Origin: Octopus vulgaris
Lineage: Eukaryota
Length of the DNA stretch: 64,000 nucleotides
Assembly: GCA_951406725.2 (NCBI GenBank)
Contig: OX597830.1
Span: 29,202,001 to 29,266,000 of the forward strand
Direction: 5' to 3'
The translations under genes were made by a program, and so were the position numbers. Below the pieces are notes generated by a model. It was not told the DNA's origin. It did not search any database and saw only the letters and a list, made by a program, of their open reading frames with translations. Of this stretch, positions 1 to 64,000 are shown in pieces (position 1 is the first letter of the stretch; every line of letters starts with the position of its first letter).

Positions 1-62
<62 letters not shown>

Positions 63-447
63 AACGTACAATCATACAAATATAGCCAACGATTTTGACT
101 GACCACTAGCTTTCAAGTGTGCATGCAGTTTGGTGCAAAACATTTCAATAGCTTTTGTTAAATGCTTAATAGTGTAGCAGCTCCTACATCTTCCTGATCG
201 ATACATGCTAGCGCAAAATCACTTTCGCGTTTTGTAGGAAAGGACACCGTTACTTCTGAACAAAAATTAGTTCAACTAAATAGCAAAGTTATATATGGTA
301 TTTAATTAAATAAGAATAGTGAAGGTTCACGATATGAATATGTAAGCAGTCAATAATTCAACCATACATATTTGGTTGTTGTACGCTTGGAGGTTTGTTT
401 AATGATATTAGTCTGAACTTCGTTTTTAGAATATCGAATATAATTAT

Positions 448-492
<45 letters not shown>

Positions 493-902
493 ATATATAT
501 ATATATGTATATAAAAAAGGCAGGATGTGTGTGTGTGTGTACGTGAATGCAATTTATGCACGTTCACAAATTAGCACGCATGTCGCTCCAATTTTAGGAG
601 GACATTCGTCATGATTCTAGTTGATTTTCGTCAACTTATTTTCCCCAGAGGCACCAGCGAATACCAGTAAACATAAATTTTCAACCAAAACTTTAAAAAA
701 TTTTCAAGTCGGAGAAATCACCAATGATTGCAAACAGGAGTTAAGTCCCCTTCTAGTGACGAGTGAGTTTTTGTTAAGACTTTTGTTGTTTTTTTTCCAT
801 TGAGGATATAAGGGCAACACACACCATGTATGCGTACAAAAAGCATGCATGCACGTACGTGTGTGTATGTGTGTGTGTGTGTTGCCTGTATATATATACA
901 TA

Positions 903-939
<37 letters not shown>

Positions 940-942
<3 letters not shown>

Positions 943-1065
943 AACCAGTTTCAACGGTTTTCGCCCAAATTTGACGTCGATGTTACTTAGTTTAGTTTGA
1001 AATAAAGAACTTGATTAGTTTAATAATCCTATCTCATTCCCGAGCAAAGACGGGCAATACTGCTA

Positions 1066-1066
<1 letters not shown>
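940..1066 (+). mobile_element. Helitron 3' terminal fragment
   Basis: Ends in cccgagcaaagacgggcaatactgCTAG|T: a GC hairpin plus CTAG, near-identical to the termini at 23264, 26960 and 32502. 5' boundary approximate. Confidence 0.65.
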
Positions 1067-1100
<34 letters not shown>

Positions 1101-1331
1101 CAGGCACACGTAAACTCAATCAAAACAGCACATTCACGAAAGCACAAATAGATACATATGTACATATGTATGTATATTACGTATATATTTATAAACATAT
1201 AAATTGCTGACTACCAGCTTTTGACTTTTCTATCAACCCCAGATTTACATACGATCAATTAAAATTGCATGTATATATTCGATATATTCCCTAAAAGAAT
1301 ATATGTGAAAGTCTCTGTTTGAGTGTGTGTG

Positions 1332-1365
<34 letters not shown>

Positions 1366-1467
1366 CGAGTGCCTTTATGTGTTTGTGCGCATGTGTGAAT
1401 ATATTTGTGTAATGTACGCTTCAGATATTACGTCGGATCATCAAAGATCAGTTGAATTTTGATTTAT

Positions 1468-1912
1468 GTACGCCATATAAAGTCTTATAGATGATTTTTT
1501 TCTGGAATTTTTTGAAAATCTTTACTAATCTGTTCTACACGCGGTAAGTCATACTATTATGCAAAAATATAAAAAATTGGAACGTGATTTAAGGGTTATT
1601 TAATTGTTATTTTTAGCACATCTCATCACTAACTATACCATCGTTGTTTGTCAGTTAGACATATTGAGGTTTGTGAATATTTTTCTCCACATGAACACAT
1701 CTAATGGTGTATTTTGGAGATTTTAGCCAAAAATTCAGATTCTCCGTATTTTAAACGGTGATTTTAAAAGAATCGAAAAAAGTGTGTCAATATGATTTTT
1801 AAAATGCGAAAAATTAAAATATGCTTACAAAATCGCGTTAATTCCCATGCATTAAATACATTTTTCGAAAATTCCAAAAAATAAAAAAGTTATGATGGGC
1901 TATATAGTATGC
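1468..1912. mobile_element. Degenerate non-autonomous TIR DNA transposon, possibly TTAA-targeting (Kolobok/piggyBac-like)
   Basis: Left end ttat|gtacgccatata...ttttctggaattttttgaaaa is an imperfect inverted match to right end ttttcgaaaattccaaaaaa...tatatagtatgc|ttaa. Confidence 0.4.
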
Positions 1913-2973
1913 TTAAAGCAGAGTCCCGCCAAAAATATCTATAGTATTTAATGAGAGATGTGCACACACGATATTAATATTCGAGCAACAATTAATTCGA
2001 TGCTTTGTAAAAAGAATAGACAAGTTTGTACAGCATGTGTATTCCGGTAGTGAAACTCTGAAATACAATATATCTCTTCTTTGAGGGAGAACGAGAAGAA
2101 GAATTGACGGGGAGGGAAATGTGAAAGAGAAAAAGTGGTATAAAAAAATAAAGAAAGAGAACAATGGAGGAAATGAAAATTTTGTCTATTGGACTGTTTG
2201 AATCGGAATTGGTCTGATTAATATAATAAATTCAAAGGGGAAATGCTAAAGTTTGTGAGACAGCCTGTTTCATTCAGAGAGAGTGATGTTTTCTAGTTCT
2301 ATAAATGAAACTTGTCCAGATGCTTATCTTCATCGGAAATTTCAGATCTGGAATTCAATAGGCCCGTATATTTTATGATAAAAAAAAGTCAAGGAATGAT
2401 ATAGCAACGTATAACATGAATCGTACCTCGATACCCCATCTGATGAGTGAAGAGATGCAATTCACAAATCTTAAATCCTACTTCCATATTTCTTCTTTTT
2501 GTAGTTTTTCTCATAATTTTCACTCTTTTCATTCGCCTTTTCTCTTTCTCTATCTTTCACGCAGCAGCTACGTTGTATTTCAGAGGGTCACTGGTTGATG
2601 GACGTTAAAAAAAAAACATGTCCGATTATCGTATATTCAGTGATATAAAACTAATAGTGCCTCGTGTCTACACTCCGCATGTGTGCAGTACACACACAAA
2701 CACACATGCAAGCACACACACGCACATAACTTTATCTATCTTCTAATAGTTTCGCAACGTAAGGCTCTTCGAATAATATTCTCATTTAATCTTTTTATGT
2801 ATATTCATTATCGGTTTCTTCACTCGGGTACTGAGTCCTATGTTTCTTTTGTCATGAGTGGATATCGGCATGCGTCGACGTTAGCATATACTGCTTGTGC
2901 CAACATACAGATATAACAGGTATGAAAAAAATGCTATTTAGACGGAGTGTTTTTCAAAAAGGATATTGCTCAA

Positions 2974-3024
<51 letters not shown>

Positions 3025-3305
3025 TTGCATTCCACCTGCTTTTTGTGAAAATATTCCTGGCAACTACAATGCTAAAGAATAGCCGACATTTTTTGCTGTC
3101 AATCTTTTTTGCTTTCATATTTCAACATAGGTATTAGGAGATTTGGAAATAAGATGACAAATATAGTTACCTTCTTTTTTTAAAACATCTTAAACGTGAT
3201 CCATCTAAATCTTTGAAGGTGACAAAATTACCCTATTCTCTTGGCATTTCATAAGTAGCTAATTAAAATAATCTCTCCGATTTACTTTTGCGATTATATA
3301 TATAT

Positions 3306-3399
<94 letters not shown>

Positions 3400-3945
3400 A
3401 CGTATATACGTATATATATATATGTGTGTGTACATTGTGCATATATATGTGAGTGTACGTTATGTGTATATATATGTATGTATATATCGATATGCATACA
3501 CTCCTGTAGTCGCTCACGCAAGCATATATATGTATATATATATGTATACTTAGCTACATATACAGACACACATACACACACATATATTTGTATATGCATG
3601 TATATATACATGTGTGTGTGTGTGTGTGTGTGTGTATGTGAAAACAAGTGGGAAGGCATCTAGGAGTTACACATGAAGCTAGTTTAATAATTAAAATGTA
3701 CAAGAAAGACGACAGCAACAAGAAGAACATTATGAAATATATGTTTAGTGATCTTCACACCGATACGTTTCCAAAAAATCACACCTCCGACTGTCATATT
3801 ATTTCTTCTACTTTTCTCTGTGTTAACACTTCCAGAGTAGTATCGTTACATCAAAAGAAAATACCACTTGGGTTTGCATCCCCTCCTCCTTACAAAGACA
3901 TATATGCATACATAAAATGCACATGTATACGCATATATATGTATG

Positions 3946-4013
<68 letters not shown>

Positions 4014-4649
4014 GTATAGAATAGGCTTTATCGCTAACTGTTAAAAAGATAATTTACGATCGTCGAAAGAATAAAAAAAAAACGTTCGTACACACAACAG
4101 TATATTAAAAGAAAGGAAAGCTCTTATCTTTATTGGAAGTAATTAAGCTAAGAACAGGAATACTACGCCACTGTCTGCAGAATTTAGGAACCATGTATTG
4201 TATGAGTAAATCATTAATTTTAAGAACATAATGCTAAATATTTATCTCGCCAAAATCTAAATCAGGTGAGATCGGAAGTGTTTGAAAAAAATGCAGATAT
4301 ATTTTTGTCAAATTGTTGGAAATTCTTTCAAACAAACAAATTATAATGTCACAGGTAAATTTGGTTTTTCCACTGAATATTTCAGTGTTTATATTACTTC
4401 CTATATTTATATGCAAAGCATCCAATTGTGTATGCACTTTTCGACCAAATTCACCATTCAACTGTGTGTGGGCTGCGTTTCCTTTGTCTCGTAAGCATAT
4501 GTCATGTGTGTATTCTTGAGATTGTGTACGTACGTATGTATATATGAATAAATAAATAAATATATGTTTGATCATACGTACATATATGCAAATGAATATA
4601 TTTTGATATATATGTATATATGTATATATATATATATATATGTATATTT

Positions 4650-5038
4650 GTCTAGTAACTCTAAGACTAAGAATTCTATTTACCAGTGTAGAATTTCTTC
4701 CGGTACCGACGTTTTCTTTTATATAAGAGCGTCCACTTCTCAGTTATCCAAGAGAATTTCTAACCACTATTCGACATTCAGGGATAGGAAAAAAACGACA
4801 TAGTACAGGTCTAAGTAAATTAGTTTGGCGTCTTAAAGACAATAATATAATTTTCAAGTTAGATTGGTTTATAATGTCTGTATCCTTTCCTTTTGATAAG
4901 GGCGGGAGATTTTGTAACATTTGTAACTCTGAACTCTTCCATATTCTTTTCGCTAAGATTCCGCTAGTAAACACACCCATAGAAAAATCGTACAAATGTA
5001 AACACTGGCAGAAACACACTTTCTACTCATATAAATGA
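4650..5038 (+). pseudogene. Frameshifted GIY-YIG endonuclease C-terminal domain of a Penelope-like element
   Basis: KNSIYQCRISSGTDVFFYIRASTSQLSKRISNHYSTFRDRKK, frameshift in the A-run near 4795, then RHSTGLSKLVWRLKDNNIIFKLDWFIM...FCNICNSE...CKH..*. This fits the PLE pattern xIY..YIG..KRxxNH..SF..STxLSKxxWxLK..W.I..CxLC..E..CxH. Confidence 0.85.
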
Positions 5039-5513
5039 TAACGGTTGTCACTGTGGTTTGAACAATTAGCTTCACGTCCACCCCACTGCTATAGAGAAAT
5101 TCTTTCCTAAGCCTTCGAACATTCTTTCAATCAACGTACCCTTCCCTCTCCACTTGTTCCCTACCTATTACTCCTTTATACCTTCTCTTACTACTATCTA
5201 TCTTTGACGTCTGTCTCTCTCTCACACACACAATCACACACACAGACACAAATGCAGTTATACACACACACATACACACACAGAAACACACGCACTCATT
5301 AACACAAGCATACACCCACACATTTCCATACATACAGCAAACATACTGTCCCCTACCCATTATTACTTTATCCCTTTCCTTCCTCCTACTATCCATTTTT
5401 GACGTCAATTCTCCTAACGGATTTTTAAAAAAATACGCTCATTATCGCTCTGTTTACCATGTAGGGAATCATCGAAATTTTTGTTTGTCTTGTTGTCGAG
5501 AGAGGCTCCCTTT

Positions 5514-5595
5514 CTTTCCTGATGAGAAGATTACATAATGCACCCTTTATTCCTTCGGAATGAAAATATGCTGTCTTCGAAACATGTGTCGAGAG
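5514..5595 (+). ncRNA. Type I hammerhead ribozyme (PLE-type)
   Basis: Stem I ctttc/gagag; core CTGATGA 5519-5525; stem II gaagat/gtcttc with a long loop; GAAAC-ATGT-GTC; predicted cleavage after 5590. Confidence 0.85.
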
Positions 5596-5799
5596 TAAAC
5601 GAATTTTATTAACATCTTCGTTCGACTCCATTCTTTCTTTTATTCATATACAACACACAAATTTATGCACATGAACCCGGAGTTTCTACCCTTGACAGGT
5701 CGCTTCAACCGTGTTTTCTGACTTGAATTTGCTACCCAGGTTTCGGTTAAACGAATTTTCCATGCTGACCATAAACATAGGATAATTCATTCACCTACT

Positions 5800-6444
<645 letters not shown>

Positions 6445-6499
6445 TATAAAAACTAACACTAATATATATAACTATCAATCTATATATGTATATATATAT

Positions 6500-6798
6500 G
6501 TGATCATGTGACCGACCAGGCTATCAGATGTTGCTACACATCGCTGGTCACAATGCACTTCGCATTGTTTTAGCCTTCAAATGACGCCACCCCGCTGGTT
6601 AAGCGAGCAGGCCAACAGAAGAAAGAGTGAGAGAAAGTTGTGGCGAAAGAGTACAGCAGGGATCGCCACCACCCCCTATCGAAGCTTCGAGCTTTAGGTG
6701 TTTTCGCTCAATAAACACACACAACGCCCGGTCTGGGAATCGAAACCGCGATCCTCCGACCGCAAGTCCGGTGCCCTAACCACTGGGCCATTGCGCTT

Positions 6799-6800
<2 letters not shown>
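6500..6800 (-). mobile_element. tRNA-derived SINE group B, tail type 1
   Basis: Minus strand begins ggaagcgcaatggcccagtggttagg (A box) ... ggtttcgattccc (B box). Near-identical to 17308-17617. Confidence 0.85.
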
Positions 6801-6880
<80 letters not shown>

Positions 6881-6989
6881 ATATATATATATAATATATA
6901 ATATATATACACATATATATAGTTACATATATATATATATAGGCAATATATATATTATATATTATATATATATTATATATATATATATT

Positions 6990-7440
6990 TCGATTTTGTA
7001 TTTGGTTCGCACACTGGGTCAATTTGACATCCGCATCTTATCCAAGCACCCGAAGGACCCAACACTCAGACCAATCCAGGAGTACGTCCTCATAAATGAA
7101 ACATCCTCTATACTGAATAGGAAATACACATAGAAGGTAGTGATACCCAATACTCAGAGTTTATAAATACACATGTAGTTGGTGAATGCTGCCATGATCC
7201 CTGCCTTCATTTCATCATTGGTGTCAGAAGAAGCTTTGTTGGATCAGGGTGAAATCGTATAGCGGCTATCATATCATATTTCACGTATCTTATCTCGTGT
7301 ATACATCTTAATATTTACATAATGATCATCACCTTACAGTCGTGGAGTATGCTCCCTTCTTAATTTTTGATGATCGATATCACACATCTCAACATGTTTC
7401 AATACCTGGTTTGTGAGTATATTTGGAATATCTTTCAATA
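6990..7440 (+). mobile_element. Decayed Penelope-like 3' fragment
   Basis: Reads QFDIRILSKHPKDPTLRPIQEYVLINETSSILNRK*, resembling the GIY-YIG C-terminal R.I.E...I...LN.K motif. A degenerate HHR-like motif follows at 7220-7266 (CAGAAGA...GAAAT). TA runs on both sides. Confidence 0.5.
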
Positions 7441-7546
7441 TATATATTTTTTTCTTTAATCTCATTGCCTGATACCTCCTTTGCGCATGGTTGTTTGCAG
7501 TTTTATATGGGTATGTGTGTGTGTGAGTGTGTGTGTGCGAGTGTGA

Positions 7547-7586
<40 letters not shown>

Positions 7587-7717
7587 CGCTACTGACTTTT
7601 CACCTTCACAACTCAATAACGTGAACGGGTATCGGTATCCGATCGGCTAGGAGATGGTCGGGCCGACATATTTCTTTTTCTCTCCTTCTTTCTGTGTTTT
7701 TTTTTTCTGGCTGTGTA

Positions 7718-7755
7718 TCTTTCTGTTGAAGAGCGTAGGCTCGAAACGTTAAAGA
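7718..7755 (+). ncRNA. Minimal hammerhead-like motif with one core substitution
   Basis: Stem I tcttt/aaaga; core CTGTTGA (canonical CTGANGA); stem II gagc-gtag-gctc; GAAACGTT with palindromic ACGT stem III. The host repeat ends at (TA)n at ~7853. Confidence 0.55.
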
Positions 7756-7889
7756 CTTGTTTTATTTATATTTCCTGAGCGCCATACTAATACAATTGTT
7801 TGTTTGTTTCCCACCTGCCTTCGTCTTTTGTCTATTTTCATAAAGCTTCCCGTTATATATATATATATATATATATACATGTGCGTGTG

Positions 7890-8085
7890 AGTATATGTTT
7901 GTCTCCACAACATTGTTTAACAGCCGATGATGGTGTGTTTATGTCAACGTAACTTAGCGGTTTGGCAAAAGAGTTCGATAGAATAAGTACTAGGACTACA
8001 AAGAATAAACCCCGTGGTTGATTTGCTCGACTAAACGAAGTGCTCCGGCATAGTTCCATTCACATGAGTGAAACAAGTAAAAGAA
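7890..8085 (+). mobile_element. SINE group A, 3' half
   Basis: Matches the 3' half of 60478-60893 (gtaacttagcggtt...gatagaataagtactagg...gaaacaagtaaaaga). Confidence 0.75.
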
Positions 8086-8394
8086 TATATGTACGCGCTT
8101 ATATATGTGTGTGTGTGTGTACAGATATGTAAGTAATCGTTTGGTAAATCTTTGGACCGTTCTCATTCAGAAGGAACGAATTTCTATCAAAGTTATCAAG
8201 CTCTACACCCAGGATATACGCATAATAATAGCTGTGAATATCTATACGTTGAGATTTAAAAGAGTTTTGCATAATTTCAATTCACATAGGTTGGAAAATT
8301 TGTATATATGGATTTATTATTGTATATAACTACAGGCATGTGTACATACAAAGGTATATATGAGCACACCCGCATCTACAAAAACAAACAGACG

Positions 8395-8478
<84 letters not shown>

Positions 8479-9195
8479 AGTGTGTGGGGGGGGGCGTGTG
8501 TGTGTGTGAATTCACATGCATATATAAGTTTATCTTTATGCATGCATACACATTATGTTTATATATATATATATATATATGCACATCACACACACACACA
8601 CACACGCACATATAAATTCATATATATATACATATATATTCATTTGCAAGCATATTCACGTGTGCATTGTTGCGTAAATGCTTGTATTTCTATATCTGTA
8701 CGAGTGTGTGTATGTGTGTGTCTGTGTGTATGCGTGTGTCTCTATATGTTTGAGTGCGTGCATACGAGTGTGCGTGCGTGCGTGTGTGTCTCCGTGTGCT
8801 TATCTCTGTGTGTGTATACGTATGCAGGTCTCTCTGTATGACATGTCTGCCATGCATTATGAGTACGTTTTTGTAAGTTTGGGGTTGTGCATGTACGATT
8901 CGGCGCGCAATATTTTCAATATTGTTGTTAAATTTCAGATTCTACCATTGAATAGCTTTCGGTGTCTATCCTTGAGGTTATTGCTTAATTCCTTTATAAT
9001 TGTGTGTACAAATTCTATTATATTCGTCTCTGCTGTGCATGTGTACATCGGCTTTGTGCTTGTAGATGTATTTCTGTCAGTTTACAAGTGTGTATGCTTA
9101 GTTGATTTACCTTTTTATAAGCGAAACTACAAGAAAACCAATGCCCGCTGGGTAATAAAACAACATGCATATATGCACAGAACAGTGAACAGCCT

Positions 9196-9271
<76 letters not shown>

Positions 9272-9380
9272 CAGTAGACTGATTAAGAAGTTTCTTAAGA
9301 TGTAATATTTCTTATATTTTGATGATGATGATAATAATTATAAGAACAACAACAGCAACAACAATAACAACAGCAATAAC

Positions 9381-9458
<78 letters not shown>

Positions 9459-9509
9459 AATAATAATAATGATAATAATAATAATAACGATAATAATAAT
9501 AATAATAAT

Positions 9510-9600
<91 letters not shown>
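9196..9600. repeat. (TAG)n followed by a long (ATA)n microsatellite
   Basis: Direct reading. Confidence 0.95.
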
Positions 9601-10055
9601 TAATGATAAGAATAACTACACTACCAACACCAAGAAGAACAAGAAGAACAATGACAACAACAGAATTATATTCATTTTGAGCAAATTTTTCTAGGATGAA
9701 TTTTGAAAACAATGTTCAGAAAATTGATTTAGATGTTTAAAAAATTAGAAAAATTTCCGAAAGGAAATTATGAAATAAAAATTAACAAACGGCGAAAAAA
9801 TAACATGTATATATATGCATTTGATTTTCGTTAGTAATTTTTTATATTTTTTTAAAAATGTTTAGAATAATCAAAAGTCAAATCTTATTTTCAAAGAAAA
9901 ATAACATTAAAAGTTGATTAGATTTTGAAAATGTTCGAAGATAAAATGAAAAAAGTATATATGAAAATTCTCTTCTATCCCTGGAGGGATAAAAATCTAA
10001 TATGATCCGTTTTGTTGCAAATATATATATGTATGTTTGTGAGTGTGTGTGATTC

Positions 10056-10091
<36 letters not shown>

Positions 10092-11601
10092 TGTATGTAT
10101 GCACATATATATATATATATATATACATGTTTATATATTTATATATACATATGTAAGTATGTACACGCGCGCACACACACACACACATTATATATATATA
10201 TATCTATATGCCCATCAATCTATATACATGCTGTGCATACGTATGCATATACATCTCTCTCTATATATATATGTACAAGCACATATACATATATATATAT
10301 ACATACACGTATGTATCATATATCATATATACATATATATGTGTGTGCGTGTTGTGCGCGTGTATGTCTGTGTGTGTATAGATATATCTGTGTGCTTGCT
10401 TGCAAACTTGGGTGCTTGCATTTGCGTGTATATGTGTATGAATATACATGTATAATCTTTCAGGAGACTTTGTTTTTTCCTATAAATTTCAGCCACAAAT
10501 GTTTCTGATAATATGAAGAAGCAGAGATTTGAAATATATACATAATATAATTATCAGATTAGTAATCGTATTCATTTCTTTCATCGTATGTTATTTAAAA
10601 TGATATTTGCGTCTTGTGCCTTTAAGTTTCATCGTATACCATGGCATCGTATTCTGTTGTATGGCATTGTAATTTAATCCCAGTTAATATAGATTCATCG
10701 TACATACATGCATGCATACATACATATACACATATAAGCGAGCATGCATGCATACGTGTATGTATATAACTGCTAGCTTCTAACTTTTACGTGCTTCCTT
10801 CATTGGAATGCGACCAGGATTTCCTTGAAGCGTTTAAGACGTACCAAACAACCTCGGTACATAGTTTTATAAGCCTGATATGTTGGTGTTTATTCTGTCG
10901 GGCTCTTTGCCGAAACGTTAATTTATATTGAAACGTAAACAAACCAACTTGTGTTCATTTGGATAGACGTAAATGCAGTGAATCTCCGACTACTAAACCC
11001 ATATAAAAAGCTATTGTGTGCCCGGGAAGAGAAATATATTTCACACGAGAGTTCCTGGCCCCAGTTAAGAATCCATTTGCATACAACCGTTCAGAGCTCA
11101 CCTATCAAACTAATTCAAATAGCGCATAACAAGTGAAGGGCGATAAGATAAGGTAACTTGAGTAAGGAATGACCATGCTTCCTTTTACTTTTAACAATGC
11201 TTGTTGTTCATGTAATTGTTGCAACCATAGCTGCTTCTGCGTAGTTATTTGTGTTGTTGTTTAATTGTAAAGCAGTGAGGAGAGAGAGGGTTGCTAGCAC
11301 CTCAACCTCTACCCACATTTTACCCATCCATGTCTTTACCATATGGGGCCCTAACAAAATCTGAAAATAGTTATAGATACAAACCTATCTAATTACATGT
11401 CTCCTCAAATCGGACAACAACACCGTTCTTCGTCTTGAATTTACTTGGTAGTGTGTTTGTTAACTTGACAAGATCAACATGAGCTTTGATTGGCTGTATT
11501 CAAATGAGTTCATTACTGGGACCCGGAACTAAAGTTATTAATCCTGTCCGTCCCTGATTCTGTTTTATTTTATATATGGGTACACTAACTTCCTCACACA
11601 C

Positions 11602-11756
11602 TCTTTACTCTCTTACTCTTTTACTTGCTTCAGTCATTTGACTGCGACCATGCTGGAGCACCAGCTGTAGTCGAGCAAATCGACCCAAGATCTTGTTCTT
11701 TGTAAGCCTAGTACTTATTCTATCTGTCTTTTTTGCCGAACCGCTAAGTTACGGGG
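11602..11756 (-). mobile_element. SINE group A, 3' end
   Basis: Reverse complement of the group A tail (cttttacttgcttcagtcatttgactgcgaccatgctggagcacc). Confidence 0.75.
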
Positions 11757-12906
11757 CCATCATCGAATACATCCATCATTTTGTGTTAATTTGCTAGCTT
11801 AGTATTTGAATCTAAGTTGTCCTATATTATTCACCGCCGGATCGATCTTGCAGAAGATTTTTTTCCCTAGTTTCAATTTACTCCTCATCAAGCAGACATA
11901 CCTAATATTGCGAAATGGACGAGTAACAGTCACCATGATTATTTCATTGGAAAACTTTAAACATTTTTACAGGCTTTCAGAAATTATCCGCTTAAAGCGG
12001 TGCTCCAGTGTGGCTGTACTTAAATGACTGAAACATGTGAAAGAAAATTTAAATCCCAATTTTGGTACTATAGTATCAACGTGAAAATTATGGTAGTTTT
12101 TGATTTACTGTTGCAAATGAATACGAAATATACATTCAAAATACTGCTCAAAATTAGAACCACGGTGGTAATTCAGACACACGCATACTAGGAAGGAAAG
12201 TGAGGTTCTCCAAAGTCATTCCAATATAAGTTAAATCGATAGGATATTTCTCAGAGTTTTGTCCACAATTCTTTCTTCTTTGATGTCAACATTTCTTTTT
12301 CCAGGTTAATAAGTAAAGTATGAAAGAAGAGCTACGGCTTGGCACAAATGTTTGGGCTTAGGACCAGAAAAGTATGTTTTGGCTATTTGATGTCTTGATT
12401 TACATCTTAAACACCTCGGTTTTCTGTGGTGGGGGACCCAGTGTGATAGGTTTCCAATCTCATCAGGCACATCGACAGCATCGTGTTAGTTTCAAAATCC
12501 ACGAATATGAAATGTGCCCCTGGATTGCAAGTTTGACAACATTAGTATGGATTTATTTATATATATATATATATATACATTCGAATGTAAATTACACTTG
12601 TGTTCATATATAAACACATGCGCACAACCAGTTTTATACGTAAGCATGTACGCATGAATATAAGCATTAAGGCATTACACCTGATAAGATTAAGAATAAG
12701 AAATGACGTAGTACAAAGAAGAGTATCATAGATATAATCGTATATTTCTAAGAAGGCTACTGTACAACTATTAGCTGAATACTAAAGCATTCTCTCAAAG
12801 TAATTTCTTTGAGAATATGATTCAGGAAAGAAACACGTGCATAACTGTAAGGTATTTATAAAGATTTGCGTGTGTGTATTGTACAACTGCATATGCATAC
12901 AATCGT

Positions 12907-12955
<49 letters not shown>

Positions 12956-13104
12956 AAGAAAGAGAGAGAGAGAGAGGGAGAGGGAGAGAGACAGAACTTT
13001 TTTGAAAGGGGGATATGTGTATATATATATATATATGTAGATAGATAGATAGCTATATATATATATAGAGAGAGAGAGATGCGTTTATACACACACATTC
13101 ACAC

Positions 13105-13161
<57 letters not shown>

Positions 13162-13317
13162 GTGGTGGTTGTCTACTCCTTATGCAAAGTTTCACCACCT
13201 CCCTTACCTACATCTTAGAACCATCATATATATATATATAATAGCGCAAACAATAGTATTGCTTCCCAGTAAAACAAAGCACCCTATGTGCACTGTTGTA
13301 CCATTATTCTATATATA

Positions 13318-13604
13318 GGAGTGGCTGTGTGGTTAATAGCTTCCTTACCAACCACATGGTTCTGGATTCAATCCCACTGCGTGGCACCTTAGGCAAGTGT
13401 CTTCTACTATAGCCTCGCAAGCATCGCTTTACAACCGATGCTGGTGTGTTTACGTCCCCGTAACTTAGCGGTTCGACAAAACAGACCGATAGAATAAGTA
13501 CAAAGCTTACAAAGAATAAGTCCTGGGGTCGATTGGCTCGACTAAAGGCGGTGCTCCAGCATGGCCGCAGTCGAATGACTGAAACAAGTAAAAGATTAAA
13601 AGAG
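13318..13604 (+). mobile_element. SINE group A, internally deleted
   Basis: Head ggagtggctgtgtgg...ggattcaatccc joined directly to the 3' tail; the central part seen in 60478-60893 is missing. Confidence 0.85.
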
Positions 13605-13606
13605 TG

Positions 13607-13641
<35 letters not shown>

Positions 13642-14718
13642 ACACACACACACACATGAAATCCATTTTCAGTGAATACAGAAGATGGCTGAAAAGGATG
13701 GAATGTACTTTCAATTCTTATAAACTCAAAATCAAAATGTGGTTAAGAAACATTTATTGTACAGAACCATGTTTTTCATCCTGAAGACTTCTATAAAATA
13801 TTGCGCTAAGATTCTTACATCTCAAAATCTCACAGAGCAGTTAACAAAATATATAAAATTGGGGATATTGGCTAATGTTCCCATCTGGAAATAAGAAAGG
13901 AACATTTTTCTGGTTGCTAACCATAGTATGTAGGGAATCTGACTTGCGTAGACGTTGTTTGTGAAATATTTTATTAAACGTAGATGTAGTTTAGTAAATA
14001 AGTTACACAAACGGAAAATGATCACCATATTTAAGAGAGAAAGAACAATTGGCTTGAAGGATTTTATTATTTGTCTTACCGTTGGTTGGGATCTTCAGTT
14101 TAGAATGAATCGTCATGGTCTTTCGTTGATCAAGGTCGATATATAATGTGCTAATCAATTACTGGCATTAACTGGAATGTTTTGCATTTCATATTTTCTG
14201 ACCTTGAACTAAAGTCTGAAGTCAACATGTGCAATGTACAAGAAACATGCTCTGACTTGCACTCAGTTATACATACATACATACATACATACATACATAC
14301 ATACATACATACATACATACATACATACATGCATACATACATACGTATATACATGCTTGCATACACACACACACACATATATATAAACACACACACATAT
14401 ATATACTTATGTTCATAAATATATTTAAATGTATTTGTGTCTGTGTGTATACATATATTCATAAACACATCTTTGATTTTTACGTGTGTTTTTAATGGCG
14501 GCATTTATTTTATTGATCTATTTACAGAACCGCTAAGTTACTGGTACGTAAACATTCCAACACTGGTTGTTAGGCGATGAGGAACAAGCACAGGCACATA
14601 TTCATAGTTTCAGGTAGGGATATATACACACACATACACGCGCACTGTCCTCTCTCCATATATATATATATATATGTGTGTGTGGGTGTGGGTGTGTGCG
14701 TCTGTGTGAGTGTGTGAG

Positions 14719-14753
<35 letters not shown>

Positions 14754-14814
14754 TCACATGTACGCACACTTATAATTGTGTTTATCTGTCTACCTATCTC
14801 TCACACTATCAATA

Positions 14815-14894
<80 letters not shown>

Positions 14895-15931
14895 GATATA
14901 TAGATAGAGAGATATACATACATATTCACTTCAAAGTGATTGATGCTATGTTTAAATTGGTGTTCGCATTTTGTAGCTTGGTCAAATTTTGATGTAATAG
15001 TGGCTAATACCAAACGCTAATGAGCATTAATTCCAAATATTCCCAAGAGGCATCTCATTAGTCACATACGAGAACATGATAACGGCATCTGATAGATTTT
15101 AGATATTATACTATGCCTCACTTACAACAATTGACACAGTCCTTAAATCGCAGCCTTGATTTTTGCCGGAGTCTCCTTCCATTCACAAGCTCTCCTGCTA
15201 TCCTTCATTCTAATAAGGTGTCCAGTTCAACGTAACCGGTGCTTGTGCACCATCACCTCAATACTCAAGATAACAGCTATCCTCAGGACCTGTGTGTCTG
15301 GATTTTTGAGATCCACCCAACATTGAGAATGTGTCTGAGACATCTCTGATGAAAGCGTTCAAAGACCATTACCTGACGTTCGTAATTAATTTTCGAAAAG
15401 GAGCCAATTCGGCAGAGACAGATTAACCCAACCCAGCTAGATATGCATGTCATATATTAAAAAACAAATTTAATCAACTAATTCCAATATTAGTTGCAAC
15501 AACAACAAGAAGCACAAAACAAGAATAAATGCATCATAGACAACATAAATAACAATGTCCCTTTCAAATGTTGGCACAAACCACCATGTTTTAGCTAGGG
15601 GTTGGACTGGCTTTATATGATTTCATCTATTCCACTAATTGATAGTTTATCTTTATTTCATTAATTCCTGAACTTACGGGTACGTAAACATTCCAACACC
15701 GGGTGTTAAGCGATGGGCGACAAACACGAACACAGACTCACACTCATGCAGGGACATTTACACACAAATACATACGCAATCACCTCCCTCTATGTATATT
15801 TGTGTGTGTGTGTGTGTGGTCATATAGATATATGATCACATGTACGACTACTAATAAATGTACTTATCTTTCTAACTCTCCCTCACACAATAAATACATA
15901 TGACTGTTATACGCTAAGACAATTCTGCCAA

Positions 15932-16119
<188 letters not shown>

Positions 16120-16159
16120 CATGTGGGAGAAAAAACTTAGAGTCATTGTTTCCGACACT

Positions 16160-16338
16160 ACGTTCTGAGTTCAAATTCAATCCGAGTGAAATGCTTTCCG
16201 TTCTGAGTTCAAACTCCGCCGTGGTCGACTTTGCCTTTCATCCTTTCGGGGTCAAGAAATTATGTACCACTTGCGTAGTGGAGTCAATCTAATCGGCTGG
16301 CCCCTCCGCCACAATTTCGTTCCTTGTACCTGGAATAG

Positions 16339-16340
<2 letters not shown>
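16160..16340 (+). mobile_element. SINE group C
   Basis: gagttcaaactccgccgtggtcgactttgcctttcatcctttcggggtc; the same core occurs at 23885, 34850, 43310 and 55305. It resembles the Meta/MESC SINE core as I recall it. Confidence 0.75.
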
Positions 16341-16395
<55 letters not shown>

Positions 16396-16398
<3 letters not shown>

Positions 16399-16678
16399 TA
16401 TATATTTGTTTTGCAAGATTCTTGATGCGGAATCGTGTGTTTAAACAGATATTGTTGTATTTAGAAATGGCTGATCGTTAGTTAGGAGAGACACACATAT
16501 AAGAAAGAAGAAAGCAAAGGACCACTGATGAGGTCACAGAAGTGTGTCGAAAGGACTCTGGCCGAAATAAGATTAATGTAAAAATGAATAAAGCTGAAGC
16601 AAATTAAACACCATATATATAGTTCATGTGCTTTATTGGCTATACTGGCACCATGACCATTCCTAAATACAACAATAT
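16396..16678 (+). mobile_element. Short inverted-structure PLE-like relic with a degenerate HHR
   Basis: Inverted match atattgttgtatttagaaatgg / ccattcctaaatacaacaatat; CTGATGA 16525-16531, stem II ggtca/tggcc, GAAAT 16564; TA-flanked. Confidence 0.5.
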
Positions 16679-17268
16679 ATATGTGTGTGTGTGTGTTTGT
16701 GTGTATGCATATTTATTTATATTACATGTTTAGTCTTTGAACTACGGTCATGCTGGGGTACATCTCATAATTACCCTAGTAATTACTTTCAAATAGTACT
16801 TATTTTTCAGGCCATTATAGGTGAACCAATATTTTGTGGGTGTTATGGTGGCATAAACAAAATAACAATGGTTGACAAGTTTTATTAGAGGGCAAATACA
16901 AGCACGCCCGCACGCACACACACACACGCGCGTGCGCGCGCACACACACACACACACATGCGACAAGCATTTTTCTTTCTCCATCTACCTAACTCACTCA
17001 AAATGCTTTAGTTGGCCCTGGCCTATAACGGAAAACACTTGCGCAGGGTATCTTACACCGAGATTTCAAGGGTCTAAGATTTTGTTTTACACAGTTTAAA
17101 GTTTCGAGTCTTTTTTTAATGGATTGCGATCACTAAATTTTGCCTAAAATGCAAAGAAATATGACACGGATATATGCTTCAACTGGTATTTTTATTACTT
17201 AAACGACTTAACGTCAGTAAAAATACACGTGTGCTCGCAGGCCTGTATCTTCGTGTGTAGCTGTATAG

Positions 17269-17307
<39 letters not shown>

Positions 17308-17311
<4 letters not shown>

Positions 17312-17617
17312 CGTGATCACCGTGACCGACCAGGCTATCAGATGTGGCTACACATCGCTGGTCACAATGCGCTTTGCATTATTTTAGCCTTCAAGTGACG
17401 CCACCCCGCTGGCTAAGCGAGCAGGCCAACAGAAGAAAGAGTGAGAGAAAGTTGTGCCGAAAGAGTACAGCAAGGATCGCTACCACCCCCTGCCGGAGCC
17501 TCGTGGAGATTTAGGTGTTTTCGCTCAATAAACACTCACAACGCCCGGTCTGGGAATCGAAACCACGATCCTACAACCTCGAGTCTAGTGCCCTTACCAC
17601 TGGGCCATTGCACCTCC
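17308..17617 (-). mobile_element. tRNA-derived SINE group B, tail type 1
   Basis: Near-identical to 6500-6800; A and B boxes on the minus strand. Confidence 0.85.
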
Positions 17618-19792
17618 ACAAACACACACACACACACACACACATATATATCCTGGCGTTGTGCATTTCTGACTATGTGTGTGAGTTTGTCTCTGTCTGA
17701 AACAATGTAGCGATTTTGACGTGAGCGTATATATTCTTTTAATCTGTTGCACTCATGGACCAGGTCTCTCTTAATTCATTTGTATTAAGTACTTTAACGA
17801 TAATTTAGTCCTAGATATTAAAATATACATGGTGTTCACAGATGGAGTTTCTGGGCTGATAGATCTGCTAAGTCACAGTTGGCTTTCGGATAAACAGCAG
17901 TGATAAGCGTCTAATCAATAGACAAATGTTCTGGCGTCTTATTGTACATCATAACGTGATTTGTTATTGGAAGCCATGTAGGTGTAAACATATTTAATTA
18001 TTTAGACGTTTTAAATATTCATTTCTAATGAAAGAATAACAATATTCATCGCTCTTTGATACGCGTCTTTTCATTGACTCTCAAGGAGAAAAACATACGG
18101 TCATTTTGTTCTCTTTGCGACTTACTGTGTTAAGTCTAGACTTGCAGTATGTTCGTATTTATTTGTGTCCTTTACCAACCCAGAGAAGCTGGTTCAAAGT
18201 TTAATTGATAAATGGAACAAATAGAAGTTAACTTCACTTGGAGAATGACATTAAATGCTTGAAAGAGATTGGATACTCTGAAAATCGCTAAGGTGTCAGC
18301 GTGTGGAATTAAAAATAACCGACAATGTATTTCTTTGAGAAAAATCTTTTTAGGGATTAAATTGTTAAGTATACAACTATATCTCATATTTGTTATCGTG
18401 TGTACAGGAAATATAAACACCCAGAGATTATATGCGTTTATCTTATCTCCGTCAATGATAAAATCAGACAGCTGAAAGACAGAGTAATTACTTATATAGT
18501 CAAAACATCAGGCACGTGGTTATAATTCCAATCAATATGCTTACACCTTTAGAATCACTTTTAAACTATCTTCATATCATTTTGTCAATTTATTCTCTTA
18601 CGCATTTGCAATTGTTCGGGTCATTAACCTCACAAGTATTATTTCAGCTAGTTGCCTCAACACATCTTGTTGGTCAATTGACAGTGACTGAATGCTTTAT
18701 ATTCCACTTATATGATTCAATCGTCGAATGGATAACAGCATAATTACTGTAAAATGAAAATATAGATTCCATTTCGAGTGAAGATCAGAGTTAAGTATAC
18801 TTCGAAGTTTCGCACATCCGACACAGGATCAGTGATCACGTCTTCCATTAAAAAGTTTATATTTAAAAGCATATAATTGCACGTTTAAAAAAAATGCATC
18901 GGGTTTAAATACGAAATTAATCGGCCGAAGATAATTAAGACCTTAATAAAAAAAAATATGTATATATATAATTTGAAAAATAATCAATCAATTGGCGGAG
19001 ACTGCATCAATGTTTCAATTTCGAGATGAAAACCGTTTTCTTTCTTGAACGTCAATATTTTGTGAATGATGTCGATGGGAAAATAATGTCGTATTTACCT
19101 ATCCACTTATACACTAAAACATGTTATGGATTTCCTATTTTATTAAATTTTACAATCAATAATACTAAACACTTTGGTTTTATTATTTCTTATTCTCTCG
19201 ATTTTTTTTAACGTCTCTGTTATTTTATTTTGTTAGAGGTTTATTCGGCGTATTGTTTAACATCTTTCGTTTTTTGTTATTTTTTCGTATATTTTTTTCT
19301 CTTTCTTTCATCAAACGCTTCAAAATAAAATCAATACTTCCATGTTGAAATGGTAAAATATTCCGCACATATAGTTAAGTAAATATTTGCTTATAGAATG
19401 TTAATATTTATTTAGTACTGTAGGAATCTGGTAAGAGATGTTCGTTTTGAGTAGAGAGATCTCCTTATTTTCCCTTTTTTTAACGCTTCAGAACTATCAT
19501 CATCATCCTCATCCTCATCATCATCATCATCGTCGTCGTGGTTGTTGTTGTTGTTATTTCGCATTTTCTTATTGTCTTTTTGACGAACATTATAAGTAAC
19601 ATGTGTCAATGAATTAAAGCAAACTTGCAGATGTTGTGAGGAACACGTCAACTAAGATGTTTGTTAAACCTATGATAACACATCTTCGAGTACAAATGTC
19701 TCTATACGTAGGTAAGGAGGGATGAACCGTTACGTTTGCTTACAAATAATTATACAAGCATTCATACACCCGCATATACACGCATATACATG

Positions 19793-19859
<67 letters not shown>

Positions 19860-19876
19860 ATATGTATATAGGTTCA

Positions 19877-20122
19877 GGCGCGGCTGTGTGGTAAGAAGCT
19901 TGCTTCCCAACGACATGGTTCCGGGTTCAATGGTCAAGTGTCTTCTATTATAGATTTGGGCCGATCTTCTTTCAGTTTCCGCCCACCAAATCCACTCATA
20001 AGGCTTTGGTTGGCGCGAGGCTATAGTAGAAGACACTTGCCCAAGGCCCCACGCAGTCGGACAAAACCCGTAACCATGTGGTTGGCAAGCAAGCTACTTA
20101 CCACATAGCCACTCCTGCGCCT
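19877..20122. mobile_element. Two SINE group A 5' halves in inverted (convergent) orientation
   Basis: The + head at 19877-19965 abuts a - head at 19966-20122. Confidence 0.8.
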
Positions 20123-20149
20123 ATAATGAGAACTTCTGGGTCGTAATGG

Positions 20150-20295
20150 ATCGAGCACTTCATAACAAGAAAAGGGAAGCATCTTCAAAGCCACATATTT
20201 TAAGATTACTGCATGAAACTTGGCAAGAAATATTAGTAATGCCTAATAGGGTCGCTGCATTGAAAAACATAATGGGCATGTCTACTAAATATTAA
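20150..20295 (+). pseudogene. Decayed Tc1-like transposase C-terminus
   Basis: LHETWQEI...MPNRVAAL...G.STKY* resembles the Tc1 C-terminal SMPxRxxAVIxAKGxxTKY motif. Confidence 0.45.
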
Positions 20296-20419
20296 ATATT
20301 CACATTATAACAATTAATAAATAATTTGAATATATAATTTCAGATTGAAACAAATTTTAATGATTATATATGTATCCATTTACTTCTATCATATCAGTGT
20401 GCGTGTATGTGTATAGAAT

Positions 20420-20501
<82 letters not shown>

Positions 20502-20586
20502 CAGACAGATACACAGAAAGGTATCTATAATAATGTACACAAATAAAACACTCACATACAAACGCGCGCGCACACACACAGACACA

Positions 20587-20660
<74 letters not shown>

Positions 20661-20692
20661 CTTAAACCTTATTCCATATATATATACTTAAA

Positions 20693-20745
<53 letters not shown>
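20420..20745. repeat. (GATA)n, (CA)n and (TA)n microsatellite cluster
   Basis: Direct reading. Confidence 0.95.
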
Positions 20746-20747
<2 letters not shown>

Positions 20748-21019
20748 CGTCTATACGAATGCGTATGTAAGCTTTTATGTGTGTGCATAATGTAAACCAA
20801 CCAACCTCCTTATAATGCTTCGTGCTAGTGTTCAGGAATTTGGAGGACAATGAAAGACATCTACCGCAGAATCTGCTGAACATAGCAGTCTTTTTCGTAG
20901 ACATTTACGCTGCAAAAATTACACCGGAATGGTTTGAAGGTCTCCGCATTTCAGATTCTCGTGTGAAATGTTATATAGAAGGTGTTTCAGACACTGACTA
21001 TACGCATATATGTATACAA

Positions 21020-21139
21020 AGTACACAAATGCACATACACACACACACACACACCCATGCTCATATATGCAGATATATATATATTTACACACACATATAT
21101 ACATATACATATATATTCATATATACATGCATATATACA

Positions 21140-21190
<51 letters not shown>

Positions 21191-21194
21191 TATA

Positions 21195-21240
<46 letters not shown>

Positions 21241-21311
21241 CATACATATATATATACATATACATATACACATATATATATATATGCATATACATATACA
21301 TATATATATCT

Positions 21312-21342
<31 letters not shown>

Positions 21343-21374
21343 CATATATATATATATCTATATCTATCTATCTA

Positions 21375-21432
<58 letters not shown>
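21020..21432. repeat. Long degenerate (TA)/(TACA) microsatellite
   Basis: Direct reading; this explains the 246-, 171- and 163-aa ORFs. Confidence 0.95.
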
Positions 21433-21434
<2 letters not shown>

Positions 21435-21813
21435 TGCGTATATACAAACGCAGGGACACGGCCAAGCAGAAATACACATGCACACACGCATCCATAAATA
21501 AACGGATATATAACTTGACGTATATATCAATGTGTATTGATGTGTACGTGCTTGATTGGTGAAACTCGTTTTCGAACTCCAAGGTTTCGAGTACATCTCA
21601 CTCCATGGAACACTGGTATAGCCTACTATAGCCTGCTGTAACTTCGATCAAATATTTTTTTGTGGATTTGGTGCAAAGAAATTGAAAAGAAACCTGCGTA
21701 TATATACTGCTTTCAAATTTTCTTGCAAGACCAGCACATTTCTGGGAAGAGTGTAAATAGGTTATATCGGCACCAGTACTTGACTTTTCTTTATTTTATG
21801 GACCTCGAATAGA

Positions 21814-22433
21814 TGTATACACATTAACGATTCGCTAAATCATCAATAGATTTTTATGGTGGAAACGCATATACTTACAAAGAATACAGTTCTGGTCTGA
21901 CAGTTTCGAACATTCCTTACTGATTGGGCCACGAAGCGGACCGGTCAGAATAGGAAATTCTCGACCGGTGTTTTCTGGCGATTATAGTACCTCTCAGTAT
22001 ATAATTATGCGCTTTCACTACAGCATTAGAACATTTTAGCTCTTATTTCTAGAAATAGTGTTTCTAACACCCTAGTCGTGTTTAGTCAGGATTATACTTT
22101 TTCATTTCGGTAAAACATGGCACACTGCTGTCTATATTAGTTTTCTGTATACACATTAGGACTTCGCTAAATCATCCATAGATTTTTATGGTGAAAACAT
22201 ATATATATACTGACAGGGAATTCATCCCACAATCTGCCAATTCGAACAATGCTTACTGATGAGGCAACGGTAATTGCTGAAACTGACCAGTCATTATATG
22301 AAATGCTCGACTGCTGTTTTAGGGTGACTGTAGTGTCGTCAGTATGTATGAATACAATTATGTTCTTTGACTATAGCACTATACCTTCTTAGCTCTTATT
22401 TCTAGCAATATGGGTGGTTCTAACAGTCTAGTC
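21814..22433 (+). repeat. Diverged tandem dimer (~332-bp unit) with an HHR-like motif in each unit
   Basis: Units start tgtatacacatta at 21814 and 22146 and share ttcgctaaatcatc-atagatttttatggtg and ttagctcttatttctag. Unit 2 has CTGATGA-ggcaa/ttgct-GAAACTGACCAGTC. Confidence 0.75.
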
Positions 22434-23263
22434 ATATACGTGTGTGTATGCGTACATACATATACGCATTAGTAAATACACACATAGCATATGAAGTAAC
22501 ATGTATACAGATTTTCGTCTATGGTATGCGAATAAGTTTAATTTAATCGGTTGTGCACCATGTAAATATTGCCCTTCCCAGGCTGAGTGGAAGTGATCTT
22601 TCTCCCAGTTTTTGTAAGGTCTCTGAAATGACGTGTTGGTTCACAAGAGGCGTGTGGGTTTCATTACCCATTAGTGCATGCAGTAGCAGAATAAATCTAA
22701 ATGGGGAAGTCAACATTAGTTCGTAAACCTGCACGTATTAGACGCATTCCTGCAATGAACAGCCAGTAAAATACGTAAAATATCTGTAGGAATCGCCATA
22801 TGTTTCTCACTCAACCTTCATTTAGTAGTTAGCATTCCAGCTGAGACCATTCCTGATTAGGACTTCCTTATTCAATATCTCTTAGCGTTAAGACGGTAAG
22901 GTGTGATATGAGGTACGTTTCACCGTTGTGTCCAGGTACGGAAACACTATTTCTGAATTGCTAACCTCTTGTTGTTGTTGTCGTTGTTGGAGTTCGTAGT
23001 CGTGGTTGTGGTGTTGATAGAGATGAATTTCAGGTCAGCGCTGGTTGATCTACGCTTAATGACATTGCAGCCGAAACCATTTCACGTTTCAGATTTATTT
23101 AATCTCAAACCATGATGTTAAAATTCTTCACCGTTTCCCAACACATGCACTTGTCTTACTGAGACCTAGAAAGCAATAGTTATGATTGAAGAATTTGGAT
23201 GCTATTTGTAGCAAATTTACTGAGCATTTAAATGCTCTCGTTCTGAAGAAGGATTATTTTACA

Positions 23264-23658
23264 CTAGCAGTATCGCCCGGCGTTGCTCGGGTTTGTAAGG
23301 GAAATAACTATATAAGAATTTTTAGAGATGTAAAGTAAAATAGCCATCTCAATATGGCTAACCACAAAGGGGGGGGGGTACTGTAGCTTTTTACGTTCTG
23401 AGATTTAATAATACATTTTTAGAGAGTTACTTCACTTATATATGCCAAAAATGCATTAAAAAGGAGAAAAATTGATGGTAATTTTTTTTTAAATCGTAGA
23501 CTCATCGTAGACGCGCGCTAATACCCAGAAGGGCTCGATATGAATCACGACTATAAGATACCCGGTTTTGGTTAAACTGCACCGCAAAATGTGGTAGTAG
23601 TTAAGAATCTAAATCGTAGGAGACAGACAGCACACAACCTCACTTTTATATATAAAGA
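23264..23658 (-). mobile_element. Complete non-autonomous Helitron (~395 bp)
   Basis: Minus strand: 5' TCtttatatataaaag ... cccgagcaacgccgggcgatactgCTAG 3', inserted between A and T with no TSD. Homologous to 26461-26960. Confidence 0.9.
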
Positions 23659-23884
23659 TTGTGCAAGTACTTGGGACAACTGTAGAGACTAAACATTTCA
23701 GGATGGTATCCCAGTATGGACATATTATAGTAGCTAATAGTTAACAGATAAGAAATAATAACGCTTCCTTATATAGTGTTCATCTCCACGTCGACTTTGA
23801 ACAAAGATTTTTGCAAACATTTTATTCCACGATTTTTATTCATCTTACTGAACGATTCATCCCTTTCCATTGTTTGTCGGATAC

Positions 23885-24025
23885 AATTTCAAATTCCGCC
23901 GAGGTCAACTTTGCCTTACATCCTTTTGGGGTCGAAAAATTAACTACCAATTGCGTACTGGGGTCGATTACATCGACTGGTCCTCTCGCCCAAAATTTTG
24001 GGGCTTGTGTCTAGAGTAGAAGAGA
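23885..24025 (+). mobile_element. SINE group C
   Basis: ttcaaattccgccgaggtcaactttgccttacatccttttggggtcg core. Confidence 0.75.
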
Positions 24026-24605
24026 TTATATATCAAATGCGATACAGATGCAATACAAGTAACATGTAACCCAGAAGATCCTGTTGTATATTTTAAGCAT
24101 CGGTGTCTCAATTATAAACATCACCAAGCCTGTAAAGTGTGTACGTCGATGGAGTTTGAACATCTTGTGGAGGAAAAAAGAAAGACAAGTGAACACAAGA
24201 CCCGTCAATATGCGTTTGAACTCAGAAGAATCAGCGGCCATCCAATTATATAATGTAAGTAGACTCGAGGACTTTTAAATCTCAGGTTAAAGCATTTAGA
24301 CATGTAGAGAGGTTTGGAATCTTAGCCGTAGGGAATATAACTAAACCAGAGCGTGTAGAAATCTAACAGCAAATCCACGGGTATAGTGATTGTTCGTTAG
24401 GACATGTGGCCGGTGCCTAATTATTGTGCTAGGACACCAGACGTGTTCATAAATACTGTCTGGCATACTCTCAACACATGAACTAGTAGTAGCACATAAA
24501 AAACATACTGTATTTATTAAATAATATTGATCTCTCACGGGACGGAGTACTTTCTATGCTAATTTTTCCATCGTGGAACAGTACACTATATATATATATA
24601 TATAT

Positions 24606-24745
24606 AAATTCTATAATTTTGAGAATAATTATAGAATTTTTGTATATGTTTACACCGATAATGGTTCTTTTAAGATACTGAACTATTTGGTAAAATAATT
24701 AATTATTAATTAATTTATTTATTTTACCCTTTATTATCATTGATA
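24606..24745 (+). mobile_element. Short 3'-end copy of the 46501 fold-back family with a small hairpin
   Basis: Similar to the reverse complement of 46501-46605; begins with the inverted repeat aaattctataatt/aattatagaattt; TA-flanked. Confidence 0.55.
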
Positions 24746-24776
24746 ATATATATATATATATATATACATATGTATG

Positions 24777-24827
<51 letters not shown>

Positions 24828-24834
24828 ATATATG

Positions 24835-24868
<34 letters not shown>

Positions 24869-24914
24869 TGTATGTATGTATGTATGTATGTGTGTATTCA
24901 GATATGTATGTGTC

Positions 24915-25115
24915 TTTGAGTCTGTTTGTCTCCACTGTCGCTTGACAGCCGGTGCTGGAGACTTTACGTGTTCGTAAGTTAGCTATTCGGAAGAAGTACC
25001 GACAACATAAGTACTAGGCTTACGAAGACAATTAATGGTATCGATTCCTTCGACTAAAGTTATTCAAAGTACTGCACCATCATTGCCGCAGTCTAATAAC
25101 TGAAACAAATAAGAG
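24915..25115 (+). mobile_element. Diverged SINE group A, 3' half
   Basis: cgcttgacagccggtgctgg...aagtactaggcttac...gactaaag...actgaaacaaataagag. Confidence 0.6.
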
Positions 25116-25593
25116 ATAGATGATAACTTCTTTTTTCCATACTCAAAACTTTACTGGTTTTTTTTTCTGTTCTATTTTATATGTTCTTAGTGCTTTCACA
25201 CTGGTTGATGCCCTCTTATATAAAGAACTTATGGCATGGTGGTAGCGAAAGCGCCGTAAATTAAGAATTTAATGTGGGTAACAGTATCATCCATCCATAC
25301 AGGTTACTGATGTTTTTGCTCTGCAATGAAATGAAAGAAAGCAAACACGTCTTAAGTTGAAATATATTTGTTCAGAGGATTGCTCAAGGAAGGTCATTTT
25401 AAGTATATCATGTTTTAAAATATGTGCTTATTACTTTCAATAATGGTGCATAACAAATCTATATAGATAAGTTTTATACACTTCTCGCGAGGAACCAGAA
25501 CAAAATATACAAAATAAGACATATTAGTTTCGTTATTGGAGGTATTGGGAACTATATTTAAAAGATGAACGTAACATTTGTACGTATGTATAC

Positions 25594-25651
<58 letters not shown>

Positions 25652-25660
25652 GTGTATATG

Positions 25661-25825
25661 TAAGAGGGATGACCTGTAAATGGACATCAATTATGCTAGA
25701 AGAAGATCCGCTATGGATTGATCTCAAGACAATTATTTTCTTGAGAACATTCCTTTCTTAGCGGTAAGACCATAGTGGATCTTCTTCTAGCTTAATGGAT
25801 GTCCACTTACAGGTCATCCCTCTTA
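25661..25825. repeat. 56-bp inverted repeat with a ~53-bp spacer
   Basis: Arms 25661-25716 and 25770-25825, with about four mismatches. Confidence 0.85.
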
Positions 25826-25945
25826 ATATGTATGCAATAAAAGTTTTTCTGAAAATTCAGATTTTTCAATATGCTAGACCACTTGTTTTAAATTGATATT
25901 AATCAAATTAATATTCAATTTTTCACACTTATTATTTTAAATATA

Positions 25946-26959
25946 TCTATATATATAAAACTGTAGTTGTGTGAGTGTCTGTCCCCTTCGATTTAGATTC
26001 CTAACTACTCCCACATTTTGCGGTGCAGTTTAACCAAAACCGGGTATCTTATAGTCGTGATTCATATCGAGCCCGTCTGGCTATTAGCGCGCATCTACGA
26101 TGAGTCTACGATTTTAAAAATAATTTAACATAATTTTTTATTCCATTTTAATGCATATTTTTTCGTGTGTCGATAGCGGCGGAGTTGGCGTCCACGCTCA
26201 CGCCTGCACCTGTTTGCTTCTCCCCCTTCTTCGCTCCCTCGTGAAGCTGTGGGGAAGGGTGTGTAAGGAAATCAACGTCGTAATGCGTTGTCAAGGAGAC
26301 CAGCGTTCTTTTAGAACAACGACTTCATGGCTTGAAGTCGCCAAAACAGAAATCGCTAAAAAAGCTGAAACAGATCCACAAAAACGGCAATTACCGCCAC
26401 ACAGTGCAGGTTTCCTGTGCAAACAATTTGCACAACCGAATGTTTTAGTTGTTGCACAAATCTTTATATATAAAAGTAAGGTTGTGTGTCTGTCTCCTAC
26501 GATTTAGATTCCTAATTACTCCCACATTTTGCGGTGCAGTGTAACCAAAACCGGGTATCTTATAGTCGTGATTCATATCGAGCCCTTCTGGGTATTAGCG
26601 CGCGTCTACGATGAGTCTACGATTTAAAAAAAAAATTACCATAATTTTTTATTCCATTTTAATGCATTTTTCGCTATTATATAAGGGAAGTAACTCTCTA
26701 AAAATGTCTACGATGAGTCAACGATTAAAAAAAAAATTACCATCATTTTTTATTCCAATTTAATGCATTTTTTGCTATTATATAAGGGAAGTAACTCTCT
26801 AAAAATGTCTACGATGAGTCAACGATTTAAAAAAAATATTACCATCATTTTTTATTCCATTTTTAATGCATTTTTTACTATTTTTTTGCTATAACTCACT
26901 AAAAATGCTTATATAGTTATTTCCCTTACAAACCCGAGCAACGCCGAGCGATACTGCTA

Positions 26960-26960
<1 letters not shown>
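25946..26960 (+). mobile_element. Composite non-autonomous Helitron (two 5' ends, one 3' end)
   Basis: A|TCtatatatataaaa at 25946 and A|TCtttatatataaaa at 26461; three ~100-bp internal repeats at 26607-26900; hairpin plus CTAG|T at 26957-26960. Confidence 0.85.
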
Positions 26961-27005
<45 letters not shown>

Positions 27006-27230
27006 CGGTGATCTGACGGGTGAGTATTTTTTTCCTTGCGTTAATTCGTAAATATTCAATCATATGATATATTGTTGAGGATATAAGTTTGTGCAAACAT
27101 GCACGTATATATTTGAATACTGGAATTAATACTACAGGAATACGATTAGGAACACGATTAGGAAACGGCTGTAATCACTTGGAAGTCATGAGCCAAATAT
27201 TACCGTTCATTCTGCACTAGTATTACGCTT

Positions 27231-27271
<41 letters not shown>

Positions 27272-27896
27272 AAACAAGTCAAGAACATTTCAGTACCGGT
27301 TCCGGTCATTTGAGACCTTTTGAACTGTAACTATTAAATAATTAAATTTAGAAAAATTAACAGAAAAGTTTTTTTTAAAAGAATATTTGTATAGTGTTCA
27401 AACATAAGTGGCATTTCCCTTGTTTTTGGCTGTCTCCGTCTCTCTTGTTTATTCTTGTGGGTTCAAGGTTCATGTGAATTCTTGGTAGGGAAGAAGAAGA
27501 AGAAGAAGAAGAAGAAGAAGAAGAAGAAGAAGGAGGTGGAGGAGGAGGAGGAGGAGGAGGGGGAGAAAGGGAGGAAGGATTCGGTATTGACTTGATTGTC
27601 GTTGGTCAGTGGTGGCTAGCTGTTCCTGCTGTTCAATTCATGAAAATATTTCTATTGAAAGGTTTGTTTATAGAATTTGCGTAGGTGTTATACTAAAACG
27701 CATTGGTGATAAAGTTAGGAAGAAGAGGGGGGAGAAGAAAAATAATAATAAGAAGAAGAAGAGAGTGGCTTATTAGCAATTAGAAACCTAATAGCAAAAT
27801 TAATAGAGGTCACAAAAGTGACGGAGGGTGCTGATTAGCACCGCTTATGCTAAAATAACTACAAAGCCACTAACCCTTATTTTAGGATATATATAC

Positions 27897-27934
<38 letters not shown>

Positions 27935-28682
27935 ATATTGTTATATTGTTATGTTTCGGGACGGTCATTTGTCACGTACTATACATTCGATTTATTATTG
28001 CTCTTGTTTTATGTCTTGTTTTTTTTTTTTTTTTTTTTATTTTATCTAGTTTCAGCTCACGAGCTGTGGCCATGCTGGGGCACAGCCATGTCTAGAAAAC
28101 TTTCGTTATTTATGCTGTAACCTCTTCAGCGACTCCTCACACGATGCGTTTCCTCCTCTGTTCTGTTTAGCTTATCCACATATATACATATCTATACACA
28201 CACACACACACACACACATATATTTATAATCAAATAATCTTAAATCTCCTGTTGCAATCTACACTGGAATGTACAGTGTACTTCACCCACATTGGTGACT
28301 TAATTAGTTATATAAATCTCATTTCGTTTTAAAGACCGCAACGTAAAATAAGTTTATACAAAAATAAGTGCACATAGTTTAAAACATCAAACATTTGCAC
28401 CAACAAATTTGTTAGCTAAACAAATATTGATGGTTATATACGGTGTCTACTAGAGTGTAACTCCGCAAGTGTTTGTATTTAAATTAGCGCGTACTCGAAT
28501 GAATTCACAAGTAGGTGTGTTCATGTGTTCACCCGTATCTGCCGAGTAACATTATCCCCATGAATATATATACATACATATTTTTAAACTTTGCTCTTTT
28601 TTTCTATTGGCTTGTTCTCGAAGTACGGTCTGTACATATGCTCTGCTCATTATATATGTGTGTCCGTACGAATATATATACA

Positions 28683-28768
<86 letters not shown>

Positions 28769-28824
28769 TACATATATGCATACACACACGCACACCTATA
28801 TATATGTATATGTATATACATACG

Positions 28825-29090
28825 CAGGCATGGTTGTGTGGTAAGAACCTTGCTTCCTATGGAGTTGGGTCCAGGTCACTTGCGCCCAGTAGAACCCTGG
28901 GTAAGTTCTTTCTTCTATAGCCTCGGGCTATGGTCCCATTGATGTATATTTGGTAGACGGAAACTGAAGGAAGCTCGCACTTTATATCTATATACATACA
29001 TATACATATGTGTGTGTATCTGTGTGTATATGTTTTTCTCCCTCACCACCAACATGGACAACTGGTTTTGGTGTGATTACATCTCTCGTA
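28825..29090 (+). mobile_element. Diverged SINE group A
   Basis: gcaggcatggttgtgtggtaagaaccttgcttcc...tttggtagacggaaactgaaggaagc. Confidence 0.65.
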
Positions 29091-29887
29091 ATCAACGGTA
29101 TCAGAATGTACAATGCATAGGCGATTGATTAAATATTTTCCCTTCAAGTTACGCGTACCGATTTGGAGGTCGTCATATGGCATGCTGGATACGGGTCAGC
29201 AGTCGGTGATGAAGTAATCAAGGACTTTAGCCAAAATCTTTGATGAATTTCAAAGATGAGGTGGACAGAAATGATCGTTTGAATGTTCGACGACATGGTA
29301 CAACCAGTAATTCAAATATGAAACCAGTTCTGACACATTGTGTCATAGTCATTCAACATAACAGTTACTTCAAGAACACACCTGTCTATGCTGGAGCATG
29401 TTTCCCCAGTCCTAAAAGAGTTTTGTTACAGGTATGTAAACCAAGCGACATCCTGTTTCCAGCCGAGACAGAAACTGACAACCGGAAAACCAATCACAAA
29501 TACACATATATACATGTATAACCCCTTGGGCATAAAGGTAGGTTAAATTAAGCATTCAATCCAAGTTATGTGTTACAAACATTGTCGAAGTCCAGACTAA
29601 TACCGAAATTCTTTATGTGTAGAAAATCTTGGTTTTACAACGGTTAAACTGCCGTGCGGGTGTCATAAATAGTAATCTATAATCCAAGTAATAATACCTA
29701 AGACAAATAAATACTTGAAAACATCTTCATTGATTCGTTACTATTGTTTTTGTACCAGCTTGGAAATCAAAGTCACAGAGGGTTTTTGCATTCTTCTTTT
29801 CACCCATTACCTTTCCGATATATGTCCGATACCTGTCCGATTACCTGTTCGATAATGATAATAAAATAGCCCAAAATCTCCACTCGC

Positions 29888-29983
<96 letters not shown>
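29888..29983. repeat. (TAG)n microsatellite
   Basis: Direct reading. Confidence 0.95.
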
Positions 29984-29984
<1 letters not shown>

Positions 29985-30246
29985 TATTGTTTCAAGTTTC
30001 GAGTTATTGTTAAATGGATCATCACCACATTGAATTGATCACTATCAAGCATTTGCGCAGTTCTACTTTAAATAGTGCTTCTCTACTTTGTTTCTAGTAA
30101 CAAAGAAACGATAGTTTTCGCGAAAAAACTATATTGAAGGACCAGATCCATAACTATTTTCCCTTTATTTTTCGCTTCATTAATCTCACTCCTTCTCTCT
30201 CTTTCATATTTGTCCGCAAAGTCACCAAGTCTCTATTATCCAGTCC

Positions 30247-30330
<84 letters not shown>

Positions 30331-30544
30331 TACCTGTGTAAAATGCCAGGCCGTTATTTTCTTGATGTTTTTTTGTAATTATGTAGTTACATAGGATCTG
30401 CTCATATATTGAAATTTTCTCCCATATGGTAATTGCTCCCATAAACTTATTTATTTCAGTGCCACATTCCCCACATTTCTCAAGTCTACCACCACTTATT
30501 TCATATTTATCCCTGTAAGACCATATATTCATAAAACATAGCGA

Positions 30545-30631
<87 letters not shown>

Positions 30632-30699
30632 TTCTCTGTCAATCTGTCTCGCTCTCTCTCTCTCTCTCTCTCTCTTTATCTGTCTCTCTACGTGTATGA

Positions 30700-30733
<34 letters not shown>

Positions 30734-30740
30734 GTGTGTG

Positions 30741-32502
30741 TATACATATATAAAACTGAGAATGTGCGTATGTCTGTCTGTATGCGTGAATCTCTAAAAC
30801 ATGAGATGTAGCCAACCGATTTCATTAAAAGTTTACACATGCATTACTTAGGGTCTGCGGAGTGTCATGGACGAAAATAATTTCAGCTATTTGCCTAATG
30901 CGAGCCCGAAGCTCTCTTTTACACTGCTTCGGTATTACGTGTCAAAGGATAATATTGTTTCACTTTCATTCTTTTACATTTAATTCTAATGTGATAAGAC
31001 TATAATATTGATTCACTTTTATTCTTTCACTTTTAATTGTAATGCGACAACACTAAGATCATCTTATTTCTATTGTATTTGAAATAAATGAATAATTCAT
31101 TTCCTAATGCGAACAACATTACGCTTCGGCAGCTTTACGACTTTAAGTTCACAGCGGCGTAGTGGTGTGTTGACTGACATAACGAAGGGCTAGAATGATG
31201 TGGCAGGTCTAATGTATATAAAAATACACATTTACCGTTCAATTACAAGTTAATAATTATCGCAGCAGTTTCAAGTTTGCAAGGTATTTAAAGTTACATA
31301 TTAACCCTTAAATTAACATTTAATACATGTGCTTATCTATAATAATTATTTTGGCATTTACTGTTACAGTAGAAGTTCGTACAAGTGTTTCTATTTGGTT
31401 AATTTACACTGCATAATAAAATAAAGACATTCGATACAGATTAATGTATACTCTTTTGCATGTTCATAATATTTTATTTACAATATTAAAAAACTTTGCC
31501 ACCAAAGAAAAGACGTGATCTCTCCAGAAACAAGTATAAAGCAAGGAGGATTGTAGAAAATCGAAAGTGAGAGCGTCAACAGAGAAGGGAGATGAGACTT
31601 TCTCAAGATCAGCAAAGGCATACTGCAGCTCATCAGATGGAGTCTCAATACAGAAAGGAGAAGTGTCTTTCCGAAGATCAGCAAAGTCATGCTGTAGCAT
31701 TTAATGCTGAATCATTAAAACAAGGTTTCAATGATTAGCCAGAGGTCCAATAGAATAGCTCTCAGAAACAGAACACGTACAAATTAGTTCTTCACAACGA
31801 CTGGAGCCGCTTTTAGATGTGTTCAATCCAATTCTTATAAAAATTCTTATAAAAATGATAATTCTGTCCAAGTTGGTGTGCTAAACTCAAATTGTCATAT
31901 CTGCAAAGCTTTAAAGTTTCTAAATGAAACAAATGGCATGTGCTGCTTGGGCGGTAAGGTATGATTGCCAGCACTGCGAGCTCCTGATCAACCTCTTATG
32001 GATATTCTGGAAGGCACATCCATGCAGTCAACGGATATTCTGAACAATATCAAACAATGCAACTCTGCATTTCAAATGACATCGTTTGGTGCGTCTAAGG
32101 AGATAGCTGAACATCGATTTATGCCGATGTTCAAAGTGCAAGAGCAAGTCTGTCACCTCATTGCTTCCCTGTTACCCACAAATCAACAACAAAACTTCAG
32201 ACAATGGGTCGTGTTACACGCAGCACCGACCGCCGCAAAGGGGATTATATGCACTGACAGATTTTCGGTACGTTCAAAAATCACATTCGCCCCGTCTCCA
32301 ATTTTACATGACAGGTTAAGGACTGAAATCCTCTAAACGGACGCATGACATGTCGCTTCGTCAAATCAGCCCACAAATAATTTGTCGTCAATGCTGCACT
32401 TTCCCGTAATACCTATTTCAGAATAACTGTAATATATATATATATATATATATGTACATATTTGCCATTTTAATCCAGAGCAACGCCGGGTATCTCTGCT
32501 AG
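30741..32502 (+). mobile_element. Internally deleted Helitron
   Basis: 5' (tc)tatatataaaactgag-like start, RepHel remnant, 3' ccagagcaacgccgggtatctctgCTAG|T. Confidence 0.85.
31868..32180 (+). pseudogene. Helitron RepHel N-terminal zinc-finger region (disrupted)
   Basis: CHICKALKFLNETNGMCCLGGKV*LPALRAPDQPLMDILEG...NNIKQCNSAFQMTSFGA...FMPMFKVQEQVCHLIASLLP matches the RepHel motif CxxCxALK..E..CCxxGKV.LP..NIRxYNSxFQMTSFGA..FKVQGQVYHxIGSLLP. Confidence 0.9.
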
Positions 32503-32524
32503 TAGTTATATATGTGTATATATA

Positions 32525-32575
<51 letters not shown>

Positions 32576-33844
32576 CATACATATGTATGTATATATATAT
32601 GTACTTATATATTGATTAATTGCCCTATATTCATAGCTGATTACCGTCTCCTGCTGTTCCGGATCGTAATGAGCTCTCAGACGAATAATCAGTCCCGTTG
32701 CACATCTGCATGATTGGTATCGTAGGTGCGAGACGACAAAATTTGTAACTTACTGGGTGCTTCCGACTAGATCTGTTTTCAAAACACACCCTCTTCTATC
32801 ACGATAGAATTTTCAATGGATGTGATGAAAATGATGTCAACATAGAGACATGTGTACATCACTGGAATACCGCGAATAACACTCTATGTATTTCCGTGAT
32901 TAATAGCTAGCGACTGGCTGAAGTAAGATGACAGGTAATTAGGAGAAATATCTGTTTATACTTGAGAGCGTCCCCCGGTTACAAAGATGCTGTGATAAGA
33001 GCTAGTGTCCCCGCACTGCTCAGTGGTTGTACTGCACAGTCTGACAACAAGTGTATTTCTGTGTCACCACACTTAAATGGAATGCCATCTCGTGTGCTAG
33101 TTAACCCATTGCTGCCACCGTGACAGGTCGTACTAATCTGAGCCTGAATCCATTTGAGAACAATAGAGTCTAAGACGTTGTTCCACTGCTTCAACCAGAG
33201 ATTGTCAAGATGTTGCAGATTAAAGTCGAACCCAGGTAACGTGTATTCATGCACGTATTGGGATAATTTTGCGTTACAAATTACTAACTAGTTAGCGTAT
33301 GATAAAATAATTATTTGACGTTCGGCTCTGTCATTGTCTCAAATATATCAAAAAAATATTTGCGACCTATCAGTCATACATTGCTAAGTATAATTCAAAA
33401 TGCCGTTTGATTGACCGAAAATTTTCGCAAATCTTAAAAGCTACGTCAACAGTATACACCGTTTTATGTATGTGTGTGTTTGTGTGTATAGGTGTGAGTG
33501 ACTGAGTGTATGTTTGTATGCATATGTATATGTGGGTATCTGTAAGCATGCATACGCACTACGATTTTTTTACGGTTGATCCTTAAATTTCAGCGTTGTT
33601 CTACTTACAAAAAATGTATAAACAGAAATAAAAATAAAGAAATAAATTCACTGTAAAGTGATATTCTTTCTTAAAGAAAACGATAACTCACGTTTCGCTC
33701 GATAAAACGATAATATTGCTGTAAATAAAACTCCTTTCTTTTAACACCTTCTTATTGTCATATTATGCTTGTGTGCGTTTGTATGTATGTGTATGCATGT
33801 GTATTACATGCATATATATACATATGTGTGCGAATGTATGTATA

Positions 33845-33900
<56 letters not shown>

Positions 33901-34085
33901 TAGATAGATAGATAGATATGAATATATATATACATATATACGCATATGTTTCTGTAGGTACATATGTCCTTATATTATTATGATTATTATCATTATTATT
34001 ATCTCTTTTACTCTTAATCATTTCAATCATCCCTTCACTCCCAACATTGTCTTTTTCCTTGTGTCATGTTTCTCTCCCACACCCA

Positions 34086-34140
<55 letters not shown>

Positions 34141-34849
34141 CATAGTAGCTCACTCACTTTCTATTTGTATTTCACTCACTCACTTACTCAAGCAACACCA
34201 AAATGAAAACAGAAAATCTATGATAGTAATAAAATAGAAAAGACAATATCGGTTCCCCCTTTATCTGTATTTCCCTTACATTCTTTTGTCCTTTTTTACT
34301 TTTCTGCCTACATTTCTTTCTTTACTTTTTTCTTTCTCCTTTCCTTTCACCCTATATTTTCTTTGCTCAATTCATGAAAACTATCTCCATTTCTCATTTC
34401 TTTTTCTATTCTTCTTTACTTTTTATGTCAATTCTGGTTCCAATTATCGACTGTGGGATGCACTTTACTTCTATCTATGCCATATGTTGATGAAATGAAT
34501 AGAAAGAACGTTCTGGCTTGTAAATTCTACAACGTTCATGGTTTGAATTTACTCTTAAAATATAGGACACACAAGGTTAATCTTTCACATAGACAAGCAA
34601 AATTTATTTTGTTGTTTTTGTTGTTCCTTATGTTTTTTCTTTGTAAAGGAAACAGCAAAGATAATGGATGAGTCAAGGACGTTCATATATCCTATCTCTT
34701 AATGAAATGCTCTGAAACTGAACTATGTTTCACCTAGAAAAATAAAAGATATGGCCGTTAAATATTTCCGTCGATGGAAACTAGATTAACAATAATAATA
34801 ACATTAAAAAAAGCAACAAGAAGGAGAATAACAACAATAACAATAATAT

Positions 34850-35060
34850 TGATTTCAAATTTTGGCACAAGGCCAGCATCTTACGGGAGGGGGTAAGTCT
34901 TTCCATTGACCCAAGCGCTCAACTGGTACATATTTTTTGACCCAGGAAGTATGGAGGGCAACGTCAACCTCAGAAAAATTTTGAACTTAGAGCGTAAAGA
35001 CGGACGAAATGCCGCTAATCATTTGCTTGGCGTAGTAACGATACTGACAACTCACCGTCC
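34850..35060 (-). mobile_element. SINE group C
   Basis: Reverse-strand group C core and tail (tttcaaattttggcacaaggcc). Confidence 0.6.
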
Positions 35061-35089
35061 TAATAATAATAATAATGCACCCTTCTCTA

Positions 35090-35485
35090 CATAATGCAAC
35101 CTTGCAGGATGCATATTAGAAGTTGTTTCAGATGACTTTCCACTGGGGCCCTTCCTTTTTTTTTTGTTTTTTGATGTTAGCCATGTGACGTGAGGAATTC
35201 TTTGGGGTTTGGATAATTCACCTCTGGAAACATGGGTGTTTCATTAAACAACCCTTATTCAGGGACCTTTTGAGTGGGATGGGCTACTCAACCTGAAGAA
35301 AATTCTAACTGAGTCTGCAAGGTCATGCGTTGTTAATCTTCATATGAGATCCCCATGTCGCGCACATATGGTTGTGATGCATGTGCCTGGTGTACCCTTA
35401 TCAGACGAGTAGTCATGATGGGTATACTCGGCTTCGTATATTTTACCCCAGTGTCACTTTGATGACATGCACTGCTCTCTCACTC

Positions 35486-35487
<2 letters not shown>
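35090..35487 (+). mobile_element. Probable non-LTR 3' UTR fragment between (TAA)n tracts
   Basis: Non-repetitive block bounded by taataataat at 35061 and 35488. Family not identified from sequence alone. Confidence 0.4.
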
Positions 35488-35527
<40 letters not shown>

Positions 35528-36241
35528 TGTGTGTAAGGTTTTAGCATCGGTTGAATAGAAATTTAGACATGCCAGAGATGGCCAATATCTACACTCGATA
35601 ATATATCGGGATTATAAAATCAAAATGGCTGACAAATGTTACAAGTACCATCCTGAGGTTGAAACTGAGAGAAAATATGTAACGATTCTTTGGGACATTC
35701 CAGTATATAGAGAATAGACCGTCAAAGCTACGAATCAATATATTGTGAAACTGCCTATTGTTTGACATGAGCATGCCTTGTGATCATAATATCTCAGCAA
35801 AAGTATTTGATAAGCTTAGAAAATATAAAGTTTTGCTGAGTTAAATCGTAAAAGGTGTAGTACCTCAAGACGATTATAATACCAGTGATTGTAGGAGCAC
35901 TTGAAATTATCAAAAAGGGAACTATAAATTATTTGATGATGATCCCTGGCAGGAAGTGCAGAAAATTGCCCTAATTTGTACGTCACACATATTGAAAAGA
36001 GCAGTGTCGCTGTCAGTTTTCTTTTCTTTTTTTCCCCTTATTTTTCTTTATTACCTTTTTATCATATATTTTCCTTTACTCTTATGTCTTTCCTCTGCAT
36101 TATTTTCTACTTCTATCACCTTACTTTGTAAATGATCAATCTGGCGTGTTTATTCTAATATCCTACCAACGTATACTGTGAGCCCTTGGTGTTGGGAGGC
36201 CAATCGGCAAGAAATGGAAACAATAATGAGAGAATATGTTA
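35528..36241 (+). mobile_element. 5'-truncated RLE non-LTR retrotransposon (R4/Dong-like) in (TAA)n
   Basis: CKVLASVE*KFRHARDGQYLH...VTILWDIPV...CLLFDMSMPCDHNISAK..DKLRKYK...IPVIVGAL...QEVQKIAL..TSHILKRA, with stops and frameshifts, ending ~36012. (TAA)n on both flanks. Confidence 0.8.
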
Positions 36242-36251
36242 GTAATAATAA

Positions 36252-36324
<73 letters not shown>

Positions 36325-37969
36325 AAGAAGAAGAAGAAGAAGATATTCTTTCGTGTTAGTGTTACGAAATCGTGCGATTTTGGACAAGAATTGAACAATC
36401 AAGACTATATGAATTTTGTTGAATATTAATATAAGAAAAGTGTCGTGAACTACCAACACAAATAGGGAAATGCAAGAAACACTGAATCCAAAAGGGAGAC
36501 AACCACATGAATCTAATAGGACCATCCCACCTACTATGGTTGAAGAATCCTAAAAAGGAAGACGTTTGACTTTCATCTGTGCTTTCCGATTTATATTCAC
36601 TTCGGCCTTAATCACAACTCATACCAACAGTTCAGGAGACGTAATGGTAAATAACATTTCTTAATTAACCGTTACCTTTTACTCCATGAAATATGCTCCA
36701 TGAAATAGATAATAAATATGATGAGAGATTAGCAGTTAGGGAAAATATCTGACGAAATATTTTAAAACTTATTCTACATTATCACTTCACGGAAAATAGA
36801 TGTTGGAGATATGTATCTGCCCACACTCTTCAACGAAAAGTAGCAAAATGAAGCTCACGGGGGATTCAAGTGAGGGAATGCGCGAGAACTTGTTTTCTTT
36901 TGAAAACAGCTACCCCTTATAGACGTTAAGGAAATATACACATTAGAAGGGGTAGCGGAATCTGAGACATCAGTGTTTCTGCTTTGATATTCCTCGTCAT
37001 TGAGAGACACAGACATGGACTCCAATGTTTCACAAGGGCCATTGGTTTATTTAAAGAATTACAAATTATTGTCTGAAGTATGACCAAGGTTTCTAATTTG
37101 TTATTAAGTCATTGAGGAGCCCACCCAACAACAAAGTTCAAAATGGTGATCTTTTCTATTCAATTTATCATTTAGCCGCAGACTTGGTCATGAATATACG
37201 TTTTGAAGTCACGTTTCTTTTTCTGGAAACAAATTAACTTTAGACAATATTTGTTGACAACAGAGGCTTCATTGATATAGCAGACTTTCATATATTGGTG
37301 TCCAGCACGTCCCTGTTTTTGAGAGTCAGTGCCAGAGAACTCTGAGATTAAACAAATGCAATTGCTTTTATTTTCAAAATTCGGTCAACAATATATTTGT
37401 GAATGAAGGTTAAAACGTACAAAGCTAGTATTAGTTTTGTGTACAGACACACACACACACCAACACAAAACACTCACTTATAGACACACGCACGTCAAGA
37501 CACACACATGCATATAGCGATAAAAAGAATAGAGAGAAACAGAGTAAGTGAGAATGGGAGATAGGGACATAGTAGGTGCATCCGACACAAAAACCCACAG
37601 GAGTTTTGTTCGTAATCTTCGTGTTTTTTGGAATCGAGGAAAAAAAAAATTACTAATCCAAAAGCGAGACGGGCAAATCGGATGTCTAGCATTATTTATT
37701 TAGATCCATCCCAGAGCCTATGTGAGAAGTAGTGTTACAGTGCCACCTATTAGCATACGCCCTGGAACGTTGGGTAGTCTTTATCAGAGATTCTGAAGTT
37801 GAAGGGACTGAACGGATACATATTACATTTAATGCTCAACACATTTGAAAGACAGAAGGACCCTTTTCAGGCATTAGGGACTTTATCCGACCGAATGTCT
37901 TGAACATAAGATTCATATTTTTACAGTCAAATGAAGAAATCAAACATACAAAAGGAATTTTAATTTTAG

Positions 37970-38015
<46 letters not shown>

Positions 38016-38630
38016 GTCTGTCTCTCTATCAATTTGTTTGTCAGTCTATCTATGTCACTGGCTTGTTCATTTGAATTCTTCCGGTCATTGGACTATGGCC
38101 ATACTGAATAGCCGCATTAAAGTATTAACTCCAACAAATCCGAAACTTTTTAAAGTTTATTAATGGTACTTTTGAAGATTTCCGAGGAACCGTTATATTA
38201 TGGTGCCGTAGAACAAAAAGAAAAAGCCTACAGCGGATTGCAAGCTGTGCAGAGAGAGACACAGAGAAGCACAGTCACATACACACACACATAGGAACGT
38301 GCACAAATATGTATGCATATAAACACAACGGGATTCCACACAGTTTCTGTCCACAAATTTCAGATATGCAAGATACTGTAAGCGTGTGTCTTTGTGTTTA
38401 TGGCACAGAAAAACGCGGACATAACATATAAATGTAAGAAGACTACATACTTTTAACGACATATAGATTAGAAGATTTATTTTATCTTTATATTAACCAA
38501 GTTAAGATGTAGCTATAAGCTTTTGACTATGGTTACGCCTACCCTCACACGTACAAACCTACAACCATAACTGCGTTCATAAGAAAGCACAAGTACGTGT
38601 CGGTATATATAAATATATATGTGTATGCAA

Positions 38631-38739
<109 letters not shown>

Positions 38740-39601
38740 CTTGCATATGTATATAACATAACAAATGTTAAATAAATGAATAAATATATAGAGAGATAAA
38801 AAAGAGAAAATCACTTCCAAGTATTTCGTTTCCGAATTTGACTAAGTGACGACTAATTCCTGTCGAATACTACTCCATTAATTTCGTCTTTTCTTACATC
38901 CGTAACCTAACAAACATCGATTTTTATTTCAGAAATATACTAATACATACTTTTACACATACGCGTATCAATAGGAACATACCTGTATATACTTACGTTC
39001 CTACATACGAACACACAAAACAGACATATACGGATACAGACTCTTGGTCTCTGTCTATCTCTCTCTCTCTGTAACTCTCTCTTTCTCTCTCTCTCTCTCA
39101 CACACACAGACGTATATACACACAGATGTATATATATATATATATACACAAACACTCATATATTACATTATACTTATGAATTTTTTTTTTTTCTCAGGAT
39201 AATCATTTAATGCGGGTTTTTTTTATTATTATTTTCTCCTTTGAAATCTTTTTCAGGTGTCTCTGATCATATTTTATAAAAGGTACATGAGACTTAAATA
39301 GAAATATAACGATTAAGTTTGGAAGAAAAAATATTAGTAATAAGAAGCGGGAGAAGAATACATTGTAAAAAAAAAAAAAAAAGCACCCACCACATAAAAA
39401 AAAAAATATCGAGATAAATTAAACATGGGAAAGATCAAACTAAAAAAAAAGGGTAGATGGAGGAAATGAAAGGAAAAAGTAGGTAGACAGGCACACACAG
39501 ACACACACACAAACACACACACACACACATATATATAAATGTATGTATATATATATATGTGTGTGTGTGTGAGTGTGTGTATAAACAAATGTGCATGTAT
39601 G

Positions 39602-39653
<52 letters not shown>

Positions 39654-39800
39654 CTGTATGTATCGTAGCTCTAAAATATACACACGCACACAGATATATA
39701 CACTCATTTATATCAACGTATCTGTGTATCTGTTAATCTATTCATCTAGCGATATACATATATATATATATTGATATGTATATACATACATACATATATG

Positions 39801-39848
<48 letters not shown>

Positions 39849-39958
39849 CATGTGTAAATGCATATATATATTTATATATATAGATAGAATTATAGGTCTG
39901 TATATATATATTTACATATATTTACATATATGTATGTATATATATGTATGTAATATAT

Positions 39959-40018
<60 letters not shown>

Positions 40019-41274
40019 TAGGGGAGAGAGATAGGGAAGGGCGATTGTGTAAGTAAGAACTGAGATTAAGAGTAGACATTTAGAGGACAGTGTGCGAAAA
40101 CTAGTAGAAAGAGATTGAAAAATGAAAGCAATAACATGAGGGAGAGATAATGTAAAATTTTAAGAGCTGTGTTGCGAGGTAAACTTAAAGTAATAATGAA
40201 GTGTAGAGAATCAGAAATACATATAGTGACATAAAATTTTTGAGTGATAGAAAATGATAACACGAGAGAGAGAGAGAGAGAAAGAAAGAGAGAGAGAGAG
40301 ACTGAAGAGAGAGATTGGGTTAGAGCAGTATATTCAATAGAAATAAATGCTTATAGATGAAGTGAGTGAGAGTGAAGGAGACTGAGACGAAGCCCATTAT
40401 GTAGAGCTAAATAGTCATATATCCTCAATTATTTCTTTTTATGGATCTTTTATAATCACATTTTGGGGTTACCTACCAAACCATTAGAGATATTTACTTT
40501 TTAAGTGATTGCTAAATATATATATACGGTAAATGTCTAAATGCGTATCTGAATTAGTATAAGGGAATTCACAAGTTCGCACACATACACACACAGACAC
40601 AAACACACACTCACACAAAATGTATGTACATCAATGTATACACATGTACAAATTTATGCCTATAACATACACGCACGCATACTTACAAGCATAAACATGT
40701 ATGTAGACATATATACACATGTACACATACATATATATATATATATGTATATATATACATATAATATATATATATATATGTATGTATGTCTGTATATATA
40801 TATATATATACGTACATACATGGAAACATACATTTATACATGTATACATTTTACATACATATATTATATCAATTCGTATATATGGGTATTTTCAAATCTT
40901 CATACATGATATTCATAAATTCACCTTTACTCGCAAATGTTATATACTACGAGAAAACATTTTTTTTTTAAATGATGCCAAAAAAAGAAAAAAGAAAGCT
41001 CAAACAATGTCTAATTACCAGATCGAAATATTGTTTGTTTAAATATCTAAAATAAAAATTACATGTACATATGTTAATCTAAATGTTATACACATAAAAC
41101 AAATTAATGCGTGTGTGTGTGTGTGTGTAGATTTATGTTAGTGTATTTATGTACCCCTGTACATAATTCGATCATCGGCCGCTGGCCATTCTGGGGCAAA
41201 ATCTCGAGGGCTTCGTGTTGTGTAATTCACCCCAGGAATTAATTTATCCAAATCTTTCGTCGTATCACTATGCT

Positions 41275-41440
41275 ACCTAATGCAAACAGACCAATACCGG
41301 TTGTCAATCGGTGGAGGAAAAAAAGAAACAAAAATGCACTCTGATATCAATACAAACATATAACTCTGTTCAATTCCTAGACCCGGTGGTGTGTTGTGTA
41401 CCCGCGCAAAACACTTCATCTCACGTTGCTCTGCGATCAC
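41275..41440 (-). mobile_element. Diverged tRNA-SINE related to 45362-45535
   Basis: Plus-strand ttcaattcctagacccggtggtgtgttgtgtacccgcgcaaaacacttcatctcacgttgctc resembles the 45362 SINE body. Orientation of the flanking part is uncertain. Confidence 0.35.
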
Positions 41441-41759
41441 ATCCACAACTGACGCGCGGCACGTCGTACAATCGTTCAGACAACGTTGATTTGATGAAGA
41501 GAGTGACCTAATGTGCAGCACGAACATTTGATCACTAAAAACAAATCATTTGTTCAAGTCCCACGGGAAAACCTAAATGCCCATACGCGCTCTTCGACGG
41601 GAGTGGGCACCATGTTTATATAATATATAAATACACACACAGACACAAATATGTACAAATATTATTGTGGGGTAGTTCACTTCTCTACATCTTCTATATA
41701 TATATCAACCGATCGTGGCCGTTGCCAGCCTGCACTGGCTCCTGTGCCGTAAATGATGA

Positions 41760-41848
<89 letters not shown>

Positions 41849-41867
41849 CATGTAGATATACATATGC

Positions 41868-41933
<66 letters not shown>

Positions 41934-43309
41934 ATATGTTGAAACTCACTCACACTCACTTACATACACACAAACACGCACACACATGTCCGTCTATGTG
42001 TGTATAGGCGGATGGTTCTGTGGCGTGTCTTGCAGTCTCCCTCGCAAGATCATAATTTTGAAACCCAGATCTAGGGGTGCATTGCATTCTAGAGAGGACT
42101 ATTTCATTTCAAGTTACCGTAGTCCAGTCCACTCAACTATAAATGAGTTGCCGCCGAGTCCCTTTACATGGTAGTTTGTGTTGTCTCTCAATTATACGAT
42201 ATATATATAAACAAACATACATACACGACGGGTTACTGAAAATTCATGGCTCTATGAATATCACGCAAGTTGTAATTGGATTTCTTTTTATGCTGTTATG
42301 GGCTGCTGAGACGTCCTCGTTTCTGTAACTTTGGAATATATAATACTTCGAGCATGGATGGCATTTTGGTCTCATAGGTCACTCCTGATATTCATGCGAC
42401 GTATTTTTTTGTCTCATGTCATCTTAACTTATACAACCCTCATAATTTGAAAATATCGAAATATGACACCATTTTGAGTTTGCTTGGTATCAGAAAAAAG
42501 CCTTTGTTATATTCGTGATACAGAGACGTTATACTCTCATCTGCATAGGTTCCATAACTGAATGTGAAAAATTCTTTCCGGTGTGATGCACCAAGTTTGC
42601 GCCGTTTAATATCTCGGGAAAAACTTTCATATCGATGGTTTACCTGTTGGACAAAACATTACAAAAATTCGGTTTCTCCCGTTTACCTCTTTCTCTCTTT
42701 ACCCCTAATATGAGACATCTGTACATACTGATGACTTTCATTATTTTTAAACATGATTTCCACTCTACTGAGTTAAAATGACTGTGCTTTCATTTTCATT
42801 TTCGTTTGCATATTATTATTATTATTGCTTTGCAATTAAGTTAGCATTCCGATGCTACATGTTTTCAGTGTGTAAAATGTATGGCTTTGTATATTTTGTT
42901 GCAGCTTTGTTTTAGAGTTGAGTAATAAAACATTCATAGCGATTACAAGTTAATTCTAAATTTTTGTTCTATTTAGAAAGCTTCCGTACGTTGAAGATTA
43001 ACACTGTTTGAAGTAAACTGCATGCAAAGATTTTGTGAGAAATATAAAACATATACCACTGGTATATTAACTTACCCTGAATCTCCGAATTATAAATGGT
43101 ACATGAGGGCACAATGCCATAACATTTTAAATGAGTTACGTAACGTCGATTGCTGCCCAGGAAGTAGGTTTTTTGCATTATTAAATTAAAGCAATAATGA
43201 TGAAAATCAAAGTTGAACTTACAATATAAAGTGCTGGAAAAATATTACCCTGCATTTTGTTCGGTGTTTAAAAAGCTCTACATGTCAGCGCTTTAGCAAT
43301 AATAATCAT

Positions 43310-43520
43310 TTCTATAAGTCTCTACAAGGTCTCAAAATGGAGAATGGGGTATTTGATTACATCGACCTAGTATTTCACTAGTACTGTATTTTATTGACTG
43401 CGAAAGGATGATATGCGAAGTCGACCTCTGTGGAGTTTTAACTCAGAACGTAACAACGGACGAAAGGCCGGTAAGGCTTTTTGCCCGGCGTCCTCACGAT
43501 TCTTCCACTTCATCGCCTTA
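43310..43520 (-). mobile_element. SINE group C
   Basis: cgaaaggatgatatgcgaagtcgacctctgtggagttttaactcagaacgta is the reverse of the group C core. Confidence 0.65.
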
Positions 43521-43627
43521 ATAATAATAACAAAAATACAAAAATAATAATGATAATGATGACGATGATAATAATATCCATATTCCAGTAGGAATTGGTT
43601 TGTTACTACTAATCCAACTTGCTCAAG

Positions 43628-43720
<93 letters not shown>

Positions 43721-44097
43721 CAATCTGCTGCTTCGCTCCAGTCTGCCTCCATTAAAACTTAAATTTCAGTGGGAATGGTCAAATTAACGAAGAGAATTTC
43801 TACTCTATGGGAAATACCGTCACGCTTGCTTTAAACTTTTTAGACACTTTGATATAAAAAAAAGTAAAAAATCTTTGCGTTCACCACGAGACGGTGGCAG
43901 CGATTTTGTTTCCCAAATATATATACGCAAACTGATATATATATTTCAAAGAACTGTAAAGCTGTTCAGACATTGATTTAACAACAGAGCCGAATTTAAT
44001 TAGTCAATCCTGAAGAGTGGATCAGCTTACATATTTGTTTGTTTATATATATTCATATGTATTATATACGCATATAAACACACACACACTCTCACAC

Positions 44098-44147
<50 letters not shown>

Positions 44148-44679
44148 GATGAGGTATCTAACTACCTATTTATGTATTTGTTTTTATTACTGCTCTACAG
44201 TAATTACTGGAATTGCAAGTATTTTGTCAGCTGTTTTCAATGTTTAAATCAACATAATATTTGTTATTTATGCAGTTCAAAAAGATTCATTCTATACACA
44301 TGTATGTTTATCAGTATGGAACCTTGGTAAAATTTTCACTAACATAACCCTGCTGGTTCCTGGCAAAAATCTTAAGATAATATTCTTATTTATGTTTTCG
44401 TATTTACAGGGTCGTGGTATAATTAATAATTTTCCTAAAAACATCCTGATCCTGATAATCTAAGTTTTCATGGCGTATTTATCAATATATAGTTGCAAAC
44501 ACATCCACACTTACCCATCTATACCCATTACTATATACACATCCACATACAGAGAAACTTAAGTAGACCTGTTCACACGCGCAAATTTCCAACACAAAAA
44601 CACGTTTGTATGTATATAAGTATTTGTGTATGTATGTATATATATATGTATATATGTATATGTATATATGTATGTTTGT

Positions 44680-44773
44680 ATGTATGTATGTATGTATGTA
44701 TGTATGTATGTATGTATGTATGTATGTATGTATGTATGTATGTATGTATGTATGTATGTATGTATGTATGTAT
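44680..44773. repeat. (TATG)n microsatellite
   Basis: Direct reading. Confidence 0.95.
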
Positions 44774-44775
44774 GT

Positions 44776-45279
44776 GTGCCATTATTCAGTTTTATTTCAA
44801 GATTTCTTGCCAATAGAGAAAGAACCGGTTTCTAGCCCCGAACTAAGGCTCCTTCATTGAAATGTCAACATTAACAACTGGATATTTCTGTCTGTCTGTA
44901 TGTATGCATTATGTAATTATATGTGGAGATTTGTATGTTTTGTTTATAATATATTCTAATGCATGTATTTGCATATATAGATATGGTCATATGTATTTAA
45001 ATGAGAGATTTCTGGGAGATTTTATAGATTTTACAGTTCCTGAGATGGATTGGATCTATAGTCTTTGAATTAGCTTTCTCCTTTCAGGTTTTGAGAAGCA
45101 TAATTTCTGAAGATTGGTATTTAGGCATTGTGTTACGTAACCCAGGGCCCCAATTACAGGTATAAATGCTGAGTTCCGAATGGTTTAGCGTAGGTAATCC
45201 CTTTTACACTGATCTTCAGCTTTATGTTAACATCCGCTGGGCAGCTAATTTCTACATGAGTACACAGTTTCTGTTCTCT
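44776..45279 (-). mobile_element. 5'-truncated RLE non-LTR retrotransposon abutting (TACA)n
   Basis: Minus strand 45279-44995 reads REQKLCTHVEISCPADVNIKLKIS.K...AFIPVIGALGYVTQCLNTNLQKLCFSKPERRKLIQRL*IQSISGTVK, an RLE domain C-terminus. The 3' UTR runs into (TACA)n. Confidence 0.8.
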
Positions 45280-45361
45280 ATGTGTGTATGTTTGTATGTA
45301 TGTTTGTGTGTATGCATGTATATATGTGTGAATGTTTATGTATATGTATAATCTGTGTGAA

Positions 45362-45535
45362 TGCGCGTGGCCCAGTTGTTAGAGCGTCGGGCTCATAATC
45401 ATGAGGAAGCGAGCTCGTTTTCCGGACCGAGCTGTGTGTTGTGTTCTTCAGCAATACACTTTATTTCATTTTGCTCTAGTTCAATCAGCTGGAGCAATAC
45501 GTTGCGACGTCACTGGTGCCAAACTGTATCCGTCA
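45362..45535 (+). mobile_element. tRNA-like SINE (CAT anticodon-like loop)
   Basis: gcgcgtggcccagttgttagagcgtcgggctcataatcatgagg head followed by a non-tRNA body. Confidence 0.55.
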
Positions 45536-45776
45536 TTGTCTTGAAGTGTCTCAAATCATAACATCATTTGTCAAAACTTTCTTCACCTCAACTATGTTAA
45601 CATTTAATGATTACCGTCAAATATATGAGTCATTCGTCCGATGGAACTTTCCTCACCCGGAGCAGCCAGTGTTTTCCATCTGTAGCAATATATAGTCATC
45701 TTTTTGATAGTGGTCTTCATGCCGATGATTTATGAAATTGAAGTCATAATCCAGTCAAAAATTTATAAATTCATTA

Positions 45777-45933
45777 GGCGCAGTAGTGGCTGTGCGGTAA
45801 GTAGCTTGCTTACCAACCACATGGTTTCGGGTTCAATCCCACAGCGTTTCATCTCCAGCAAATGTCTTCTACTTTAGCCTGGAGCCGACCAAAGCCTTGT
45901 GAGTGGATTTGGTAGACTGAAACTGAAAGAAGC

Positions 45934-45994
<61 letters not shown>

Positions 45995-46165
45995 GTTATG
46001 TGTCTCTGTTTTTCCCTCAAGCATCGCTTGATAACCGATGGTGGCGTGTTTAGGTTCCCGTAACTTAGCGTTTCCGCATAAGAGAACGATAGAATAAGTA
46101 CTAGGCTTACAGTTCTGGGGTTGATTTGCTCGAATAATGGTGGTGCTCCAGCATGGCTGCGGTCA
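45777..46165 (+). mobile_element. SINE group A, near full length
   Basis: Colinear with 62034-62442, including the internal (TA)/(TG) tract. Confidence 0.85.
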
Positions 46166-46300
46166 AATTTCCGTCTACCTAATCCACTCACAAACTTTTA
46201 GTCGGCCCGAGGCTATAATAAAAGGCACTTGTCGAAGTTGCCACGCAGGGGGAATGAACCCGGAACCATGTGCTTGGAAAGCAAGCTTCTTAGCACACAG
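46166..46300 (-). mobile_element. SINE group A, 5' half
   Basis: Reverse complement of the head (aatccactcacaa...gaacccggaaccatgtg). Confidence 0.7.
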
Positions 46301-46785
46301 AAGCAAGCTTCTTAGATATATATATATATCTTTTGTCTCCTCTTTCTGAAGAAGTGGTGTACCCGAAATTACCTTTCGTTCCTTCCCTGACCGTGTGCTA
46401 ATACTTCGCATGTACCGCGGCCTTGTGCTGTTGTTTTCATCTTGTGTGTGATTTTTTTTTGGGGGGGGGGGATTTATTATTTTATATATATATATATATA
46501 ATTTCAACAATTGAGGGTAAAATTAATTAATTATTAATCAATTTCACCAAGTATTCAGTATGTAAAGGGACCATTTAAGGCGAATTCAAAATATTACATT
46601 TTATAAAGGGCTTAGTAAAATAAATTACTTTGCCACATACTGAACTCATTAGAAATAGCAGCCAAAAAAAATTTTTTTAGCCATTTCTAATACTTAAAGA
46701 AAATTTCTCTCAGATAGTGTTTGCTCAAAATAACCCACGAAGGTATGGGGGTAAAAACATTAAAAAATCACAAGTGCAAAGATTA

Positions 46786-46847
46786 TTTGAGAACGTACGT
46801 TTCTAGATCAGCCAAATACAATTCGACATTTCTTTCGTCAGCTCAAA
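46786..46847 (-). ncRNA. Type I hammerhead ribozyme (mirror of 47207-47268)
   Basis: Reverse complement of the + copy. Confidence 0.75.
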
Positions 46848-47206
46848 ATTTCTTAATTCGGATTTGTAAACACTGAAAGTAGGAGCATACCCTTTTGGCG
46901 ACTTTTCACCTCCGAAGATCCGTTCAAACTAACAGTGCCAACAAATTCAAAATATGCAAGCGAAGAATTTCTGCCTCCCCCTCCACCCACGTGGGCTAGA
47001 CTAGCAAACACCACGTTTTATCGGTTTTATCGATAAAACATGGTGTTTGCTAGTCTAGCCCACCTGGGTGGAAGGGAGGGCAGAAATTCTTCGCTTGCAT
47101 ATTTTGAATTTGTTGGCACTGTTAGTTTGAACGGATCTTCGGAGGTGAAAAGTCGCCAAAAGGGTATGCTCCTACTTTCAGTGTTTACAAATCCGAATTA
47201 AGAAAT

Positions 47207-47268
47207 TTTGAGCTGACGAAAGAAATGTCGAATTGTATTTGGCTGATCTAGAAACGTACGTTCTCAAA
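47207..47268 (+). ncRNA. Type I hammerhead ribozyme
   Basis: Stem I tttgag/ctcaaa; CTGACGA 47213-47219; stem II aga/tct plus gtcgaa/tttggc; GAAAC-GTAC-GTT; predicted cleavage after 47262. Confidence 0.75.
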
Positions 47269-47458
47269 TAATCTTTGCACTTGTGATTTTTTAATGTTTT
47301 TACCCCCATACCTTCGTGGGTTATTTTGAGCAAACACTATCTGAGAGAAATTTTCTTTAAGTATTAGAAATGGCTAAAAAAATTTTTTTTGGCTGCTATT
47401 TCTAATGAGTTCAGTATGTGGCAAAAGTAATTTATTTTACTAAGCTCTTTATAAAATG

Positions 47459-47509
<51 letters not shown>

Positions 47510-47556
47510 TGAATTGAAGAAATGGAGCTGAACGCAGATTGAACAGAAATCATTTT

Positions 47557-47648
47557 ATTTCATTCTACACGTGTTTCGAAAGGCACAAATTACCAAAATC
47601 CGATTGAATAATGGGACCATATTGTGTCTTTCTCTTCAGGAAGAAAAT
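47557..47648 (-). ncRNA. Type I hammerhead ribozyme (mirror of 47681-47772)
   Basis: Reverse complement of the + copy. Confidence 0.8.
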
Positions 47649-47680
47649 AGGAAATCCGTTGGAAAAACAACGGATTTCCT

Positions 47681-47772
47681 ATTTTCTTCCTGAAGAGAAA
47701 GACACAATATGGTCCCATTATTCAATCGGATTTTGGTAATTTGTGCCTTTCGAAACACGTGTAGAATGAAAT
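47681..47772 (+). ncRNA. Type I hammerhead ribozyme
   Basis: Stem I attttcttc/gaatgaaat; CTGAAGA 47690-47696; stem II gaaagacaca/tgtgcctttc with a long extension; GAAAC-ACGT-GTA; predicted cleavage after 47763. Confidence 0.85.
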
Positions 47773-47979
47773 AAAACGATTTCTGTTCAATCTGCGTTCA
47801 GCTCCATTTCTTCAATTCACCAATAATATTTTAATTTCAATTATCCGCACCAACGCACGGTTGCAACACCATATGGTTGTACCTCCAACCGTGCTGTTTA
47901 CTGCTGTGATTTTTGCTACTAAGGTATCGGTTAAACTTTTGATTAATCTACTACAAGATTATTCATCTTTCTATTTCAC

Positions 47980-48044
<65 letters not shown>

Positions 48045-48247
48045 CGTGATTACGTAATCAACCAAACAATAAACTACAACAGCATGGATTTCTAGGGCTC
48101 GCAGGTCTTAAATATTCTTTAATGCCATTGAGGCCTGCATGACGAGGATGTAGATATGTTTAAATGAAAACTAGAACTCACCCTGTGAAGGGTTACAAAC
48201 GAACTTATCTCGCACATCGATCAAGTGTCACAATCTGATTCATTCTT

Positions 48248-49022
48248 ACAATGAGGTATCAAAAAACTCAGGACTTGTTTAATAAAGGATAACATATTCC
48301 ACTTTTGGACTCTGGCCTGGAAGTTATAATCCGAGTCGAGGAAAATCAGCGATTCACTCTGGATCTCGAGAACAGAGTTAATATGGCAACATTAGGGCTG
48401 CATTTCCACTTTGGGGAAGAGGGGGACATTTGTAGATGTTGTATCTGCTGAATAGAGCTATTGCGGAAGTGACGAGTTCTCGGTGACAGGGTAAATATTT
48501 GTTGTAAAGAATCCAATTCTTAGCGTTCCACTGATCCGGTCGCTTTCGTCGAATATCCTCCCTCAAACGCGTCAAACGTTTACAGTAAAGCTCTCGATTG
48601 ATAGTCTGTCGTGGGCGGATGAAATCACGATGCACATTGGAGAGGTTGACGCTCGTGTAAGATCGCACATCGCTTTTCAGGGACATTTTTCCGAGTTTGA
48701 AGCTCCCATGACACTGGAAATATTGCGTCCCATCCATTGCCCCGTTGCCCGTAAGCTTGCCAAATCAGACTTATTGTGTCACTGTAGCATGCATTTCAAG
48801 TTTAATACGTAATTGTTCTTGTTCATGAGAAAATCACCGACTACAGCATGTACCATTATCACAATATCTGAAAGTTCATAACTAGCGAAGTTAACACACT
48901 GATGTTACTCGGCACGTTGCCATATCAATGCTACTGCTAACTCTTACTGGGTACGCAATCGTGTGCTGCCGTCTGTTGGTGCTTAATAGAACTAGTCCTG
49001 GAACATTTTGACACCACTTCGA
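48248..49022 (-). mobile_element. Internally deleted mariner element
   Basis: Imperfect TIRs (caatgaggtatcaaaaaactcaggacttgttt / gaactagtcctggaacattttgacaccacttcg). Minus ORF contains VHRDFIRPRQTINRELYCKRLTRLREDIRRKRPDQWNAKNWIL, typical of the mariner transposase catalytic region. Confidence 0.85.
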
Positions 49023-49119
49023 AACAGAAATGGTTTCAAATCAAAAGTGAAGCAAAACTAAGTGCAGTGCTGGGGTATCACTCCAGCTCAGGAGCTGAAA
49101 ATATTAAGAGACCTTATGT

Positions 49120-49399
<280 letters not shown>

Positions 49400-49484
49400 A
49401 TCTTTCTCTTTTTCTCTACCTGTCTATCTATCTATTCATCTTCCTCCACCCCCACTCTCTCATCTCTCTCTATATATATATTAA

Positions 49485-49534
<50 letters not shown>

Positions 49535-49566
49535 GTCTGTCTATCTATCTATCTATCGATCTATCT

Positions 49567-49623
<57 letters not shown>

Positions 49624-49666
49624 AGTATATGTATATATAAGTATGTATATGTTCGTGAGTGTGTGT

Positions 49667-49711
<45 letters not shown>

Positions 49712-50307
49712 GGTGTGTGTATTTGTCACGGACAGTCATAGAGGAATATAGAGGAAAATGAGATCTATGTAAACCGAGCATATGTTGGAGAAAGAAAGAT
49801 AAAGTAACATAAAGAGAGAAACCGAAAGAGAAAAATAATGTGTGTGTAAGAGAGAGGTGTAAGAGAGAGAGAGAGAGAGAGAGAGTAAGAGAGGGGGAAT
49901 CCGAAAAAGAGGAAAGTATGGAGAATACATAGGAAGGAGAACCATTAAATCTGGAATACTTCTAGTACGGCATGATGAAACCGTTTAACAGCTTTTGAAT
50001 CATTTCGATGGTATATTATAATATAATTAATTACATTGCTTAATGTATGAACACAATATTGTGTAAGTCGCACGACATGACATTGATTGTAATGATGTTG
50101 TTCCTGCCGCTGCTACTGCTACTGCGACTGCTGCTGCTGCTGCTCTTCCTGCTCCTGCTGACGATGGTGATGATTGTGATGATAATGATGTATAGTCGCC
50201 GAAAACAGAAACAACAACAACAACAACATCACCGCAAACAAACATAAAACGCAACTAAGAATATAATACACTCATTACGTCTCCAAATTCACATTAGTCA
50301 TAATTGA

Positions 50308-50341
<34 letters not shown>

Positions 50342-50570
50342 GTTTGTGTAATGATATGGAATTCTGTGCGTATGTGTTTGGGTGTATATGTGTGTGTGTG
50401 TGCATGGATATGTTTATACGTGACTCTGTGGTGGGTAGAGTGTGGTGGTGGGGGGTGGGTGAGTGCTTGTAACGATTAATCTATTCATGTTTATAAATAA
50501 ATAGTAAAAGGAAATCATCAAGGCCCACATTAGTACCATGAACAATTTCTCTCAGCATCTTATTACTACG

Positions 50571-50644
<74 letters not shown>

Positions 50645-50647
50645 ATA

Positions 50648-50694
<47 letters not shown>

Positions 50695-50970
50695 GTTTGA
50701 GTGTATTTCTCTCACCTTGTATATATATATATGATCATATGTATGCATATACAATTACACACATGCAGCTTACTTATTCATACCTCATAGATTCACATTT
50801 AAAACACGCTCACACACACACACACATGTACGTGCACACGTAGACAGGAATGCACGTACACCTACACATTGAGTAAGTGGTGGTGGTGGTGGTGGTGGGG
50901 AGAAATAGAATACAAAAATAGCTAGCTTGCTATGTTGAGAGTTCTTATTAACTCGTCAGTCTCATATTCT

Positions 50971-51077
50971 CGCCGGAAGTAAGCAGACACACGTAGGCAT
51001 AAGTTAAAAATACAAACGTTAAATTAGAGCCATTACGCGGGAAGTTTTAATGACAATTGATCGATGCAGCCATTTTG
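50971..51077. promoter_or_regulatory. Candidate promoter-like motif cluster (ETS, E2F, YY1)
   Basis: CCGGAAGT at 50973, CGCGGGAA at 51036 and GCCATTTTG at 51069, within ~110 bp of non-repetitive sequence. Confidence 0.3.
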
Positions 51078-51612
51078 TTTTACATCGGTTTATCGTTGTT
51101 TTCTCTTTGTTTTGGTTTCCATGTTCGGTTGAATTTCTCTTTTATTTATTAGTTAAAGCTAGTGTTTTTCTTTCTAATTTTATTTTGGAAAATTTGTTTA
51201 TATATTTGTCATTGAATTAACATGTTTGCTTTTAATTTTTAAAAATTTGTTTTAAATTATATTAATTATTTGTTGGTTTTTGGTTTCCTTTTGCGTTTTT
51301 CTTCTTCCTTACTATGTTTGCACTTCCTCTTGCTCTTTCATTTTATTCGTATTTTAAAACAATTACGCTTATATTTATTATTTACTCATTTCCTATATTA
51401 TTCTATAGATACTGATCATCTCCTTTGTTTCTTCCTATCTTTCTTCCTATCATTCTTTCTTTCTTTCTTTCCTTCCTTCTTTCGCGTTTCTATTTATTCA
51501 TTCTTCGGGTTGAACGTGCCTAATTTTTTAATCCATAATTCCTATTTATAATTCATTTCCTCAGTTTTCTTACATTTATTTACATACATTTTTTCCCCCT
51601 GTTCTCTCTCTC

Positions 51613-51676
<64 letters not shown>

Positions 51677-52035
51677 TACATATATGTATACACACACAGA
51701 TACATATATATATATGTATGTATTTCAATCGTGCATGTATATATGTATGTACGCATGTGTGTATGTATATATGTATGTATATTAATGCCTGTGTGTGTTA
51801 CGAGTGTGTATGTATTTAGGAGCCCCAGTATGGCCGCAACACCTGAGTGAGACCGATTATAGACTAATTGAGTAGTATATAACATTTGCTTCTATTTATC
51901 TTTGTATCTATATAATTATCAATAAACAGTCCCCTTTCTTTTAAATCTTTACTTTCATCATGTGATCCTTGTATTCATTATTCTTATCCTCCTCATTCAT
52001 ATACCTCGTTGTCCTAATCCGTCGTAATGTTCTTA

Positions 52036-52114
<79 letters not shown>

Positions 52115-53477
52115 GTCCTTATACGTCGTTACATACACCTGGTTGCCCTAATACATCATTATATACTTGTCTTTTCCTTTTATGCTTTTTTTTGTTTTTT
52201 GTATATATTTTATATTTTCCTTTCCTTCATTGTCTGTATATTACTTCCTTTTCCTCTTTTTAATCGCATTTTGTCTCCATTTCTTCCTTCAAGCTCTTTC
52301 ATTACCAGTTTCTTTCTTCCAAACACTTTTCCTAATTTAAAAAACTCCTTCAAAATTTTCTTCACTGTCCATCTTTAATTTTCATTTCGTTCTGTTCATA
52401 TATACTCCTTCTAAATTTTTATTTTCGCTTTCTTTTTCCTTCTGTTTCGATAATTTTTCGTTCTCACGCATCACTTTTCTTTCTTTTTCTATCTATTTAT
52501 ACTTTCATTCCTTCTTTGTTTTCTTCTGTTTAATTATTTATTACATATCTTTTTCTTGTTTTCCTCCGTTGAAACGTAAATATTTAGCATAAGGATATTA
52601 AATTTCATCTTCATTTGTAGTTATTTGTTATTTCTAGTAATTAATCGATTTCTGCAAACGATATTGCCTTCTGCTTTGGATCATGTGTTTTTTGTTCCTT
52701 TTTATTACCTATATTTATTCCTTTACGATGTTCAAGAATTATCTCAGGTTTTGGTTTATTTTCAGCTTGCCAGCTACAACCTATAAACAAATACTACACG
52801 ATAACATACAACCAGGTACATGAGAAGCAAAACACGTAAATACGTAAATGAGTAAATTAATCGATCATCAAATGAACACATTCAAATATAACATTAACAA
52901 ACATGAAAAAAAATATCAAAAACAAATTAACAACAAAATAAATAGATAAATCAGAAAATAAATAATGAAACGCAGCACTTAGATATCACTTGATGCTGTA
53001 AATACAATCAAACATGTCAGATGTGTAAAACGATCCTGCATATCGACGTGTTAAATTGTAAACCGCCTCGCTCTTTACCTCCCTAACGTTTTGCTGTCGT
53101 AGTTTTGTTTTATTAAGTTTTACTTTGTTTCGTTAGTTTCCTCACCACCAACACCCCTACCTCCATCACCACCTTCACCACACCTTTCTGAACCCCTGCA
53201 ATCTTAATATTCTTTTCTCCCATTTAAAACTCTGGCATCTCTCATATCTTTCATATCTTTCCCTGCATTGCAAGTCTAATGCGTTTAACACCTCACCTTA
53301 TTTCTAAATTCTCAATCTCTCGTTTCCTATTGCTACCTCTCTGTCTGTCTGTCTATTTGCCAGTTATTCTCTATTATGCTTTTTTCCCCCTTTCAGTCTA
53401 ATCTAAACTGTCCCTGTTTCAGTTATCAATATAATTACCTGCCTAACTAAACAGCCTATCTAATTTTATAACGATAA

Positions 53478-53650
53478 ACCTCGCCCTTTTCAAGACTAGC
53501 CATCCTTATGGGCCCGGTTTCCCGGTTTCTGTGGCGTATGTGTTCCCCCCAGCTTGTGGAGCTTTTAGGTCTTTTTGCTCCATAAACACACACAACGCCC
53601 GGTCTGGGAATCGAAACTGCGATCCTCCGACCGCGAGTCCGCTGCCCTAA
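53478..53650 (-). mobile_element. SINE group B head with a third, different tail
   Basis: 53555-53650 matches the group B head; 53478-53555 matches neither other tail. Confidence 0.65.
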
Positions 53651-54384
53651 CATCGATTATATCAACAGATAATGCTTCATTTATTTCTAGGAGTTTGTTT
53701 ACTTTAGACTACACTAACCGATGTTTTCATTCTTAAAACGATCTGGTATCGGACTAGGATTCTGGATTATTTCTCCATTTTGTTTTACTTAATCTTTGAG
53801 AGCGCTTGGATTCATTTTTAGTATTCTAGTTTGTGAGAGCAGTAGAGTTTATTTCAAATATTCTCAATTTAAAAATCCTCTCTGGCTAATCGTTGAGGGT
53901 CCATGATGTTGGCTTGGCGGAGGTTTGCGCTTTCTGAATGCTCTTGTAAAGCTTATTTTTCTGAATTTCTGATGGAGTTGTGATTTGACATTCAGATAGT
54001 ATAACAATGCCTAGATACGGGACACTCATCTACTGTGGTAGATGCACCATACCCGCGACAGATAACTCTTAATCGTATGGGCTACACATTGATAGAATGA
54101 CTGTAGTGTTCTATAAAAAGCTTAGCCAGCTGTTGGTCTTTCTTCCCAGGCTGCCGTCACCATTGAAAGCATGAATGAGATTTGCATTTTATAGTTACAG
54201 GGACGCGTTATTCAGTATGCTCATCTCATTTGAAGGCATTAGTGTATGACTTTAAAAGAATGCGATTACAATTTCTAGCATATCGAGTGACCTCACAGAC
54301 ACAAAGATACACACATATAAATCCATCCATCCATCCATCCCTCTATCCATCTATCTATCTATATATATATATATATATATATAA

Positions 54385-54540
54385 CGGGCTTCTTTCAGTT
54401 TCCATCTACCAAATTCTCTCGCAAGGCTTTTGTCAGTACGAGGATGTAGCTAATGACACTTACCCAAGGCTCTATGCAGTGGGGCTGAAACCGGAACCAT
54501 GTGGTTGGGAAGCAGCCTTCTTATCATACATGTACGCCTG
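54385..54540 (-). mobile_element. SINE group A, 5' half
   Basis: acgggcttctttcagtttccatctaccaaat...gaaaccggaaccatgtggttgggaagc. Confidence 0.7.
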
Positions 54541-54580
54541 CTCCTATTTACACACCCACGCCTATCTATCTATCTATCTA

Positions 54581-54615
<35 letters not shown>

Positions 54616-54616
<1 letters not shown>

Positions 54617-55094
54617 AATAAAAACATGATGCCAAGGATATCGGTACATATATATATTAGACAGATTTATAACAATGCATAATGTATGTCTGTGGCCTTC
54701 TTCAGCCGCGCACAACAGCTTCCACAAGGACATGTGTTACATCGAAAATTCTTGGTTGGGGATGCAAATCCTCTCATTCGCGTACGACATAATGCGGCAA
54801 CAGCATAGAATTGAAGGCTGTTGCCGCATTATGTCGTACGCGAATGAGAGGATTTGCATCCCCAACCAAGAATTTTCGATGTAACACATGTCCTTGTGGA
54901 AGCTGTTGTGCGCGGCTGAAGAAGGCCACAGACATACATTATGCATTGTTATAAATCTGTCTAATAAAGGCCCGAAACATATGTACCGCTGAATCCTTGG
55001 CATCATGTTTTTATTTTGATCAATTTACTCCACCACCTACACCACCAAACGGTATACACATGTGCTTATAATTATCAAGTACTCACCCCGAATT
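54616..55094. mobile_element. Fold-back PLE-like element; arms ~190-200 bp
   Basis: Arms 54616-54804 and 54817-55016, 12-nt loop; 54655-54804 versus 54817-54966 appear identical; TA-flanked. Confidence 0.85.
54912..54989 (+). ncRNA. Type I hammerhead ribozyme
   Basis: Stem I gcgg/ccgc; CTGAAGA 54916-54922; stem II ggcc/ggcc plus acaga/tctgt; GAAAC-ATAT-GTA; predicted cleavage after 54985. Confidence 0.85.
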
Positions 55095-55304
55095 TATATA
55101 TATATATATGTATGTATACATATTCACACACACATGAGTTTAGGCTCCAATGATCTCTCAAACGGTGACGCGTAATGTTGATAGTGACAGTGGTGGTAGA
55201 TGTGGAGGTGACAGCGATAATGATGATGCTGTTGAAGATTACGATGACAATGAGCTGAGGACGATGACAAGAACTCTTATGGTGATGGATACGGAGATAC
55301 TTTT

Positions 55305-55440
55305 CGTTTCTTTTCTACTCTAGGCACAAGGCCCGAAATTTTGTGGGAGGAGCTCAGTCGATTAGATCCAGTACCCAACTGCTACTTAAGTTATCGACAC
55401 CGAAAGGATGAAAGGCAAAGTCGACCTCGGCTGAATTCGA
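55305..55440 (-). mobile_element. SINE group C, 3' part
   Basis: ccgaaaggatgaaaggcaaagtcgacctcggc is the reverse of the group C core. Confidence 0.8.
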
Positions 55441-56196
55441 TGGAGGGGTACGGAGATACTGTAGCTATCCCTGACGATGGTAGTGATAATGCTGATGATG
55501 ACGATGACTTCTATTATGTTGATGGTGATGGTGATGATGATAGATGATGATGATGATGATTATGATGATGATGATGATGATGGCGGCTGTGGTATTGATA
55601 ATGATTGTAACACTGATGTTGGCGGTTGCGACGATGGCTATCCTCATCGTGAATATAAAATTCCTCTGCGTCCTCCTCAAACATAGATCCCATCGTCGCT
55701 TTCGTCGCCATCTTCTGCGTGGCATCATCGTCGTCAGCGTCATCATTGTCATCGTCGCCGTCATCTTCTTTGTCGTGGCACTCATATTTATTTAAATGGT
55801 GTTGTTGTTTCTTTTTAAAGAGACTGCACTTTTTTTTTCTTTCTTTGCTGCAATAGTTATTGTTGTTGATGTTGTTTTTGTGGTTGCTGGCGAAGATGTC
55901 GGTAACGAGGCAGCAGACGCTTCAATACATCACTTTATTGCACTATTAGCCTGTTAAAATTCCAATACCATAATAGGTCTCTTACGTTGTTAATGTTTCT
56001 TCTGGTGTTGTATTTGATTTTTGTTGTTGTTGTTGCTGTTGTCATTGCAGCTTGGGGTTGTGATGTCATACTTGTTATTGTTTTTACCTTCATTTGCCTG
56101 CATTACTGTATGTATATCCATATGTATGTGCATCCATATTACTATATGTGATTCCATATTACGTATCATTGCCTGCGTCTTAATTGTAGCCGTAGA

Positions 56197-56515
<319 letters not shown>

Positions 56516-57030
56516 TCAATAATAGTAATAACACCAACAACATCATCAACAACAAGAATAATAATAGCATCGCTATTTAAATATAAAATTGAATCTTAAA
56601 TTTGCATTTATTTATATCAACCTTATTACTATTACAACGCTCTTCTTGACATTTTTCTTATTGTTGCCATAAATGTTGTTGTTGTTAATAATACTGTTTT
56701 TTTGTTTGTTTTTGTTTTTTTTTTGTAATATGTATCTATTTGTCGTTGTTGATTTTATAAATATAACCCTTCATCTCCAATTAAAGTTGGAAACATTCTC
56801 AGAAATTAGTCATAAATCTTAAATTGGCCACCATAAACAAGTAATTGAGAATGAGATGATGGAGTCATCCTACACTTGGCAAGCGATTGGTGATGTACAC
56901 ACAGCGAGGTGAACATGGAAATGTATGTGCACGTATGCATGTGTGTATATTAGAAAGCCGTATGGAGAAACTTTACACTGGTGCTTATGTGTAAGTAAAC
57001 ATTAAATGCATGTGTGTGTATGTATATATA

Positions 57031-57066
<36 letters not shown>

Positions 57067-57190
57067 TTGCCTAATAGTGGTTTTGTCTCTAATTTAATAT
57101 AATATATATATATATATATATGAACATAAATATGTATATATATATATCTGTTTTTATACATTTAGACATACATACAGACACACATAAATA

Positions 57191-57239
<49 letters not shown>

Positions 57240-57509
57240 GTGTGTGTGCGTGTGTGTGTGTTTATAAAAGAGGCTACATGCATACATTCTGATGTACACA
57301 CTCACAAACACACATGGGAATAGGGAATATATGCAGTGTTTTGATTAAATTTGATGATGTGCCCTTAGGTTCGCGAATAAGGGTCTGTATTGCAATATAT
57401 TTTAATGATATATTGATAGAAGTAGTATTTGATGAGCCAATAAGTAGGCTACTGGGCTGGCATTCGAAGGTAAATTACATAAGTTCGTTCCTTGCAAGAG
57501 CCGTGTGAT

Positions 57510-57670
57510 CGACTTTGTGGACAAAACGTATCTGTCACTTTTCCAACCACTTGGTTCCGGGTTCAAACCCATTGCGTGACACCTTTCATGCGTGTCGTCC
57601 ACTACAGGTTCGGGTTGATCAAAGCTTTAAAAATGGATTTAGTCGTGAGGAAACTGAAGAAAACACGGCG
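57510..57670 (+). mobile_element. Diverged SINE group A head
   Basis: ttccaaccacttggttccgggttcaaacccattgcgtgacacc...ggaaactgaagaaa. Confidence 0.55.
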
Positions 57671-57719
57671 TACATACATGCATACACACATATATGTATG
57701 TATCTCTCTCTACATATAT

Positions 57720-57785
<66 letters not shown>

Positions 57786-58253
57786 TTAACATTTTAACAT
57801 TAAAGTATAAAATAAAATAAATATGTTCTCTAATGGCCAGCATTAACTGCAGTAAATTATTTACTGCAGATTTTGTTTCCGGAACTTTAGCGCGCCAGAA
57901 CTAAGTCATTTGAAATTAACCCCAATGTAATCGGTAAAACTAAGCACGTGTCTGTATTTATACGGAAAACTGGTGGTTAGTTTTACAAATTACATTACCT
58001 GTGCAACGATCGCACTGACGAGCCTACGGACAAGGGATTACATAAGTGATTCATTCGTTAATAGGCGAAACCGCCGGTCTGTGAGTAATTCTGTTTTTTT
58101 ATATAATTTTCATCTGTCTTGCCCGCATATTATTCTGGTGTCCACTGAATTTTCCTCTAGAGAACATTCTTTTCTTTGTAGTTTGATCGTAGGTGATCTA
58201 CTTCTAGCATACGGCTGACCACCTAGTGGTTTTTTAACCCTTTAAATATACAC

Positions 58254-58294
<41 letters not shown>

Positions 58295-58319
58295 TATATA
58301 TATTTGTGTCCGTATAGGT

Positions 58320-58510
58320 GTGTTTATGTGTGAACCGTTGTTAATATGTTTACGTCCCCGGATTTTAGAGGTTCGGCATAAGTAAACAATAAATTAAGTA
58401 CCAGGCAGAAAAAATCATCAGTACGGGTGTCAGTTCGACCGACTAAAATTTCTTTAACGCCGTACCCGTTCATGACTGCAGTCTATTGATTGAGACAAGC
58501 AAATAATAAA
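58320..58510 (+). mobile_element. Diverged SINE group A tail
   Basis: gtttacgtccccgg...ggttcggca...taagtaccaggc...gactaaaa. Confidence 0.55.
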
Positions 58511-58601
58511 ATACAAAACACTTATGCACAATGTATTCGCATATACATGTGTTGTGATGTTTGTGTATGTGTGTTTCTGAGTGTATTTATGTAAGGTTAG
58601 T

Positions 58602-58965
58602 GGAGGCGCAATGGCCCAGTGGTTAGGGCAGCGGACTCTCGGTCATAGGATCGCGGTTTCGATTCCCAGACCGGGCGTTGTGAGTGTTTATTGAGCGAAA
58701 ACACCTAAAGCTCCACGAGGCTTCGGCAGGGGATGGTGGTGATCCCTGCTGTACTCTTTCACAACAACTTTCTCTCACTCTTACTTCCTGTTTCTGTTGT
58801 ACCTGTATTTCAAGGGGCCGGCCTTGTCACTCTCTGTGTCACGCTGAATATCCCCGAGAACTACGTTAAGGGTACACGTGTCTGTGGAGTGCTCAGCCAC
58901 TTACACGTTAATTTCACGAGCAGACTGTTCCGTTGATCGGATCAACCGGAACCCTCATCCTCGTA
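58602..58965 (+). mobile_element. tRNA-derived SINE group B, tail type 2
   Basis: ggaggcgcaatggcccagtggttagggcagcggactctcggtcataggatcgcggtttcgattccc head; near-identical to 61222-61555. Confidence 0.9.
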
Positions 58966-59114
58966 ATCCTCATGATCGGTTCACTTCTTTGCGCTTATGC
59001 GATTGCTAAATACTTGTTTCCCATTATAATGTAAAGAAGGAAATTGTAAAAATCTTGTTCAAAATATTAAGATAAGAAATATGTATATATGTACTGTGTA
59101 TATCTGCCTGAATG

Positions 59115-59160
<46 letters not shown>

Positions 59161-60477
59161 CTCTTCGATGTGAAGTGTGAATATCAGATTGTATAGATCC
59201 CTACGGATGTTTTTCACTAACATATATATCATATTTGATTTGATGGTAGTCATAATTCCTAATTTATATATGTTTTTAATTTCCCATACTTCATTGTGAT
59301 TATTTTCAATAGAAGATGTTGCAGGAATTCTAACGGGGAAAGCTTTGATAAACGAAAGTGAAGTGGACCCATTGCTCTGTTTATATAATTTCAACGATTT
59401 AAATTTCATAAAATTTCTGAACATGACAAATAATGACTTATGTGTATCCTGACTTAATATCGTCCTGTGATTAATAAAGAGAAAGATGAAATAGCTTAGC
59501 CAAATATTTGGTTTTGGAGTCTTTAATATTCTTTATTATTTTTCCTTTTAGTACATTTTATGTGAACTATACGACAGCAGACGTTGTTGTTTATCGCTGT
59601 TCACTTGTTAAATTAAATGTTAGGTTTGAAATTGTTTAACTCTGTCGACACATCCAAACTCAAATTCTATCGTAAGTACTAATGTTAATGAAAGGAAAAT
59701 CTATTTGAATAATTATGCATACTTACAGTATTAGAAAGCGATGAAGTCTTTCGGTGTACATTGAAAGTTCCAATTGACTTAAATTATTTGATATATCCTA
59801 TGTTTGTATACAAGAACATACACATGGTTGAGCAATTATTTAATTAGGGAATATGTATTTAAGTTAATATTCAGTTTCAGAATCACTACTGCAAACAGCT
59901 TCCAGGATTCTGCATTTCTTTAATATGCTGCTATTACTATGTATTTCATTAGTATTAGGATGCTAATGAAAGAATACTTTTCAATAATTTCCAACCTTGA
60001 ATGTAACAATACTCTGAATGTATTTATCTGTCGTAAAATTATGTAAAAGTTTAACGATACATTCTCAGATGTTATGCTTAGAATGTATGCTGGTTTATGC
60101 TAAATTACAGTATAAATGAATATCCGCCGTCCTCATAACACACTTAGTGTGGTAGTTCTGATAACATTTTACTCATCAAGACAACACTTGTGCTTAGCAA
60201 CATTATACAACTTGGGCATAAACACTAACACGTGCGCATACGCACACACATTCCTAAAGGTACACATAAAACAGCCTTAATTACACTTACACTATACGTC
60301 GCAGAATCGTGCTTTGCTGGTTAATGGTAAGCCGAGGCTCTGCTGATGGCGCTCATTACGGTAGAAACTCGTGTTCACAATTTTCCCTTCATCTTCAAGA
60401 AGAAAATGTTCTCAATTCTTTTGTAACAAATTCATTCAGAAGATAAGATGGTTTCTTGCGATTATGTTTTATACATA

Positions 60478-60893
60478 GGAGTGGCTGTGTGGTAAGTAGC
60501 TTGCTTACCAACCACATGGGTGCGGGTTCAGTCCCAGTGCGTGTCATCTTGGGCAAGTGTCTTCTGTTATAGCCCCGGGCCGACCAATGCCTTATGAGTG
60601 GATTTGGTAGACGTAAACTGTAAGAGGCCTATCGTATATATTTATATATATGTATATATGTGTATGTGTGTGCGTTTGTGTGTGTGTGTGTTTGTCCCCC
60701 TAGCATTGCTTGACAACCGATACTGGTGTGTTTACGTCTCCGTCACGTAGCGGTTCGGCAAAAGAGACCGATAGAATAAGTACTGGGCTTACAAAGAATA
60801 AGTCCCGGGGTCGATTTGTTCGATTAAAGGCCGTGCTCCAGCATGGCCGCAGTCAAATGACTGAAACAAGTAAAAGAGTAAGAGAGTAAAGAG
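60478..60893 (+). mobile_element. SINE group A, full length
   Basis: A box tggctgtgtgg, B box ggttcagtccc, cttgggcaagtgtctt core, internal (TA)/(TG) tract, tail with agagtaa repeats. Confidence 0.9.
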
Positions 60894-61221
60894 TATACAC
60901 ACATACACGCGCGCGCGCATATGCATATATCTGTTTGTGTCTCTGTGTATTATGAATTCACTGTCATGGTGGTATAAACAACCAGGTGTTAAAACGAATT
61001 CGTTATAGCGTAAAGCGTTAGAGTATGAACAAGACATGTAATCGTCATCACTAGTTTACAACTGTTTCTACCATGAGAAGCAGTACATAGAGATATCCTA
61101 TAGCTTACTGAGCGTCCTTAACCTTAAATCGTAACGATTCGAGAAAGCTGTATGGTGTTGCACAAGCACTCAAATCTGAATGCCGAACTGGCTCAGTCAG
61201 TTTTTGGATATGCTTATGTAA

Positions 61222-61555
61222 CAGAACAGCCTGCTCGTGAAATTAACGTGTAAGTGGCTGAGCACTCCACAGACACGTGCACCCTTAACGTAGTTCTCGG
61301 GGATATTCAGCGTGACACAGAGAGTGACAAGGCCGGCCCTTTGAAATACAAGTACAACAGAAACAGGAAGTAAGAGTGAGAGAAAGTTGTGGTGAAAGAG
61401 TACAGCAGGAATCACCACCATCCCCTGCCGGAGCCTCGTGGAGCTTTTAGGTGTTTTCGCTCAATAAACACTCACAACGCCCGGTCTGGGAATCGAAACC
61501 GCGATCCTATGACCGCGAGCCCGCTGCCCTAACCACTGGGCCATTGCGCCTCCAC
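61222..61555 (-). mobile_element. SINE group B, tail type 2, with a 14-bp TSD
   Basis: Flanked by the direct repeat atatgcttatgtaa at 61208-61221 and 61556-61569. Confidence 0.9.
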
Positions 61556-62033
61556 ATATGCTTATGTAAAACGCATTCGAAAGTTAAAGATTTAAAGAAA
61601 ATATTACAAACTGGGACACAGATCGGAGTATAGCAGGAGTATAGCGTTGAACTAGTACAGAACTTGCCAAATTTAAAAGTAAGCCATTTATTTTCATTTC
61701 CTTGGTTTAGAGCTGTATGGTTGTAGCAATTATTCATTAAAAATTTTAATTTGAAAATATTCATTTCTTGACTTATCCCACATACAAGCAATGACTGTTA
61801 AAGCTGCACTGCACATGTCTTTTTCATGCAAGTGCATAATTATATAGAAAAGATATAACAATAGCAACTAAATTAGAAGCGTTACGGAGGGTTCACAAGG
61901 CAACAACCAGCAAGCAACAGCTGTGCAAACAATTATCTGTAATTTTGGAAATAATTACAGCTTGCGTTTAATGTGTAACAGCTTCAGCTGCAGTAAAATT
62001 AATTAAGAAGCAACAAGCTAAAAAACATGGATA

Positions 62034-62442
62034 GGCGCAGGAGTGGTTGTGTGGTAAGTAGCTTGCTTACCAACCACATTGTTCTGGGTTCAGTCCCACT
62101 GCGTGGCACCTTGGGCAAGTGTTTGCTACTATGGCCTCGGGCCGACCAAAGCCTTGTGAGTGGATTTGAAAGACAGAAACTGAAAGAAGCCTGTCGTATG
62201 TATGTATATATATGTATATGTATGTGTGTGTATGTTTGTGTGTTTGTGTTTGTCCCCCCAACGTCGCTTGACAACCGATGCTGGTGTGTTCACGTCCCCC
62301 GTCACTTAGCGGTTCGGCAAAAAGAGACCGATATAATAAGTACCAGGCATACAAAGAATATGTCCTGGGGTCGATTTGCTCGACTACAGGCAGTGCTCCA
62401 ACATGGCCACAGTCAAGTGACTAAAACAAGTAAAAGAGAAAA
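62034..62442 (+). mobile_element. SINE group A, full length
   Basis: Colinear with 60478-60893. Confidence 0.9.
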
Positions 62443-62710
62443 GATTGTAATCGTATAGATGGTGAGAAAGCAAGCGTCCCATAAATTTCCAATATTCACT
62501 ACGCGGTAACGATACTCGTCCGTAATCCATTAAAAGGTGTATATCTACACAAGAAATATACATGGAATTCTGAATCATTAGAAGACTCGATACAGCGATC
62601 AGGCGTGAAAAATTAGATTGAAAAAGCTTTCTTCTTTCACATAATATAAGGAAAACTAAAATATCCCGCGCGGTAACTTTGAAAATATACTTTAGCCACT
62701 ATAGTTAATA

Positions 62711-63200
62711 TTGGGTTATCCCATACATAATGCGGTTTTTTTAACACTTCTTTTATGTTTCAAAATTAAGTTCAACAAAGACATTTGTTTATCTAAAATA
62801 GGCTCTCCTTCATTGTTTACAGTGCTCTTCCATCTATTTGGTAGACATGCAAGGCGCCTCTTCCAAATGTCACTTGTCTATGACGAAAAAATACACCTCC
62901 ATTACTATTCTGAACTCGTCTACAGAATTTAATATTTTTTCCATCCAAATGATTTTGAAACCTGCGGAATAAAGGATAATAACGAGACGAGGCAATGTCC
63001 AGCGAATATTGTGGGTGGGGCATCGTTTCTCATTCAAACTGCTCCAGCCTTTCGAATGTCGTCCTTCCTGTAAGTGACCGAGCATTATCCTGATAGAAGA
63101 ACACCTTTCGTCTTCAAACCAAAGATGGTCCTTTTTCTTCTCGCGCTGACTTAAGCCGCTGAAGTTGCTCGCATTACATCTCATTTGTTATCATTTGGTT
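62711..63200 (-). mobile_element. mariner 3' fragment (transposase C-terminus plus TIR)
   Basis: Minus frames give QDNARS..., MPHPQYSLDIASS (YSPDLAPSD motif), LFRRFQNHLDGK and LPNRWKSTVNNEG. Terminus TA|ttgggttatcccatacataatgcggttttt is mariner-TIR-like. Confidence 0.85.
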
Positions 63201-63606
63201 TGCGTTTAAAAGTCCAAAGTAGACTTAACCTTTCATATCCCACCAAACAACTAACAACACATTACGTGGATGAACTCTTACCTTTAAACTGGGGTGCCGG
63301 GGTTTCTCCATTCCCTACTAATTTTCTTGGTAAGACTTTGAGGACAATTGCTCCCGCGAACCAAAATAAAATATGGGATTTGCGTAGGGTCAAGGTTGGT
63401 AACACAATCATGACATACAATAAAACGAAACGAAACGTAGATAAGCAGGGAGGGCCGTTAGGCCAGAAGAGTTAAGGTAGTGAACGCTGGAAAAAGATTC
63501 TTTGATAAGATAAAAGAAAGGAGAGGAGACTGCGCGAGAGGGGGAAGAAAAAAGAAAGCTGACCCCGTGAAGAAAGGAAAGATGGACGAAGGTCATTTGT
63601 GAGCAA

Positions 63607-63648
<42 letters not shown>

Positions 63649-64000
63649 AAGGAGGAAGAGAGAGAGAGACATACAGATAAAAAGTGGTGAAGGGGAGAAA
63701 AAATTAGGGAAACCAAAATGAGAGACAGAGAAGGAGAGAGAGTGAAAGCAGTAAAAGATAGAGTCGCATCATATATATTAATAGAAACTTATTTGGAAAT
63801 GGATCCTGATATTGCTACCAACCTTTACCCTCCAAAAATACCAAATTTTATTTAGATTCGCGGGAACGGCTGCCTTCAAAGTCTTGTATTGTCGAAATAA
63901 GGAGTAGAAAGACAGCCGACAACTGATGAAGGGTTGTTTTTTATGATAAAGGGTCGTCCTTTATGTTACGTGACTTGTTTTTAGTTTGTGTCTCTCGTTC

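What the first reader, a model, noticed from the sequence alone, without database searches (positions are those of the whole stretch)
47504..47980. Second, unrelated ribozyme palindrome only ~40 bp away in the same TA tract
A different family (CTGAAGA, ~55-nt stem II, ACGT loop, GUA site) with 158-bp arms. Together with its neighbour this gives four HHRs in ~1 kb, alternating -,+,-,+. A + transcript would be cut after 47262 and 47763, releasing a ~500-nt fragment; minus transcripts would likewise be cut twice. This suggests a (TA)n insertion hotspot.
Basis: partly seen in the sequence, partly recalled or inferred. Interest (0 to 1): 0.72.

Follow-up and report, generated by a model that had tools for sequence, protein, structure and literature searches.

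The report
Head-to-head Penelope retrotransposon stub with hammerheads
The palindrome is two cut-short, head-to-head copies of the end of a young jumping gene with about 1,500 copies, a known arrangement; it is predicted to fold into a long hairpin rather than release a 500-nt RNA, but sister copies suggest that both halves were likely copied from one RNA molecule.

Summary
The palindrome, both hammerhead motifs and the -,+,-,+ order are real. They are the 5'-truncated end of a young Penelope-like retrotransposon (1,528 exact end matches; 3,626-nt unit, 895-aa RT/GIY-YIG protein, Hydra-like). Its inverted short arm is the family's normal form (55 of 88 loci). The neighbour is a 560-nt non-coding tandem retrozyme with no sequence similarity. 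The 500-nt product is not supported: read-through RNA is predicted to form a -277 kcal/mol hairpin, and the ribozyme fold costs +141. The hotspot is weak: the two families abut 10 times genome-wide, against 1-6 expected, and any hammerhead neighbour occurs at 4 of 86 insertions against 13 of 315 background TA tracts. The scan found this kind of palindrome before on other DNA of this genome. Two side results matter more. The two arms share diagnostic bases (0 of 72 discordant against 40% between loci), and one copy carries the same 18S rRNA piece joined at the ribozyme cut in both arms, which points to cleavage in vivo and one sense RNA template. The protein has lost three of four linker cysteines kept in 57 of 57 relatives, yet still targets (TA)n.

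The parts
47668..47980 (+). Main arm: 5'-truncated 3' end (pseudo-LTR) of a Hydra-like Penelope-like element, ending at the fixed 'long' end ...TTTCACA
   Evidence: 99.7% identical to the 3' end of the full-length unit; 100% identical over 313 nt to 4 other loci; 1,528 exact end matches
47504..47667 (-). Inverted arm of the same element, starting at the fixed 'short' end (155 nt inside the long end) and joined head-to-head to the main arm
   Evidence: the same start (offset -145 to -170) in 55 of 88 loci
47680..47773 (+). Type I hammerhead motif (helix I 47680-47689/47764-47773, CTGAAGA 47690-47696, helix II domain 47697-47751, GAAA, palindromic CACGTG helix III, predicted cut after 47763)
   Evidence: cut position supported by the 18S rRNA junction in copy L170
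47556..47649 (-). Mirror copy of the hammerhead motif, predicted cut after 47566
47826..47980 (+). 155-nt 'tail' between the two fixed ends (inferred: the two reverse-transcription start sites)
   Evidence: tail concept from PMC8557442 and PMC11167929
47461..47506 (.). (TA)n target tract shared with the neighbour
47983..48042 (.). (TA)n target tract on the right
46503..47463 (-). Neighbour: head-to-head insertion of a 560-nt non-coding tandem unit (non-LTR retrozyme type); main arm on minus (long end about 46503), inverted arm on plus (short end about 47463); hammerheads at 46841 (-) and 47213 (+)

Best explanation
The palindrome is two 5'-truncated, head-to-head copies of the hammerhead-bearing end of a young protein-coding Penelope-like retrotransposon sitting in a TA repeat, likely made in one insertion when the element's enzyme primed DNA synthesis from both strands of the target at two fixed sites of one RNA. 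Shown: the parent unit (3,626 nt, RT plus C-terminal GIY-YIG, about 1-kb direct repeats), the two fixed ends 147-155 nt apart, variable 5' truncation, TA on both sides, and identical diagnostic bases in the two arms. Inferred: nicking of both TA strands; internal initiation at two sites (shown in vitro for the Anolis element, PMC11167929); joining of the two truncated cDNAs by 0-5 nt of microhomology; a single sense RNA as template. The hammerhead belongs to the parent's life cycle: it is predicted to cut as a dimer through its CACGTG palindrome, and most templates were uncut or re-ligated. Here it is a passenger, predicted to be buried in a 158-bp hairpin in any read-through transcript. The neighbour is a separate and probably earlier insertion of a non-coding retrozyme that uses the same kind of target; the two abut because long TA tracts attract many such elements.
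For: Full-length parent with ORF and pseudo-LTRs; uninterrupted 899-codon frames in L031, L040, L167 (two) and L187. The ORF agrees motif by motif with Hydra-1_Obim in the supplement of PMC8557442 (compared by eye). Relatives weakly hit RVT_1 (4 of 80) and GIY-YIG (4 of 80), and the profile's best PDB hit is a retron RT (E 0.025). Architecture: 55 of 88 loci carry the inverted arm from the short end; long ends abut TA in 79 of 80; junction overlaps are mostly 0-5 nt. Arms concordant: 1 of 201 diagnostic sites in 36 loci against 42% between loci; 0 of 72 in 16 young loci against 40%. L170 carries one 18S rRNA piece in sense orientation, joined at the predicted cut in both arms. Folding. Adjacency statistics. 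Opposite-strand hammerhead pairs 100-700 bp apart were already noted for truncated PLEs (PMC4209133 section 5).
Against: P0001 itself has no significant Pfam or PDB hit, and the structure job never finished. Arm concordance would also arise if each germ cell expresses one source locus. The L170 chimera is one locus, found after the fact, with a 1-nt ambiguity (G) at the junction; no second rRNA chimera turned up among 46 cut-site variants. Arm ends show no sharp peak at the cut (12 against 6, 16 and 11 at three nearby positions). The excess of symmetric arm ends (8 of 50 within 3 nt against 1.1 expected) can also come from annealing at short palindromes. Two of four null models leave a three-fold excess of adjacency (P about 0.003) and the uniform model a nine-fold one. 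An earlier AI note (e1-9536500) reports discordant arms in about a tenth of palindromes of another family.
Confidence: 0.88

Rival explanations
1. The four hammerheads work together here: read-through transcripts are cut twice and release a ~500-nt (plus) or ~770-nt (minus) RNA that may circularise.
For: The motifs and their spacing are as described. Alone, the plus-strand motif is only 1.8 kcal/mol from its active fold. The L170 junction suggests that this ribozyme can cut in vivo.
Against: Each sense ribozyme lies downstream of its own antisense copy; the active fold costs +140.8 kcal/mol unless transcription starts inside the palindrome, past about 47640. PLE hammerheads cut poorly and as dimers (PMC4209133) or need the element's protein (PMC11167929). 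The two motifs have different helix III palindromes (CGTACG and CACGTG), so they are not natural dimer partners (inference). The neighbour's motif has an A-A mismatch closing helix II.
Confidence: 0.04
2. This TA tract is a true hotspot: a fresh insertion, its flanking TA or its chromatin attracts further Penelope-type insertions beyond what tract length explains.
For: 10 abutting pairs genome-wide against 1.1 (uniform) or about 2.9 (length-weighted) expected. Further abutting or fused pairs with sister families were seen in L094, L026, L184 and L201.
Against: With the observed distribution of target lengths, 5.8 pairs are expected (P about 0.13). Any hammerhead neighbour: 4 of 86 against 13 of 315 for background tracts. 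Insertion numbers and detection factors in the null are my estimates.
Confidence: 0.2
3. The inverted arm arises by fold-back (self-priming) of a cDNA or of an antisense template, as proposed for rotifer Penelope elements, and not by a second target-primed start.
For: Symmetric arm ends are in excess and the arms are identical at diagnostic sites. PMC3846280 proposes self-priming on an antisense template.
Against: Most loci are asymmetric, often with the inverted arm much the longer (for example -81/-838 and -31/-1093). The inverted arm always begins at a second fixed site abutting TA instead of running out to the long end. The 18S piece in L170 is sense and sits on the ribozyme's 5'-OH side.
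Confidence: 0.15
4. The palindromes are assembly or library fold-back artefacts.
For: Near-perfect inverted repeats in a simple-repeat context.
Against: The arms differ by a private substitution and have unequal, family-fixed ends. The same design recurs with different junctions at dozens of loci. No read spanning this locus was seen, so the single locus is not independently verified.
Confidence: 0.02

Closest known systems
Hydra clade of C-terminal EN+ Penelope-like elements, incl. Hydra-1_Obim (Craig et al. 2021, PMC8557442; seen: passages, section 11, supplement hits)
   Same: Single ORF with RT and C-terminal GIY-YIG; DKT motif; CxxC and CxH around the EN's E/N; no CCHH; canonical hammerhead; (TA)n targets; tandem and inverted insertions with a tail.
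   Different: A different family from Hydra-1_Obim (other hammerhead and protein sequence). Unit of 3.6 kb instead of under 3 kb, with an N/S-rich linker. RWL in place of RWK. The CxCX5C linker motif is lost (1 Cys against at least 4 in 57 of 57 relatives). Tail of 147-155 nt instead of 30-40.
Poseidon element PAc of Anolis (Frangieh et al. 2024, PMC11167929; seen: parts 1-3 of 4)
   Same: Two internal start sites that define the tail; both target strands cut and extended; AT-rich targets; uncut RNA as the main template.
   Different: Different clade. Here the start sites lie upstream of the ATG and 150 nt apart, and the evidence is genomic, not biochemical.
Minimal/type I hammerheads of metazoan PLE pseudo-LTRs (Cervera and de la Pena 2014, PMC4209133; seen: passages and section 5)
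   Same: Type I core with short palindromic helix III predicted to work as a dimer; dual motifs on opposite strands 100-700 bp apart were already reported.
   Different: Longer (55-nt) helix II domain; no extra base between positions 9 and 10.1.
Animal non-LTR retrozymes (Cervera and de la Pena 2020, PMC7229834, passages; Li et al. 2026, bioRxiv 10.64898/2026.07.22.740005, part 1 of 5)
   Same: The neighbour: non-coding tandem unit with one type I hammerhead per repeat; a mismatch at the base of helix II, as in axolotl HHR_Amex2.
   Different: 560-nt unit (longer than about 300 nt), inserted head-to-head with PLE-type long and short ends; RNA circles not shown here.
U6/LINE-1 chimeras formed by RtcB ligation (Moldovan et al. 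2019, PMC6789731; seen: abstract and outline)
   Same: Copy L170: a cellular RNA piece joined 5' of a truncated retroelement RNA before copying (inferred).
   Different: The partner is an 18S rRNA fragment, the 5'-OH would come from the element's own ribozyme, and the junction is present in both arms.

Membership tests
EN+ Penelope-like elements | Single ORF with RT and GIY-YIG endonuclease | tested here: met
   895-aa ORF with YRDD and VYQ..YVG; motif-by-motif match to Hydra-1_Obim (by eye); relatives hit RVT_1 and GIY-YIG below the curated cut-offs; P0001 alone has no significant Pfam hit
EN+ Penelope-like elements | Partial tandems forming pseudo-LTRs | tested here: met
   About 1-kb direct repeats 3,626 nt apart in L031; tandem full units in L167 and L187
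EN+ Penelope-like elements | Inverted 5'-truncated copy and a tail at one end only | tested here: met
   55 of 88 loci; tail 147-155 nt
EN+ Penelope-like elements | Hammerhead motif in the pseudo-LTR | tested here: met
EN+ Penelope-like elements | Telomerase-related RT by phylogeny or fold | not tested
   No tree with reference PLEs was built; the structure prediction did not finish
Hydra clade | DKG modified to DKT | tested here: met
   DKT at residue 122
Hydra clade | N-terminal RWK motif | tested here: inconclusive
   RIRWL at residue 35: RW kept, K replaced by L
Hydra clade | CCHH motif absent; CxxC and CxH flanking the EN's E and N | tested here: met
   One Cys inside the GIY-YIG core; CNLCVSE at 855 and CPH at 883
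Hydra clade | CxCX5C linker between RT and EN | tested here: not met
   Only C742 is kept; the aligned positions are S744, N760 and S771, whereas 57 of 57 relatives with an aligned EN have at least 4 Cys. The same loss is seen in every family copy read (one has a single extra Cys) and in a sister family. Filed as Hydra-like, not as a member.
Hydra clade | Insertion into (TA)n | tested here: met
   79 of 80 long ends and 62 of 80 opposite ends abut at least 10 bp of TA
Hydra clade | Generally under 3 kb | tested here: not met
   Unit of 3,626 nt
Type I hammerhead ribozyme | Conserved core with helices I, II, III and an NUH site | tested here: met
   covarying sister motifs
Type I hammerhead ribozyme | Self-cleavage | not testable with these tools
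   Only indirect support: the L170 junction; no sharp truncation peak
Non-LTR retrozyme (neighbour) | Non-coding tandem unit with one type I hammerhead per repeat | tested here: met
   560-nt period, longest open frame 101 codons
Non-LTR retrozyme (neighbour) | Circular RNA intermediate | not testable with these tools
   Only contigs were served

The most novel reading that the evidence does not exclude
Penelope-like elements of this lineage build their head-to-head insertions by copying ONE sense RNA molecule twice, from two fixed sites and onto both strands of a TA target; their hammerhead does cut in vivo, leaving a 5'-OH end that the cell can ligate to other RNAs (here 18S rRNA); and TA recognition does not need the linker zinc finger to which it has been ascribed.
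Probability: 0.45. Interest if true: 0.6.

Novelty: new variant of a known kind. Interest (0 to 1): 0.33.

Why it matters
What is useful is the family as a record of mechanism. How Penelope-like elements form their inverted ends, whether their template is sense or antisense, what their hammerheads do in vivo and what aims them at microsatellites are named as open questions in PMC8557442, PMC3846280 and PMC11167929. A young family with uninterrupted reading frames, two start sites 150 nt apart, a natural rRNA-tagged template and a natural loss of the linker cysteines makes these questions testable in vitro.

Tried and rejected
RNA evidence: no RNA holder listed (19 of 23 runs hold the element, none on record as RNA), so expression is neither shown nor excluded. 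Contigs of three guessed-RNA runs begin exactly at 47764, the base after the predicted cut. I rejected this as evidence: a common G/T variant at 47794 (163 against 54 copies) puts a 31-mer graph branch at exactly that start. No intron joint appeared in contigs laid on the full unit. Rfam: only miRNA-type hairpin matches over the palindrome among the rows shown. Truncation peak at the cut site: not found (12 against 6, 16, 11); local breakpoints cluster just upstream, at offsets -223 to -232, on the TTTCGAAA and CACGTG palindromes. A first pattern for GC-rich partners at the cut found 0 because it excluded A at the last position. Co-insertion of the two families in one event: no fam1 arm joined to a fam2 arm in 88 loci. 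L184 fuses a fam1 short end to the short end of a sister PLE, but two short ends fit adjacent insertions plus a deletion equally well. Host gene: none of the 122 open frames of 90 aa or more looked like a host exon near the site (by eye); intronic or intergenic position is undetermined. Structure prediction of the ORF was still unfinished, so no fold search was run. Literature searches for a TA hotspot of PLEs, octopus hammerheads and twin priming in PLEs gave nothing on point beyond PMC8557442; subscription journals are not covered, and the supplement of the 2026 bioRxiv paper was not seen.

Full report
Observation. The inverted repeat is as described: arms 47504-47661 and 47668-47825, 158 nt, one mismatch, 6-nt loop. 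Each arm holds a type I hammerhead motif with CTGAAGA, a 55-nt helix II domain, a palindromic CACGTG helix III and a GUA site; predicted cuts follow 47763 (+) and 47566 (-). With the neighbour's motifs (cuts after 47262 and 46792) the order is -,+,-,+ in 972 bp. The motif is not chance: one scanner found 19 motifs in 40 arbitrarily placed 10-kb stretches of the genome (7 of them in one array) and 0 in their shuffles, and sister families keep the helices with changed bases. The right arm continues 155 nt beyond the palindrome to 47980, then (TA)n.

What it is. The right arm is a high-copy repeat: 1,528 exact matches of its last 27 nt, 100% identical over 313 nt to four other loci. Locus L031 holds the parent: two about 1-kb direct repeats 3,626 nt apart around an uninterrupted 895-aa ORF; such frames also occur in L040, L167 and L187. 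The protein has no significant Pfam or PDB hit alone. It has 8,564 relatives at E up to 0.001, a few of which weakly hit RVT_1 and GIY-YIG (4 of 80 each). By eye it agrees motif by motif with Hydra-1_Obim in the supplement of PMC8557442, with DKT, YRDD, CxxC and CxH as defined in section 11 of that paper. It is a different family and lacks one defining feature, the CxCX5C linker, so I call it Hydra-like. That the genome is an octopus comes from earlier AI notes and this resemblance; I did not test it.

Architecture of the family. I took 88 loci from the first 100 listed end matches on contig C1 (two overlapping loci dropped). They were chosen by the long end; an inverted arm beginning 145-170 nt inside it occurs in 55 of 88, mostly at offsets -147, -153 and -155. 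Long ends abut TA in 79 of the 80 loci with both flanks in hand, the opposite ends in 62 of 80. The inner ends vary freely and join with mostly 0-5 nt of overlap. The window's copy (main arm to -313, inverted arm from -155 to about -320) is one short example. This is the tandem/inverted structure with a one-sided tail described in PMC8557442. Opposite-strand hammerhead pairs 100-700 bp apart were noted in PMC4209133. PMC11167929 shows for another clade that the tail lies between two internal start sites, that both target strands are cut and extended, and that uncut RNA is the main template. Here 74 of 82 arms that reach the cut region pass through it, in agreement.

The neighbour. It is a 560-nt non-coding tandem unit with one hammerhead per repeat (3,074 exact end tags), with its own long and short ends at TA and no nucleotide similarity to this family (best E 0.25): a non-LTR retrozyme by the definitions in PMC7229834 and the 2026 bioRxiv preprint. 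Its main arm is on the minus strand, so the two insertions face each other with their short ends. Its best other copy is 98% identical, against 100% for this family, so it probably came first (inference).

The 500-nt product. On either strand the antisense arm precedes the sense ribozyme. The 322-nt palindrome folds at -277.5 kcal/mol, and forcing the hammerhead costs +140.8, against +1.8 for the isolated motif. Helix II of the ribozyme forms only if the transcript starts past about 47640. The neighbour's plus-strand motif likewise lies downstream of a 395-bp antisense arm and has an A-A mismatch closing helix II. These are equilibrium predictions, but the margin is large. No run on record as RNA was available. 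The apparent contig starts at 47764 are explained by a variant at 47794. If the locus is transcribed, long double-stranded RNA is the likelier product (inference).

The hotspot. Two gap patterns, limited to 150 nt, found 6 and 4 places where the families abut, this locus included. From TA-abutting end counts (forward strand 755, 818, 1,029 and 1,139) and TA tracts in 400 kb of sampled genome, I expect 1.1 under uniform choice, 2.8-2.9 under length weighting, and 5.8 with the summed flank lengths actually seen (P of 9 or more: 2e-6, 0.003, 0.13). The inputs are estimates. A model-free check found another hammerhead within 600 nt beyond the TA flank at 4 of 86 insertions and at 13 of 315 background tracts. 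Sharing is therefore frequent and mostly explained by long TA tracts; a residual excess is not excluded.

Mechanistic side results. First, the two arms of a locus carry the same diagnostic bases: 1 of 201 sites discordant in 36 loci against 42% between loci, and 0 of 72 in 16 loci of the young subfamily against 40%. One active source per cell would give the same result. Second, L170 has both arms stopping at the predicted cut, each joined to the same 270-nt GC-rich piece, which is sense 18S rRNA from an 18.4-kb tandem array; one junction base is ambiguous. The simplest reading is ligation of an rRNA fragment to the ribozyme's 5'-OH product, as for U6/L1 chimeras (PMC6789731, abstract), followed by two rounds of copying from that one sense molecule. 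This argues against the antisense self-priming model of PMC3846280. It is a single case: no second one appeared among 46 cut-site variants, and arm ends do not peak at the cut (12 against 6, 16 and 11). Third, the protein keeps one of four linker cysteines that 57 of 57 relatives with an aligned endonuclease keep; a sister family, a fragment of which lies at window 4651-5803, has lost them too and also ends in TA. PMC8557442 associates this linker with TA targeting; here targeting persists without it.

Verdict. Observation confirmed; interpretation partly supported. The finding is a known kind of structure that this scan has met many times in this genome (872 notes fit a three-word look-up; none matched this sequence). 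It is a variant of the Hydra type by its linker and long tail. Interest 0.33, carried by the side results, not by the four-ribozyme arrangement.

Noticed in passing
L170:2702-3270 (G000:C1:121058535-121059134): Palindrome of this family in which both arms stop at the hammerhead cut and carry the same sense 18S rRNA fragment (about 270 nt).
   Followed up: yes
window 4651-5803 (+): Truncated 3' end of a sister Hydra-like family (GIY-YIG 53-58% identical to P0001, hammerhead CTGATGA at 5519, ends in TA); 1,532 first-look candidates; also lacks the linker cysteines.
   Followed up: partly
window 57783-58245 (+): Another hammerhead motif (CTGACGA at 58015, cut after 58079) in a ~460-nt segment between two TA tracts; family not traced.
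   Followed up: no
window 47213-47262; L138; The neighbour's subfamilies close helix II with A-A (54 of 54 motifs matched), U-U (L138) or A-U, so mismatched ribozymes were amplified.
   Followed up: partly
L184, beyond a ~790-bp TA tract: A retrozyme short-end arm (142 nt) is fused head-to-head to the short-end arm of a sister PLE: either co-insertion or a deletion between adjacent insertions.
   Followed up: partly
L201:1369-2436: Retrozyme insertion next to an older copy of this family, with about 290 nt of that copy's junction duplicated on the far side.
   Followed up: no
L093, between the arms: About 350 nt of foreign sequence captured between the two arms (offsets -237 and -233), single copy, unidentified.
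   Followed up: no
window 26604-26882: Tandem repeat of period 101, 2.7 copies, 94% matches.
   Followed up: no
window 45790-45922 and 46168-46300: Inverted pair (133 nt, 79%) of a common short dispersed repeat just left of the neighbour.
   Followed up: no
L209 (G000:C1:20000001-20010000): Array of about 359-nt units with seven hammerheads on both strands, another retrozyme family; L210 holds a 1,043-codon open frame.
   Followed up: no
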